Below are positions 1-50,972 of a stretch of DNA of 50,972 bases, one piece after another. The DNA is taken from the IMG/VR virus record IMGVR_UViG_3300042975_000098, one strand, 5' to 3'. Under the pieces are notes generated by a model that had not been told where the DNA came from, did not search any database, and worked only from the letters and a program-made list of their open reading frames with translations. A program made the position numbers and the translations under genes. Within the stretch, counting starts at the first letter, position 1; each line of letters begins with the position of its first letter. Origin of the DNA: a virus.

Positions 1-515
1 ATGAGTGAGAACATAACGTCGGCCACGACCGGTGGGGTGTTTTTCTTCGAGGACGTGAGGAGCACGGGGAACAACCAGGTGGTGACCGCCCCGGAGGCGC
101 TGCCCGACCACATCGACCTGTTCATCGCCGGCGGGATCAGCGGCTGTCCGGATTGGCAGCGCGACCTCCTCGCCCTACTGGGCGGCATGGGCATCATCGT
201 GGCGAACCCGAGGAGGGTCGGCCGGTTCGACCCAAGCGACGCCGTGGAGCAGATCGGGTGGGAGCATACCGCGCTGGCCCGTAGCCGGTGCGTGTCGTTC
301 TGGTTCACCGCGGAGACGTTATGCCCGATCGCGCTTCTCGAACTTGGTAAACTGCTCATGCGAACGGACACGGGAACTTCTCGTCGGTTGTGACCCCGGT
401 TATGCGCGAAGATTTGACGTGGTGGCAGCAGACGGCGTTGTCGCGCCCCGACGTCATCGTCCGCGATGGGCTGGCGGCGCTCGCCGGCGACATCATCAGG
501 ACCGTTGGCCGGTAA
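1..515 (+). pseudogene. Nucleoside 2-deoxyribosyltransferase-like protein, two apparent frameshifts (~370, ~428)
   Basis: LFIAGGISGCPDWQ...ANPRR...QIGWEH..FWF..ETLCPIALLELG motif; family-like C-terminus continues in other frames (ELLVGCDPGYARRFDVV, then QTALSRPDVIVRDGLAALAGDIIRTVGR, stop 513-515). Confidence 0.7.
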
Positions 516-539
516 CCGGCGCGGTCGACATGGCCGGCG

Positions 540-585
540 GCTGTAAGCCACGTAGAAGCGTAAAACGACGTTTCGTGATACCACC
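540..585 (-). repeat. One part of a ~135-bp dispersed structured repeat, split by an insertion (intact copy at ~23172-23307)
   Basis: GCTGTAAGCCACGTAGAA...TTTCGTGA matches the reverse complement of ~23269-23307. Confidence 0.85.
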
Positions 586-654
586 CACAGTAAGCAGATA
601 AAATTCCTTGGAATCGACTTGAAGCGTGTGGAGTTGAACGCTTACAAGAAATAC
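583..654 (+). pseudogene. Short orphan fragment of an FtsK-type ATPase gene
   Basis: Translates THSKQIKFLGIDLKRVELNAYKKY versus THAKEIKFLGIDLKRVELSRYKKY in 13856..14824; no start codon context and different synonymous codons. Confidence 0.8.
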
Positions 655-736
655 ATTCACAAGATCAAAGTCTGCCATCACTGATTGATGGCCAAAGAAA
701 TTCGTTAGATACATGGTAGACGAAAGGGGTTCTACT

Positions 737-1525
737 ATGACCGATGGACATGTTAGGATAGGCCAGAAGGCTGATGGCTCATGGAGCGTCTGCAAGGCTA
801 AACCTGAGAATGTTGGTGTGCGGTGTCCACATGGTTCCGGCACGCATATAGAGCATGTGTCGCCTGAACAGTTGATGGCCTTGAATGAGTCTGTCTTCGC
901 AGAACAGAATAATAATGCGACTACTCTATCTAAGAGGCATCATGGGAAGACAGCACGTAAGACAGTTTCACGAGACCTCTCAGCCACGGTGTCTTTCATA
1001 CAGGAACATGAACATGATGGAATGGATCTTACTGATATGCGCACTAAGGCGGCTGCTCTTCATAAGAAGGAGGTCATGTTGGCAGGTGGTTCCGGAGAGG
1101 ACGATTGGGGCCCCTCGGAGGTTCTTTCAACGGTACGCGAGCCTGACGGTGGAGGTACATGGAATCCTGTCACCCAGAAGATGCCGATCGTAGGATTCTG
1201 TTATTCCCCATATCCTGAGTACAGTGAATGCCTGAAGGCTGAGGACGTCACGCTGGAAACATTAGACTCGTATGCTACCGAGCATGCTGACGTTCTTGGG
1301 GAAGATCATCATTTCGTGGGTCTTTGGAACAATCCTGAGGATGGAAACGTGTATTTAGACGTGTCGGTGAACACTGAAGACGCGTCCGAGGCAGCGACTG
1401 GTTGTGAAAACCATGACCAGATCGCCTATTTCGACCTGCAGACGTTCAGTTCGGTAGAAGTGAACAGGTATGCTACATCTGGTCAGGGCGGATTGGATAC
1501 TGTTGACACGTCTACAGCGGAGTGA
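737..1525 (+). CDS. Hypothetical protein with N-terminal Cys/His module (RIGxxADGSxSxCxAKPENVG..C.H..H) and a variable C-terminal domain
   Basis: Long ORF in the lower-GC insert; AGGGG SD before ATG 737 (alternative start 713); N-terminus shared with 3161..4060. Confidence 0.75.
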   Translation: MTDGHVRIGQKADGSWSVCKAKPENVGVRCPHGSGTHIEHVSPEQLMALNESVFAEQNNNATTLSKRHHGKTARKTVSRDLSATVSFIQEHEHDGMDLTDMRTKAAALHKKEVMLAGGSGEDDWGPSEVLSTVREPDGGGTWNPVTQKMPIVGFCYSPYPEYSECLKAEDVTLETLDSYATEHADVLGEDHHFVGLWNNPEDGNVYLDVSVNTEDASEAATGCENHDQIAYFDLQTFSSVEVNRYATSGQGGLDTVDTSTAE

Positions 1526-1576
1526 TATAATGGTGATTGATGTAAGATCTTTATGGGAATCATAAGAGGAGGTTTG

Positions 1577-1801
1577 ATGATGACATCAGGTAATGATAAG
1601 ACATTCGTTGGGGGAATTTCCTCTAGCGATGGTCTCTTAGACAAGTGGAAGCAGATGGTATATGCGGCCAGTCGTATGAGCGGTTATAAGACGACGGCCG
1701 AAGAGGTTAGGAAAGTTGCCGGTAACAGTGGTGTTGAATTGTCTGAGGACGAAGTTCTGAATATTCTTTCGGCCAATGATGAAAACGCCAAGGATCGTTA
1801 A
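1577..1801 (+). CDS. Small acidic hypothetical protein
   Basis: AGGAGG SD upstream; GTGATATAAT -10 at ~1522-1531; followed by a hairpin. Confidence 0.6.
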   Translation: MMTSGNDKTFVGGISSSDGLLDKWKQMVYAASRMSGYKTTAEEVRKVAGNSGVELSEDEVLNILSANDENAKDR

Positions 1802-1823
1802 TATACACACTAGGTGTTTGCCG

Positions 1824-1857
1824 ATGGGGTTCGCATGTTTTTGCGGCCCCATTTATT
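1824..1857 (+). terminator. Putative intrinsic terminator
   Basis: ATGGGGTTCGCA/TGCGGCCCCAT stem followed by TTATT. Confidence 0.45.
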
Positions 1858-1897
1858 ATGAGACGAGGTTGATTGATGGGCATACAACGTTTTGACC

Positions 1898-2284
1898 GGG
1901 GTGGCGGCGCAAGCCCCGTCTTGTAAGACTGGGGTAAGCCGCCATTTTTTGATTAATCACTATTTTCGTGGTAAGATTTAAAGTATGAGCCAGAAGGTAC
2001 GAATCGTCAGAGTCAGGCACACGGGCGCGACCGTGTGCCTTGGCGACGATTCATGCCACAACCATTGCTGGACGCGCAACCCCGAACGCATCATGGACTG
2101 ACTGGCTGTGTGACGATTGGCGCACCCGTTTCAACCAGCATCGGGAGCATCGGGCCATCCGCCGCTACATGGGGGATATGGAATCCCATGAGCGCATGTG
2201 GGTGGACGTCCCCTTGGGCGGGGCGGCCGTTGGGGAGCCATGCAAGGACAGTGAGGCCCGAACCCGGTGTTCTTGGCTCGCATG
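1898..2284 (+). mobile_element. tnpB: Truncated copy (left end plus tnpB 5' part) of the IS200/IS605-family element at 12138-13744
   Basis: Near-identical to the reverse complement of ~13361-13744, including the left-end hairpin GCCCCGTCTTGTAAGACTGGGG; preceded by TTGAC; ATG at 1985; 4-bp duplication frameshift near 2100; ends abruptly at 2284. Confidence 0.9.
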
Positions 2285-2379
2285 CCACCATCGAAAACGC
2301 CGTTTTTCGCGCGGCGCCGAGAAAATACGCTCACACGTCAAGTGTTTGCTTGCCGTATGAACGTAATCGACGTAGAGCG
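2285..2379 (-). repeat. Other part of the split dispersed repeat
   Basis: ATCGAAAACGCCGTTTTT...GAAAATACGCTCACACGTCAAG.GTTTGCTT.CCGTATGA.CGTAATCGACGTAGAGCG matches the reverse complement of 23172-23261. Confidence 0.9.
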
Positions 2380-2942
2380 GGCAGAATCGTGTCGGTCCTG
2401 CCCGGATTCGAGAACGACAGGCCGGCGGTCGCCGGCGACAGGTCGCCATCGATGAGCGCCGACCATGATCGGCGCCGCTCCGCCCATGCCGCGCCGTCCA
2501 CGCCGGCGGGGCGGTCGGCGTTATCCCAGTACCCGTACTCGTCAGCGAGCGCGGAGGCCAGCAGGGGTTCCAGATAGGAGGAATCCCCAGTGAACAGCAT
2601 GCCGAGTATTCCCCCGCCGACCCGGCCGTTCTCGATGAGAGTGACGTCGTACATGATGTCGGCATCCGTGAGCATGCGCTCGCGCCGATCGTGAAGCCCT
2701 TGTACACGATCGTACAGTCTTGTTGCCAGCGACAGCCCGCCAGACGGCAGCGGTTCGTCATCATCCATGAAGTAGCATGGCAGCGAACTCCATGAGGAGT
2801 CGGCGGGCAGCGACTGGTAGCGTCGGAGTATCTCGTCGAACCGTTCGAGGAACATCCGGTCGAGCAGCGGGCGCAGGTCGCGCATGGTCTCGAACGGGTC
2901 GGCGTGGTTGGTGATGAACGCGTTGCCGATGACCACGGACAT
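2331..2942 (-). CDS. Hypothetical protein
   Basis: GAAAGAAGG SD before ATG 2942; GC3-rich codons; C-terminus runs into the dispersed repeat. Confidence 0.65.
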   Translation of the reverse strand: MSVVIGNAFITNHADPFETMRDLRPLLDRMFLERFDEILRRYQSLPADSSWSSLPCYFMDDDEPLPSGGLSLATRLYDRVQGLHDRRERMLTDADIMYDVTLIENGRVGGGILGMLFTGDSSYLEPLLASALADEYGYWDNADRPAGVDGAAWAERRRSWSALIDGDLSPATAGLSFSNPGRTDTILPALRRLRSYGKQTLDV

Positions 2943-3160
2943 GGTTGCCTTCTTTCTGTCGAACTTCCCGCCAGTGGCTCGATGGCCGATTCGCGTCGCC
3001 TTATGGTTTCCGCGAGCCGATCATCGCCATCTGCGGCCGTTCGAGAATAATTATACGGCGTCGATACCATCATACGCCGACGCTCGGGTATACGCTCGCG
3101 CAGCGGCGTGTTGACGGTTAGATATAACGGTTAGAGGAACTTAACAACATGGAGGACATC

Positions 3161-4060
3161 ATGGCAAGCACGACCTATCGCATCGGCACGAACGCGGACG
3201 GTTCACATTCCATCTGCCGAGCCAAACCGGAGAACGTCGGCAAGGGACGCTGCCATCACACGGAGCACAGGACCATGACCGGCGACCAGTGGGAGCGCAC
3301 GCAGGAGCAGGATGCCGCGAGGACCGCCGCCCGGGGAACCACGCCGACCACCATCCATAAGAAGACGAGCCGACCACGCCCGTTGAAGGTCATCCCGGAA
3401 AGCGAGTTCAACAAGGAGTACATCACACTGCTCGACCCGCTCACCGGTAAAGATGTCGAATCGATGTCAGGTGACGATGCGGTCAGGGACCTGCCACGCG
3501 GCGAGTACCTGTGTTATTACAATGAGCGGCGGAGAATCAGTACGCATGACATGGTTGCACGCGCGCTGGCAGGGCAGCATCCCAATGAGGAGGATTCCAT
3601 CGACCGCGCCTGCAAACTGGTGGTCGGCGACAACGGGTTCGTCCGCGCCGAAGCGTACCGGTTCGACAAGGAGCGCGCCACGACGATACCGCTTTCCGAT
3701 GATGACGGCGGCATGCGCGAGCGTCTCGCAAGCATCGACGGCGCCGCGTCGGCGCTTGACGAATCGGCTCGTATTATTCGCGAGAGCAGTCGCGAGGACC
3801 GCGAGGAAGCGTCAAGGGAGTACTCGCGGGTGGCGGATGAGATTCGCGATACCATCGGCCCGCTGGATCGCAGGCGCGGGTCCGCGGATGACATTCACAG
3901 CGTGCTCGCCGCGCACGATCTCGTCAATAAGTTCCGCGATGCGAGCGATGATTATGAGTATGATGCCGATGTCGCCGATGACGATGAGCGCGAGCACTAC
4001 CAGTTGATGGCATCCGTGTACTCGTCGGCCGCCGACGCTCTGGAGGAGGCGTTCGAGTAG
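3161..4060 (+). CDS. Hypothetical protein with the same N-terminal Cys/His module as 737..1525
   Basis: GGAGG SD; MASTTYRIGTNADGSHSICRAKPENVGKGRCHHTEH; acidic helical C-terminus. Confidence 0.75.
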   Translation: MASTTYRIGTNADGSHSICRAKPENVGKGRCHHTEHRTMTGDQWERTQEQDAARTAARGTTPTTIHKKTSRPRPLKVIPESEFNKEYITLLDPLTGKDVESMSGDDAVRDLPRGEYLCYYNERRRISTHDMVARALAGQHPNEEDSIDRACKLVVGDNGFVRAEAYRFDKERATTIPLSDDDGGMRERLASIDGAASALDESARIIRESSREDREEASREYSRVADEIRDTIGPLDRRRGSADDIHSVLAAHDLVNKFRDASDDYEYDADVADDDEREHYQLMASVYSSAADALEEAFE

Positions 4061-4067
4061 CGGTGCG

Positions 4068-4517
4068 TTAGAGAACTGGACCCGCGGGCACGGCACCGCC
4101 CTCTGAGCCGTCATCGTCAACGACCGCGGCCTCGCCACCATTCTTAGTCGGCTCTTCCGATATCGCCGTTGATGCCTCCGCGTCATCGTCGTCGACGGTG
4201 GCGGCCTCGTAGATCACGTGGAGACGTCTGGCCAGCAGTTCGGTTCGCATGCGCTCGAAGGCGAGCCTGCCCGTGAACGCTTCGAGAACGCCGGTCAGCC
4301 CATGCTCGGCGGCGAGGAACGCGGCGGCGTCCGTAGGCGGCAGCGTCATCGATGAGATGGTGACGCTGCCGCCCCATATCTCGGCGTTCACGTCCGCGCG
4401 TTCCATGTCCATGATGCGCAGGGAGCCGTCCGCCGCCGGTTCAAGCCATATCGACGTGTCGCCGTCATCCGACTCGTAGACGCGGACCATCCGGTCGCCA
4501 TCGCCCAGCGGAGTCAT
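4068..4517 (-). CDS. Hypothetical protein
   Basis: ATGA overlap with upstream 4514..5221. Confidence 0.6.
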   Translation of the reverse strand: MTPLGDGDRMVRVYESDDGDTSIWLEPAADGSLRIMDMERADVNAEIWGGSVTISSMTLPPTDAAAFLAAEHGLTGVLEAFTGRLAFERMRTELLARRLHVIYEAATVDDDDAEASTAISEEPTKNGGEAAVVDDDGSEGGAVPAGPVL

Positions 4518-5221
4518 ACGATGGCCCCGTTCGAGTCCGGCGCGTCCCGGCCGTCGCCGACCTTCTTCGACCGATGGAACAGGGCGGCGGCGAACGCCAG
4601 CATGAAGCCGCCGACCACTATGGCGGCTCCGATGCCCACGGTCATGGAGAGGCGGCGCGACCTGTGCTGCGCGTCGTTCGCGACGGCCGCGCGTATGCCC
4701 GGCTTCAGGGACTCCATCGTCGAACCCGCAGTGCCGCCCTTCACCTGCCTGGCGGCGAGGTTAGGCTCCACTGCCTTGCCGAACGCTTTTGTCATACCCT
4801 CGTCGGTGCCGTTGGTGACGTATCCGATTCGCCCCTTCGTCGTCTTGTACACGATGACCATGAGACCGTACTGCGTCTTGTCGAGCATGGACGTGTCCTT
4901 GAAATAGGCGTCGATAAGCGAGCGCATGCCCGCGTCATCCTTCGACGTGTCCATGACGATGATCTTCCCGTGGCCCTCGAAGCCCGATTCGCTGACGAAA
5001 CGCGTGAACGACGCGCGCTCACCGAATCCCACGAGGTGACGGTCGCCGACAACGCAGAACGACGAGTCCCTCATACACGACATGAGATCGCCCGCGCTCT
5101 TCGCCAGCGAGTCCGCAGTCGCAGCCGAAGCGGGCGCCGCGGGCAGAGCGGCCGCGATCATGACGATGATGGTAAGCAGCATGGCCGACACGCCGGCCCA
5201 TGACCTTCTGATGGTATCCAT
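4514..5221 (-). CDS. Secreted/membrane-anchored protein (signal peptide plus C-terminal TM helix)
   Basis: Hydrophobic N-terminus ending in ASA-ATA; C-terminal TM followed by HRSKK. Confidence 0.7.
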   Translation of the reverse strand: MDTIRRSWAGVSAMLLTIIVMIAAALPAAPASAATADSLAKSAGDLMSCMRDSSFCVVGDRHLVGFGERASFTRFVSESGFEGHGKIIVMDTSKDDAGMRSLIDAYFKDTSMLDKTQYGLMVIVYKTTKGRIGYVTNGTDEGMTKAFGKAVEPNLAARQVKGGTAGSTMESLKPGIRAAVANDAQHRSRRLSMTVGIGAAIVVGGFMLAFAAALFHRSKKVGDGRDAPDSNGAIV

Positions 5222-5228
5222 GCGGGCA

Positions 5229-6461
5229 TTATACCGCGTGCCCGACGCTCATGGACGCGAGCATGGCCGTGAGCGACGCGACGTCGCCATGCGCCCCGTA
5301 CCGCCCGCACTCCGTCGGCGAGCCGTTCACGATGGCCCGCGGCCAGTCGACGTCGAGCGCGGCCGGGTCCACGCCCTCGGCGATGGCGGCCGCGTACAGC
5401 CCCGCGATGACGCGGAAGCGCTCGGAACGTCGACAACGGGCGGCGATGCCGTTGTCGACGTGAGCCACCGGCGCCGACGTCAACTGGCGAACCCACTGGC
5501 GACGCTCCCTGTACGGTTTCATGACACTCGATGACGGTCGCGGCCGCAGACCGTGGGCACGGAGCCAATCGGACACGGGGATACGGCGTGATATCGCTGC
5601 CCTCATCGCCGCGTCACCGTGTTCGGCGCGGTATGAGCACGGGTCGGCCCCGTCAGGAATGTCCACGATGAGCACGTCATCATCGGGGTAGCGTCCCATG
5701 TACGTGGCGACGCCCTCACGCCCCGCGTCATCGGAATCGGGGACGATGGTCAGCGGGCGGTCGCCGGCGATGCGCTTGATCTCATCGTGATTCTCGGCCA
5801 TGATGTTGTCGCACCCGTTCGCCGACACGGCGGCGATGCCGGCGAGATCGCAGGCGATGGCGTCGAACTGGCCCTCGACGAGCACGCACCCGTCGCCGGC
5901 GACCGTCCGCGATACCCCGCCGTAGAACAGGTCCTGACGTCGGGCGAACCCCCAGCGCAGATGCGATGACGTGTACTTCCTGCGGTCGTCGTCGAAGGAC
6001 CGCGCCCAGATGCGTTCCACACGCCCATCGTGCTCGATGGCGATGGTGAGCCGGTCCGTCAGCGGTGAGAACAGGAGTCTCTCGTCAAGCGTGCCCGCGT
6101 CCACGATACCGGCCATCAGCAGGTCGAGGTCGGTGAACCCGTGCGACCGGGCGGCGGCGAGAATCGCGCCGAGTCCGGGAGCCCACCCGAGCCGGCGGTC
6201 GCGGGCGGGTATGCGCCGGCGTTCGAGGTCGATTCGCGCGCGATGACCCGCGGGCAGCGCCATCAGATTGGCGTGGAGCCAGTCGGCGAACCAGCCGAGG
6301 ACGATGAGGGCGCGCTCGCCACTCATGTCCTCCAGACACGCCTGCGGCATCGTCGGCGTTCCGTCATCCTCGGATGCTCGCTCGACCACGTGCCCGTCGC
6401 CCGTGATGCGGATGCGATGGCGTGGCCCCGTTCCCCATGTCCTGATGTCCATACGCCCCAT
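5229..6461 (-). CDS. DnaG-like TOPRIM primase lacking the CHC2 zinc finger
   Basis: VLVEGQFDAIA, LTIVPDSDDAGREG and IPDGADPCSY TOPRIM motifs. Confidence 0.75.
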   Translation of the reverse strand: MGRMDIRTWGTGPRHRIRITGDGHVVERASEDDGTPTMPQACLEDMSGERALIVLGWFADWLHANLMALPAGHRARIDLERRRIPARDRRLGWAPGLGAILAAARSHGFTDLDLLMAGIVDAGTLDERLLFSPLTDRLTIAIEHDGRVERIWARSFDDDRRKYTSSHLRWGFARRQDLFYGGVSRTVAGDGCVLVEGQFDAIACDLAGIAAVSANGCDNIMAENHDEIKRIAGDRPLTIVPDSDDAGREGVATYMGRYPDDDVLIVDIPDGADPCSYRAEHGDAAMRAAISRRIPVSDWLRAHGLRPRPSSSVMKPYRERRQWVRQLTSAPVAHVDNGIAARCRRSERFRVIAGLYAAAIAEGVDPAALDVDWPRAIVNGSPTECGRYGAHGDVASLTAMLASMSVGHAV

Positions 6462-6520
6462 GATAGCCCTCGCCGCCGACCGACTCGCCGTAAACCACCC
6501 GTCATCGATATGACGATGGC

Positions 6521-7204
6521 ATGGACGATGATGACGATGGCAGGGCGCTGATGATACGCGACATGAGCAGGACGTACCCGGGTGAGGGCCGGCCCGCGCT
6601 CGATCACGTGAGCATGGACGTCGCCGCCGGCGAGTTCGTGGCGATCATGGGGGCTTCGGGCTCCGGCAAGTCCACGCTGTTGAGATGCGCGTCGAGTCTT
6701 GACGCGCCGGACCCCGGGTACGGCGCCGTGCGCGTGTTCGGGGTGGACGTGCCGGCCATGAGCGCCGGCGACCGCCAGCGGTTCCGCGCGCGCACAGTCG
6801 GGTTCGCGTTCCAGTCCTATGACCTCATCCCCGTGCTCAGCGCCCGGGAGAACATCATCATGGTCAGCGGCATGACCGGCGAGCCCGCGGACGGCGCGTG
6901 GCTCGCCGAGGTCGCCGACAGGTTCGGCATCACCGGGATACTCGATAAGATGCCTTCCGAACTCTCGGGCGGCGAGGCGCAGCGGGTGTCGATAGCGCGC
7001 GCCATCATCCGCCGTCCTCGCATCCTGTTCGCCGACGAGCCGACGGGCGCGCTCGACGCCGGCTCGTCGGCCACGGTCATGGGACTCATCCGCGCGTTGT
7101 GCGACGACGAGGCCATGACCGTGGTCATGGTCACCCACGACCCGCTCATGGCCGCCTACGCGGACAGGACGGTCAGGCTCGCCGACGGGTCGATCGCATC
7201 ATGA
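6521..7204 (+). CDS. ABC transporter ATP-binding protein (LolD/MacB-like)
   Basis: GASGSGKST, LSGGEAQR, LFADEPTGALD, VTHD. Confidence 0.95.
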   Translation: MDDDDDGRALMIRDMSRTYPGEGRPALDHVSMDVAAGEFVAIMGASGSGKSTLLRCASSLDAPDPGYGAVRVFGVDVPAMSAGDRQRFRARTVGFAFQSYDLIPVLSARENIIMVSGMTGEPADGAWLAEVADRFGITGILDKMPSELSGGEAQRVSIARAIIRRPRILFADEPTGALDAGSSATVMGLIRALCDDEAMTVVMVTHDPLMAAYADRTVRLADGSIAS

Positions 7205-9021
7205 GCGGCGTGGCCCTCGGCGCGGCGGCCCGGCTGGCGGCGCGCGAACTCGCGGCGAACCGGGGGAGGTTCGCCCTCGCCTTCACGTCGATCATGCTCG
7301 GCTGCTCCATGAGCGCGGCCACGCTCAGCATCATGGGCAGCGTCCCCCAGTACGCGGCGCTGCTCATCGCCACGAGCATCGGCGCGGTGCTGACGAGCAT
7401 GCTCACCATCAGGCAGGCCATGGACGCCGCCATCGAGTCGAGCGCCCGCGATTACGCCATCGTCATGCGACTGGGCTCTCCGACGTGGTTCGTGCCCGCG
7501 GTCGTGGTCATGGAGACGGGCGCGGTGTCGCTCGCCGCGTCGACGCTCGGAGCCGTCATGGGCTGGAACATGGCCGTGATCCTCTCATGGCTGCTCGGCT
7601 CCTGGTTCTCGGGGTTCACGCTCAACGCCGTGCTGAACCCGTGGCTGCTCGTCATGGCCGCGGCCGTCAGCGTCATCGCGTCCATGCTCGCCTCAGCTGA
7701 GTCGGTGAGAACCGCGTCCGGGGCGGGTCGCAGCACCAGCGTCGGCCATGACCACTGGGCGACCGCCGTCATCCCCGTGGCGTCCACGCTGACCATCGCC
7801 GTCGGCGTGAACCTCGCGCACGGTGCCCCGCGGTCGCTCCGCATTATGGCCATCATCCTGCTCATGGCGGCCGTGTACCGCGCCGGCCCGTTCATCGTCT
7901 CGACCACGCTGGCCGCGTGCTCTCGCCTCGCCGGCCGCCGGCGGGTGAACGCGTGGGCTCTCGCGTTCCGCACCATGTCGAACGATCTCCACGCCACGGT
8001 CATGTCCACGATGGTGTACGGCTCATGCATCATGCTGGTGGCCTTCGGCAGCGTCGCCGCGGCATCGCGGGCCGGGTTCCTCACCACGACCATACAGCAG
8101 TCGATCGACGCCGATGGCATCGTGTACCAGTTGGATGACGCCGCCGGACCGGTGCGGGCGCTGCGGGCGGATGCCAGCGTCGCCGGCGCGGCGACCATGG
8201 AAAGCTGGCGCACCGGCTCCGGGAACAACGAGGTCAGGACGTTCGGCGTCAGCAACGACGTGTTCGACCATGTGCTCCGTGACGCCAAGGCCGCGTCCGA
8301 CATCCGCGCCGGCGGGACCGTCGCCGGCGCCGTGCTGGCGAAACGCATGGGCTGGGGCGTCGGCACGGTCGTGCGACTCGCCGACGACCGATCTCACGCG
8401 ACATACACGATAACGGGGCTGACCTCGCAGCCGATACTCTCGACGTCGCTCATGGTGCCCGCGGATCGTCTGCCGTCCAGCGTCCACGGTTTCACGATGA
8501 TCTACCTCGTGTACGAGCGCGGGCACGGGAGCGGGTTCGACCATGATGCGGTCACGCGCGGCATCGAACGCCGCCATGACGTCGTGGTGGCCGGGAAGAC
8601 GGACATGGCGAAGGCGTACACGATGCCGTTATACGAGGGGCTGCTCGCCTTCTACGGCCTCGTGTCCATGCTCATCACCATCTCCCTGTTCGGTATCATG
8701 GCTGCGTCGACGCTGATGACGATCCGCCGGCGATCCGATTTCGAGACGATGGCGCGACTGGGATGCCCGTCGAACTCCATGCGGGCGATGCTGGCGGCGC
8801 GCTCGCTCACCCCGTCCGTGCTTGGCAGTCTCATCGGGGCGGTCGCGGGGACCGTGGCCGGCGTCCTGTACTCGGCGGGCGCGGGCTGGGGTTGGGTCAT
8901 GCCATGGGTACAAGTGGTATGGCTGGTGCTCGTCAGCGCGATGTTCGGTCTCGTGGCGTCGGCTCCATCGGCGACGATGCTCATTCGCTCCCTGTACCGA
9001 ACGGGTTCGGCCGGCGCATGA
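7201..9021 (+). CDS. FtsX-like ABC permease
   Basis: ATGA overlap with the ATPase; multiple TM segments; RDYAIVMRLG and RRSDFETMARLG FtsX-type motifs. Confidence 0.85.
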   Translation: MSGVALGAAARLAARELAANRGRFALAFTSIMLGCSMSAATLSIMGSVPQYAALLIATSIGAVLTSMLTIRQAMDAAIESSARDYAIVMRLGSPTWFVPAVVVMETGAVSLAASTLGAVMGWNMAVILSWLLGSWFSGFTLNAVLNPWLLVMAAAVSVIASMLASAESVRTASGAGRSTSVGHDHWATAVIPVASTLTIAVGVNLAHGAPRSLRIMAIILLMAAVYRAGPFIVSTTLAACSRLAGRRRVNAWALAFRTMSNDLHATVMSTMVYGSCIMLVAFGSVAAASRAGFLTTTIQQSIDADGIVYQLDDAAGPVRALRADASVAGAATMESWRTGSGNNEVRTFGVSNDVFDHVLRDAKAASDIRAGGTVAGAVLAKRMGWGVGTVVRLADDRSHATYTITGLTSQPILSTSLMVPADRLPSSVHGFTMIYLVYERGHGSGFDHDAVTRGIERRHDVVVAGKTDMAKAYTMPLYEGLLAFYGLVSMLITISLFGIMAASTLMTIRRRSDFETMARLGCPSNSMRAMLAARSLTPSVLGSLIGAVAGTVAGVLYSAGAGWGWVMPWVQVVWLVLVSAMFGLVASAPSATMLIRSLYRTGSAGA

Positions 9022-9232
9022 CCAGCAGCGTGTCCAGTCCCCGTCGAAGCTGCCCGTTCTCGAAGGCGGCGAGGGTCCTCGCGGCCGACATGAGCGCGGC
9101 GCGGGCGTCCTCGTCATCGGTTCGCCGTGCGGCGGCGCGCGCCTGCGCCGACGTGATGAGTGGTTCGTTCATGACCGGGGAATATAGCGGGCGTCGGTTC
9201 ACGATATTCGATTGGCGACATTGGAGGTCTTA

Positions 9233-9511
9233 ATGGCAAAAGGCAAGCACGCGCCGTCGGCGCTGGTCCAGGTGCTCGATGCGATGTTGCTCACGTTCAA
9301 CGCCATCATCATCGTGGCCGCGATAACCGCCATCACGCTCATGATCGTCGTGTGGCGCTCCGGCGGCGCCATCAGCGGCGGGCAGTTGCTCGTGTTCGCC
9401 GGCATCCTGCTGGCCGGGCTTCTGCTCGCGGGCGCGGAGGTGCTGCTGAGACGCGCCGTGGAGCGCATCCACGCGGCCGGCAACCGCCCGCAGTCGCATC
9501 GCCAGCGCTGA
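9233..9511 (+). CDS. Small two-TM membrane protein
   Basis: GATATT at 9203, GGAGG SD, two hydrophobic helices. Confidence 0.6.
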   Translation: MAKGKHAPSALVQVLDAMLLTFNAIIIVAAITAITLMIVVWRSGGAISGGQLLVFAGILLAGLLLAGAEVLLRRAVERIHAAGNRPQSHRQR

Positions 9512-9633
9512 CGGCGGCGCGACCGACTGCCGACGGTAGACGAGGATGGCATCGTGCGCGACGCCGATCGCGGATTCGACGTGATATTCCCGTTCATGGC
9601 AAGAACACCGGCATACTGGATGGGGAGTTTAAT

Positions 9634-11538
9634 ATGATACGTCATCGTTATAACCTGAATGGGAGGGCTCGGCGTGGCTTCACGCTGATAGAACTCCTCG
9701 TGGTCATCGTGATCCTCGGGGTGCTCACCGCGATCGCCGTGCCCATCTACCTGAACCAGCGCGTGGCCGCCTGGAAGGCCACGGTGGTCAGTGATGTCCA
9801 CTCGGCCGCGGAGCAGGTGGAGCTCGCCTCGTACCATGGCGATGGTTCGCTCACCCAGTTGAGCGCGTACCATGATGCGCGCGCCGTGGCTGACGATACC
9901 GCAGACGGGTCGACCATTCTCTCCGATAAGACGTTCCCGAACGCGGACGGGAAGTATGATGGGCACGGCACCATCGGGTCCGAGCCCGTCCCCGTGAGCA
10001 CGGGCAACACCACGGAGATACAAGTCAAATCGGACAACTCGTACACCATCTACGGCGCGAACACGCACGTCCACGGCTGGGTGTACCGGTATGACTCCGC
10101 GCGCGGGGCCGGCGAGTGGGAGCACGGCTCATACCCGTCCGACCCGACCGCGCCCGACCCGGATACTGACTGCCCCGTGGTGCGTGACGGCGCGCGGCTC
10201 GTCATCGGCAAGGACGGCATGAGATGTAAGCTGAGTTCCGCTATGGTGTATGCGGTCATCGGAGACCGGTGGTCGACTAATACCCGGGACGACATCACCG
10301 AGATCGATCTCCACGGGCATATTGTGATCGTGGATGGTTTTTACCTGTTCAACAATATGAAATCGCTGACGACCATGCCCTACCTTCCTGGTCAATCAGT
10401 AACATCCAGCGTGGACGGCGTGTCATACGCGTGTATGTTCTGGGATGACTACAAGCTTACAACACCTGAGTCAATCAGTCATTGGGATACCCGTAACGTC
10501 ACGGACATGAGCGGCATGTTCAACGATGCGCATGCGTTCAACCAGCCGGTATCGAACTTCGACACGAGCAACGTCACGAACATGAGCAGCATGTTCTGGA
10601 ATGCGTATGCGTTCAACCAGCCGGTATCGAACTTCGACACGAGCAACGTCACGGCCATGGGCCTGATGTTCTGGGGTGCGCATGCGTTCAACCAGTCCGT
10701 GTCGAGCTTCGACACGAGCAAGGTAACGAACATGGTCGGCATGTTCAACTATGCGTATGCGTTCAACCAGCCCGTGTCTAACTTCAACACGAGGAACGTC
10801 ACGAACATGAGTTACATGTTCGAAAGTGCGCAAGCGTTCAACCAGCCCGTGTCGAACTTCGACACGAGCAACGTCACGAACATGAGCGGTATGTTCAACT
10901 ATGCGCGTGCGTTCAACCAGTCCGTGTCGAGCTTCAACACGAGCAAAGTCACGGCCATGGGCTATATGTTCGCCCGCGCGTATGCATTCAATCAGTCCGT
11001 ATCGAGCTTCAACACGAGCAAAGTCACGAACATGAACCGTATGTTCGAATATGCGTCTGTGTTCAATCAGTCCGTGTCGAACTTCAACACGAGCAACGTC
11101 ACGAACATGAGCGAAATGTTCAGCGATGCGCAAGCGTTCAACCAGCCGGTGCCGTTCGACACGAGGAACGTCACGGACATGAGCGGCATGTTCAACAGTG
11201 CGCAAGCGTTCAACCAGTCCGTATCGAGCTTCAACACGAGCAACGTCACGGACATGAACGGCATGTTCTGGGGTGCGTATGCGTTCAACCAGTCCGTGTC
11301 TAACTTCAACACGAGCAATGTACGGGACATGAGCGGCATGTTCGGGGGTGCGTATGCGTTCAACCAGCCCGTACCGTTCGACACGGGCAAGGTCACGGAC
11401 ATGGAGAGCATGTTCGTGAATGCAGGCACGTTCAACCAGGACCTGAATGATTGGAACGTCGCCAACGTCACCAGTCATCACGACTTCTCCCCCGGGTCCG
11501 CGCTGACCGCCGCCCACCTCCCCCACTTCACGTCATGA
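9634..11538 (+). CDS. Type IV pilin (prepilin N-methylation motif) fused to BspA/DUF285 surface repeats
   Basis: RRG^FTLIELLVVIVILGVLTAIAVP; ~13 repeats of FDTSNVTNMSGMFxxAxAFNQxVSx; GGGAG SD. Confidence 0.9.
   Translation: MIRHRYNLNGRARRGFTLIELLVVIVILGVLTAIAVPIYLNQRVAAWKATVVSDVHSAAEQVELASYHGDGSLTQLSAYHDARAVADDTADGSTILSDKTFPNADGKYDGHGTIGSEPVPVSTGNTTEIQVKSDNSYTIYGANTHVHGWVYRYDSARGAGEWEHGSYPSDPTAPDPDTDCPVVRDGARLVIGKDGMRCKLSSAMVYAVIGDRWSTNTRDDITEIDLHGHIVIVDGFYLFNNMKSLTTMPYLPGQSVTSSVDGVSYACMFWDDYKLTTPESISHWDTRNVTDMSGMFNDAHAFNQPVSNFDTSNVTNMSSMFWNAYAFNQPVSNFDTSNVTAMGLMFWGAHAFNQSVSSFDTSKVTNMVGMFNYAYAFNQPVSNFNTRNVTNMSYMFESAQAFNQPVSNFDTSNVTNMSGMFNYARAFNQSVSSFNTSKVTAMGYMFARAYAFNQSVSSFNTSKVTNMNRMFEYASVFNQSVSNFNTSNVTNMSEMFSDAQAFNQPVPFDTRNVTDMSGMFNSAQAFNQSVSSFNTSNVTDMNGMFWGAYAFNQSVSNFNTSNVRDMSGMFGGAYAFNQPVPFDTGKVTDMESMFVNAGTFNQDLNDWNVANVTSHHDFSPGSALTAAHLPHFTS
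10483..11470 (+). repeat. Coding tandem repeats, 72-75 bp units (DUF285/BspA)
   Basis: Recurrent GCGTTCAACCAG.C.GT.TCGA.CTTC.ACACGAGCAA.GTCACG. Confidence 0.95.
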
Positions 11539-12137
11539 CGAGAGTCGCCGACGGCCAACGGCCACAACCGTCAGCGCGACGAGGACGATACGCCGCCGAC
11601 TGCCGACAGTAGCCGGCGGTACCACCGCGCGCGTTCGACGCTGTTGCGCAGGCACGTGGACACCCGGTGGTCCGTGTCCTTCGTCGGCGCGTCGGCGAGC
11701 GCAGCCGGCTCCCAAGCGCCCACGACCTCGTTCAGCACGCTGAAGTCGATGATGTGGTAATGGAGACGATCGAACGCGTGCGGGTCGTGGGCGAGGATGG
11801 CGGCGTGGTCAAAGCCGACGCTGTTACCCGCAAGCATGATCCGATGCCCCTCGTCAGCGACGCGCCCGATATCGGCCACGAGGTCGGCGATGACGTCGCC
11901 CACGGGCCGCGCGGCCGCTGACGACGGGGCCGACTCCAGCATGAGACGGTTGCGCAGATGGGCTGGGAACAGCCGCGAGCGCGGCGTTATCGGCCGCTCC
12001 CGGCGCACCGGGTAGTGACGCAGCGCCGACCAGTCAGGCTCGATGCTCCAATCGGTGAAGATCCAACCGACCTCCAGAAGGTACGATTCGTCGCCGTGGT
12101 CCACGCCCACGGTTTCCACGTCAAGCCATAGCAGCCT

Positions 12138-13744
12138 TTGACTTCCTCCCCACGGCTGAAGCCGGGGGATTCCTGTCGCGTATGAGACACGTTCCTCAGT
12201 GGAGGAGCCTTCCGATACGTGTGGCAGGGGTTGGCGTTTCAGCGGGACCTTCCCGTGAAACATAGGTTTCACGGGTGGCGTGTCCCTCCACGCCCTCGGC
12301 ATCGTCCATGCCGGTTGTGTGTACCGCGCGGCCGAGGATGTTCTTGGCCGCGTTGATGTCCGCATTGTCCTTGTTACCGCAGTTGACGCATTGGAAGACC
12401 GCTTGGCTCTCACGGTTCTCCTTTGCGACATGACCGCAACGGCTGCAGGTCTGGGACGTGTACGCCGGGTCGATCAGTATGAGTCGGGTTCCGGCGAGAC
12501 GGGTCTTGTATTCGAGTTTGCTCTGGATATCCGCCCAACGGTTGTTGAGGATACTACGGTTCAATCCCGCTTTGGCCGCCGCACCGTTGCGCAGGTAGCG
12601 CCCCTTGTGATTGGGGTCCTGTTTCGGTTTCGGCTTGCGGGTCATTTGCCGGGTGTTCAACGCTTCCAAGGCGATGAGATCGTAGTCTTCGACCAGTCGG
12701 GTCGTGGTCTTCGCGACCCAATCGTCCTTGCGGTTGTTGGTGCGGCGGCGTATCGAACCCATGCGATTCAATGTGAGTTTGCGTCGTTTCGATTGGAATT
12801 TCGCGGTTTTCCCGCCACGCCGGCTGTTAACCGCGTCCTGCCGGGCGAGTTTGCGTTGCAGACGCAGATACGCTTGCTTCTCCCGTTTGGACGGTTGCGG
12901 CATGTCCAGCATGGTTCCATTCGACAAGGCCAATGTGTGGGCGCAACCACGGTCGATGCCGGTCTGCCGACCGGTGGCATTCCGCCGGATGGGTGACGGA
13001 ATGTTGGTGAACGTCAGAGTGCGTTCCGTCCAATTCACCCCGACACTCGTATAATCCCTGACGGGTTGGCTGACGCGCACGTGAATGGTGAGCCTCCAAC
13101 GGCATCCCGTTTCGCCCGGCTTGCGGAATGCTTTTTTCACGGTTCCGGTGATGACGACCACGCCACGCTTGCGTGACACCTGATGGTAGATGGCGTTGCC
13201 CGTCTTGGTTTGGTTGCGCCAACATACGAAATACTGGGGGTTGTGTTTGCGGGATTTGAACCCCGGGACACGGCCGCCATTATTCTTCTTGCGTTTCAAT
13301 GCGGCGTACCATTCCGAGTTCTCCACGCGCGTGGGACTGGCGAGAACGGCTGCGGGAATGCATGCGAGCCAAGAACACCGGGTTCGTGCCTCACTGTCCT
13401 TGCATGGCTCCCCGACGGCCGCCCCACCCAAGGGGACGTCCACCCACATGCGCTCATGGGATTCCATACCCTCCATGTAGCGGCGGATGACCCGATGCTC
13501 CCGATGCTGGTTGAAACGGGTGCGCCAACCATCACACAGCCAGTCCATGATGCGTTCGGGGTTGCGCGTCCAGCAATGGTTGTGGCATGAATCGTCGCCA
13601 AGGTACACGGTCGCGCCCGTGTGCCTGACTCTGATGATTCGTACCTTCTGGCTCATACTTTACATCTTACCACGAAAATAGTGATTAATCAAAAATGGCG
13701 GCTTACCCCAGTCTTACAAGACGGGGCTTGCGCCGCCCCCCCCT
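12138..13744 (-). mobile_element. IS200/IS605-family (IS1341-type, tnpB only) element
   Basis: Left-end hairpin GCCCCGTCTTGTAAGACTGGGG; right end GAATCCCCCGGCTTCAGCCGTGGGGAGGAAGTCAA; inserted 3' of TGAC with no target duplication. Confidence 0.92.
12196..13656 (-). CDS. tnpB: RNA-guided endonuclease TnpB
   Basis: RuvC motifs GIDRG / IALEAL / NADINAAKNI; Zn finger CSRC..CVNC. Confidence 0.95.
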   Translation of the reverse strand: MSQKVRIIRVRHTGATVYLGDDSCHNHCWTRNPERIMDWLCDGWRTRFNQHREHRVIRRYMEGMESHERMWVDVPLGGAAVGEPCKDSEARTRCSWLACIPAAVLASPTRVENSEWYAALKRKKNNGGRVPGFKSRKHNPQYFVCWRNQTKTGNAIYHQVSRKRGVVVITGTVKKAFRKPGETGCRWRLTIHVRVSQPVRDYTSVGVNWTERTLTFTNIPSPIRRNATGRQTGIDRGCAHTLALSNGTMLDMPQPSKREKQAYLRLQRKLARQDAVNSRRGGKTAKFQSKRRKLTLNRMGSIRRRTNNRKDDWVAKTTTRLVEDYDLIALEALNTRQMTRKPKPKQDPNHKGRYLRNGAAAKAGLNRSILNNRWADIQSKLEYKTRLAGTRLILIDPAYTSQTCSRCGHVAKENRESQAVFQCVNCGNKDNADINAAKNILGRAVHTTGMDDAEGVEGHATRETYVSREGPAETPTPATRIGRLLH

Positions 13745-13855
13745 GTCATCCAGTTCGGTCATCGATCGTCCTCCCATGTCGGCGTTGCCGGCGGTCGCGC
13801 GCGATCGTCCACGATCACGGTGCCGCCGGCCCGGTCATGATGATATTCAACGGGC

Positions 13856-14824
13856 ATGACTATGAGGGTGAGATGCGACGGACGGCACCTGTGGACGGTG
13901 ATGCGGGCGGCGACCGGCGAGGTGACGACGATGACCGCCGACCAGATCGTGAGCGACGGCGTGGGCAAGTGGCTGTTCCCCGCGCCGGGCGGCCGCTGGC
14001 TGCGCGCGCGTTCCGTCCGCGCCGTCGGCCCGGAGCCCGTGCGGTGTATCCGCGTGGATGACCCGTCCCACCTGTACGTGGTGGACACCGGCGACGGTTT
14101 CATCTACTCGCATAACACGGGCGGCGGCAAGTCCGTGCTCCAGCGCAACATCATCTTCCACGTCATCACGCACGCGAAGGAGATCAAGTTCCTCGGCATC
14201 GACCTCAAGAGGGTCGAACTCTCCCGGTACAAGAAGTACTCGAACGCGGTGCTCGGCGTGGCCACCACGCTGGAGGACGCCGTGGAGATACTCAGGTTCG
14301 CCCGCGAGACGATGATGAACCGGTACGCCGACATGGAGGGGATCACCGACAACTTCCTCGAACTCAAGAACGCGGGCCCGGCGCTGCTGGTCATGGTGGA
14401 CGAGGCCGGCGAACTGCTCGACCAGGGCGGCGGCAAGGCGCTGAGGGCGGACACCGAGGTGCGCAACCTGGAGGGGCGGGCGAACATCGGCGAGATCGAG
14501 ACCGGCGATCACGTGCTCGGCGAGGACGGGCGATGGCACGAGGTCACGGAGACGCTGCGCCCGCCGCGCCAGCGCGAGTACTCGCTCACGTTCGCCCGCG
14601 GGTCGGACGGCCGGAGGGAATCGTTCGTCGCCGGCGAGAACCATGACTGGGTGGTGACGATGCCGGGCGGCGAGCGCCGACGATTGAGCACCGGGGAGCT
14701 CCACGCGCTATGGTCGGCGACGCCGCCGGCCGAGAGGCGGGGCATCACGTTCACCCGGGCCGCCGCCATCGAGGATGACGCCGCCGGCGACGCCGACCGG
14801 GCGAACACGCGACACGCCGAGTAA
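13856..14824 (+). CDS. Split-intein fragment: IntC (13856-14116) - FtsK/SpoIIIE-type ATPase core (14117-14437) - IntN (14438-14821)
   Basis: RCDGRHLW (block B), EPVRCIRVD (F), YSHN/T (G); TGGGKS Walker A tail, GIDLKRVEL, LLVMVDEAGELL Walker B; ALRADTEV..IGEIETGDHVLGEDG (block A), AGENHDW (block B); in-frame TGA at 13841 just upstream. Confidence 0.85.
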   Translation: MTMRVRCDGRHLWTVMRAATGEVTTMTADQIVSDGVGKWLFPAPGGRWLRARSVRAVGPEPVRCIRVDDPSHLYVVDTGDGFIYSHNTGGGKSVLQRNIIFHVITHAKEIKFLGIDLKRVELSRYKKYSNAVLGVATTLEDAVEILRFARETMMNRYADMEGITDNFLELKNAGPALLVMVDEAGELLDQGGGKALRADTEVRNLEGRANIGEIETGDHVLGEDGRWHEVTETLRPPRQREYSLTFARGSDGRRESFVAGENHDWVVTMPGGERRRLSTGELHALWSATPPAERRGITFTRAAAIEDDAAGDADRANTRHAE

Positions 14825-14907
14825 GAACAGATCGACACGCCAATGGGTTGACCACGGCGTGTCGCTCATGTACTGTGGTGCCATCATCCAGCCAACGGAG
14901 GGGCATC

Positions 14908-15149
14908 ATGGCATACGTCAACCAATCGATGAGCGTACGGGCGGCGAACGCCTACGAGCATGGCGAGCGTCGAACCCCTCGGTCATCGCGGCGACCTCGC
15001 GCGCCGTCATCGTCGGCGGGTGGGCGGTGCTCGCGGACGGGCGGAGGAAGAGGCTGGCCGGCCAGCACATGAGGGTGCTCGCACGGTATGACCGGGCGCC
15101 GAGGGGAACCGCCGACGAGTATCGGCTGATCATGAGGCATGTCCGCTGA
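14908..15149 (+). pseudogene. Hypothetical phage-type gene with an apparent internal deletion or frameshift
   Basis: GGAGGG SD; MAYVNQSMSVRAANAYEHGE continues out of frame into GGWAVLADGRRKRLAG...YDRAPRGT. Confidence 0.45.
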
Positions 15150-15188
15150 CCACCTGCGGACGGGGGGGGGTGGGTTGCCGTCGCTTCG

Positions 15189-15405
15189 CCGCTATACCTG
15201 ATAGCTCCCTCCTTTAACACGATTTGAGGGGGTCGACCCGTGGCTTTCCCGTTGGCCATGACCAGTAGGTGGTGGAGTGATAGTGGCCTCATCATCATGC
15301 TGTGCGGACGCGCTGGGTCTTGCCGGACTGTAGTTCTGGGATTCACTGGACCCGCTTCCCGTGCTGCCGACCGTATACCTGATAGCTCCCTCCTTTAACA
15401 CGATT
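15189..15405 (-). repeat. Left arm of the repeat array: two core copies, perfect inverted duplicate of 16125-16341
   Basis: 217-bp identity on the opposite strand, compared by eye. Confidence 0.95.
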
Positions 15406-15775
15406 CCGAGGGGTCGCCGGCAGCATCCCGATACGGCGATGACATGGGCTGGCGCGGCACAGAATGGCCGAACGGCGTCGCCGGCACCGTTGACGGTGAC
15501 GCGAGCAGCACCGTAGAAACGGTAGAACGATTCGACCGTGGACGTCATCTGGTTCGCTCGCGCCGCCATCGTCTCGTGGGCGACGACGGGCGGGGTCGAC
15601 ATGGCGGTGATGGCGATCGCGAGCATGATGACGGCGGTGATGCCGATCGGCCAGCGTGAGCGGTCGACGCTGGCGTCGTGGTCATGAGCGCCATCGCGAT
15701 GATGTCCACGATGGCGAGCGCGAGGACGAGCACGATGGCCGCCGCCCGCTCCCATTCCGCGGCGTCATGCGTCAC
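15406..15775 (-). pseudogene. Possible membrane protein, frameshifted and cut off by the repeat arm
   Basis: Two hydrophobic helices in different frames (AAAIVLVLALAIVDIIAMAL; WPIGITAVIMLAIAITAM). Confidence 0.35.
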
Positions 15776-16100
15776 GAGCCCCGGTTCCTATGAGCATGAT
15801 CGCTCCCCTTCCTGATCGTGGTGCCAAGCATACGCCGTCGTTGCCGGCGACACGCGAGCGATCGGCGGCGATTTGATGGCGATCCGCGACGCGGTTCGTC
15901 GTAATCGGTCGGCAATGCCCCTGAGAATGACGAGGATGGCGTGTGAAGCGATAACATCACAATTACGTATAATCCTACCGCGTTTGACAATAAGTCGCTG
16001 TGAGGGGCCTTTACGTGCGTCTGAGGGCCATATCGTGTTTAGCCCATCATCACGGTGACCGTCGGTCGGTGGCGTTTCCATGAAACGAACTGGTCCACGC

Positions 16101-17150
16101 GAAAGCTACGGGTCAACCCCGTCAAATCGTGTTAAAGGAGGGAGCTATCAGGTATACGGTCGGCAGCACGGGAAGCGGGTCCAGTGAATCCCAGAACTAC
16201 AGTCCGGCAAGACCCAGCGCGTCCGCACAGCATGATGATGAGGCCACTATCACTCCACCACCTACTGGTCATGGCCAACGGGAAAGCCACGGGTCGACCC
16301 CCTCAAATCGTGTTAAAGGAGGGAGCTATCAGGTATAGCGGGGGCCGCCGCCGAAGCGAACCCGGTCATGACACGGCACGACACAATAGCCGTAGTGGCA
16401 ACGGGTCCACGCGACGGAGCGGATACCACATGGCGACCGTCATCAGCATATCCGTCAAAAGCTATGACCCTACCCCTCAGAATCGTGTTAAAGGAGGGAG
16501 CTATCAGGTATAGCGTGCCACAGGCGAAGCAGTCATAGCCACAACGGCAATAGTCCCACGCATGCCAATCGCAATTAGCGCGCCCCGTCCGAAAAGCTAC
16601 GAGGCAACCCCTTAAATCGCGTTAAAGGAGGGAGCTATCAGGTATAGCGATAGCCACGGCGCAGCGAACCTGGCCATGACATCACCATGGGGGCCACAAA
16701 CCATTCCGCTGTCCCCGCCAGTGACGCCAGTTGTCATCACGAACACCATCAATGAAAAGCCACGGGTCAACCCCGTCAAATCGCGTTAAAGGAGGGAGCT
16801 ATCAGGTATAGCGCGCCACAGGCGAAGCAAGATCAACCAGCACCCTTAACAAGACAAGGCCTCATGTGCTAGCCACCCCCAGCGATGCCCACCGTGCCCC
16901 TCACTCCACGGTGATGTGAAGCCATGATTAACACCGTCAAATCGTGTTAAAGGCGGAAGCTATCAGGTATAGCGGGCGCAGGCACGCCGGACGATCACGG
17001 GACTCCCTCAACGGCAACGAGGAGCCATCAGCACTATCGTCACCGAGTACAAGCGAATGGGAAGCCAATACCATCATCAGGTCAATCGCAAACGACATGG
17101 CGGCGACCCGTCAAATCGTGTTAAGGGTGGAAGCTATCAGGTATAGCGGG
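16101..17150 (+). repeat. Array of seven direct repeats, core AATCG(T/C)GTTAAAGGAGGGAGCTATCAGGTATAGCG, period 134-181 bp (candidate origin or protein-binding array)
   Basis: Cores start at 16125, 16306, 16481, 16615, 16779, 16940 and 17114; most are preceded by a looser AAAGCYAC...ACCCC.TCA; no credible ORF. Confidence 0.95.
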
Positions 17151-17306
17151 CGGCGGCCCAGAGAACCCCCCGCATACCACAGTCAACAGCGGCCCGTCAA
17201 CATGGAGCTCCCACCATCAGCATCGGGAATACGGAACGGGGGCGACACCACATGGGCATCGTCCCCGTCCGCTCGCGGTCACGCCGGCATCATCGGCGAG
17301 CCGGAG

Positions 17307-17645
17307 TCACAGCCATCGCGTGAGCATCATCAGCCCGACCGCCGCGAACGCGCCGCCGCCGATCGCGTTCCACACGCCGAGACCGGGTATGGGGCCGTCC
17401 TGCCCCATGAAGTTGAACACGATGATGATGACGAGACCGAGCAGCATGAGCCCGAACGACGTCGGCGCCAGCCAGTCGGGGCTGGTGGGCTTCGCCTTCG
17501 CCTCCTCGGCGTTCCGCTTCGTGGTCTCCACGGACTTCTTCAATGTTTCGCGGATACGATCGGGCATCGGCCCGTTGTCAACGTCATCCAGCGCCGCGCG
17601 CACCTTGGCGACGGCCTCCTCGATCTCTTCATCCTCATTGGTCAT
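17307..17645 (-). CDS. crgA: Cell division protein CrgA
   Basis: SPDWLAPTSFGLMLLGLVIIIVF...PIPGLGVWN..GG.....GLMMLTRW; leaderless ATG 8 nt after GATATT. Confidence 0.85.
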   Translation of the reverse strand: MTNEDEEIEEAVAKVRAALDDVDNGPMPDRIRETLKKSVETTKRNAEEAKAKPTSPDWLAPTSFGLMLLGLVIIIVFNFMGQDGPIPGLGVWNAIGGGAFAAVGLMMLTRWL

Positions 17646-17799
17646 GACGTTCGAATATCTATGATCGCGTGTCCAACCGCGCGCGATCATAGATATTCCG
17701 TGATGAAACCGTGAAGATTCCCGCAATCGACTTGACATGGGCGGGAGTTAGATGCTAACGAGTTGATTAGATTAGCAACGGAAGACAACGGGAGGCGTC

Positions 17800-18120
17800 A
17801 TGAGGTACCATATCAATCCGGAGACCCTACAGCCGGGCCGGTGCGGAGCCGAGTCGGACGTGGCGTGCCCATGGCGAACGAACGGGCACTACTCCTCCAT
17901 GGTGGAGGCGCAGGAGCGCGCGGAGGCGCTCACCGAGGAGCGTCAGTGCCAGATCGACTCCATCCATGCCGGTCCGGACGTCATCGGCGACATCGCCGTG
18001 CCGACCGGCGAGGACCCGGAGGTCATGGAGCGCGAGCGCCGCGAGCGCGAGGCCGACCAGGAGGCCGTGGACGCGTACTTCGGCGTGAAGAAGCACAGGT
18101 TCCTCTCCAAGCTCTTCTAA
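17800..18120 (+). CDS. Hypothetical protein with YHINPET..PGRC.A....CP.....HY Cys/His module
   Basis: GGGAGG SD; TTGACA at ~17732. Confidence 0.7.
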   Translation: MRYHINPETLQPGRCGAESDVACPWRTNGHYSSMVEAQERAEALTEERQCQIDSIHAGPDVIGDIAVPTGEDPEVMERERREREADQEAVDAYFGVKKHRFLSKLF

Positions 18121-18175
18121 GCCGTCGATCCGCGATCGCGCGATGCCGGCGAACGCGAACCGATATTCCCGTGGC

Positions 18176-18928
18176 ATGTTACGATACGAATCAACCGACA
18201 AGTGGACCCGCATCTGGAACTTCATGACCACGGTGACCGTCGGCGCGCTGGTGTCCTCGCTGTTCATGGGACGCCCCGTGTCCGCGCTCACCGCCATCGA
18301 CGCGGACGCGCAGCGCACCGCCGTGGCCGCGCTGCCAGCCACCCGGACCATTCACATGGGCGTCGACGGTCGGACCATGACGCTCAGCCGCGCCGCCGTC
18401 GCGTCGGCGGTGGCCGGCGTGGACTCGCCGTTCACCCTGGTCCTCCATGGTCATGTGGTCATGCCCGCCGACTCCTCGTACCTGTTCGCCGGCCTTGACC
18501 GGCTCGTCACCATCCGCGGTTCGATGGACGCCTCGCACGTCACGGACATGGTGAGGACGTTCGCCGGCGACTCGCGGCTCACGTCGATACCAGCGCTGGC
18601 CGGCGCGGACGTGAGCGCGGTCGGCGACATGACCGGGGCGTTCGAGGGCACGGGCCTGACCGACCTGTCGTTCCTCCGCGGCTGGGACCTTCGCCGCGCC
18701 CGCAACCTGACGAGGACGTTCGCCGGCGTGCCCGCGACCGGCGACGAGTGGGCGGTGCTGACCACCATGCGCCACGTCCACCCGGAGTGGCTGGTGCGCA
18801 CGTTCGCCGGCTCCGGCATCGACTCGCCGTCACGCATCGCCAGCTGGGACGCCGGCTCGGTCAGACTGGACGCGGGCGCGTTCGCCGGCGTCCGATCGCC
18901 ATCGTCCGATGCCGCCGTTATGTCATAA
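18176..18928 (+). CDS. BspA/DUF285-like LRR surface protein (3' end abuts the IS607 element)
   Basis: PADSSYLFAG, DASHVTDMVRTFAG, DVSAVGDMTGAFEG, LSFLRGWD; N-terminal TM; GATATT-N8-ATG. Confidence 0.7.
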   Translation: MLRYESTDKWTRIWNFMTTVTVGALVSSLFMGRPVSALTAIDADAQRTAVAALPATRTIHMGVDGRTMTLSRAAVASAVAGVDSPFTLVLHGHVVMPADSSYLFAGLDRLVTIRGSMDASHVTDMVRTFAGDSRLTSIPALAGADVSAVGDMTGAFEGTGLTDLSFLRGWDLRRARNLTRTFAGVPATGDEWAVLTTMRHVHPEWLVRTFAGSGIDSPSRIASWDAGSVRLDAGAFAGVRSPSSDAAVMS

Positions 18929-18992
18929 ATAGACACCGATGTCTTATACTTAATGGTATAATATGTTCTGTATTAGTACAGAGGAGGTGGTT

Positions 18993-19582
18993 ATGAGGCT
19001 GAGTGGTTACGCTAGGAAGATGGGCGTGACGTGGAAGACCGCGAACCGGTGGTTCCATGCCGGTCAGATTCCCGGCGCTTACCAGTTACCATCAGGAACC
19101 ATCATCGTCCCGATAACGATGAGAAACATGATGAGCGGGACAACGACGGGGAGACCATCGTTTATGCTCGGGTGGGCAGCGCCTCTCAACGGAAGACGGA
19201 TCTTGAGACGCAAGCGAAACGTCTCGTGGATTACAGTAACGCGCGCGGATGGAACGTTGACCGGATCGTGAAGGAGGTCGGATCGGGCTTGAACGATCGT
19301 AGGCCGAAGCTGGAGGCCATCCTCACAAGCAGTAAGCCCGTTGCCCGTATCGTATTCGAGCATAAGGACAGACTCACACGATTCGGGTACAGGTATCTCG
19401 AGCTTCTAGCCGGTAAGAACGGAACGGAGCTGGTCTGCGTGAACCCGGCGGTCGATGACAAGGATGATCTGCTTCAGGATCTCACGAGCATCATCACATC
19501 GTTCTGCGCTAGGATCTATGGTCAGCGCAGGGGCAAGCGGAAGACCGAGCAGCTCACGGCTGATCTCAAGGAGACCGCATGA
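18993..19582 (+). pseudogene. tnpA: IS607 transposase (MerR-like HTH plus serine recombinase), frameshift at ~19110
   Basis: MRLSGYARKMGVTWKTANRWF..GAYQLPSGTIIV in one frame; IVYARVGS..EVGSGLNDRRPKL..EHKDRLTRFG..SFCARIYG in the next. Confidence 0.85.
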
Positions 19583-20820
19583 TGCAGCTCGTAGAGAAGA
19601 CCGTCACGCGAAGATCCAAGCAGGGGTGGAGCGCGATGGACCATCTTGCGTTCCTCAGCAAGAATCTCTATAACGCGACGCTCTACGCGATGAGGCAGGA
19701 GTACTTCAGGAGCGGCCGCACGCTCACATGGCAGTCGCTCTCGAAGCGGTTCGTGAGAGAGAGGAACCCGGACTTCTATGCGCTTCCCACGAAGGTGAGC
19801 AAGGAGGTGCTCATGCAGGTCGGTCGGGAGTACATCGCATTCTTCCGTCTCCTCAAGCTCAAGAACGCAGGGAGGTATGACAAGCCCATCCATCTCCCGA
19901 AGTACAAGGACAAGGCGAACGGGAGGAACGTGATCACGTTCCCGGGTCAAACGATTAGCGGTCATCGTACAGAGGTAAGACCCGGTCTTTACGAGTACAC
20001 GGTCTGCTCCAAGAGCCTGAACATGAAGTTCTTGTCCCGTCATGAGAACGTGATCATGTTCAAGGTCGTTCCAAGAGCCTGCTCTTATGAGATCCACGCG
20101 GTCTATAGTGTGGAGGAGCCGGTCATTGACCCGGAGCGGAAGCGACGCTGGGCTTCAGGCGACATTGGCGTGGATAACCTTCTCACCGTGTGGGCCGGTC
20201 CAGCATCATTCATCGTGAACGGCAAGCCCGTCAAATCCATCAACCAATACTACAATAGGACCATGGCTCATCTTCAGTCGGAATGGGGCCAGAACAGGAG
20301 GAAGAACGACAAGCACAGGACGCGGAGGATGAACATGATGACATCAAAACGGAATCGTCTCGTTGACGGGTATCTGCATCGTGCGAGCCGCATGATCGTG
20401 AATCAATTAGCTTCCATCGGGGTAACCGACCTTGCGGTCGGTTACAACGCCGGTTGGAAGCAAGACACGAGCATGGGGCGGGTGCAGAACCAGAAGTTCG
20501 TGGCGATTCCGTTCGCAAGATTCCTGACCATGCTGGGTTACAAGCTCAGAATGGCGGGTATCACGCTTCACCTCACGGAGGAGTCCTACACAAGCAAGTG
20601 CAGCTACGTGGACGCGGAATCCATGTCAAGGCATGGCTCATATGCCGGGAAGCGCGTGAAGCGCGGGCTGTTCAGGACCAGTAACGGATCGTTCGTGAAC
20701 GCGGACGTGAACGGAGCGGCGAACATCCTAAGAAAGGTAATCGGGATGACGGCCTACACCGTCTACTCGATAGAGGATACTGCAGTGCATCCAGCAAGGC
20801 TCACGCCTTGCGAACACTAA
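19579..20820 (+). CDS. tnpB: IS607-associated TnpB
   Basis: SKNLYN, SGDIGVDNL, NGKPVKSINQYYN, EESYTSKCS, RVKRGLF, NADVNGAANI. Confidence 0.93.
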   Translation: MMQLVEKTVTRRSKQGWSAMDHLAFLSKNLYNATLYAMRQEYFRSGRTLTWQSLSKRFVRERNPDFYALPTKVSKEVLMQVGREYIAFFRLLKLKNAGRYDKPIHLPKYKDKANGRNVITFPGQTISGHRTEVRPGLYEYTVCSKSLNMKFLSRHENVIMFKVVPRACSYEIHAVYSVEEPVIDPERKRRWASGDIGVDNLLTVWAGPASFIVNGKPVKSINQYYNRTMAHLQSEWGQNRRKNDKHRTRRMNMMTSKRNRLVDGYLHRASRMIVNQLASIGVTDLAVGYNAGWKQDTSMGRVQNQKFVAIPFARFLTMLGYKLRMAGITLHLTEESYTSKCSYVDAESMSRHGSYAGKRVKRGLFRTSNGSFVNADVNGAANILRKVIGMTAYTVYSIEDTAVHPARLTPCEH

Positions 20821-20921
20821 GCGTAGTACAAGTTGTACTACGCTTAGTAACTGTATCTTAGTACACAGTACGGTTTGTGTACGAACGTGACCACGACGGT
20901 TTGTGTACGAACGTGACCACG
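20816..20921 (+). repeat. 16-bp perfect inverted repeat (20816-20848) and exact 26-bp tandem duplication (20870-20921) at the IS607 right end / omegaRNA region
   Basis: ACTAAGCGTAGTACAA-G-TTGTACTACGCTTAGT; (ACGGTTTGTGTACGAACGTGACCACG)x2. Confidence 0.85.
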
Positions 20922-20974
20922 GTGAGCGCACGTCTACATCGCTGCGCCTACGAACATGTGGTACGATTGACCGT

Positions 20975-22042
20975 ATGACGAATGACTTGGACGATACGGC
21001 GAGCGCGAGCGATGACACTGATGGCGGCGAGAGCATTGCGATCCCTGATGGGCTGGGCGAGAACGGAAGGGCCTTCGCCTTATGGGTCAAGGAGCATCAT
21101 GTCAGCCGTGTGCTGATCAGAAGCCTTGACGACCCATGCTCGGCCGACCTGCCTTATGGAATCATCGATCCTTCGGACCTTTCGATGGCCGAATACGATG
21201 CGTTATCCAGGAGCATCAACGCGGCGCAGCAGAACATCCTGATCAGAATCACGGATGACTGCGGCCATTTCTTCGCCGTGGTCGATAACAATGTCTTCAA
21301 AGGCGAAAACAACTTCGTCTACCCGCACTTTGGTTATCAACGGGTGTTCGTCGACAACCCGCTCCGCGGTCATTGGGTCTGCTCCGTGGATGCCCGGTCG
21401 AGGTTGGCGAGGGAGTCGACTCCGGCCGCCATCGCCACCGTGCTCGTAAACCATCTTCTGATCGGCATGACCGCAAGGGAGCGATCGCTCATGCCGGTCA
21501 TCTCATGGGCCGACCCTGTGAAGACGACTCTGGATGACGTCTTCCTACCGCTATCACGTTCACTGCCGTTGCAAAGTTCGGCTGATTCACCCGGCGGCGG
21601 TCTCATCACGCGCATCAACCGTCTCCGCCATCCCCATAAGGCTGGCAGGAAGGCGCCGGCCGCTCCCGCTCCCGCGCGCATCGACACCGCTCCCGATGAC
21701 GCCGCCATCGCCCGCGTGCGCCGCCTGGCGTCGACCACCTGCGGACTGCCGCCGGCGCTCGCCGACCGCATGAACGCGCTCGCGGACAATGCGGACGAGG
21801 CTATGGCGCTCCTGCGCGAATCGCCTACCAGCGAGCACGCGGCGACGATCCGCGCCATCGTGGACAACGACGTGAACGCCGCGACCGCGATCGCGTTCGC
21901 ATGGTCGAGCAGCGCCCTCGCCAGCAAGTCGCGCGCCATGACCGACGCCGTTGCCGAGACCATGCTCGACATCCGGCGCATGGTCTCGGCGTCGACCGTC
22001 GCCCGTCAGCCGGCGCGACTGGACATCGACCGCATACGATAA
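20975..22042 (+). CDS. Hypothetical protein
   Basis: Long ORF; TGGTACGAT -10 shortly before MTNDLDD suggests a leaderless start. Confidence 0.65.
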   Translation: MTNDLDDTASASDDTDGGESIAIPDGLGENGRAFALWVKEHHVSRVLIRSLDDPCSADLPYGIIDPSDLSMAEYDALSRSINAAQQNILIRITDDCGHFFAVVDNNVFKGENNFVYPHFGYQRVFVDNPLRGHWVCSVDARSRLARESTPAAIATVLVNHLLIGMTARERSLMPVISWADPVKTTLDDVFLPLSRSLPLQSSADSPGGGLITRINRLRHPHKAGRKAPAAPAPARIDTAPDDAAIARVRRLASTTCGLPPALADRMNALADNADEAMALLRESPTSEHAATIRAIVDNDVNAATAIAFAWSSSALASKSRAMTDAVAETMLDIRRMVSASTVARQPARLDIDRIR

Positions 22043-22112
22043 TGCCGGCGGTCCGTGAACCCCCGGATGGCGATATTGGCATGACCTCACATCGTTTCAT
22101 CTGGAGGTCGTC

Positions 22113-22475
22113 ATGCTCGTGTTCGCTTACTCGGCGCTGGCGCTGGCGCTGTCGCTGGCCGTCGTCGCCGGTCTCACCGCGTGGTCGTTCCGCATGGAGG
22201 CGAGCCTGTCCGTGTCGCCGACGGCGGAGACGGTGTTCGCGCGCGCCATGACCATCGGCGTGTTCGTCGCAGTCGTGGCGTCCGCCATCGTCGAGGTGAT
22301 ATCGATGGCGATCGGGTCGAGCCCGCTGCTCCCGCTGCTCGCCGTGCTGTTCTCCACCGTGTTCGTCCCGCTGCTGGGATGGTGGGGGATCGCTTCCTCG
22401 AGACGTTCCTCGCCGCGGATGACTCCATGGAGGCCAGCGCCGTGGACATCGCGGCATGGCGGCTGCACGGGCTGA
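22113..22475 (+). CDS. Small multi-TM membrane protein
   Basis: GGAGG SD; three hydrophobic helices; possible 3' frameshift. Confidence 0.6.
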   Translation: MLVFAYSALALALSLAVVAGLTAWSFRMEASLSVSPTAETVFARAMTIGVFVAVVASAIVEVISMAIGSSPLLPLLAVLFSTVFVPLLGWWGIASSRRSSPRMTPWRPAPWTSRHGGCTG

Positions 22476-22579
22476 TCGCGAGCGCCCGTCGCCGCTGACG
22501 ATCGCGAGTCCCTGCTCTCCGCGCCCGTTCGCTCCCCGTGGTATCATCATTGGTGATGACCGTGTGCGAGGGGGTTCGG

Positions 22580-23201
22580 ATGGGGAGTGAACATGCTGGG
22601 GTGATCGTCGATATCGACGGCGTGCTCGGTGATTTCGTGACCGCCATGTCGCGCTGGACCTTCGATGCATCGTGGCGTCACCGGCCTGGGCGAGCCATCA
22701 TCGTACTCGTTCGCCGCCGACCCTTGCTGGCGGCGGGCCTACCGTTCAGACGGCGAGTTCGCGGCCGCGCTGACGATGGCCGGCGAGAGCGGACTGTACC
22801 TGTCGGAGCCGGTTCTCGACCCCGGCGCCGCGCGTGCCATCGCCGATCTTCGCGATCGCGGCGCCCGCGTGCTCGCGGTGACGGCGCGTTCGGATGGCGA
22901 TCCGTCGGTGGATGCCGTGATCAGGCGCGACACCGCTGGCTGGCTGGCCGCGCATGGGTTCGTGGTCGATGGGCTGGTGTTCGCCGCCGATAAGCTTGCG
23001 GTCGGCTGCGACGTGATCATCGAGGATTCGCCGATCACCATCGCCCGCGCCGTCGCCGCCGGGATTCGCGCCGTCCGCGTTCCCCACCCGTATAACGCGA
23101 TGTCCGGCGGGGTGGCCATGCGAGCGTGGTCGGCGGACGTCATTCCTCGGCGATTGACCGCGACCCGCCATCGCTCTACGTCGATTACGCTCATACGGTA
23201 A
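22580..23201 (+). pseudogene. HAD-family 5'(3')-deoxyribonucleotidase-like protein, frameshift at ~22660
   Basis: VIVDIDGVLGDF (motif I), then in another frame VLAVTAR, WLAAHGF, DK, IIEDSP, PHPYN. Confidence 0.8.
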
Positions 23202-23307
23202 GCAAACGCTTGACGTGTGAGCGTATTTTCCATGCGCCGTCGAAAAAACGGCGTTTTCGATGCCACGGTCACGAAACCGTGTTACGGCGTTCTACGTGGC
23301 TTACAGC
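23172..23307 (+). repeat. Intact copy of the ~135-bp structured dispersed repeat
   Basis: Three stem-loops (TACGCTCATACG/CGTGTGAGCGTA, CGCCGT/ACGGCG, CACGGT/ACCGTG); TCTACGT.G.TTAC at both ends; homologous to 540-585 plus 2285-2379. Confidence 0.85.
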
Positions 23308-23370
23308 GCGCGTGGCATCATCTCCCCGTCGTGATAGCATGGTGCCTATCTGGTTTTGAAGGAGGACATC

Positions 23371-23805
23371 ATGGAAACGAGAACGATGCCGATGAGGGAG
23401 CATGAGCGAGACCGCGCCGGCGCCCGCGGGCGAATCCGGCGCGCCGAGGCGATGCTGGCCCGTCCAAGGGCCACGCGGCAGGGGGTGATGCTCCCTGCCG
23501 GCTGGGCCGTGTTCGAACTGCCCGTGGCTGACGGTCGACCGCGATCCGCCCACCCGATGGTGGACCGTTACGGGGCCGTGTATTGGTCATCGGACGGGCA
23601 CTTGTACCGCACGTCCGCGGCGAAGTCGCCGTCGCTGCGGATCGATCGTCTGCGCCGTCATATCGGCGGCGCCGCCAGGTTCGCGGCACCCGCCGACCTC
23701 ATGGTGCTGGGGGACGCCGACGTCCCCGTGTTCGTGCCGCGCTGGCGCATGGCCGACTCGTTCATCCGTCTTGACGATGATGACGAGGAGCGCGACCGGC
23801 CGTAG
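23371..23805 (+). CDS. Hypothetical protein
   Basis: AAGGAGG SD before ATG. Confidence 0.6.
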   Translation: METRTMPMREHERDRAGARGRIRRAEAMLARPRATRQGVMLPAGWAVFELPVADGRPRSAHPMVDRYGAVYWSSDGHLYRTSAAKSPSLRIDRLRRHIGGAARFAAPADLMVLGDADVPVFVPRWRMADSFIRLDDDDEERDRP

Positions 23806-23921
23806 GCGCCCGCGTTCCCGGCGACCCTGACCGGGGCGAAGTTACGGTAGCGTAACCTACGCTTCCGTAGATTGGTGACCCTGCCGTGGGCGCACGGTTG
23901 CCGCCCCGATATTCGGCGTGT

Positions 23922-24386
23922 ATGAGAAGAACGGGATTCACGCTGATGGAACTGATCGTCGCCATGGTCGTGGTCATGATCGCCATGTCCGTGGCCGTTC
24001 CCGGCGTCATCGGGCAGATGCGGTCGACGGCGCAGGACTCGCTGGTCGCCGACGTCATGAGCACGAAGACCATCGTGGAGCGCGCGAGCGTCTACAACGG
24101 CGGCGACGTGGACGGGCTCATCGTGTGCTCGTCCAAATCGGGCGGCGATGACACGCCCACGGTCGGCGTGTTCCAGAACGCCACCGGTCTGACGTGCGAC
24201 GGCGCCGACATGAGGAAGAGCCTGTACTCGTTCCGCATGGCCTCCGCCGCCGACTCGGTGACGCTCGACATCGTAACGTCCGGCGGCTCCGCGACCGGGT
24301 ACGCGGTGACGGGCGTGTCCACCTCCATCCACGGTTCGAAGTACGTGTACAATTCGTCGACGGGCGCCATCGCCATAGTCGGCTGA
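23922..24386 (+). CDS. Type IV pilin / prepilin-type N-methylation protein
   Basis: MRRTG^FTLMELIVAMVVVMIAMSVAVP; GATATT-N8-ATG. Confidence 0.88.
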   Translation: MRRTGFTLMELIVAMVVVMIAMSVAVPGVIGQMRSTAQDSLVADVMSTKTIVERASVYNGGDVDGLIVCSSKSGGDDTPTVGVFQNATGLTCDGADMRKSLYSFRMASAADSVTLDIVTSGGSATGYAVTGVSTSIHGSKYVYNSSTGAIAIVG

Positions 24387-24427
24387 CCTGGCCGCCGCCG
24401 ACCACGATGGCGTGGTATAATGCGGTC

Positions 24428-25615
24428 ATGAAGGAAAGCAAGCGCACGGTCGCATACTGGAACACCATGGCGGACGCCGGTCATGGACTCGAACCGTTGT
24501 TCAGGCAGGACGTACCGGTATGGGCGGCGGCGCTCGACTCGGCGCGCGCCTCGGACCTGGAGGGACTTGACCCGAACAGGCTGTCGCCCACGCGGCACGG
24601 GCTGGACACTCGGCCCGGTCTGTTCCCCCGCTCGGCGAACGACCTGCTGGCGGCCGATTACGAGCGCCGCGCCGTGCTGGAGGGCCTCGTGCTGTCGATG
24701 ACGCGCCTGTTCCGCCGCACGTACGCCATACCATCGTTCAGGCTGCCGATGACGCTCGCCCACGTGTCGAGGACGCTCAGCGACGAGATCGACCTGCTGC
24801 GATCGCGCGGCGCGGTCGCGCGCGACCCCGATGACGATGACGAGCGATGGTCGCCGACCCCCGGGTACGTCCCTCCTCGCTGGACGGATCACGAACTGAC
24901 GAAGCCGTGGGCTCGACGGCAGGTCGCCGATGACATCGCCCGGACGCAGGGCCGCGACCCCATGGCGGTGGAGCACGATCTCGACGCGCTGACGGCGGGA
25001 GGGATGTCGCTGGCCGACGCGTACGACCACGAGTACCGCGCGGCTCCGGTCGTACGCGATGTGATCGGCATCGATCTGGAGACCACGGGGCTGAGGAACA
25101 CCCGCGCGTGGGTCATCGACGCCGGGTGGATGACCATGGACATGGCTGGCGATGAGACGCCTGATGGCGAGCGCCGATCGTACGGCGTTCCCGATGACCG
25201 GCGCTCGCTGGGCAACCCCGCGGAGTTCGTGAGCCACATCGATCTTGATGACCTGCGGGGGCTGGCCTCGCTCGACGAGGACGCCGGCGCGCAGTCGGAG
25301 CTGCTGGCGCTGTTGTGCTCGCGGCCGTACGTCGCCCATAACGCGCGGTTCGAGGATTCCATGTTCACGACGAACGTGGAGGGGTACGCGGAGGCGCGGC
25401 GTGATGGCCGCATCGTCATCATCGACACGAAGAAGCTGTCGCAGCGTCTCGACCCGCGCGAGTCCGAGGGCAACTCGCTCCAGTCCTACGCGCGGCGCTG
25501 GGGCGCGTTGGCGGAGGACGAGTCGGAGCGTCACCTCGGGCTTGACGACACGCGGGTGATGCTCGTGGCGATGCGCCGGCACATGGCATCCATGGGGCTG
25601 ACCCCCGTCTCCTGA
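24428..25615 (+). CDS. DEDDh 3'-5' exonuclease (DnaQ-like) with N-terminal extension
   Basis: GIDLETTGL, VAHNARFE, IIDT, HLGLDD; TGGTATAAT 6 nt before ATG. Confidence 0.85.
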   Translation: MKESKRTVAYWNTMADAGHGLEPLFRQDVPVWAAALDSARASDLEGLDPNRLSPTRHGLDTRPGLFPRSANDLLAADYERRAVLEGLVLSMTRLFRRTYAIPSFRLPMTLAHVSRTLSDEIDLLRSRGAVARDPDDDDERWSPTPGYVPPRWTDHELTKPWARRQVADDIARTQGRDPMAVEHDLDALTAGGMSLADAYDHEYRAAPVVRDVIGIDLETTGLRNTRAWVIDAGWMTMDMAGDETPDGERRSYGVPDDRRSLGNPAEFVSHIDLDDLRGLASLDEDAGAQSELLALLCSRPYVAHNARFEDSMFTTNVEGYAEARRDGRIVIIDTKKLSQRLDPRESEGNSLQSYARRWGALAEDESERHLGLDDTRVMLVAMRRHMASMGLTPVS

Positions 25616-25721
25616 GCCGTCGCCCCGTTCGCGACACGCCGGCGTGGCCTGCGTTTGACCTTGCCCTGCCCGGCGCGTATGATTGGTACCAGCAAACGAT
25701 ACCAATACGGAAGGCGCAGCA

Positions 25722-28187
25722 ATGGCTCTGGTGAAGATCAACAACAACGCGAACGGCGTGATGACCGATAGCATCGTCATGGATGACCTCGAGCGTCACC
25801 TGTCCACGTTCTCGGCGAAGAGCGTGGGCATGCTCACGCAGCGCATGACGAACGTGTATGACGACCCGATCTCGGCGACGATCCGCGAGACCGTCTCCAA
25901 CGCCATCGACGCCACCATCGCACTGGGGGACTCCGAGGAATGGCGGCCAGTGGAGATCATGTCCCCGTCAGCGTTCGAGCCGCGACTGACCATCACGGAC
26001 CATGGCATCGGCATGTCCAAGGATGACGTGAACAAGCACTTCACCCAGTACGGGGCATCGACCAAGGAGCATGACCTCAGCGCTGTCGGCGCTTACGGTC
26101 TGGGCTCGAAGGCCCCGCTCGCGTACACCTCGTCCTTCAACGTGGACACGGTGAAGGACGGCGTGAAGACGTCGTTCATGATGGCGCGCGAGCATGACGT
26201 CATCATGACCACCATCCTCGACGTGCGTCCCACGTCGGAGCCGCACGGCACCACCGTGTACATCCCCGTTCAGAACTATGACGTGGCGAAGTTCCTCAAC
26301 GTGGCGAACAAGTACGCCGCGTACGCCGACGATGGCGTCGACATCACCGTGGACGGGGCGCATTCGAGGTTCTCCGACTCGTGGCTTCGCGTCTGCGACG
26401 TGACGCTCGACAAGGACACCGGCGCCGCAGGCGGACTGTACGTGGCGAAGAGGTACATCACGGACGGAACGGCGAAGCGCATCATCGCCGACGCCGGCGT
26501 CAACGCGCGCAGCATGGCCAGAGAGAACACGATAGCGGCCATCGGCGGGTGGCCATACGATTACACGGGCAATTCGTGGTCGTCGAAGTATTTTCTCGTG
26601 AAGCTCATCCCCGGCGTGGTCGACTTCTCCACGTCGCGTGACTCCATCACGAAGAACAACAGGCTGAACGCGCTCATAGACAACATCGCATCGACGCTCG
26701 GCGGCTCCGGGTTCGCCCATGCCCTGTGGAAGGCCCTCGGCGAGCGGCTGGCCCTGATCATGGACTCGCAGTACCGCAAAGTGGGGTGGAACATCGTGGG
26801 CGGGGCTTCCCGGAACGCCATCAAGGGCATCGAGTCGATCTACCCGGGCGTCGCCGAGGTCTTCTCCGCGGACGCGCTGAACGCCCCGCTCGCGATGTCC
26901 GTTATCTTCAACGGGAATGGCGACAGCGCGCGCACGGATATCGTCACCTGCTCCGATGGCTTGTTCTCCGCATCTCCCGTACTCGCCAGCAAGCTCCACG
27001 AGGCGTTCGCCGACACCGCGTCGACCGACCTCGCGGTACGGAGGCTCGCCACCTGTGCCGAGGGCGACAAGGGGAAAACCGTCGCCGGCGTCCCCGCCCC
27101 CGTCCTCGGCGGCTTCACGTCGGTCATGGGGCACGCTCCAGCCGGTTCGCGGTTCGCCGGCGATGATGACCAGTCGAATCCGGCCATCGCCATCGTGGAT
27201 GCCGACTCCGCGCGGTCGAACGTGGCCGACACCATCAGGTCGTACTACCGCAACGTGCTCACCACGCGCTCGGCGGCGTACTTCGTGGCGTACCCGGACT
27301 CCTCGCATGCCGACGAGCTCAAGGAACTCGGGTTCAAGGTGCTGACCGCCGATGACGCGCACGCCAAGGCCGTCGCAGCTCGTAAGAGCAAGACCGGCCC
27401 CTCGCCCCGCGTTTCCGTCGACCACGTGATGAACGCCATGGTCATCCACGCCCTCGACCGCGACTCCGATCTCAAGGCCGCGCTGAGCAGTCCCGTCTCC
27501 GTGGACCTTGGCAAGACCCCTCGCGAGACGGTCATCGTCACCGTGTCATCGGACGTCATCCTACCCTGCGCGATCATCGATCTCCTCACCAGACCGGAGG
27601 TGGTGGGCAGGGACGTGGTCATCGTCAACGTCCGTCAGGCTGACTTCACCATGAGGCGCATGGCCCCGGTCAAGGGCAACGACCGTTACGCGTACTATGA
27701 CACCCACGGGTATGCGGTGAGCCGCCCGCGCGAGTTCTCGTACAAGTTCTTCGAGGGCGCCGTCGTCGTGCCGACGTCGACCGACGACGTGCTGGAGCAG
27801 TGCGCGGCAGCCGGCTCGCGCAAGGCGTTCACCATGATGGCCAAGCCGGCAGACGGGACGTTCCTCGATCTCATCGTCTCCGACGTGATCAAGGAGAAGC
27901 TTCCGGAGAGGACCAACGACCTGCTCGACGTCATATCGGAGGTGCGTTCCTGCAGCTTCTCGACGCCATACCGCCGGCGCGGTTCATGGTTCGGCGTGCT
28001 CAAGGGGGACGACGATTCGCCGGCTGCACGCATAGTCGACCACATGCTCTCCACCACGGTGTATTCCGGCGAGGCTGACGCCTTCAGGGCGTTGGACTCC
28101 TACGGGACGTTCCGCGAGCAGGTGTCGAAGGGTCTCGACGCCATCATCCGAGAGCACGCGCCGGCGTTGCTCGACGACGTTCGGTGA
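25722..28187 (+). CDS. rIIA: rIIA-like protein (N-terminal HSP90/GHKL ATPase)
   Basis: IRETVSNAIDA, ITDHGIGMS, YGASTK, GAYGLGSKAPLAYT, VDFSTSRDSI; adjacent rIIB. Confidence 0.88.
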   Translation: MALVKINNNANGVMTDSIVMDDLERHLSTFSAKSVGMLTQRMTNVYDDPISATIRETVSNAIDATIALGDSEEWRPVEIMSPSAFEPRLTITDHGIGMSKDDVNKHFTQYGASTKEHDLSAVGAYGLGSKAPLAYTSSFNVDTVKDGVKTSFMMAREHDVIMTTILDVRPTSEPHGTTVYIPVQNYDVAKFLNVANKYAAYADDGVDITVDGAHSRFSDSWLRVCDVTLDKDTGAAGGLYVAKRYITDGTAKRIIADAGVNARSMARENTIAAIGGWPYDYTGNSWSSKYFLVKLIPGVVDFSTSRDSITKNNRLNALIDNIASTLGGSGFAHALWKALGERLALIMDSQYRKVGWNIVGGASRNAIKGIESIYPGVAEVFSADALNAPLAMSVIFNGNGDSARTDIVTCSDGLFSASPVLASKLHEAFADTASTDLAVRRLATCAEGDKGKTVAGVPAPVLGGFTSVMGHAPAGSRFAGDDDQSNPAIAIVDADSARSNVADTIRSYYRNVLTTRSAAYFVAYPDSSHADELKELGFKVLTADDAHAKAVAARKSKTGPSPRVSVDHVMNAMVIHALDRDSDLKAALSSPVSVDLGKTPRETVIVTVSSDVILPCAIIDLLTRPEVVGRDVVIVNVRQADFTMRRMAPVKGNDRYAYYDTHGYAVSRPREFSYKFFEGAVVVPTSTDDVLEQCAAAGSRKAFTMMAKPADGTFLDLIVSDVIKEKLPERTNDLLDVISEVRSCSFSTPYRRRGSWFGVLKGDDDSPAARIVDHMLSTTVYSGEADAFRALDSYGTFREQVSKGLDAIIREHAPALLDDVR

Positions 28188-28267
28188 TCGCCGGTCGCGT
28201 ACCTGTGGTATGATAAATAATAAAGCATACGCGGGAGATATTCCCTCGTTATAGAAAGGTTCGGAAC

Positions 28268-29212
28268 ATGGATAAGATCAAAGCGTTGTGGCGTGCCACG
28301 ACCCCCGGCGTTGGCGGCAAGCCGGCGCAGGCCTCCATCGTCGTGAACGTCATGGAGGAGACGGGCATCAAGACGTACACCATCCTCGACAGCCAGGTCG
28401 GATTCAAGGAGATCGAGGCCGTGTTCAAGGCCATGACCTCCGAGGATCACGATTCCGAATCGTTCCGCAATCACGCCGCGGAGATCATCAACATCGCCCG
28501 CAAGAACGAGAACATCGTCGGCATCGCGGTCGGGGCGTTCCAGAACCTCGGGGCGGCGGGCGGCCGGCTCACCCGCAAGGGCAACCGCATACTCTTCGAC
28601 TACGAGCCCATCGACTCCACGCTCGAGCAGACGGTCCTCCATGTCCTCGACACGAACGACGCGGAGAACTGGAAGCCGCTGCTCAGGTTCATCGAGAACC
28701 TGTACTCGAACACCACCGAGTACGTCCGCCAGCAGTTGTTCTCGTGGCTCCGCTCGTGCTTCGACGACAGTTCCACGAGCGGGTTCCCCATCACCGAGGA
28801 CGGCTGCTTCATCGGCTACAAGGGGTGTATGAGCATCGACGGCCACCCGGCGAGCATCAACACCGGGTTCGGCATCGTCAACGGCGCCGAATCGACCGGC
28901 CATCTCGACAACAGCATCGGCAACGTGGTGGAGATGCCGCGCCGCATGGTCACCGATGACCCTGCACTCGCGTGCTCCAAGGGACTCCACGTGGGAACGT
29001 GGGGGTACGCGTCCGCGTTCTCCGCGGGCTACGTGCTCAAGGTGAAGGTCGACCCCGCCGATGTCGTCAGCATCCCCGAGGACTGCCACGCCCAGAAGCT
29101 CCGGTGCTGCCGGTACAAGGTGCTCTCTGTGGTGGAGACGCCGACCAACGACGTCATCGATCATGATGACGATTACTACGATAATATAATGACGATGACG
29201 ATGACTGATTAG
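28268..29212 (+). CDS. rIIB: rIIB-like protein
   Basis: QLFSWL..PITEDGCFIGYK..NSIGNVVEMPR..CSKGLHVG..VDPADVVSIP.D...KLRCCRYKV. Confidence 0.92.
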   Translation: MDKIKALWRATTPGVGGKPAQASIVVNVMEETGIKTYTILDSQVGFKEIEAVFKAMTSEDHDSESFRNHAAEIINIARKNENIVGIAVGAFQNLGAAGGRLTRKGNRILFDYEPIDSTLEQTVLHVLDTNDAENWKPLLRFIENLYSNTTEYVRQQLFSWLRSCFDDSSTSGFPITEDGCFIGYKGCMSIDGHPASINTGFGIVNGAESTGHLDNSIGNVVEMPRRMVTDDPALACSKGLHVGTWGYASAFSAGYVLKVKVDPADVVSIPEDCHAQKLRCCRYKVLSVVETPTNDVIDHDDDYYDNIMTMTMTD

Positions 29213-29305
29213 TCGGCGGCGGTCGCCATCACGGCCCGGCGTGCCCTACAGGCATGGCCGGGCCGTGTCATGCCCGATGACCCCACGCCACGATATTGCC
29301 CGCGC

Positions 29306-29673
29306 ATGGCCTTGATGATAGAAACGGTCGATGACCGGCTCCCCTCGGACTTCGCGTCGGCGGTCGCTGGCGACGATCGGCTAGAAGGGTTCGACGCGAA
29401 GACTGTCGGCATCGAACACATGGTCGGTACGGTGGCCGATGGCGATTGCGTCATCAGCTCAGCCTCGCCGCCGACGGGCCGACGACATGCTCGCTCGCCG
29501 ACGGCGGGTTCGCCATCAGCGCCGCCATGGACGCCGGGCCGGGCGATGTGGTGGCGGTCATGCTCGACGTGTTCGAGCATGATGGCGACGTGGACGCGGT
29601 GAACGGGTCCACGCCGGCGCCGGCCGAGGGCGATCGCCCGCGGCACGGTCGCCACGCCGCGGGACCGCGCTGA
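29306..29673 (+). pseudogene. Hypothetical protein, apparent frameshift at ~29447
   Basis: GATATT-N8-ATG; GC3-biased frame switches mid-gene. Confidence 0.5.
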
Positions 29674-29701
29674 TATTGCCCACAGGCATAGGAGGGAACA
29701 G

Positions 29702-30334
29702 ATGAATCCATTCGAGGAGGGGCGAAACCCCGTCATGGTGCCGATAGACGAGAGGCATGGTGCGACCGCGGGGTATGATGGCGGCGGCGAACCGCCGGCC
29801 GGCGTTCGCGTGTCGCCGTTCTCCATGTCCAGAATGCCAGACTTCAATGACGCTGAGCAGTCGATCGATGACGATGGCCACGCGGATGACGCCGAGGACG
29901 TTCCGTCGACGGTCGGCTCGATGACGTGGCTGACGACGTCACGGCCCCCGTTGATGACGTGGAGCGGCCCGTCGAACCGGTGGCAACAGATGTTGACGGT
30001 GATGGCGACACCAACAAGGCCGACGCCGCCGGCGAGACCGTGGCCCATGCCGGCGGGCTGGACCCGATGGCGGTGGCTGCGCTCGCGTTGTCGTGGATGC
30101 CGCTGGTTGGCGTGGTGCTCGGGTTCGTATCGTTCACTGCGGTACTCCCGGGGACGGTATGACCGCGGGCGCTGGCTGGCGGTGCTGGCCATCGTGGTCT
30201 CTCTGGCGCTGCTGGCGCTCGCGGCCGCCGTGTACGTGTATGAGATGCGTACCATGGGTTCGCCGGCGCCGACGGTGAGCAGCGGCGTGTACGTGGACAG
30301 GACCCCGTCGCCATCGGCGGTATCGACGGCCTGA
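29702..30334 (+). CDS. Membrane protein (DUF4190-like), probably two compensating frameshifts
   Basis: GGAGGG SD; LDPMAVAALALSWMPLVGVVLGFVS in the alternate frame, then RGRWLAVLAIVVS. Confidence 0.55.
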   Translation: MNPFEEGRNPVMVPIDERHGATAGYDGGGEPPAGVRVSPFSMSRMPDFNDAEQSIDDDGHADDAEDVPSTVGSMTWLTTSRPPLMTWSGPSNRWQQMLTVMATPTRPTPPARPWPMPAGWTRWRWLRSRCRGCRWLAWCSGSYRSLRYSRGRYDRGRWLAVLAIVVSLALLALAAAVYVYEMRTMGSPAPTVSSGVYVDRTPSPSAVSTA

Positions 30335-30449
30335 CGGGTGTCACCTGGGGTTCATGGGCAGGCGCGGCACGGTGTGTCGCGCCTGTTGCGTTTTATCGGG
30401 GCATGGTGTATGATGGCGATGAACGTTGAATAAATGGGAGGGAACCATA

Positions 30450-31643
30450 GTGGCCAACGCAGTGAAAACGAAGAACGACCAGGTGAGTCAGATCGATGGC
30501 ATTCTGAAGTCCGCGCAGGCGGAGAACAAGTCCGATGCGGATCGGATAGCATCGTCCGCCGAGTCCCAGATCGAGAGCATCATGTCCCTGAAGGTGGGAA
30601 CCGATGATTTCGGCGAGCTTCATGACCGGTATTCCCGGTACGGCTCCGATGAACTTGACCGGCTCATGGATGCCAGCGACGGCAAGGAACAGATCAACAC
30701 GAAGATCGATAAGACGATCCGTCAGATGGAGAGCGGCAGCGAGTCGAGCAAGCACGCCGCGAACGTGCTGAGCAACCTGTCACGGCAGCTGGATGATCTG
30801 AACGTGAACCGTCTGGTCCACCGGCCGAAGAGCGCCGTGCTCCGAAAGATCTACGACCCGCTCCGCTCGTTCACCACGAAGAGCAAGAAGACCGGCAAGG
30901 TCATCGGCGACATCATGGGCGACTTGGAGAAGATGAACAACCAACTGTACTACGAGATCATCCAGTACAGGAAGGACCAGGTGCTCGCCCGCAAGATCGT
31001 GACCGTATCCATGCGCAAGGGCGCGGAGGCCGAGGCCATCGCCACGGCGCTCGCCGCGAAGATCGATGCCATGGAGAAGTCTGGCGAGGACCCGGAGATG
31101 ATGTTCGCCCTGAAATCGAACGTGCTCGCTGCCATCACGCGGCGCTCGCTCGACCTGTATCAGATCGCGCAGACGTACGCGCAGTACATCGTCACCTCCG
31201 ATGTCCTCATCAAGGTCCACGAGAAGATGACGGATGAGATCAGCAGCGCCAAGGAGGTCAGCGTCGTCCAGTTCAGGAACGCCGTCCGCATCGCGCAGGG
31301 CATCTCCACCGAGGAGACCGCGCTCAAGATGACGACCGCGCTCAAGGAGGCCAGCAGCAACCTCACCAAGGCGAACTCCGCGGCCCTGTCGGATTCCGTG
31401 CAGAAGATCTACGATTCCGCGCAGACCTCAAGCGGCAGCATCGAGGACATGATGGCGAGCATCGACTCCGTGTGCAACACCATCGACACCATGCACAAGC
31501 GCGAGGCCGAGACCGCCGACATCCTGCTCGGCGAGATCGGCAAGTACAAGGACGCGACCGAGTACATGCAGAAGCGCATCCAGCAGACCAAACTGGCCAA
31601 CGATCAGAAGACCGCCCTGATGAAGTCGCTGGACGCCAAGTGA
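30450..31643 (+). CDS. telA: Toxic anion resistance protein (TelA/KlaB family)
   Basis: All-helical coiled coil with TelA-like layout; GGGAGG SD before GTG. Confidence 0.7.
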   Translation: MANAVKTKNDQVSQIDGILKSAQAENKSDADRIASSAESQIESIMSLKVGTDDFGELHDRYSRYGSDELDRLMDASDGKEQINTKIDKTIRQMESGSESSKHAANVLSNLSRQLDDLNVNRLVHRPKSAVLRKIYDPLRSFTTKSKKTGKVIGDIMGDLEKMNNQLYYEIIQYRKDQVLARKIVTVSMRKGAEAEAIATALAAKIDAMEKSGEDPEMMFALKSNVLAAITRRSLDLYQIAQTYAQYIVTSDVLIKVHEKMTDEISSAKEVSVVQFRNAVRIAQGISTEETALKMTTALKEASSNLTKANSAALSDSVQKIYDSAQTSSGSIEDMMASIDSVCNTIDTMHKREAETADILLGEIGKYKDATEYMQKRIQQTKLANDQKTALMKSLDAK

Positions 31644-31798
31644 CCACGGATGCGGTTCGTCGGCGCGGGCCACGTGGCCGGTGGGGTTCCCTCCCGGCAC
31701 TGGCCACGTCATCGGCGCTGACGTCGGCAACAAGCCCCCGGATTGATGGATCATCCAATCCGTCCGGGGCCTGTTGTATCTTGGACCGGTATATTAGC

Positions 31799-32965
31799 AT
31801 GACGCAATCACATGGGATTCGGAAAGAAGGAGTAATGATATCATCACCAGCGGCGCGGACGGTCGCCAACATCGTCATCGGAGCGGTAGCGCTCATCGGG
31901 GTCACATCGCTGACCATCACGGGAAACGTGGTCCACGCGGACCAGCTGAGGGACGCGGACATACGATACTCGCGGGCGATCGCCGCCGACAGGGTTGGCT
32001 ACGACAGCCTGAAGACGGCGCTGTCATCCGCGGCGCCCGCTGCCAGCCTCAAATCGTCCGACGTCGACGATCCGGGCATGCTCGCCATGTTCCAAGCGTC
32101 ATACGCGTCGACGCGCGGCATCGAGAAGCCGCTGTACGCGACGGCGAACGCGCGCGGCGCCGACGAGAACGCGCTTGACGCCGCCTCCGACCGGCTTGAC
32201 GCGCAGCGCGTCTCGTATGCGACCGCCGCCGATGGCGTTCGTCTCAACTCGACGCAGGTCATGGCCTCGCATCATCGTCGGCTTGTGGCGAACGCGAAGG
32301 CGGCGCTTGACGGCGAGATCGCGAAAGCCCGCTCGCTCATGTCGGCGAGCGAAGGCAACGTGGATGACGAGTCTGCGCGCACCGACCTGATGAATGCCAT
32401 CAAGAAGGCGATGGCGGCGCCGGCTGATGACATCAATGGCATGGATTCGCTGCGATCATCGTTGACCAGCGCGGAGAACGGCGCCACCGCGGCCGTGAAC
32501 GCTCGTTCTGCCCGCGTACAGGCCGAGCAGCGGGCGGCGGCGGAGGCCAGCGCACAGGCGTCGGCCGGAGCATATCGGTCGAACGGGTCCTCATCATACT
32601 CTGGTTCATCGTCCCGTTCATACGCATCGAATGGATCATCCTCGTCAGCCGGCGGCTACTGGTCGAGCGGCTCGTGCACGCCGACCGCGGAGAACGGCTG
32701 GTGCCAGGGTGCCGTCGATACCGGTGGTCTGATCAACAACTCGTATTACGGTGGTGCCACGAACATCTACGCGCAGCATGACCTCACCGGCGGCGATTGG
32801 ATCAATCATCTGAGCAACGGTCAGACGTTCAATCTTAATGGCCAGACGTACAAGGTCGTGAGCAACGCCGTCAATCAGACGACGGCGCCGTCATCCGGCA
32901 CGTATATGCAGACCTGCACCAACAATGGGCAGGGTATAAGGCTGGTGGGCATTCAGAAGCAGTAG
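31799..32965 (+). CDS. Membrane-anchored coiled-coil protein with C-terminal sortase-like domain
   Basis: N-terminal TM, Ala-rich helices, Ser-rich linker, then YAQH...TYKVV...YMQTC...IRLV; start uncertain (31799 or 31835). Confidence 0.65.
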   Translation: MTQSHGIRKEGVMISSPAARTVANIVIGAVALIGVTSLTITGNVVHADQLRDADIRYSRAIAADRVGYDSLKTALSSAAPAASLKSSDVDDPGMLAMFQASYASTRGIEKPLYATANARGADENALDAASDRLDAQRVSYATAADGVRLNSTQVMASHHRRLVANAKAALDGEIAKARSLMSASEGNVDDESARTDLMNAIKKAMAAPADDINGMDSLRSSLTSAENGATAAVNARSARVQAEQRAAAEASAQASAGAYRSNGSSSYSGSSSRSYASNGSSSSAGGYWSSGSCTPTAENGWCQGAVDTGGLINNSYYGGATNIYAQHDLTGGDWINHLSNGQTFNLNGQTYKVVSNAVNQTTAPSSGTYMQTCTNNGQGIRLVGIQKQ

Positions 32966-32967
32966 CC

Positions 32968-33030
32968 CATGGTGATCGGCGTGGGGCCGGCGGTTGGATA
33001 CGAACCGCCGGCCCTACACCAATCACCATG
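32968..33030. terminator. Long hairpin between convergent genes
   Basis: CATGGTGAT..GGGCCGGCGGTT-GGATACG-AACCGCCGGCCC..ATCACCATG. Confidence 0.6.
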
Positions 33031-33142
33031 TTTACTCGATCAAATCCGATGGCTTCGCCAATGGTACCGGCGACTTCTCCGGGACCATTCTCATGAACGA
33101 CGGCACCGGGTGGAGCGGGTCGGACATGATCAAATACAGTTG

Positions 33143-34784
33143 CTAGAAACCGTTATTCTTGGTTGGACCCGCCGCCGCTATCGAGTATCCTCGTTCACGG
33201 CGACCCTGGTTCCTAGCAGGGGTATGACCGTCGCCTCTCGGACGACGGGAGCGAACCGTCTGTAACACGGTGCTCAACCCGAATCTGTTGTTCTTGTGAA
33301 GCTTCCCCAGTCCGCGGAGCGCTATGATGAAGCCCGCCGCGTCATCCTTGTCACCAGTGTACCCGCACGTGTCGCATGTGAAGGAGTGGGTCCTAGTATC
33401 CGCATCATACGCGGCGTGGCACGCGGGGCACTCATGGCTCGTGCGGGCCGGGTTCACCTTCACCGTCCTGATGCCGCGGCGCGCGGCGAGATGCTCCACG
33501 CGCGCCTGCTGTCGTCCGTGCCTGAACTTCACGGGACCGCCGCCTGACCATGAGAGCTCCTCCACGGCGAGGACGTCGCCGGGACGGCAGTGCTTCACGA
33601 TCGAGTCCGCGGCGGCCCAGTCCATCGCGTCCTTCAGCGCCTCCAGCTTCTCATGAAGATGGACGGCGCTGTCCACGAGCCGCTGATTCGCCGCAGGCTC
33701 ATGATCCTGCCGGATACTCGAGAGCTTCGCAAGCACCGCTCGCTCCTTCTCCTGAAGTACGAGAACATGATGCTGGAGGGACGATCCCTCATGGCTCAGC
33801 GTGAGCGGACCGCTCACGTCTCCGTTCAGGCCGACGCGGCGACCCGCCATCACCGCGTGCGACTCCATCCCGATATCGACCCCGACGACGGATCGGACCT
33901 TCTTCCTCACTGAGGGTAGCGTGGACTTGATCGTGAAGGTGAACCGTACGCCATCCGTCACCGGGTCGAACGATATAGTATTGGAAGTGCGTGAGATCCC
34001 GGCTCGGATCTTACCATTAACATCTTCATCATACGTTACTTCAAATGAGTGCTTGATATTGGGAACAGACTGGATCGTTCCGCGACTGATCCTGCCCGTC
34101 TGCAGGGCGCGGCGCGGGTATCTCGCGCGGAATCCACGGCGCGTGCCATGCGAAGCTTAGCCACGCCCTGCCGATGTTCACGTCATCCCAATGTAGGACC
34201 CCGGTCTTACGATCATACCATGGTGACCCCGAGCACCGGGATGCCATCTTTGAGTAGATGATCCGCGCCGAATCCACGTTGGGTAGAGACGGCCTTACCT
34301 GCATCCTCCGCACGTTGGACCATAACTGGTGATCCAGATACTCATACCCGTTCTTCTTCCTGAAGTCACTGAATCCGAGGGATGAATCTTTTTGAATCTC
34401 GTCAAACAACCTTGAACGTTGGATCCATGGGGCGAGTATTCTCCACGCTTCAAGCTGATCGCCAATAAGACTCCATGCCGTGTTAGACCACTCTGCCGTC
34501 CTACTTGCTTTCACACTAGCGGGTATCGTGATGTTCTTGCGGATCAGAGGGTCGGAGTATCTTGATCCTGACGACAGGTCCTCTGGGTCCACGTTCCTGT
34601 TGACCTTGATGATCGCGTTCTGGTCCTGCGTCTGGGTCTTCAGGATGCTCATGACGTAAGACCGCCATGACGTCACAACAGGCTGCTGACTGCCGGGCGT
34701 CGGGGTGATGATCGCGTCATCCAGATTCAGGTTGAGCGCCATACTGACGGTCTTACTCTTCCTCACGATCAGCCAGCTCCTCAT
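33143..34784 (-). pseudogene. tnpB: Divergent large TnpB, frameshift at ~34150
   Basis: VGVDIG / LAVEELS / DKDDAAGFIIA RuvC motifs; CPAC..CDTC Zn finger; N-half in a different frame. Confidence 0.8.
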
Positions 34785-35250
34785 TATCAAGCACGGTGAT
34801 CGTCACTCCGTACGCGGTTAACAGTCTTTCCAGATACGAGAATCCGAACCTTGTAAGACGATCCTTCGCGGTGATGCAGATTCGTGAATACTTGTGATCC
34901 TCCGCGTCATCGAGGAGCTTTATCAACCCCGGTCGACCCTCGCGAATGCCCGATGCGATGTCCTTGTATACCTTGGCCGGTGTTCCATAAGCTGATGCGA
35001 GCTTCCTCACCTGATCGTCAACCGTGTTAGTATGACCAGACACTCTAGTGTAGAATACGGTAACGGGAGTATCTGGCACAGGCTTGACACCGAGAAGAGT
35101 GTCAAGACTCTCCTTGGAGTATAACTTCATACCGCCCGGTGTCTTCGCAACCGGAGTGATCTTACCCTCCATCACGTACCGCCTTAGCGTGGAGTCCACC
35201 ACCCCAAGATACTCGGCCGCTTCCCTTGGCCTGTACATTCCGTTTCTCAT
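34753..35250 (-). pseudogene. tnpA: IS607 transposase, C-terminally truncated
   Basis: YRPREAAEYLGV..TLRRY..TPGG, FYTRVS, DIASG..RPGL, KDRLTRFGFSYLE; stops at REEE, before the usual SF.ARLYG helix. Confidence 0.85.
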
Positions 35251-35389
35251 GTGGTATATTATATCACGGTAGTAACGCCAATGACACGAAAACAGGTATC
35301 TAATGAGTACAACGCGACGTGCCCGAAGTCGTGACTCCTGATTTGACACCGATGCCATTCGCGGCTACGATGTTCCTCGTACTCAGTAA

Positions 35390-36110
35390 ATCACGGGGAT
35401 CGCTTCGTCGATTCCCCACAGGCGAGGAGGTCATCGGTGGTAGCCGACGATGCGATCGTGTCTCCTCAGCGGAGGCCTACCATATGCAATCAGAAGACGC
35501 ATTATTCACCCGGTCCATCGCCATGGCGACCCGCCCGATCGCGAGGAAGACGTGGTGCGCGCGTCACCGCCCGTCGACCATATCGGACCTCTCCAAGGCC
35601 GAGCATCACTGTAACAGGAACAACATCGCCGGGTTCATGCGCTACCTTCAGGCGACGCCGACCGGAGACAGCGCGAGCGTAAACGGGTACGCGGCAGCCG
35701 AGAGACTGAAGTTCTGCATCAGCGAGTTCCATTCCCGTTTCGTCAACATGCTGATCGACGATTACGACCTCCCATGGGGATCGGATTACGATTGCTGCTA
35801 CGCCGAGGACCTATGGCTTGATGAGGACAGCGAGCGCGAGTGGCGCCTTCGTCGTAACCCGCCCGCATCGAGCATGAACAAACGGTTCACCGGGGATATC
35901 GTCATGTCGGTCAGCGTGCCGGGCGATGCGATCAACGGTCTCCACGGCGTCATGGCCTCGCTCCGGGCGGCCGCGGTGCTGCCGATCGTCAACGAGATCG
36001 GCATAGGGTCCGAGGAGTTCGTTCGGCGTGACGGTTCCTGGTATCATAGGGTATACGACGGCGTGTACCCGCGCCGACTCGATATCATCGGAACGGAGGA
36101 CAGCATATGA
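35390..36110 (+). CDS. Hypothetical protein (start uncertain)
   Basis: Open frame 35319..36110 with plausible codon bias in the 3' part. Confidence 0.45.
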
Positions 36111-36372
36111 GTGGAAGGCGTCGATCATCCGAGCGCGAGCGCGAGCGGGATGCCGAGCGCGCACGGGACGAGGAGTACCGCGAGCACAGGAAGCGCGCCG
36201 CGCGGTTCAGAACGATCATGGTGCGCGTCATCGCGTCGCTGGTGGCCGTATCGTTCCTGTCGGCATTGGTGGTATCCTCCCTATGAAATACGCCGCAGAC
36301 AGACGTCGCGGGAAGCCGAACGGACATGTCGCCGGTCGCCGTCCGACCGTCGGCGATATAATCATAGGCAAT

Positions 36373-37080
36373 ATGACAAGTAGAACGATACGGAAAACAC
36401 TGGCTTCGCTGGTGGTTCTCGCCATCTTATCGCTGGGATGGTCGTCGGCGTCCCATCAGGCGCAGGCGGAGACGGTCCTCGGCAACGGCCGAACATCGGG
36501 CATCCAGCAGCGACAACGGCATGAGCGGCGGCATAGGCTGAAGGCAGTCGCCACTACGAGCGAGGGCCACTGGTCGTTGCCGGAATCCGATATGGGCGTC
36601 AACCTCATTAAACAGGCTGATGCGCAGACGAAGGCCATCAACGACCGCAAGGCGCAGGAGGCCAAGGACAAGGCCGATGCCGATGCGGCGGCCGCTAAGG
36701 CCAAGGCCGAAGCCGATGCGGCGACTGCGGCGGCGTCACGGTCGGACACGCGTGACGATCTGCCCTCGGCTGTTCCCGCCAGCGGTGGTTCCGCTTCGGA
36801 TGCGGTGGCCTACGCGCAGTCGGCCATGAGCACGACCGAGTACGAGTGCATCGCTCACATCATCACGAATGAGAGCGGTTGGAACGTGAACGCTACGAAC
36901 GCATCATCGGGCGCGTACGGGCTCGGACAGGCGCTACCGGGTTCCAAGATGGCATCGGCTGGCGCGGACTGGCAGTCCAACGGGGTCACTCAGATGAAGT
37001 GGACGATCGGCTACGTCAACTCGCGATACGGTGGCGCCTGCAATGCATGGTCGTTCTGGCAGGCGAACCATTACTACTGA
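36373..37080 (+). CDS. Secreted lytic transglycosylase / aggregation-promoting-factor-like protein
   Basis: Signal peptide; ESGWNVNATNASSGAYGLGQALPGSKMASAGADW..N..TQMKW...Y...RYG. Confidence 0.9.
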   Translation: MTSRTIRKTLASLVVLAILSLGWSSASHQAQAETVLGNGRTSGIQQRQRHERRHRLKAVATTSEGHWSLPESDMGVNLIKQADAQTKAINDRKAQEAKDKADADAAAAKAKAEADAATAAASRSDTRDDLPSAVPASGGSASDAVAYAQSAMSTTEYECIAHIITNESGWNVNATNASSGAYGLGQALPGSKMASAGADWQSNGVTQMKWTIGYVNSRYGGACNAWSFWQANHYY

Positions 37081-37095
37081 TATTCGACCGGCATC

Positions 37096-37890
37096 ATGGG
37101 CAGAGTACTCACATGCACGTTCATCGTGCCGGTCAAGAAATACAAGGGCAGCAACACCATGTCCGGCAACCGGTTCCTCGCCGAGGCGAAGACCAGATGG
37201 CTGCGCGGGTACGGTGAGACCGTGTGGGCCGAAGCCATCAGGGAGCAGCACGGCATCGTCGCCGTCGAGCCGGCCCCGGAATCATATGTGATCGAACGCA
37301 CGCCGACGCAGGAGGAGACCGACATCGGCGCGCAGCTTGCCGAGCGGAAGGCGATCGTCGATGACAGGGCGAGACTATGCGCGCAACTCTCGGGGATGAA
37401 GCCCCGGATGACCATACGGGCCGGCGCCACCCATGAGACGATAGACTTGTGGGTGGCCGATCTGCGGAACGCGAACGCCGACCTCCGCGTGGCCCGCAAG
37501 TCCATGACGGCGCTCCAGCACGAGCATGACAAACTGGTCAAGCATAACAGCGGGCACGCAGCCACCATGGAACGTAAGCGTTACCTCAAGGAGAAGAAAC
37601 GTCTCAACGAGGGCAATCTCCTGTTCCCCGGCCAGGTCGTGGTGCGCGTCCGGTCGAACGTCGTGACCAACCATGAGTTCGACGCACCGAACTCATGGCC
37701 GGCGGTGAAGCCACTGCAGGACGGGGGCACCGACACCTGCGTCCTCTGGCATGATGACAACAACGACTTCATCGTCCGCACCGAGTTCTACGGCGGTCAT
37801 AAGGCCAGCCGCGACAATTACGTCATCGAGATGATAGCGGAGTCCGTTGAGGGGTTCCATGACCCGTTCGGTGCTAAGATAGTATTATGA
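37096..37890 (+). CDS. rusA: RusA-like Holliday junction resolvase with coiled-coil insertion
   Basis: FDAPNSWPAVKPLQDG......LWHDDN fits the RusA DxxN....K...D....DD pattern. Confidence 0.65.
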   Translation: MGRVLTCTFIVPVKKYKGSNTMSGNRFLAEAKTRWLRGYGETVWAEAIREQHGIVAVEPAPESYVIERTPTQEETDIGAQLAERKAIVDDRARLCAQLSGMKPRMTIRAGATHETIDLWVADLRNANADLRVARKSMTALQHEHDKLVKHNSGHAATMERKRYLKEKKRLNEGNLLFPGQVVVRVRSNVVTNHEFDAPNSWPAVKPLQDGGTDTCVLWHDDNNDFIVRTEFYGGHKASRDNYVIEMIAESVEGFHDPFGAKIVL

Positions 37891-37933
37891 CGGTTCATCG
37901 TGAACCGTTGCTATCATTACGATTGGAGCATCC

Positions 37934-38380
37934 ATGGGTTTTGAACTGAAGTGCCGTCTCACCGATCCGACCGCCACGATACCGGTCCGCCATCACGGCG
38001 GCTCGGATGCGGGAGCCGACCTCTCGAGCATAGAGTCGTTCGACCTGAATCCGGGTGATCGCCGGCTCGCGTCGACGGGCGTGAGCGTGGAGATACCCAG
38101 TGGCATGCTCGGCTTCGTGGTGCCGCGCTCCGGTCTGGCCGCGCAGCATGGCATCACCATCGTCAACGCTCCGGGACTCATCGACTCGGGCTATCGCGGC
38201 GAGATCATGGTGTGCTTGTTGAACACGTCATCCAAGACATGGCATGTCAACGTGGGCGACCGAATCGCGCAGCTTGTGGTCCAGTCCTTCGTCCAGGCCA
38301 CGTTCGTCGCCGTCGATCGCCTGGACGACAGCGATCGCGGCGAGCGTGGTTTCGGCTCCACGGGGGTCGCCGGCCGGTAA
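37934..38380 (+). CDS. dut: Trimeric dUTPase
   Basis: DAGADL, PRSGLA, NAPGLIDSGYRGEI, GDRIAQL, RGERGFGSTG. Confidence 0.97.
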   Translation: MGFELKCRLTDPTATIPVRHHGGSDAGADLSSIESFDLNPGDRRLASTGVSVEIPSGMLGFVVPRSGLAAQHGITIVNAPGLIDSGYRGEIMVCLLNTSSKTWHVNVGDRIAQLVVQSFVQATFVAVDRLDDSDRGERGFGSTGVAGR

Positions 38381-38409
38381 ACCGCCGTCACTGACGATAT
38401 TCAGGTAAC

Positions 38410-39438
38410 GTGACCGATAAGAAGACCAACCCCATAGATCTCGAGTTGTACGAGACCTATCTCCCCGCATTCCAGCGCGGGCTGTTGGCGAAGGACGCGC
38501 TCGCCGGGGATGACGATCTCACGAGGGCGGATAAGATTCGCCTGCGCACGCAGGTCAGCGATGGCGAGCGGGCGTTCGAGGTGATGAGCGACAGGTTCAC
38601 ATGGCTGGTCCGTCGAATCGTGCGCGAGGAGCTGCACCGGCCCCGGTCATTTCATGTGGTGCTTGACGAGGACGATCTCATGCAGGCGGGATTCGAGGGC
38701 GTGTTCAAGATGCTTCGCAAGACCGACCTGAGCAAGATGAAGAGCGGCACGAACTACCTGATGAACTGGGTGAAGACGAGCGTGGAGAGAAGCGCGGCCA
38801 AGGCGGAGGCGGTCTACGGGCTACCACCGTCGCGTCTTCGCGTGTTCAAGAAGATATCCGCGGTGAGGGCGAAGCTGGCGGCCGACATGGGACGCCAGCC
38901 GACCGACGAGGAGGTCCTCGAATTCTTCCACTCGGGCGCCGCGGACTGGAAAAGCTACTATGGGCACACCGGCTCCAACTCGAAGTCGTTCAAGGAGAAC
39001 GCGCGTATATCACTCGGCACCGTCACCGAGCAGGGTATCATGAACCGGCTGCCCAGCATGCGCGTGCCCGTCACCGATGAGCATACGATCGATTCGATGG
39101 TGTCGATACCGGCCGCCGCCGACTCCGTTCTCGATTCGTCCCCGCGCGGTTTCTGGGAGGCGTTCTTCGCCATGGAGCGCATCGACCCGGCCCAGTGGCC
39201 GGTCATCGCCGACGGACTCGACCTGTATGACGTGGATGATGAGGCCCACGCGACCGGGCGCCGCCAGCTTGCCGATGACTTCAAAAGGTTCCTCGGCGAT
39301 CATGCCGATGATATAGCAGCGCTGGCATCCGATTGGACGGTAGGACACGGCGACGGCCCATGGTCGGTCTTCATCGGCATGCCACGTCGGCCATCGACCG
39401 AAGCCTATAAGAGATTGAGATTCATGGAGGAGCAATGA
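38410..39438 (+). CDS. Divergent sigma70-family RNA polymerase sigma factor
   Basis: Region 2-like LVRRIV..DEDDLMQAGFEGVFKMLRK..Y..NWVK; region 3 LAADMGRQPTDEEV; no obvious region 4. Confidence 0.75.
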   Translation: MTDKKTNPIDLELYETYLPAFQRGLLAKDALAGDDDLTRADKIRLRTQVSDGERAFEVMSDRFTWLVRRIVREELHRPRSFHVVLDEDDLMQAGFEGVFKMLRKTDLSKMKSGTNYLMNWVKTSVERSAAKAEAVYGLPPSRLRVFKKISAVRAKLAADMGRQPTDEEVLEFFHSGAADWKSYYGHTGSNSKSFKENARISLGTVTEQGIMNRLPSMRVPVTDEHTIDSMVSIPAAADSVLDSSPRGFWEAFFAMERIDPAQWPVIADGLDLYDVDDEAHATGRRQLADDFKRFLGDHADDIAALASDWTVGHGDGPWSVFIGMPRRPSTEAYKRLRFMEEQ

Positions 39439-40001
39439 TCATACTCATATTGTCCTATGTCGTGCTGGCGGTGCTGGTGATCGCCACGATCACGGCCCTC
39501 GTCCTGTTCCTCATGGGCGTGAGGAAGGCGAAGGAGCGCGAGGTCGACGCGCTCGCCGCGCCGTCCCTCCCCGACGAGACGCCGGATGGCGTGAACGCGC
39601 TCACCGCGGAGGACCTCAAACGGGCGGTGTCCGCGCCGTCGCCGGCGCCGGCCGCGATTCCGGTCACGCCGCTGGCGCATGATGACGGCGAACTCGCCGC
39701 CCCCGACGTGGACTCACTGGCCGTCCCGGTCATTCAGGAGCCGCCGGCGCCCGCGACCGTCGACTCCGGTATCATCGATCTTGGTCTCGACCTGCCGGAC
39801 GATGAGGACGGGAGCACCGGGGGCGTGGCGATGCCCGTTAAGTCCGGCGCCGCCGGCGCGGGGTCGGACTCGCCGGATGGCGCGCACGGCGATGTCGCCG
39901 CCGCCGATGGTAAGATCGATGGCATCATGTCCGACCCGGACGCGCTTGACCGGCTGGCCGCGCGCAACCCGTTCGGCAATGGTTTCAGTTTCAAGCTTTA
40001 G
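39435..40001 (+). CDS. Single-TM membrane protein with acidic low-complexity tail
   Basis: ATGA overlap; GGAGG SD; hydrophobic N-terminus. Confidence 0.7.
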   Translation: MIILILSYVVLAVLVIATITALVLFLMGVRKAKEREVDALAAPSLPDETPDGVNALTAEDLKRAVSAPSPAPAAIPVTPLAHDDGELAAPDVDSLAVPVIQEPPAPATVDSGIIDLGLDLPDDEDGSTGGVAMPVKSGAAGAGSDSPDGAHGDVAAADGKIDGIMSDPDALDRLAARNPFGNGFSFKL

Positions 40002-40012
40002 GAGGCATGTGA

Positions 40013-40303
40013 ATGGCGAATCTCAGTAAGACCGATGTGGTGAATCGGCTGGCGGCCGACAACGGGCTGTCGAAGTACCGCGCGAGGAAACTGGTGGACG
40101 GACTCATCGACATCATCAACGACGAGGTGGCGGCCGGCGGCGAGGTGCGCGTCGGCGGCCTCGGCGTCTTCTCCTCGACGCTCGTCCCCGGTCATGAGCA
40201 GTACGTCCCCTATGACGGTTCGACCAGGCGCGTGGATGATTCCCGCAGGCTGCGCATCCGCCCCAGCGGCAGGCTTCGCCGGAGCGGGCGCGGCGAGCGC
40301 TGA
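40013..40303 (+). CDS. hup: HU/IHF-family DNA-binding protein
   Basis: LSKTDVVNRLA..GLSK..A...VD..I...VAAGGEVRVGGLGVF..RIRPSGRLR. Confidence 0.85.
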   Translation: MANLSKTDVVNRLAADNGLSKYRARKLVDGLIDIINDEVAAGGEVRVGGLGVFSSTLVPGHEQYVPYDGSTRRVDDSRRLRIRPSGRLRRSGRGER

Positions 40304-40321
40304 CCTCGCCAGCGTACAACC

Positions 40322-40363
40322 GATATTGCTCCCTCGTACGTCAACATACGAGGGAGCAATATG
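40322..40363 (+). promoter_or_regulatory. GATATT promoter overlapped by a perfect 16-bp hairpin covering the SD and start of the CpaF gene
   Basis: ATATTGCTCCCTCGTA (40323-40338) / TACGAGGGAGCAATAT (40347-40362); ATG at 40361. Confidence 0.8.
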
Positions 40364-41533
40364 CTTGAGAAGAACAATAAGTCGGTGGATCTCAGCCGCA
40401 CCAGTTCATACCAGTGGAGGGCGCTGTTCACTTTGCTGGCGAGGGATGACGTCAGCGAGATACACGTCAATGACAACGATCATGTGTTCTATAAGCTGCG
40501 CGGCGTCATCATGCCGTTGAAATCCGTCAAGGTGAACAACGAGGTCAAGCCCATAAGCTGGGAGGACAACAATGACTTCCTGAGCAGCGCCAAGGACCTT
40601 GAGAACAACATGACCCATTACGGCGACGCCATCGACCAGTCGCGTTTCATCTACGAGGGCGGCCTCCGGCTTCGCAGGATGGACGGCACCGTCATCCGCG
40701 CCCGCATGCACATGATGATGCCGCCCGTCACCGAATCGTACTCGATCACGATAGCGAAGCAGTCCGAATCGCTGACCACGCTGGATGACCTGTACGACAC
40801 CGGTCTGATGAACCAGCCCATGATGGAGTTCATCAGGATGCTCATACGCCGTAAGAAGACCGTGGTCGTCACCGGGGCCTCCGGCGCCGGCAAGACGACG
40901 CTGCTCATGGCGTTGACGAAGGAGTTCGCGAAGGATGAGCGCATCGCCGTCTGCGAGGATTCCCCGGAGCTGAGCCTGGACCCGGAGACCGACGTCACGT
41001 ACATGCGCTCGTGCCCGTTCACGCCCGGCAAGCCGGCGAGCGACGAGGCGAGCCTGTCATGGGTGGTGGCGCAGGCGAACCGCATGCGCCCCAACAGGGT
41101 CATCATCGGCGAGACCAGGGGCCCGGAGTTCGCCGACTTCGTGACCGCCGCCAACTCCGGCTACGAGGGTTCGCTGACCACGCTTCACGCCGAGTCGCCC
41201 GACAGGGCGCTCCAGAAGATGGCGGGCTTCATCAAGAAGTCGGCCGGCGCCGGCACCACGCCCATGGCCGTCATCAACACCGACATCGCGCAGTCGATCG
41301 ATTACATCGTCCAGATCAAACTCGTGGGCGCCCATCACGAGAAGCACCGCATCAGCGAGATATGCGAGGTGTCGAACACCATCCACGCCGACGAGGGCTC
41401 TACGATAGCCACGAACCCGATCTGGCAGTACGTCGAGGAGGATGACGACTTCAAACGTTCGGGCTACCCGGAGAACGATGAGATCAGGGAGGCCATGATC
41501 AAGCTCCAGCGAACCGAGGCCAACCGGTACTGA
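40361..41533 (+). CDS. CpaF/TadA/VirB11-family secretion ATPase
   Basis: DVSEIHVN, GASGAGKTT, CEDSPEL, RMRPNRVIIGETRGPE, GSLTTLHA. Confidence 0.92.
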   Translation: MLEKNNKSVDLSRTSSYQWRALFTLLARDDVSEIHVNDNDHVFYKLRGVIMPLKSVKVNNEVKPISWEDNNDFLSSAKDLENNMTHYGDAIDQSRFIYEGGLRLRRMDGTVIRARMHMMMPPVTESYSITIAKQSESLTTLDDLYDTGLMNQPMMEFIRMLIRRKKTVVVTGASGAGKTTLLMALTKEFAKDERIAVCEDSPELSLDPETDVTYMRSCPFTPGKPASDEASLSWVVAQANRMRPNRVIIGETRGPEFADFVTAANSGYEGSLTTLHAESPDRALQKMAGFIKKSAGAGTTPMAVINTDIAQSIDYIVQIKLVGAHHEKHRISEICEVSNTIHADEGSTIATNPIWQYVEEDDDFKRSGYPENDEIREAMIKLQRTEANRY

Positions 41534-41560
41534 CGCCGCCCGCATCGATATTCCGCTCCC

Positions 41561-43780
41561 ATGGAGAAGTATGACGATCCCAGCACGACGGTGGACGAGC
41601 GAAAGCTTGAGGATGACGAGACCGGCGGCGGTTCGGGCGGTGTCGGGCGCGGCACCGTCATCATCGCGGCGCTGATCGCCCTCGCGCTGGCGTGGCCGAT
41701 GGCGATCGGCTTCGCGCTGGCGTTCGCCGCCGGCTGGTCGCTGTACCGGTATGCCCGGTGGCGCCGGTCCATGGTCGCGTCCGTGGTGGTGCCGCTCGCG
41801 CTCATCACCGGGCTCATCGTCATGTCCACCGCCTCACGGGTTCCGGGCGCGTTCGCGGCCGCCATCGCTGGCGCCCGGTTCGACTGGTCGGCGATGTTCG
41901 GCGTCATCGTCGGGCTCACCATGGGTCTCATGGCGCCGATGCTGGCGGCGGGCGCGTTCCTTGGCTTGGTGGGCTCGCTGGTCGCGGTGTTCGTGTCCGT
42001 GGCGAGCATGCGCGCGTACCCGTACAAGGTGGTCGTGCGCGGTCAGTCATGGCAGTATCACTTCAGGTTCCGCAAGACGTTGCTGGAGACCATTCGAGCG
42101 CGTCGGCTCCTGCGCGATCTCAAGGCCGGCACGTACGTGGCCTACGGCGATCCCAGCCTTAACCCTCTGGGCATCGAGGAGGAGCCCATAGGGTACCAGC
42201 CCGACCCGGTGGCCATCCACGCGGACCGTGTGGTGACGCGCACCGAGGACGAGGCCATCACCCATACCACGGTCACGGGCGGCACCGGCTCAGGCAAGTC
42301 GACCACGCTGAAGGAGCTTGTCCTCCACGACATGAACGTCGACAAGACCGTGTTCTTCATCGACTGTAAGAACGACCCGCACATGGCGTGCTCGCTGGCG
42401 CACATGGCGCGCACCCATGGCTACGAGTTCTACCATTTCTCCGTGTCGGACGATTACCGCGTTCGGGACAACCCGCTCGGGCCGGCCACGTACGACCCGC
42501 TGGCGCACGGCGGCGTGAGCATCAAGGCGAACATGATGCTCGGCGTGCGCGAGTGGGACTCGTCATCGGCGGTGTACCGCGAGAACGCGGAGGCGTACCT
42601 CACGAAACTGTTCCGCATCATCGACACGTCGATATCGCTCGGCATCCTCGACCGCATCGACGCTATCGACACGTCGCAGGGGTACTTCTCCATATTCACG
42701 CAGATGCTCGACCCGGTGATCTTCAACGCGGTCATCGTGGAGATGAACAACGATGAGCGGGCGAAGGGCATACGGACGATGGCCAGCGAGATCAACGCGC
42801 TCGTGTCGCCGTCGAACCGCAGCCGGCAGGCCGATAACACGAAGCACGCGCAGACCGAGTACAAGAACACCATGAGCGGTCTGATGTCCAGCGAGTACGG
42901 TCGCTGGCTCAAGCGCGGCGGCAGCGTGAACGGCCGCAACATCGACGTGTTCAAGATAGCGTCGAAGCCCAAGCAGCTGGTGCTGTTCTCGCTGGAGGCG
43001 TCGAACCCCGGTGACAGGGGGACGAGCATCGGCTCCATGATCTGTAACGATCTCACGAACATGACGGCCTCCCGCGAACTCGCCGGGCAGACGAACCCGA
43101 TCGGCATCTACATCGACGAGTTCCAGTCGCTGCCGCCGACGTGCGTGACGTCCATGGTGAACAAGGCGCGCTCCGCGAACGCCGCCATCGTGCTGGCGTT
43201 CCAGTCCATGAGCCAGCTTACCGCGAGCACCGGGTCGGACGCGTACATCACGGCGCTGATCAACACGTGCTCGAACTTCCTGTTCCACGCCGGCTCCGAT
43301 TACGACGTCGGCCTCACGGCCGCGAAGATCATCGGCACGCACCCGGTCCCGAAGTATTCCATCCAGAAGCATAACGACAGCGCACCGTTCTCATGGAACT
43401 TCATGAACAACCGCAACCCGAACGTCTCGCAGACCGAGGATCAGGAATGGATACTCGACCCGTCCGAGTTCACGAACCTGTCGGCCCCGCTGCCGAGCAA
43501 GGGGCGATTCAAGAGCGAGGCCATACTCATCCGCAAGAAGTCCGGCGACCCCATCGACGCGAAGGCCACGGGGCCGACCGCCCACAAGGTGTCCGTCATC
43601 GCGCCCAGCGAGGCGTTCACGGAGTACTATGACGCGACCATGCCGCCCATGGACATCGACACGCCGGTGGCCGGCGCGCGCGCCGCCACGCCACCATCGC
43701 CCGCGGTTGCAGGCGAAAGCCATCAGTCGCCAACGACCGGCGGCGCGCCCACGAACCGTCCGCCCCGGTTTCCGCGGTGA
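41561..43780 (+). CDS. Type IV coupling protein (VirD4/TraD/TrwB-like)
   Basis: N-terminal TMs; HTTVTGGTGSGKST, FIDCKND, IYIDEFQ, KARSA..IVLAFQS..QL. Confidence 0.88.
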   Translation: MEKYDDPSTTVDERKLEDDETGGGSGGVGRGTVIIAALIALALAWPMAIGFALAFAAGWSLYRYARWRRSMVASVVVPLALITGLIVMSTASRVPGAFAAAIAGARFDWSAMFGVIVGLTMGLMAPMLAAGAFLGLVGSLVAVFVSVASMRAYPYKVVVRGQSWQYHFRFRKTLLETIRARRLLRDLKAGTYVAYGDPSLNPLGIEEEPIGYQPDPVAIHADRVVTRTEDEAITHTTVTGGTGSGKSTTLKELVLHDMNVDKTVFFIDCKNDPHMACSLAHMARTHGYEFYHFSVSDDYRVRDNPLGPATYDPLAHGGVSIKANMMLGVREWDSSSAVYRENAEAYLTKLFRIIDTSISLGILDRIDAIDTSQGYFSIFTQMLDPVIFNAVIVEMNNDERAKGIRTMASEINALVSPSNRSRQADNTKHAQTEYKNTMSGLMSSEYGRWLKRGGSVNGRNIDVFKIASKPKQLVLFSLEASNPGDRGTSIGSMICNDLTNMTASRELAGQTNPIGIYIDEFQSLPPTCVTSMVNKARSANAAIVLAFQSMSQLTASTGSDAYITALINTCSNFLFHAGSDYDVGLTAAKIIGTHPVPKYSIQKHNDSAPFSWNFMNNRNPNVSQTEDQEWILDPSEFTNLSAPLPSKGRFKSEAILIRKKSGDPIDAKATGPTAHKVSVIAPSEAFTEYYDATMPPMDIDTPVAGARAATPPSPAVAGESHQSPTTGGAPTNRPPRFPR

Positions 43781-44166
43781 ACGAACCAAAGCCAATCGCC
43801 GCCCGACGCCGCGCCGAACCATCGCCGAGGACCGCCGGCCCATCGCCGCGCCCCGTGGTTGAGCCGACATCGGCGGCTCCGCAGACTACGGTGGCCGGCG
43901 ATCGGGAGCGTCCCGGTGACGGTGCCGCCGGCACCGCCCGCGTCGCCACCCGTCGCCGGCGTTTCCACCAGCACGCCGACGCGCCGCTGGCCCCGCCGGT
44001 CATCCCGGAGCCGATTGAGCGCGAACTCACGCCCGCATCTGCTTCGCCGGCACCGAAGCCAGTCGCCAAGCCGTTAAAGGCACCGGCGCCCACGCCCGTC
44101 GATGACGTGAAGCCGGCGCGCCGCCGACCGATGCTTGATGACGACGTGTTCAGCTTCGACGAATAG
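43777..44166 (+). CDS. Pro-rich low-complexity protein (possibly a frameshifted tail of the coupling protein)
   Basis: GTGA overlap; acidic end DDDVFSFDE. Confidence 0.4.
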   Translation: MNEPKPIAARRRAEPSPRTAGPSPRPVVEPTSAAPQTTVAGDRERPGDGAAGTARVATRRRRFHQHADAPLAPPVIPEPIERELTPASASPAPKPVAKPLKAPAPTPVDDVKPARRRPMLDDDVFSFDE

Positions 44167-44250
44167 TCGGGCATGACCCGCCGGTTTGCCCGGTGCTCGG
44201 AATCGTGGTATAGTCATTATCGTATGAGCAACCATCACCGGGAGGATGTA

Positions 44251-44595
44251 ATGGCAGAACAGACATTTGAGGGCAAGGCCCGTGATTACGGCAAGATCGT
44301 CGGCGGTTTTCTTGGAAGGACGATCGATAACGTGAGCGCCGCCATCGATCGCATCGGCGATGACTCGGGGTTCACCATCGAGGTCGTGGACATGATCGAC
44401 AGGACGCCCGAGCGCATTCGCGTCGATGACAAGGGAGACTCGTATGACGAGGTTCTCGATCGGGTGGCGAAGAAGGCGATCGCCAAGATTCCCGATTCCC
44501 AGGACGCGGACTACGACATCTACTACAATGATGGCGGGGCGGTGATCGCCAAGCGCGACTCGTTCCTCATCGTGGCGCTCGTGAAGATCAGGTGA
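44251..44595 (+). CDS. Hypothetical protein
   Basis: GGGAGG SD; TGGTATAGT -10 upstream. Confidence 0.65.
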   Translation: MAEQTFEGKARDYGKIVGGFLGRTIDNVSAAIDRIGDDSGFTIEVVDMIDRTPERIRVDDKGDSYDEVLDRVAKKAIAKIPDSQDADYDIYYNDGGAVIAKRDSFLIVALVKIR

Positions 44596-45422
44596 GCGGC
44601 ATGGCAGTCAGAGTATCGCCCTTCGTGGCGAAGTCCGCGGCGGCCGCCTGCGCACGCCTCCGCGACCTGTGCGCGCCGAAGATGAGCGTGGACGTCCTCG
44701 CCGGCAAGTTCGCCGTGAGCAGGGAGACCATGGACTCGTGGTTCTCGGGCGACATGCCCTACGCCGCGTTCCTCCAACTCTGCGCCGTCGCCGGCGTGCG
44801 CGTCGTCGACGTCATGGATTACGTGAACGATCGCAACCATGCGGCGGCGAACCCCGCGCCCGCGACCGCGACCGAGACGCCAGAACCCGTCTCGGCGCCG
44901 CCGGCCGTGACCCCGCCGCCAACCGTCGACGCCGCCGACGATGACGTCATCGATGACACTCCGGGCATGGACGGCGGCGAACTCGGTCTCGAGGGCGACC
45001 TTGACGGCGGCGATGAGCCGCCGTCGGTCGGCGAACCGTCCGCGACCGCCCCGTCATACGGGCCGAAGAGCGTGGACATGTCCTCGCCGTCCGCGCTGCC
45101 GTTCGGCGATGACGCGTACGCTGACGCGCCGACGCCGGACTTCCTGTCGGCCCCCATGGTCGATGACTCCATGTCGCCCGCGGACAAGGCGCTGACGTCA
45201 TGGCCGGCGATCGTGGCCGCGTTCGCCGCCGACCGCGGCGTGGATGTGCGGCGCATGGAGAAGTCGCTTCCCAAGCCCTCGCGTAACGATGATCGGGTCC
45301 TCGGGTTGAGGTTCCCCACCGCGAAGTCGGCGGAATCGTTCACGGCGAAGGGATTCGCCACGGCGCTGGAGACCGTGTGCGCGGATCACGGCGCCCCCGT
45401 TGCCATTGATGTGGAAAGCTGA
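44592..45422 (+). CDS. HTH-containing protein with acidic linker and small C-terminal domain
   Basis: MSVDVLAGKFAVSRETMDSWFSG Xre-like HTH. Confidence 0.6.
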   Translation: MSGMAVRVSPFVAKSAAAACARLRDLCAPKMSVDVLAGKFAVSRETMDSWFSGDMPYAAFLQLCAVAGVRVVDVMDYVNDRNHAAANPAPATATETPEPVSAPPAVTPPPTVDAADDDVIDDTPGMDGGELGLEGDLDGGDEPPSVGEPSATAPSYGPKSVDMSSPSALPFGDDAYADAPTPDFLSAPMVDDSMSPADKALTSWPAIVAAFAADRGVDVRRMEKSLPKPSRNDDRVLGLRFPTAKSAESFTAKGFATALETVCADHGAPVAIDVES

Positions 45423-46838
45423 GTGGAGAAGATGAAGATGATGGACCCCGAGCAGAAGAACTTCCTGAAGAGCCTTGACCTCAATACGGGCAAGCACGAT
45501 GAGCATACCGACATGAACGAGATTACGGCGGCCAGCCTTGATTCCATTCTCCATGCCGCGCGCAGCGAGTGGCGTTCCAAGCATGATACGCCGGATGACG
45601 ATAAGGGCGCCCCCGCCGACGATCCGGCGTCGCTGGCGGCCGACCTGACCTGTAAGATCGCCGAGATACAGCGCCGGAATGACGAACTGGCGCGCGACCT
45701 GAGCGCCAGCGACGCCGATGACATCGGCAAGACGTTCGCGAGAGCGGGCATCGTCAGCGGCGGCCGCCCGGCCGCGCCGGACCATGGCATGGCCGACCGT
45801 GAGCAGCGGCCGGCGAATGCGGTCGCCGGCAAGGCCCCGGCAGCGCAGACTGTGAAGAAGCTCACGGCGGAGCAGCGGAAAGCCATCCTTGATAAGGCCG
45901 ACCGGGATCTCGCCGATCTCGTCGGACTCGCGAGCGTGAAGAAGGATGTCGGCACCATCAGGGCGACGCTGGAAGCGGAGATCGCCCGTAAGTCGCTTGG
46001 GCTCATGGACAATGACGATAACAGCATGTCATCGCATCACGTGGTGTTCGAGGGCCGCGCCGGCACCGGTAAGACGACGGTCGCGCGCGTGTACGCCAAG
46101 ATTCTGCTTGGTCTTGGCATCATCAGCAGTGACCGGTTCATCGAGACCGATCGCGCGGGCCTCGTGGGCCAGTATCAGGGCGAGACCGCGGCCAAGGTCA
46201 CGAGCGTCGTGAAGAGCGCACTTGACGGCGTGCTCTTCATCGATGAGGCGTATGCGTTGAAGAAGGACGATAAGGACACGTATGGCGAGGAGGCGGTAAG
46301 CACTCTGCTCAAGCTCATGGAGGACAACCGCGATCGCCTGGTGGTCATCATCGCCGGGTACACGGATGAGACCGAGGTGTTCCTCGACTCGAACCCCGGT
46401 CTGCGCTCGCGTTTCTCCGAGAAGCTGGTGTTCCCGGATTACACGCGCGAGGAGCTTGTCAAGATTCTGTGCGGCATGGCCTCCCATAAGCGCATCGAAC
46501 TCACCGAGGACATGCGGAGTCTGGCTTCGGCGGACTTCGACAAGCTCCGTGAGATGGACGGGTTCTCCAACGGTCGCACCGTCAGGTCGTTCTTCGACAA
46601 CGCCCTGAAATCCCAATCGCTGCGGTTCTCCGACGCCATGCGCACGGGGAAGCTCGATGAGGCGGCGCGCAGGGCGTTCCTCACCACATTCACGGTCGAT
46701 GACATGACGGCCGCCTTCGATAAGACGTCGGAGCTCACGGAGTCCGTGCGTGACAAGTTCAGGACGCAGTTGAACCGGCTCGCGGCCGAGGACGAGCGCG
46801 AGATCGACGCCGATGGCGACGTGGCCGAGGAGAACTAG
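45423..46838 (+). CDS. AAA+ ATPase, SpoVK/CbbX/EccA family
   Basis: LVGLASVK, HVVFEGRAGTGKTTVAR, LVGQYQGETA, GVLFIDEAYAL, VIIAGY, NPGLRSRF, NGRTVR. Confidence 0.92.
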   Translation: MEKMKMMDPEQKNFLKSLDLNTGKHDEHTDMNEITAASLDSILHAARSEWRSKHDTPDDDKGAPADDPASLAADLTCKIAEIQRRNDELARDLSASDADDIGKTFARAGIVSGGRPAAPDHGMADREQRPANAVAGKAPAAQTVKKLTAEQRKAILDKADRDLADLVGLASVKKDVGTIRATLEAEIARKSLGLMDNDDNSMSSHHVVFEGRAGTGKTTVARVYAKILLGLGIISSDRFIETDRAGLVGQYQGETAAKVTSVVKSALDGVLFIDEAYALKKDDKDTYGEEAVSTLLKLMEDNRDRLVVIIAGYTDETEVFLDSNPGLRSRFSEKLVFPDYTREELVKILCGMASHKRIELTEDMRSLASADFDKLREMDGFSNGRTVRSFFDNALKSQSLRFSDAMRTGKLDEAARRAFLTTFTVDDMTAAFDKTSELTESVRDKFRTQLNRLAAEDEREIDADGDVAEEN

Positions 46839-46892
46839 GTCGGTCATCGATTCCCATGGAACCATGCTGAGCGGCCTGTAAACGGGCCGTAC

Positions 46893-46946
46893 ACGGCTTG
46901 TGGCCCCGAACACGATAAGTTATTCGTGTTCGGGGCCACAAGTCGT
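46893..46946. terminator. Long hairpin between convergent genes (probable bidirectional terminator)
   Basis: CTTGTGGCCCCGAACACGA/TCGTGTTCGGGGCCACAAG. Confidence 0.7.
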
Positions 46947-46967
46947 TAGCGGGCGTTCCTCGACGTC

Positions 46968-47225
46968 CTATGATGCCTTGCGGGCGAGGGCGGCGATTTT
47001 GTCGACTCGGTACCCCGACCACATCTCCGCCTTGTCGCCGGCGCCGGTCTCATCCACTATCGGCATCTCACGGAACCCCATGTCCCTCAGTCTGTCCGCC
47101 GCTGACGGCTCATCCTCGACGTTCACCTCATCGAAGTCCACTCCCTTCGCGGTAAGACTCCGTTTCGTCATCCTACAGCGCTGGCAGTTGTTCTTCGTAT
47201 ACACCACGACCATATCTGTCTCCAA
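46968..47225 (-). CDS. nrdH: NrdH-like glutaredoxin
   Basis: VYTKNNCQRCRMTKR.L..KGVDF...MGFREMPIV...WSGYRVDKI (true start may be the ATG at 47213). Confidence 0.9.
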   Translation of the reverse strand: METDMVVVYTKNNCQRCRMTKRSLTAKGVDFDEVNVEDEPSAADRLRDMGFREMPIVDETGAGDKAEMWSGYRVDKIAALARKAS

Positions 47226-47326
47226 TCGTTCGATTCACATGGACCGGTCGAATATCTGCGGCCTCCCGTTCACACTCGTTCCACGATATTCACTACGCGA
47301 ATCTTGGGATCGCGAGAGAGGACACC

Positions 47327-47857
47327 ATGGAAGACAACAATCCAATGATACCGTTCGAGCCGCAGACTCAGCATGAGCCGAAGCCGAAGTCGCCGACACG
47401 CAGCCGGCCGCCCCGCCGACGGTCGAGCATCACGCCGAAGAACGTCGAGGACATCCTCGCGTGGCGCGATCGTCTGGATGGCCTTGAGGATGGCGTCAGG
47501 CGCGTCATCGGCGTGGCCATGAGGTCGGACGAGGAGCCGGCGCTGCTGGCCGCGCTCGTGAACGGCTCCGATGTCGCGAAGGCGCTCGCCGCCATCGACC
47601 GCGAGATCGAACTCATCACGTCCGATGACCTCCACGCCGGCATCGAACTCGGCTCGGAGTCTAAGGATGACCGTCGCCGGCACTGGGAGCTGGCGTCCGG
47701 CGTCGACCCCGACAAGGCCCGCGAGATCAACGACGGGTCCACCGATTACCCGGCCTCCAAGGACTCGTTCTCGGAGATCGAGAAGGTGCGTCGGCTGCAG
47801 AAGCAGGCGGCCGGCTACGAGCAGACGCTTCGCGATGCGTCCGCGTTCCTATCCTGA
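47327..47857 (+). CDS. Hypothetical protein
   Basis: GAGG SD; GATATT at 47285. Confidence 0.65.
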   Translation: MEDNNPMIPFEPQTQHEPKPKSPTRSRPPRRRSSITPKNVEDILAWRDRLDGLEDGVRRVIGVAMRSDEEPALLAALVNGSDVAKALAAIDREIELITSDDLHAGIELGSESKDDRRRHWELASGVDPDKAREINDGSTDYPASKDSFSEIEKVRRLQKQAAGYEQTLRDASAFLS

Positions 47858-47880
47858 ATCAACGATCGGAGACATAGATT

Positions 47881-48516
47881 ATGAGCAGAGCAGATGACCT
47901 TAAGGAGCGCAGGGCGAGAGTCGCCGCGCTCAAGGACAAGGGCAGCACCTACAAGGAGATAGCCAAGGAGCTTGGCATCACCGTCGGCATCGTCGCCAGC
48001 GATCTCCGCGCCGTGAAGCGCGATGGCGCGGGAGCGAAGAGCGCTGGGGCGTCGAAGACCCATGCCCGCGCCAAAACTGCCGGAACGGCAGCCGGGCCCG
48101 CGGAAGCCAAGGCCGCGCATGAGAGCAAGTCCACGAGGACTAATGCCGCGAAATCCGAGGTGAAGAGCACCGAGACCGCCGATCTTCTCAAGCATGTCGA
48201 TAAGACCATCCGGTCGCTGGCACCCGCCGATGGCGATGCCAACTGGGGTGAGGTCAAGACCATCGTGAACCCGTCGCTGGCGAAGCTGGCCGCTCCCGCC
48301 AACGAAACGCCGGCCCCGCCGGCGAACGGCAACAAGCGTGCGGCGCGGGTGGTCAGCAGCGCCGATGACCCCAGGTTCCGCGAGCGCCAGTACTTCGAAT
48401 CGCTGAACGACAATGAGAAGTACGATTATCTCGTCAACCGTCGCAATGAGGACCGGTTCCTGCTCGTGAGCGTCGTCATCGTCGCCGTAGCGGCACTGAT
48501 TCTCATCTGCCTGTAG
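47881..48516 (+). CDS. N-terminal HTH plus C-terminal TM anchor protein
   Basis: RRARVAALKDKGSTYKEIAKELGITVGIVASDL; terminal hydrophobic helix. Confidence 0.75.
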   Translation: MSRADDLKERRARVAALKDKGSTYKEIAKELGITVGIVASDLRAVKRDGAGAKSAGASKTHARAKTAGTAAGPAEAKAAHESKSTRTNAAKSEVKSTETADLLKHVDKTIRSLAPADGDANWGEVKTIVNPSLAKLAAPANETPAPPANGNKRAARVVSSADDPRFRERQYFESLNDNEKYDYLVNRRNEDRFLLVSVVIVAVAALILICL

Positions 48517-48599
48517 TCACCTGGTCGCATACCGGCAGGCAACGGTCGACATGGCCCAGAGCGAACCTTCGCGCTGGGCCCGTTTCATTGGAGGCATTC

Positions 48600-49433
48600 A
48601 TGATCGACGAGCATGTGCGCGCCGAACCGGACGCGGAGGAGAGTCACCGGTCCAGCGGCTACTTCGATGTGTACGAGAACGTGGACGCGCCGCTGTGGTT
48701 CGATGACGACACCCTGCGGTTCCTGTTCAGCATCCGGTACAACAGCAACGCGTTCGCTCACAGCTACCTACAGGAAAGCTACCGCGAGCGGACGCACGCG
48801 GAGTTCTCCGACATCATCAAGGAACTGATCCGGACGAAGATCGAGACGCTGCGTTCGATACCGCCGGACCGACGCAGGGTGGACCTGAGGATGCTGACCC
48901 TCGACGTCGAATCGCTGAAGGACAACCAGATCATCACGTGCGCGCGGAGCCTGGGCATCGACGTTGCGTCGAAGGACGTGCTGGCGCTCGTCTACTCGGT
49001 GGTCACATCGCTCCAGGACCTGCTGTGCGAACTCATCGACCGGCACCCGCATCTCACGGCGGCGCAGGCGACGCTGGCGAAACGGTTCCTCGATGACCAG
49101 CTTTGGACCGAGGACATCCAGCTTGAGTGGCGGGCCGTGAGCGCGCCGACGATCGCCCGCATGTACGCATACGATCAGATACCGAGGACGATCGTGCTCA
49201 TCAACGCGATGACGTCGCGCATCGAGAAGGAGCTCACGACCGGCTGCCTGCAGGACCGCACCGTGGGGAACGCCGACCTGTCGTTCATACTCTCCGATGA
49301 CGTCATCGCGAACGCCATGGACCTCATGGCCGACAATGCGAACGACCCGGACGCCCCGCCCCTTGACATGGACATCGCCAACATCGTCAGCGAGGCCATC
49401 AACGGGCCGGATGACGACGACGACTGGCGTTGA
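48600..49433 (+). CDS. Hypothetical protein
   Basis: GGAGG SD; long GC3-biased ORF. Confidence 0.7.
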   Translation: MIDEHVRAEPDAEESHRSSGYFDVYENVDAPLWFDDDTLRFLFSIRYNSNAFAHSYLQESYRERTHAEFSDIIKELIRTKIETLRSIPPDRRRVDLRMLTLDVESLKDNQIITCARSLGIDVASKDVLALVYSVVTSLQDLLCELIDRHPHLTAAQATLAKRFLDDQLWTEDIQLEWRAVSAPTIARMYAYDQIPRTIVLINAMTSRIEKELTTGCLQDRTVGNADLSFILSDDVIANAMDLMADNANDPDAPPLDMDIANIVSEAINGPDDDDDWR

Positions 49434-49504
49434 CGCCAGTTGACATGTCGGCAGGCGGCGCGATATGATTGTCATTGATCGGCATTTTCAACAAGGGAGC
49501 GCAT

Positions 49505-50185
49505 ATGAGCACGAGGAACGGCGGGAACAAGGCCAAGATAGTGATCGGGGCGATCATCGCGGCGGCGTTGGCGCTCGCCATGCCGCTGCTGGGCGTGGCG
49601 CTCATCGTCTTCGGCGTGTCGTTCGCGGTGGTGTACGCGGCGCTGACCGTCGCCGACCGCAGGAAGCGACGCCGCGAGAAGACGGTCATCATGAGACTGT
49701 CGAAGCCGTTGGCGCGGTTCGCTGACGCCGGGGACGAGACCGCGCTCCAACTGGTTCGCGACCTGAACTCGCTGGAGGAACTGGTGGCGCGCAACGGCGG
49801 CGACGTGAAGTCGCTTGATCGGGAGTTCCATGATTCCATAGCCGGCGCGGTCGAACTGCTGGACGCGAAGGCCGGTCTCGCCGGCATGAACCAGCTGCCG
49901 CCCGACATCGTGGATGCCGACCTCGGCCGCATCGCCAACACGATGCGTTCGCTTGACGCCGCCATCCGCGACCGCATCCACACGGAGAGCGTCACGTGGA
50001 GCCGAAGCATCGCCGAGTCGGCGAGCAGGCTCGAAGCGACTCAGGGCGAACTCGTTGGCGTTCACGCCGTGCACGCCGATGACGACACGGTGGCGATGCC
50101 GCCGATGCCCGACCCGATCGACATGGCCGACACGACGGTGGCGGCACCGTACGCCGATGGCGATAAGACTAGGGAGGCTCTGTGA
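49505..50185 (+). CDS. Two-TM membrane protein with helical cytoplasmic domain
   Basis: AAGGGAG SD; hydrophobic hairpin followed by RRKRRR. Confidence 0.7.
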   Translation: MSTRNGGNKAKIVIGAIIAAALALAMPLLGVALIVFGVSFAVVYAALTVADRRKRRREKTVIMRLSKPLARFADAGDETALQLVRDLNSLEELVARNGGDVKSLDREFHDSIAGAVELLDAKAGLAGMNQLPPDIVDADLGRIANTMRSLDAAIRDRIHTESVTWSRSIAESASRLEATQGELVGVHAVHADDDTVAMPPMPDPIDMADTTVAAPYADGDKTREAL

Positions 50186-50634
50186 TGAGCATCGTATGGA
50201 AAAGGTCGCTGATATCGGCGGCGGTGGCTTTGGCGCTGACGGTCGCGGTCGTCGGCTGCTCGGGTCTGCGCGATGGCGCGGGCAACGCATCGTCCGCGCG
50301 CGAGCCGGCGTCATCATCGTTCACGCGAAAGCAGACGGACGCGCCCGCCGATCATTGGTCGGACATCACGGGCACGGTGGGCGAGAAATGGTCGAACGCC
50401 CAGAAGATCATGCAGGCGGCCGGCGTCGACACGTCGCAACTGGTGGTGCTCACCGAGGATGGCAGGACCGTCATCATGCCGTCCAACTGGACCGTGGAAT
50501 CCTTCTCGAAGAAGGATGGCTCGGTGTTCGTCCATCTTCGCCGCACGACCACGATCAACGACGCCGGCGATGCCGCCGGCTCCGAGGCATCGAAGGCTGC
50601 CGGCTCCGTGCGCGATTCGCTGACGCGCCGGTGA
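50185..50634 (+). CDS. Putative lipoprotein with PASTA-like domain
   Basis: Lipobox VVGC; VGEKWSNAQKIMQAAGV..DGRTVIMPSNWTV. Confidence 0.65.
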   Translation: MSIVWKRSLISAAVALALTVAVVGCSGLRDGAGNASSAREPASSSFTRKQTDAPADHWSDITGTVGEKWSNAQKIMQAAGVDTSQLVVLTEDGRTVIMPSNWTVESFSKKDGSVFVHLRRTTTINDAGDAAGSEASKAAGSVRDSLTRR

Positions 50635-50765
50635 CGCGCGTTCGGTGACGCAATCTTACTGAGACTTCGGTGCGCGCTCGCGCGATTGCGCCCCGGCCAC
50701 GGTATAATAAGAGTTAGCAGACAACACAAGAACTAGCATCAGGCTTTCAGCAGGGGAAGGAACCC

Positions 50766-50972
50766 ATGGTTCGCAGGAGTAGCAGTAAGAAGAAGATCGC
50801 GCATAGCGCCGAGCACGCCGATTTCGTGGAGGGAGCGAAGTCGATCGTCAAGTCCCCGTTCTCGGACTTCCTGCTCGACACGTACATCCGTTACGCCATC
50901 GCGGTGATCAAGGACCGGGCGCTGACGAACTCGAACGATGGCTTCAAGCCGGTTCACAAGCGAATCCTGTGG
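50766..50972 (+). CDS. gyrA: Type IIA topoisomerase subunit A (GyrA/ParC), 5' part, cut by the window end
   Basis: Not in the ORF track; translates ..YIRYAIAVIKDRALTNSNDGFKPVHKRILW; GGAAGG SD; GGTATAAT upstream. Confidence 0.85.
   Translation, partial: MVRRSSSKKKIAHSAEHADFVEGAKSIVKSPFSDFLLDTYIRYAIAVIKDRALTNSNDGFKPVHKRILW

Follow-up and report, generated by a model that had tools for sequence, protein, structure and literature searches.

A conserved stand-alone IntC-ATPase core-IntN gene, probable third module of a conjugation motor predicted to be joined from separately encoded pieces by class-3 split inteins

AceL NrdHF was reported as the first natural split intein of class 3, no split form being present among the 1701 class-3 inteins in nr (PMC7891396). 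It resembles the inteins described here, named a, b and c in their order along the protein, by a non-nucleophilic residue 1, a block-F Cys nucleophile and halves located on separate genes, and it shares with intein c the canonical split site (98/48 aa there versus about 128/45 aa here). Yet, AceL NrdHF divides one protein in two at a fractured-gene locus, has a GIY-YIG endonuclease between its halves and displays an aberrant MCT triplet (PMC7891396), whereas the present system shows three split inteins in one protein, two of them cut at non-canonical sites, together with the canonical W-C-T/S triplet and dispersed genes, and has no endonuclease. Fractured genes such as gp41-1, NrdJ-1, IMPDH-1 and others (PMC2677866) likewise encode conserved enzymes of mobile elements in pieces bounded by intein halves. 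They consist, however, of two adjacent pieces on the same strand with a free-standing homing endonuclease between the halves, in contrast to the four pieces found in relatives of the present gene, which occur 3 kb to >100 kb apart on both strands with unrelated genes, and no endonuclease, in between. A fractured-gene locus was for this reason rejected as a description of the system.

Other known inteins share single traits with it. AceL-TerL, GOS-TerL and Cat-TerL (IntN of 25-37 aa; PMC11766414) combine a very short N-fragment with a long C-fragment, as does intein a, but they belong to class 1 (Cys1 or Ser1) and occur once per protein in phage terminases, whereas intein a is of class 3 and is reduced to an N-terminal stub of about 12 aa. 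Compared with these atypical TerL inteins, the split site of intein b (in the hairpin before block B) is a further one. Engineered tandem trans-splicing (PMC7210297) provides the same topology: halves of two orthogonal split inteins are placed on either side of a middle module, which is then ligated between two other polypeptides. This fits both the gene under study and a CGG-bearing adaptor encountered in relatives, but the engineered version is a laboratory design made of unrelated class-1 inteins, whereas the genes described here form a natural and conserved set. The closest solved relatives of the halves are Msm DnaBi1 (6bs8) and MchDnaB-1 (6rix), which also occur in the P-loop region of an ATPase; these mycobacterial inteins are contiguous, cis-splicing and located in replicative helicases (PMC6195587, PMC7664689), in contrast to the split ones considered here. 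With TcpA of Clostridium perfringens pCW3 (PDB 6o1w-6o1z), the reassembled extein shares an N-terminal membrane anchor, an FtsK-type motor and residence in a conjugative element. TcpA is a single polypeptide without inteins, its sequence similarity to the reassembled extein is modest, and we infer a coupling function for the latter. The literature searched, whose coverage was incomplete, contained neither a natural protein that inteins assemble from more than two pieces nor a report of an intein in FtsK or a coupling protein; each natural split intein recorded there joins two polypeptides and only one is of class 3. Split inteins are known as a kind; the multi-piece, three-intein, class-3 arrangement is new.

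The gene under study lies at positions 13856-14824 (+ strand) of the window, the whole stretch of 50,972 nucleotides that was analysed, and encodes a stand-alone IntC-[P-loop core]-IntN module of 322 aa. It opens with the C-terminal 87 aa of the split class-3 intein b (IntC-b, 13856-14116, +), which display block B (H11 at 13886-13888 and W13 at 13892-13894), block F (C64 at 14045-14047) and block G (S85-H86-N87, ending at 14116), with T88 at position +1. The following 107 aa (residues 88-194, 14117-14437, +) constitute the extein core, running from TGGGKS, the second half of Walker A, through Walker B (MVDEAG) to GGGK, with K194 as its last residue. The N-terminal 128 aa of the split class-3 intein c complete the protein (IntN-c, residues 195-322, 14438-14821, +), starting with A195 and including blocks A and B (H263 at 14642-14644 and W265 at 14648-14650), while direct reading of these residues revealed neither block F nor block G. 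A TAA stop (14822-14824) falls inside intein c. The halves are thus encoded separately from their partners, by a start inside intein b and a stop inside intein c, an organization that is kept in a second assembly of the gene (L072, see below) and in 38 clusters of homologues.

The division into 87 aa of IntC, 107 aa of FtsK core and 128 aa of IntN was already proposed in a preliminary description based on the DNA alone, and was correct in every detail that could be checked. TIGR01443 (intein_Cterm) matched residues 61-88 above cut-off, PF01580 (FtsK_SpoIIIE) scored 34.9 bits against a cut-off of 24 on residues 88-161, and Hom_end_hint, a Hint model, gave a weak match on residues 209-268. A profile of the family matched solved class-3 inteins in permuted order: positions 6-89 aligned with residues 57-145 of MchDnaB-1 (6rix, E 6e-10) and positions 199-237 with its residues 1-39, the block-B Trp, the block-F Cys and THN being in register with both 6rix and 6bs8. 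The AlphaFold model of the protein was moderate (pLDDT 72, with residues 60-91 below 50). Its Foldseek matches included pCW3 TcpA (6o1x, rmsd 2.8 A over 113 columns) as well as class-3 inteins, all with E-values > 0.001; they are consistent with the IntC-core-IntN reading of the predicted structure, without being decisive.

Both intein halves had also been assigned to class 3, and the expected residues (Ala1, block-B Trp, block-F Cys, HN followed by T) are present. Residue 1 is non-nucleophilic throughout: A195 of IntN-c is nearly invariant, and the intein a and b partners in relatives start with Pro, as does the prototype class-3 MP-Be DnaB intein (PMC2807308). In IntC-b, the WCT triplet is represented by W13, C64 and S85, with Ser in place of Thr at G5 where relatives mostly display Thr. 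For intein c, W265 is carried by IntN-c, and the block-F Cys and block-G Thr by partner C-pieces (..C..VDSP..PTHN). The C-terminal His-Asn and the +1 residue correspond to H86-N87-T88 in the ORF and to HN followed by T or S in the C-pieces. For intein a, the +1 residue is Cys, an uncommon one in class 3.

The gene is real and conserved. In L072, a JGI assembly made independently, the same ORF is present with identical start and stop at 98.5% nucleotide identity, together with the end of the neighbouring TnpB element; a misassembly, which would have undone the preliminary description, is therefore excluded. A dN/dS comparison of the two copies had 4 differences to work with, too few to measure selection. 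More distant relatives were more informative in supporting the view that the split was not freshly broken, since the same start, stop and splicing residues recurred in the 38 clusters at 40-58% identity. All proteins of this type start 3-9 residues ahead of the block-B motif CD..HLW (shortest start taken) and stop at the equivalent position inside intein c. Among 29 middle pieces that were 40-57% identical to the window protein, H11, C64, H86, N87 and T88 were invariant, and W13, K194, A195, H263 and W265 nearly so. Such conservation indicates selection for splicing competence rather than decay. The insertion sequence that had been placed in the divergent neighbouring gene is indeed there, as a TnpB gene (12196-13656, - strand) lying 199 bp upstream of the ORF. 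No TnpB was encountered beside the middle pieces of relatives in the differing genomic contexts examined, so this element did not create the split.

A protein search over 5.8 billion proteins yielded 148 homologues of near length and 83 longer ones, and 218 retrieved cluster representatives were classified by segment. The architecture of the window protein (IntC-b / core / IntN-c) accounted for the 38 clusters mentioned above, and a variant with a short IntC at the neighbouring GK|S site (short IntC / core / IntN-c) for 42. Further layouts were IntC-b / core / C-extein (35 clusters), short IntC at GK|S / core / contiguous intein c / C-extein (20 clusters) and IntC-b / core / contiguous intein c / C-extein (6 clusters). 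Free-standing IntC-c / C-extein proteins formed 9 clusters, a contiguous intein a was found in 24, an adaptor fused to the middle piece via contiguous intein b in 10, and 16 clusters were intein-free. In P0225 and P0226, the N-terminal gene encodes a contiguous intein a and, after it, CGS and IntN-b, which represents a three-piece layout in some lineages. In a tree of the core extein (109 columns, quick unfinished search), architectures appeared clade-structured, with several apparent switches between split and contiguous forms. Searches by tblastn against phage and plasmid collections gave no match. The exact window protein had no record, and an exact 51-mer of its gene was absent from viral_contigs and metagenome_contigs. 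In GTDB species genomes, close relatives occurred only as small contigs in MAGs of unrelated taxa; they are probably mis-binned and gave no host assignment.

Neither motif regexes nor tblastn queries taken from the pieces of three elements detected a partner in the window; partners were traced in relatives instead. Two of these, a complete circular element of 419.7 kb (G004) and a 111-kb contig (L001), each carry four single-copy genes. Piece 1 consists of the N-extein and an intein-a stub of about 12 aa, piece 2 (the adaptor) of IntC-a, the tripeptide CGG and IntN-b, piece 3 of IntC-b, core and IntN-c, like the ORF at 13856-14824, and piece 4 of IntC-c and the C-extein. The 111-kb element is represented by two independent assemblies (L001 and L002), with the four genes grouped within 10.7 kb and a middle piece 58% identical to the window protein, the extein core alone reaching 83%. 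Its N-piece (405 aa, membrane-anchored) ends with ..TTPMGLV, followed by PLDTQTQVW.. and a short tail. The adaptor (225 aa, on the opposite strand) is composed of a long IntC-a, HN|CGG| and a 57-aa IntN-b starting with Pro, and the C-piece (298 aa) of a 44-aa IntC-c (..LYCLTVDSP..VPTHN), then TDEAKA.. and the rest of the motor. G004, which stems from the sample that also gave L072, is a complete element of IMG/VR (419,707 bp, direct terminal repeats, CheckV 100%). Each piece occurs in it exactly once: N-piece at 208864-209895 (+), adaptor at 104866-105615 (-), middle piece at 100868-101818 (-) and C-piece at 91772-92662 (-). A PF01580 scan of this complete element revealed no contiguous paralogue.

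Further relatives provided partial sets. A second element, known from a 19-kb contig recurring in several samples, carries C-piece, adaptor and middle piece, with the C-piece 13.8 kb upstream of the middle one. The fetched relative nearest to the window in composition (L084, G+C 0.61) shares with it a 136-bp dispersed repeat (window 23177-23312). Its N-piece ends with ..TTPMSLV, then PLATDTKV.. (an intein-a stub of about 12 aa), and its C-piece, 4.7 kb away, starts with a 45-aa IntC-c and displays Ser at +1, the two genes spanning 6.8 kb. A metagenome scan with the adaptor alignment recovered no adaptor gene of this high-G+C lineage.

These genes partly matched the partners that had been anticipated. 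C-pieces do open with blocks F and G; HN closes this part, and S or T and the C-terminal part of FtsK come next. The anticipated N-terminal gene carrying the first half of Walker A was not encountered in the relatives whose partners were traced: there, this half (CGG) is carried by the separate adaptor gene, and the N-gene ends in the stub of a third intein. Since the Walker-A half sits on the adaptor gene, the block-A fragment IntN-b of 50-85 aa on that gene would be the partner of the IntC of the ORF. The proposal of a trans-spliced DNA translocase holds, splicing itself being predicted, with the amendment that the traced relatives use four pieces and three inteins instead of three and two.

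The pieces fit each other closely. When the four L001 exteins were joined in silico, they gave a product of 752 aa collinear with the intein-free homologue P0179 (as is the extein core of the window), with no gap at junctions a and b and one 1-residue gap two columns before junction c. The sequences ..LV|CGG|TGGGKS.. and ..AK|TDEAKA.. of L001 corresponded to ..LICGGTGGGKS.. and ..VKTDEGKA.. in P0179. Likewise, the IntN-c of the window and the 45-aa IntC-c of L084 tiled the contiguous 190-aa intein c of P0121 end to end without overlap. The contiguous intein b of P0128, for its part alignable with the class-3 Msm DnaBi1, was tiled by IntN-b and IntC-b. A complete HINT fold is thereby accounted for by tiling of the halves in both inteins b and c. 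Orthologous halves were 43-65% identical between elements, whereas paralogous halves within one element aligned only around the catalytic blocks, so three distinct inteins are maintained in parallel.

The three inteins are cut at different places. Intein a is cut after about 12 residues, intein b in the hairpin just ahead of block B (50-85 aa + 87 aa) and intein c at the canonical site (about 120-128 aa + ~45 aa). Different split points had been announced for the two inteins visible in the window, as found here for b and c; that their halves are non-cognate was borne out by the presence of block B in both and by separate partner genes in relatives. Only cognate halves would sum to one HINT domain, which should make the set orthogonal. 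Charge complementarity was observed in intein b (-9 to -17 for IntN-b, +2 to +3 for IntC-b) and not seen in intein c.

The mature ATPase is best described from P0179, which combines N-terminal membrane segments with an FtsK-type motor. For P0179 and for the reassembled extein, the best solved match was TcpA of pCW3 (E 5e-23), ahead of FtsK itself. The PF01580 motor, with TGGGKS and MVDEAG, is complete only once the core is joined to its partner exteins. Pieces 1, 2 and 4 have no Pfam match on their own and would therefore be missed by standard annotation. The window also encodes a TraG/TraD-like T4CP, a VirB11/T2SSE-type ATPase, a Toprim protein, an FtsX-like permease, TelA and two TnpB, and contigs of relatives, up to ~700 kb long, carry DnaG, RecA, NrdD and RNR genes. 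The carrier is a giant mobile element of an uncultured host.

Upstream of the ORF, an in-frame TGA (13841-13843, +) occurs four codons ahead of the ATG, and a -10-like hexamer GATATT (13842-13847, +) exactly 8 nt 5' of it; both had been reported and were read directly in the sequence. No Shine-Dalgarno sequence precedes this ATG and, given the placement of GATATT, the start is probably leaderless. The arrangement GATATT-N8-ATG was observed at 6 sites of the window versus 0.30 expected, including the T4CP gene at 41547. It was also found ahead of adaptor, middle piece and C-piece in L001 and ahead of the L084 C-piece, while adaptor, middle piece and C-piece of G004 have a close variant, [GC]ATATC-N8-ATG. 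In L001 and L084, the N-piece displays a Shine-Dalgarno sequence in place of the motif and lies downstream of DnaG and a signal-peptidase gene (in G004, the start of the N-piece is uncertain). The distribution of the motif, present on the last three pieces and absent from the N-piece, is the only hint, and a weak one, in favour of the post-translational AND gate suggested in the preliminary description.

Altogether, the ORF quite probably represents module three of a conjugative DNA-transfer ATPase of FtsK/TcpA type, which is anchored in the membrane, most likely encoded as four separate modules and carried by a giant mobile element from an uncultured host; in relatives, three split inteins most likely join the four scattered gene products after translation. 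The steps can be proposed by analogy with the published class-3 pathway (PMC2807308). IntC-b would dock onto the 50-85-aa IntN-b of the adaptor protein (IntC-a, CGG, IntN-b), C64 would attack the Gly-Pro bond ahead of IntN-b, the upstream chain would move to T88 and cyclisation of N87 would seal the P-loop CGG-TGGGKS. Independently, IntN-c would dock onto the ~45-aa IntC-c of the C-terminal gene product, the block-F Cys of which would attack the K194-A195 bond and pass the chain to the +1 Ser/Thr of the C-piece. The third intein (a), split after about 12 residues, would join the membrane anchor to the Cys of CGG.

Competing readings concern either the number of pieces or the fate of the halves. 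Encoding in three pieces in this genome, with an N-gene composed of N-extein, CGG and IntN-b and with neither intein a nor adaptor, is improbable, although P0225/P0226 set a precedent with their contiguous intein a, CGS and IntN-b. The N-piece of L084, nearest in G+C, ends in an intein-a stub of about 12 aa and not in IntN-b, and in each of the three elements that allowed the partner of an IntC-b starting at block B to be traced, this partner sat on an adaptor gene. Still less can be said for a merely non-covalent role of the halves, in which the pieces would dock into a working ATPase and no peptide bond would form. The tight binding of split-intein halves speaks for it, as does the fact that splicing is here a prediction, but docking alone needs none of the residues (block-F Cys, His-Asn, +1 Thr, block-B His/Trp) that are invariant or nearly so in the 29 sequences, and a P-loop left unspliced, with two HINT domains inserted three residues from each other, probably could not bind ATP. 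This makes docking alone very unlikely.

Debris and cyclisation fare worse. A decaying FtsK gene with inteins, disrupted by the TnpB element or through rearrangement, could be suspected from the proximity of the TnpB gene and from a true 33-codon remnant of a second copy at 556-654 of the window. Against this, the ORF has the same start and end in 38 clusters from unrelated contexts without TnpB, an intact frame, conserved motifs and its own promoter-like motif, which renders such a remnant highly improbable; a pseudogene was rejected on the same conservation of start, stop and residues. A cyclisation cassette yielding a circular 107-aa peptide, offered as an alternative in the preliminary description on the grounds that the order IntC-X-IntN is the SICLOPPS layout, has a negligible probability: block B is present in both halves, which consequently belong to different inteins and cannot build a single HINT fold, each half has its own separately encoded partner in relatives, and the extein is an incomplete ATPase core. 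The gene very probably has a function, as the third of four modules of a trans-spliced conjugation ATPase or, with less likelihood, as the middle one of three.

A broader picture, which remains speculative, is that of a natural assembly line in which one conjugation motor would be made from four gene products by three orthogonal class-3 split inteins cut at different places. The anchor might be expressed with replication genes and the other three modules behind the element-specific leaderless motif, so that maturation would be gated post-translationally on the transfer regulon; sister lineages may use a three-fragment intein. If the trans-splicing reading is true, this would be the first natural tandem trans-splicing, with IntC-X-IntN middle modules, one of which has an extein of three residues. 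Protein engineers, who at present build such orthogonal sets by hand, would gain three split inteins that lack Cys1, are compatible with each other and each have a different natural split site. It would also mean that giant mobile elements can cope with having an essential transfer gene scattered, and that the regulatory use of protein splicing becomes testable in a defined four-gene system.

Two TnpB genes, coding for RNA-guided nucleases of the IS200/IS605 family, are present in the window, one on the minus strand (12196-13656) and the other on the plus strand (19579-20820). The region around the 5' end of the former (13498-13742) appears, from sequence comparison, to have an inverted repeat copy at 1898-2147. 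Positions 1-245 of L072, an independent assembly carrying the middle-piece gene, are matched by both copies (98.5% and 94% identity, respectively), and the break of this contig falls within the shared repeat.

A low-G+C insert at 556-1810 appears to represent a truncated locus copy, derived from a relative of lower G+C content. It contains 33 codons (556-654) left over from a second middle piece, with 70% identity to residues 99-131 of the counterpart in L001, a relative contig with all four pieces. This remnant is followed by homologues of both genes located downstream of the L001 middle piece; one insert ORF (713-1525) displays 62% identity to its L001 homologue. On the 3' side of the intact middle-piece gene, the repeat-rich segment 15170-17400 is rearranged and partly inverted relative to L072:1571-3510 (L072 being 98.5% identical), which is consistent with an invertible segment. 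Separately, the plus-strand ORF 9352-11538 fuses a type-IV-pilin-like N-terminus (..GFTLIELLVV..) to numerous ~24-aa tandem repeats (motif FNQ.VS.F.TS.VT.M) that look like the DUF285/BspA type.

The sister lineage, whose middle pieces carry a short C-terminal intein portion at the neighbouring GGGK|S site, provided a candidate for a natural intein in three fragments. Its N-pieces end in an intein portion of just 10-16 aa, and its middle pieces open with just about 40 aa, comprising blocks F and G. The remainder of block A together with block B (..GNHLW..) is encoded by a free-standing gene of 190-219 aa without extein, found in three elements of this type (E 2e-22 and 7.5e-18) and absent from G004, a complete b-type element. 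The candidate loci are L083:3025-5411; L095:976-2406, L096:1480-2112 and L092:1411-2622 (IMGVR_UViG_3300031088_000782); and L097 (MAG DUQJ01). Inteins known to date are described, in a 2023 preprint, as encoded by either one gene or two.

The N-piece L095:976-2406 further displayed a contiguous Cys1 (class-1-like) mini-intein directly ahead of CFIGGGTGGGK, besides its split intein stub after GGGK, so that the number of distinct insertion sites or intein types occupying the P-loop of this family across lineages is at least four. The anaerobic ribonucleotide reductase NrdD of a related element (1336 aa; L064:18238-20771, L068:3651-7661) likewise contains an intein, with a LAGLIDADG domain. Such elements appear to be intein-rich.
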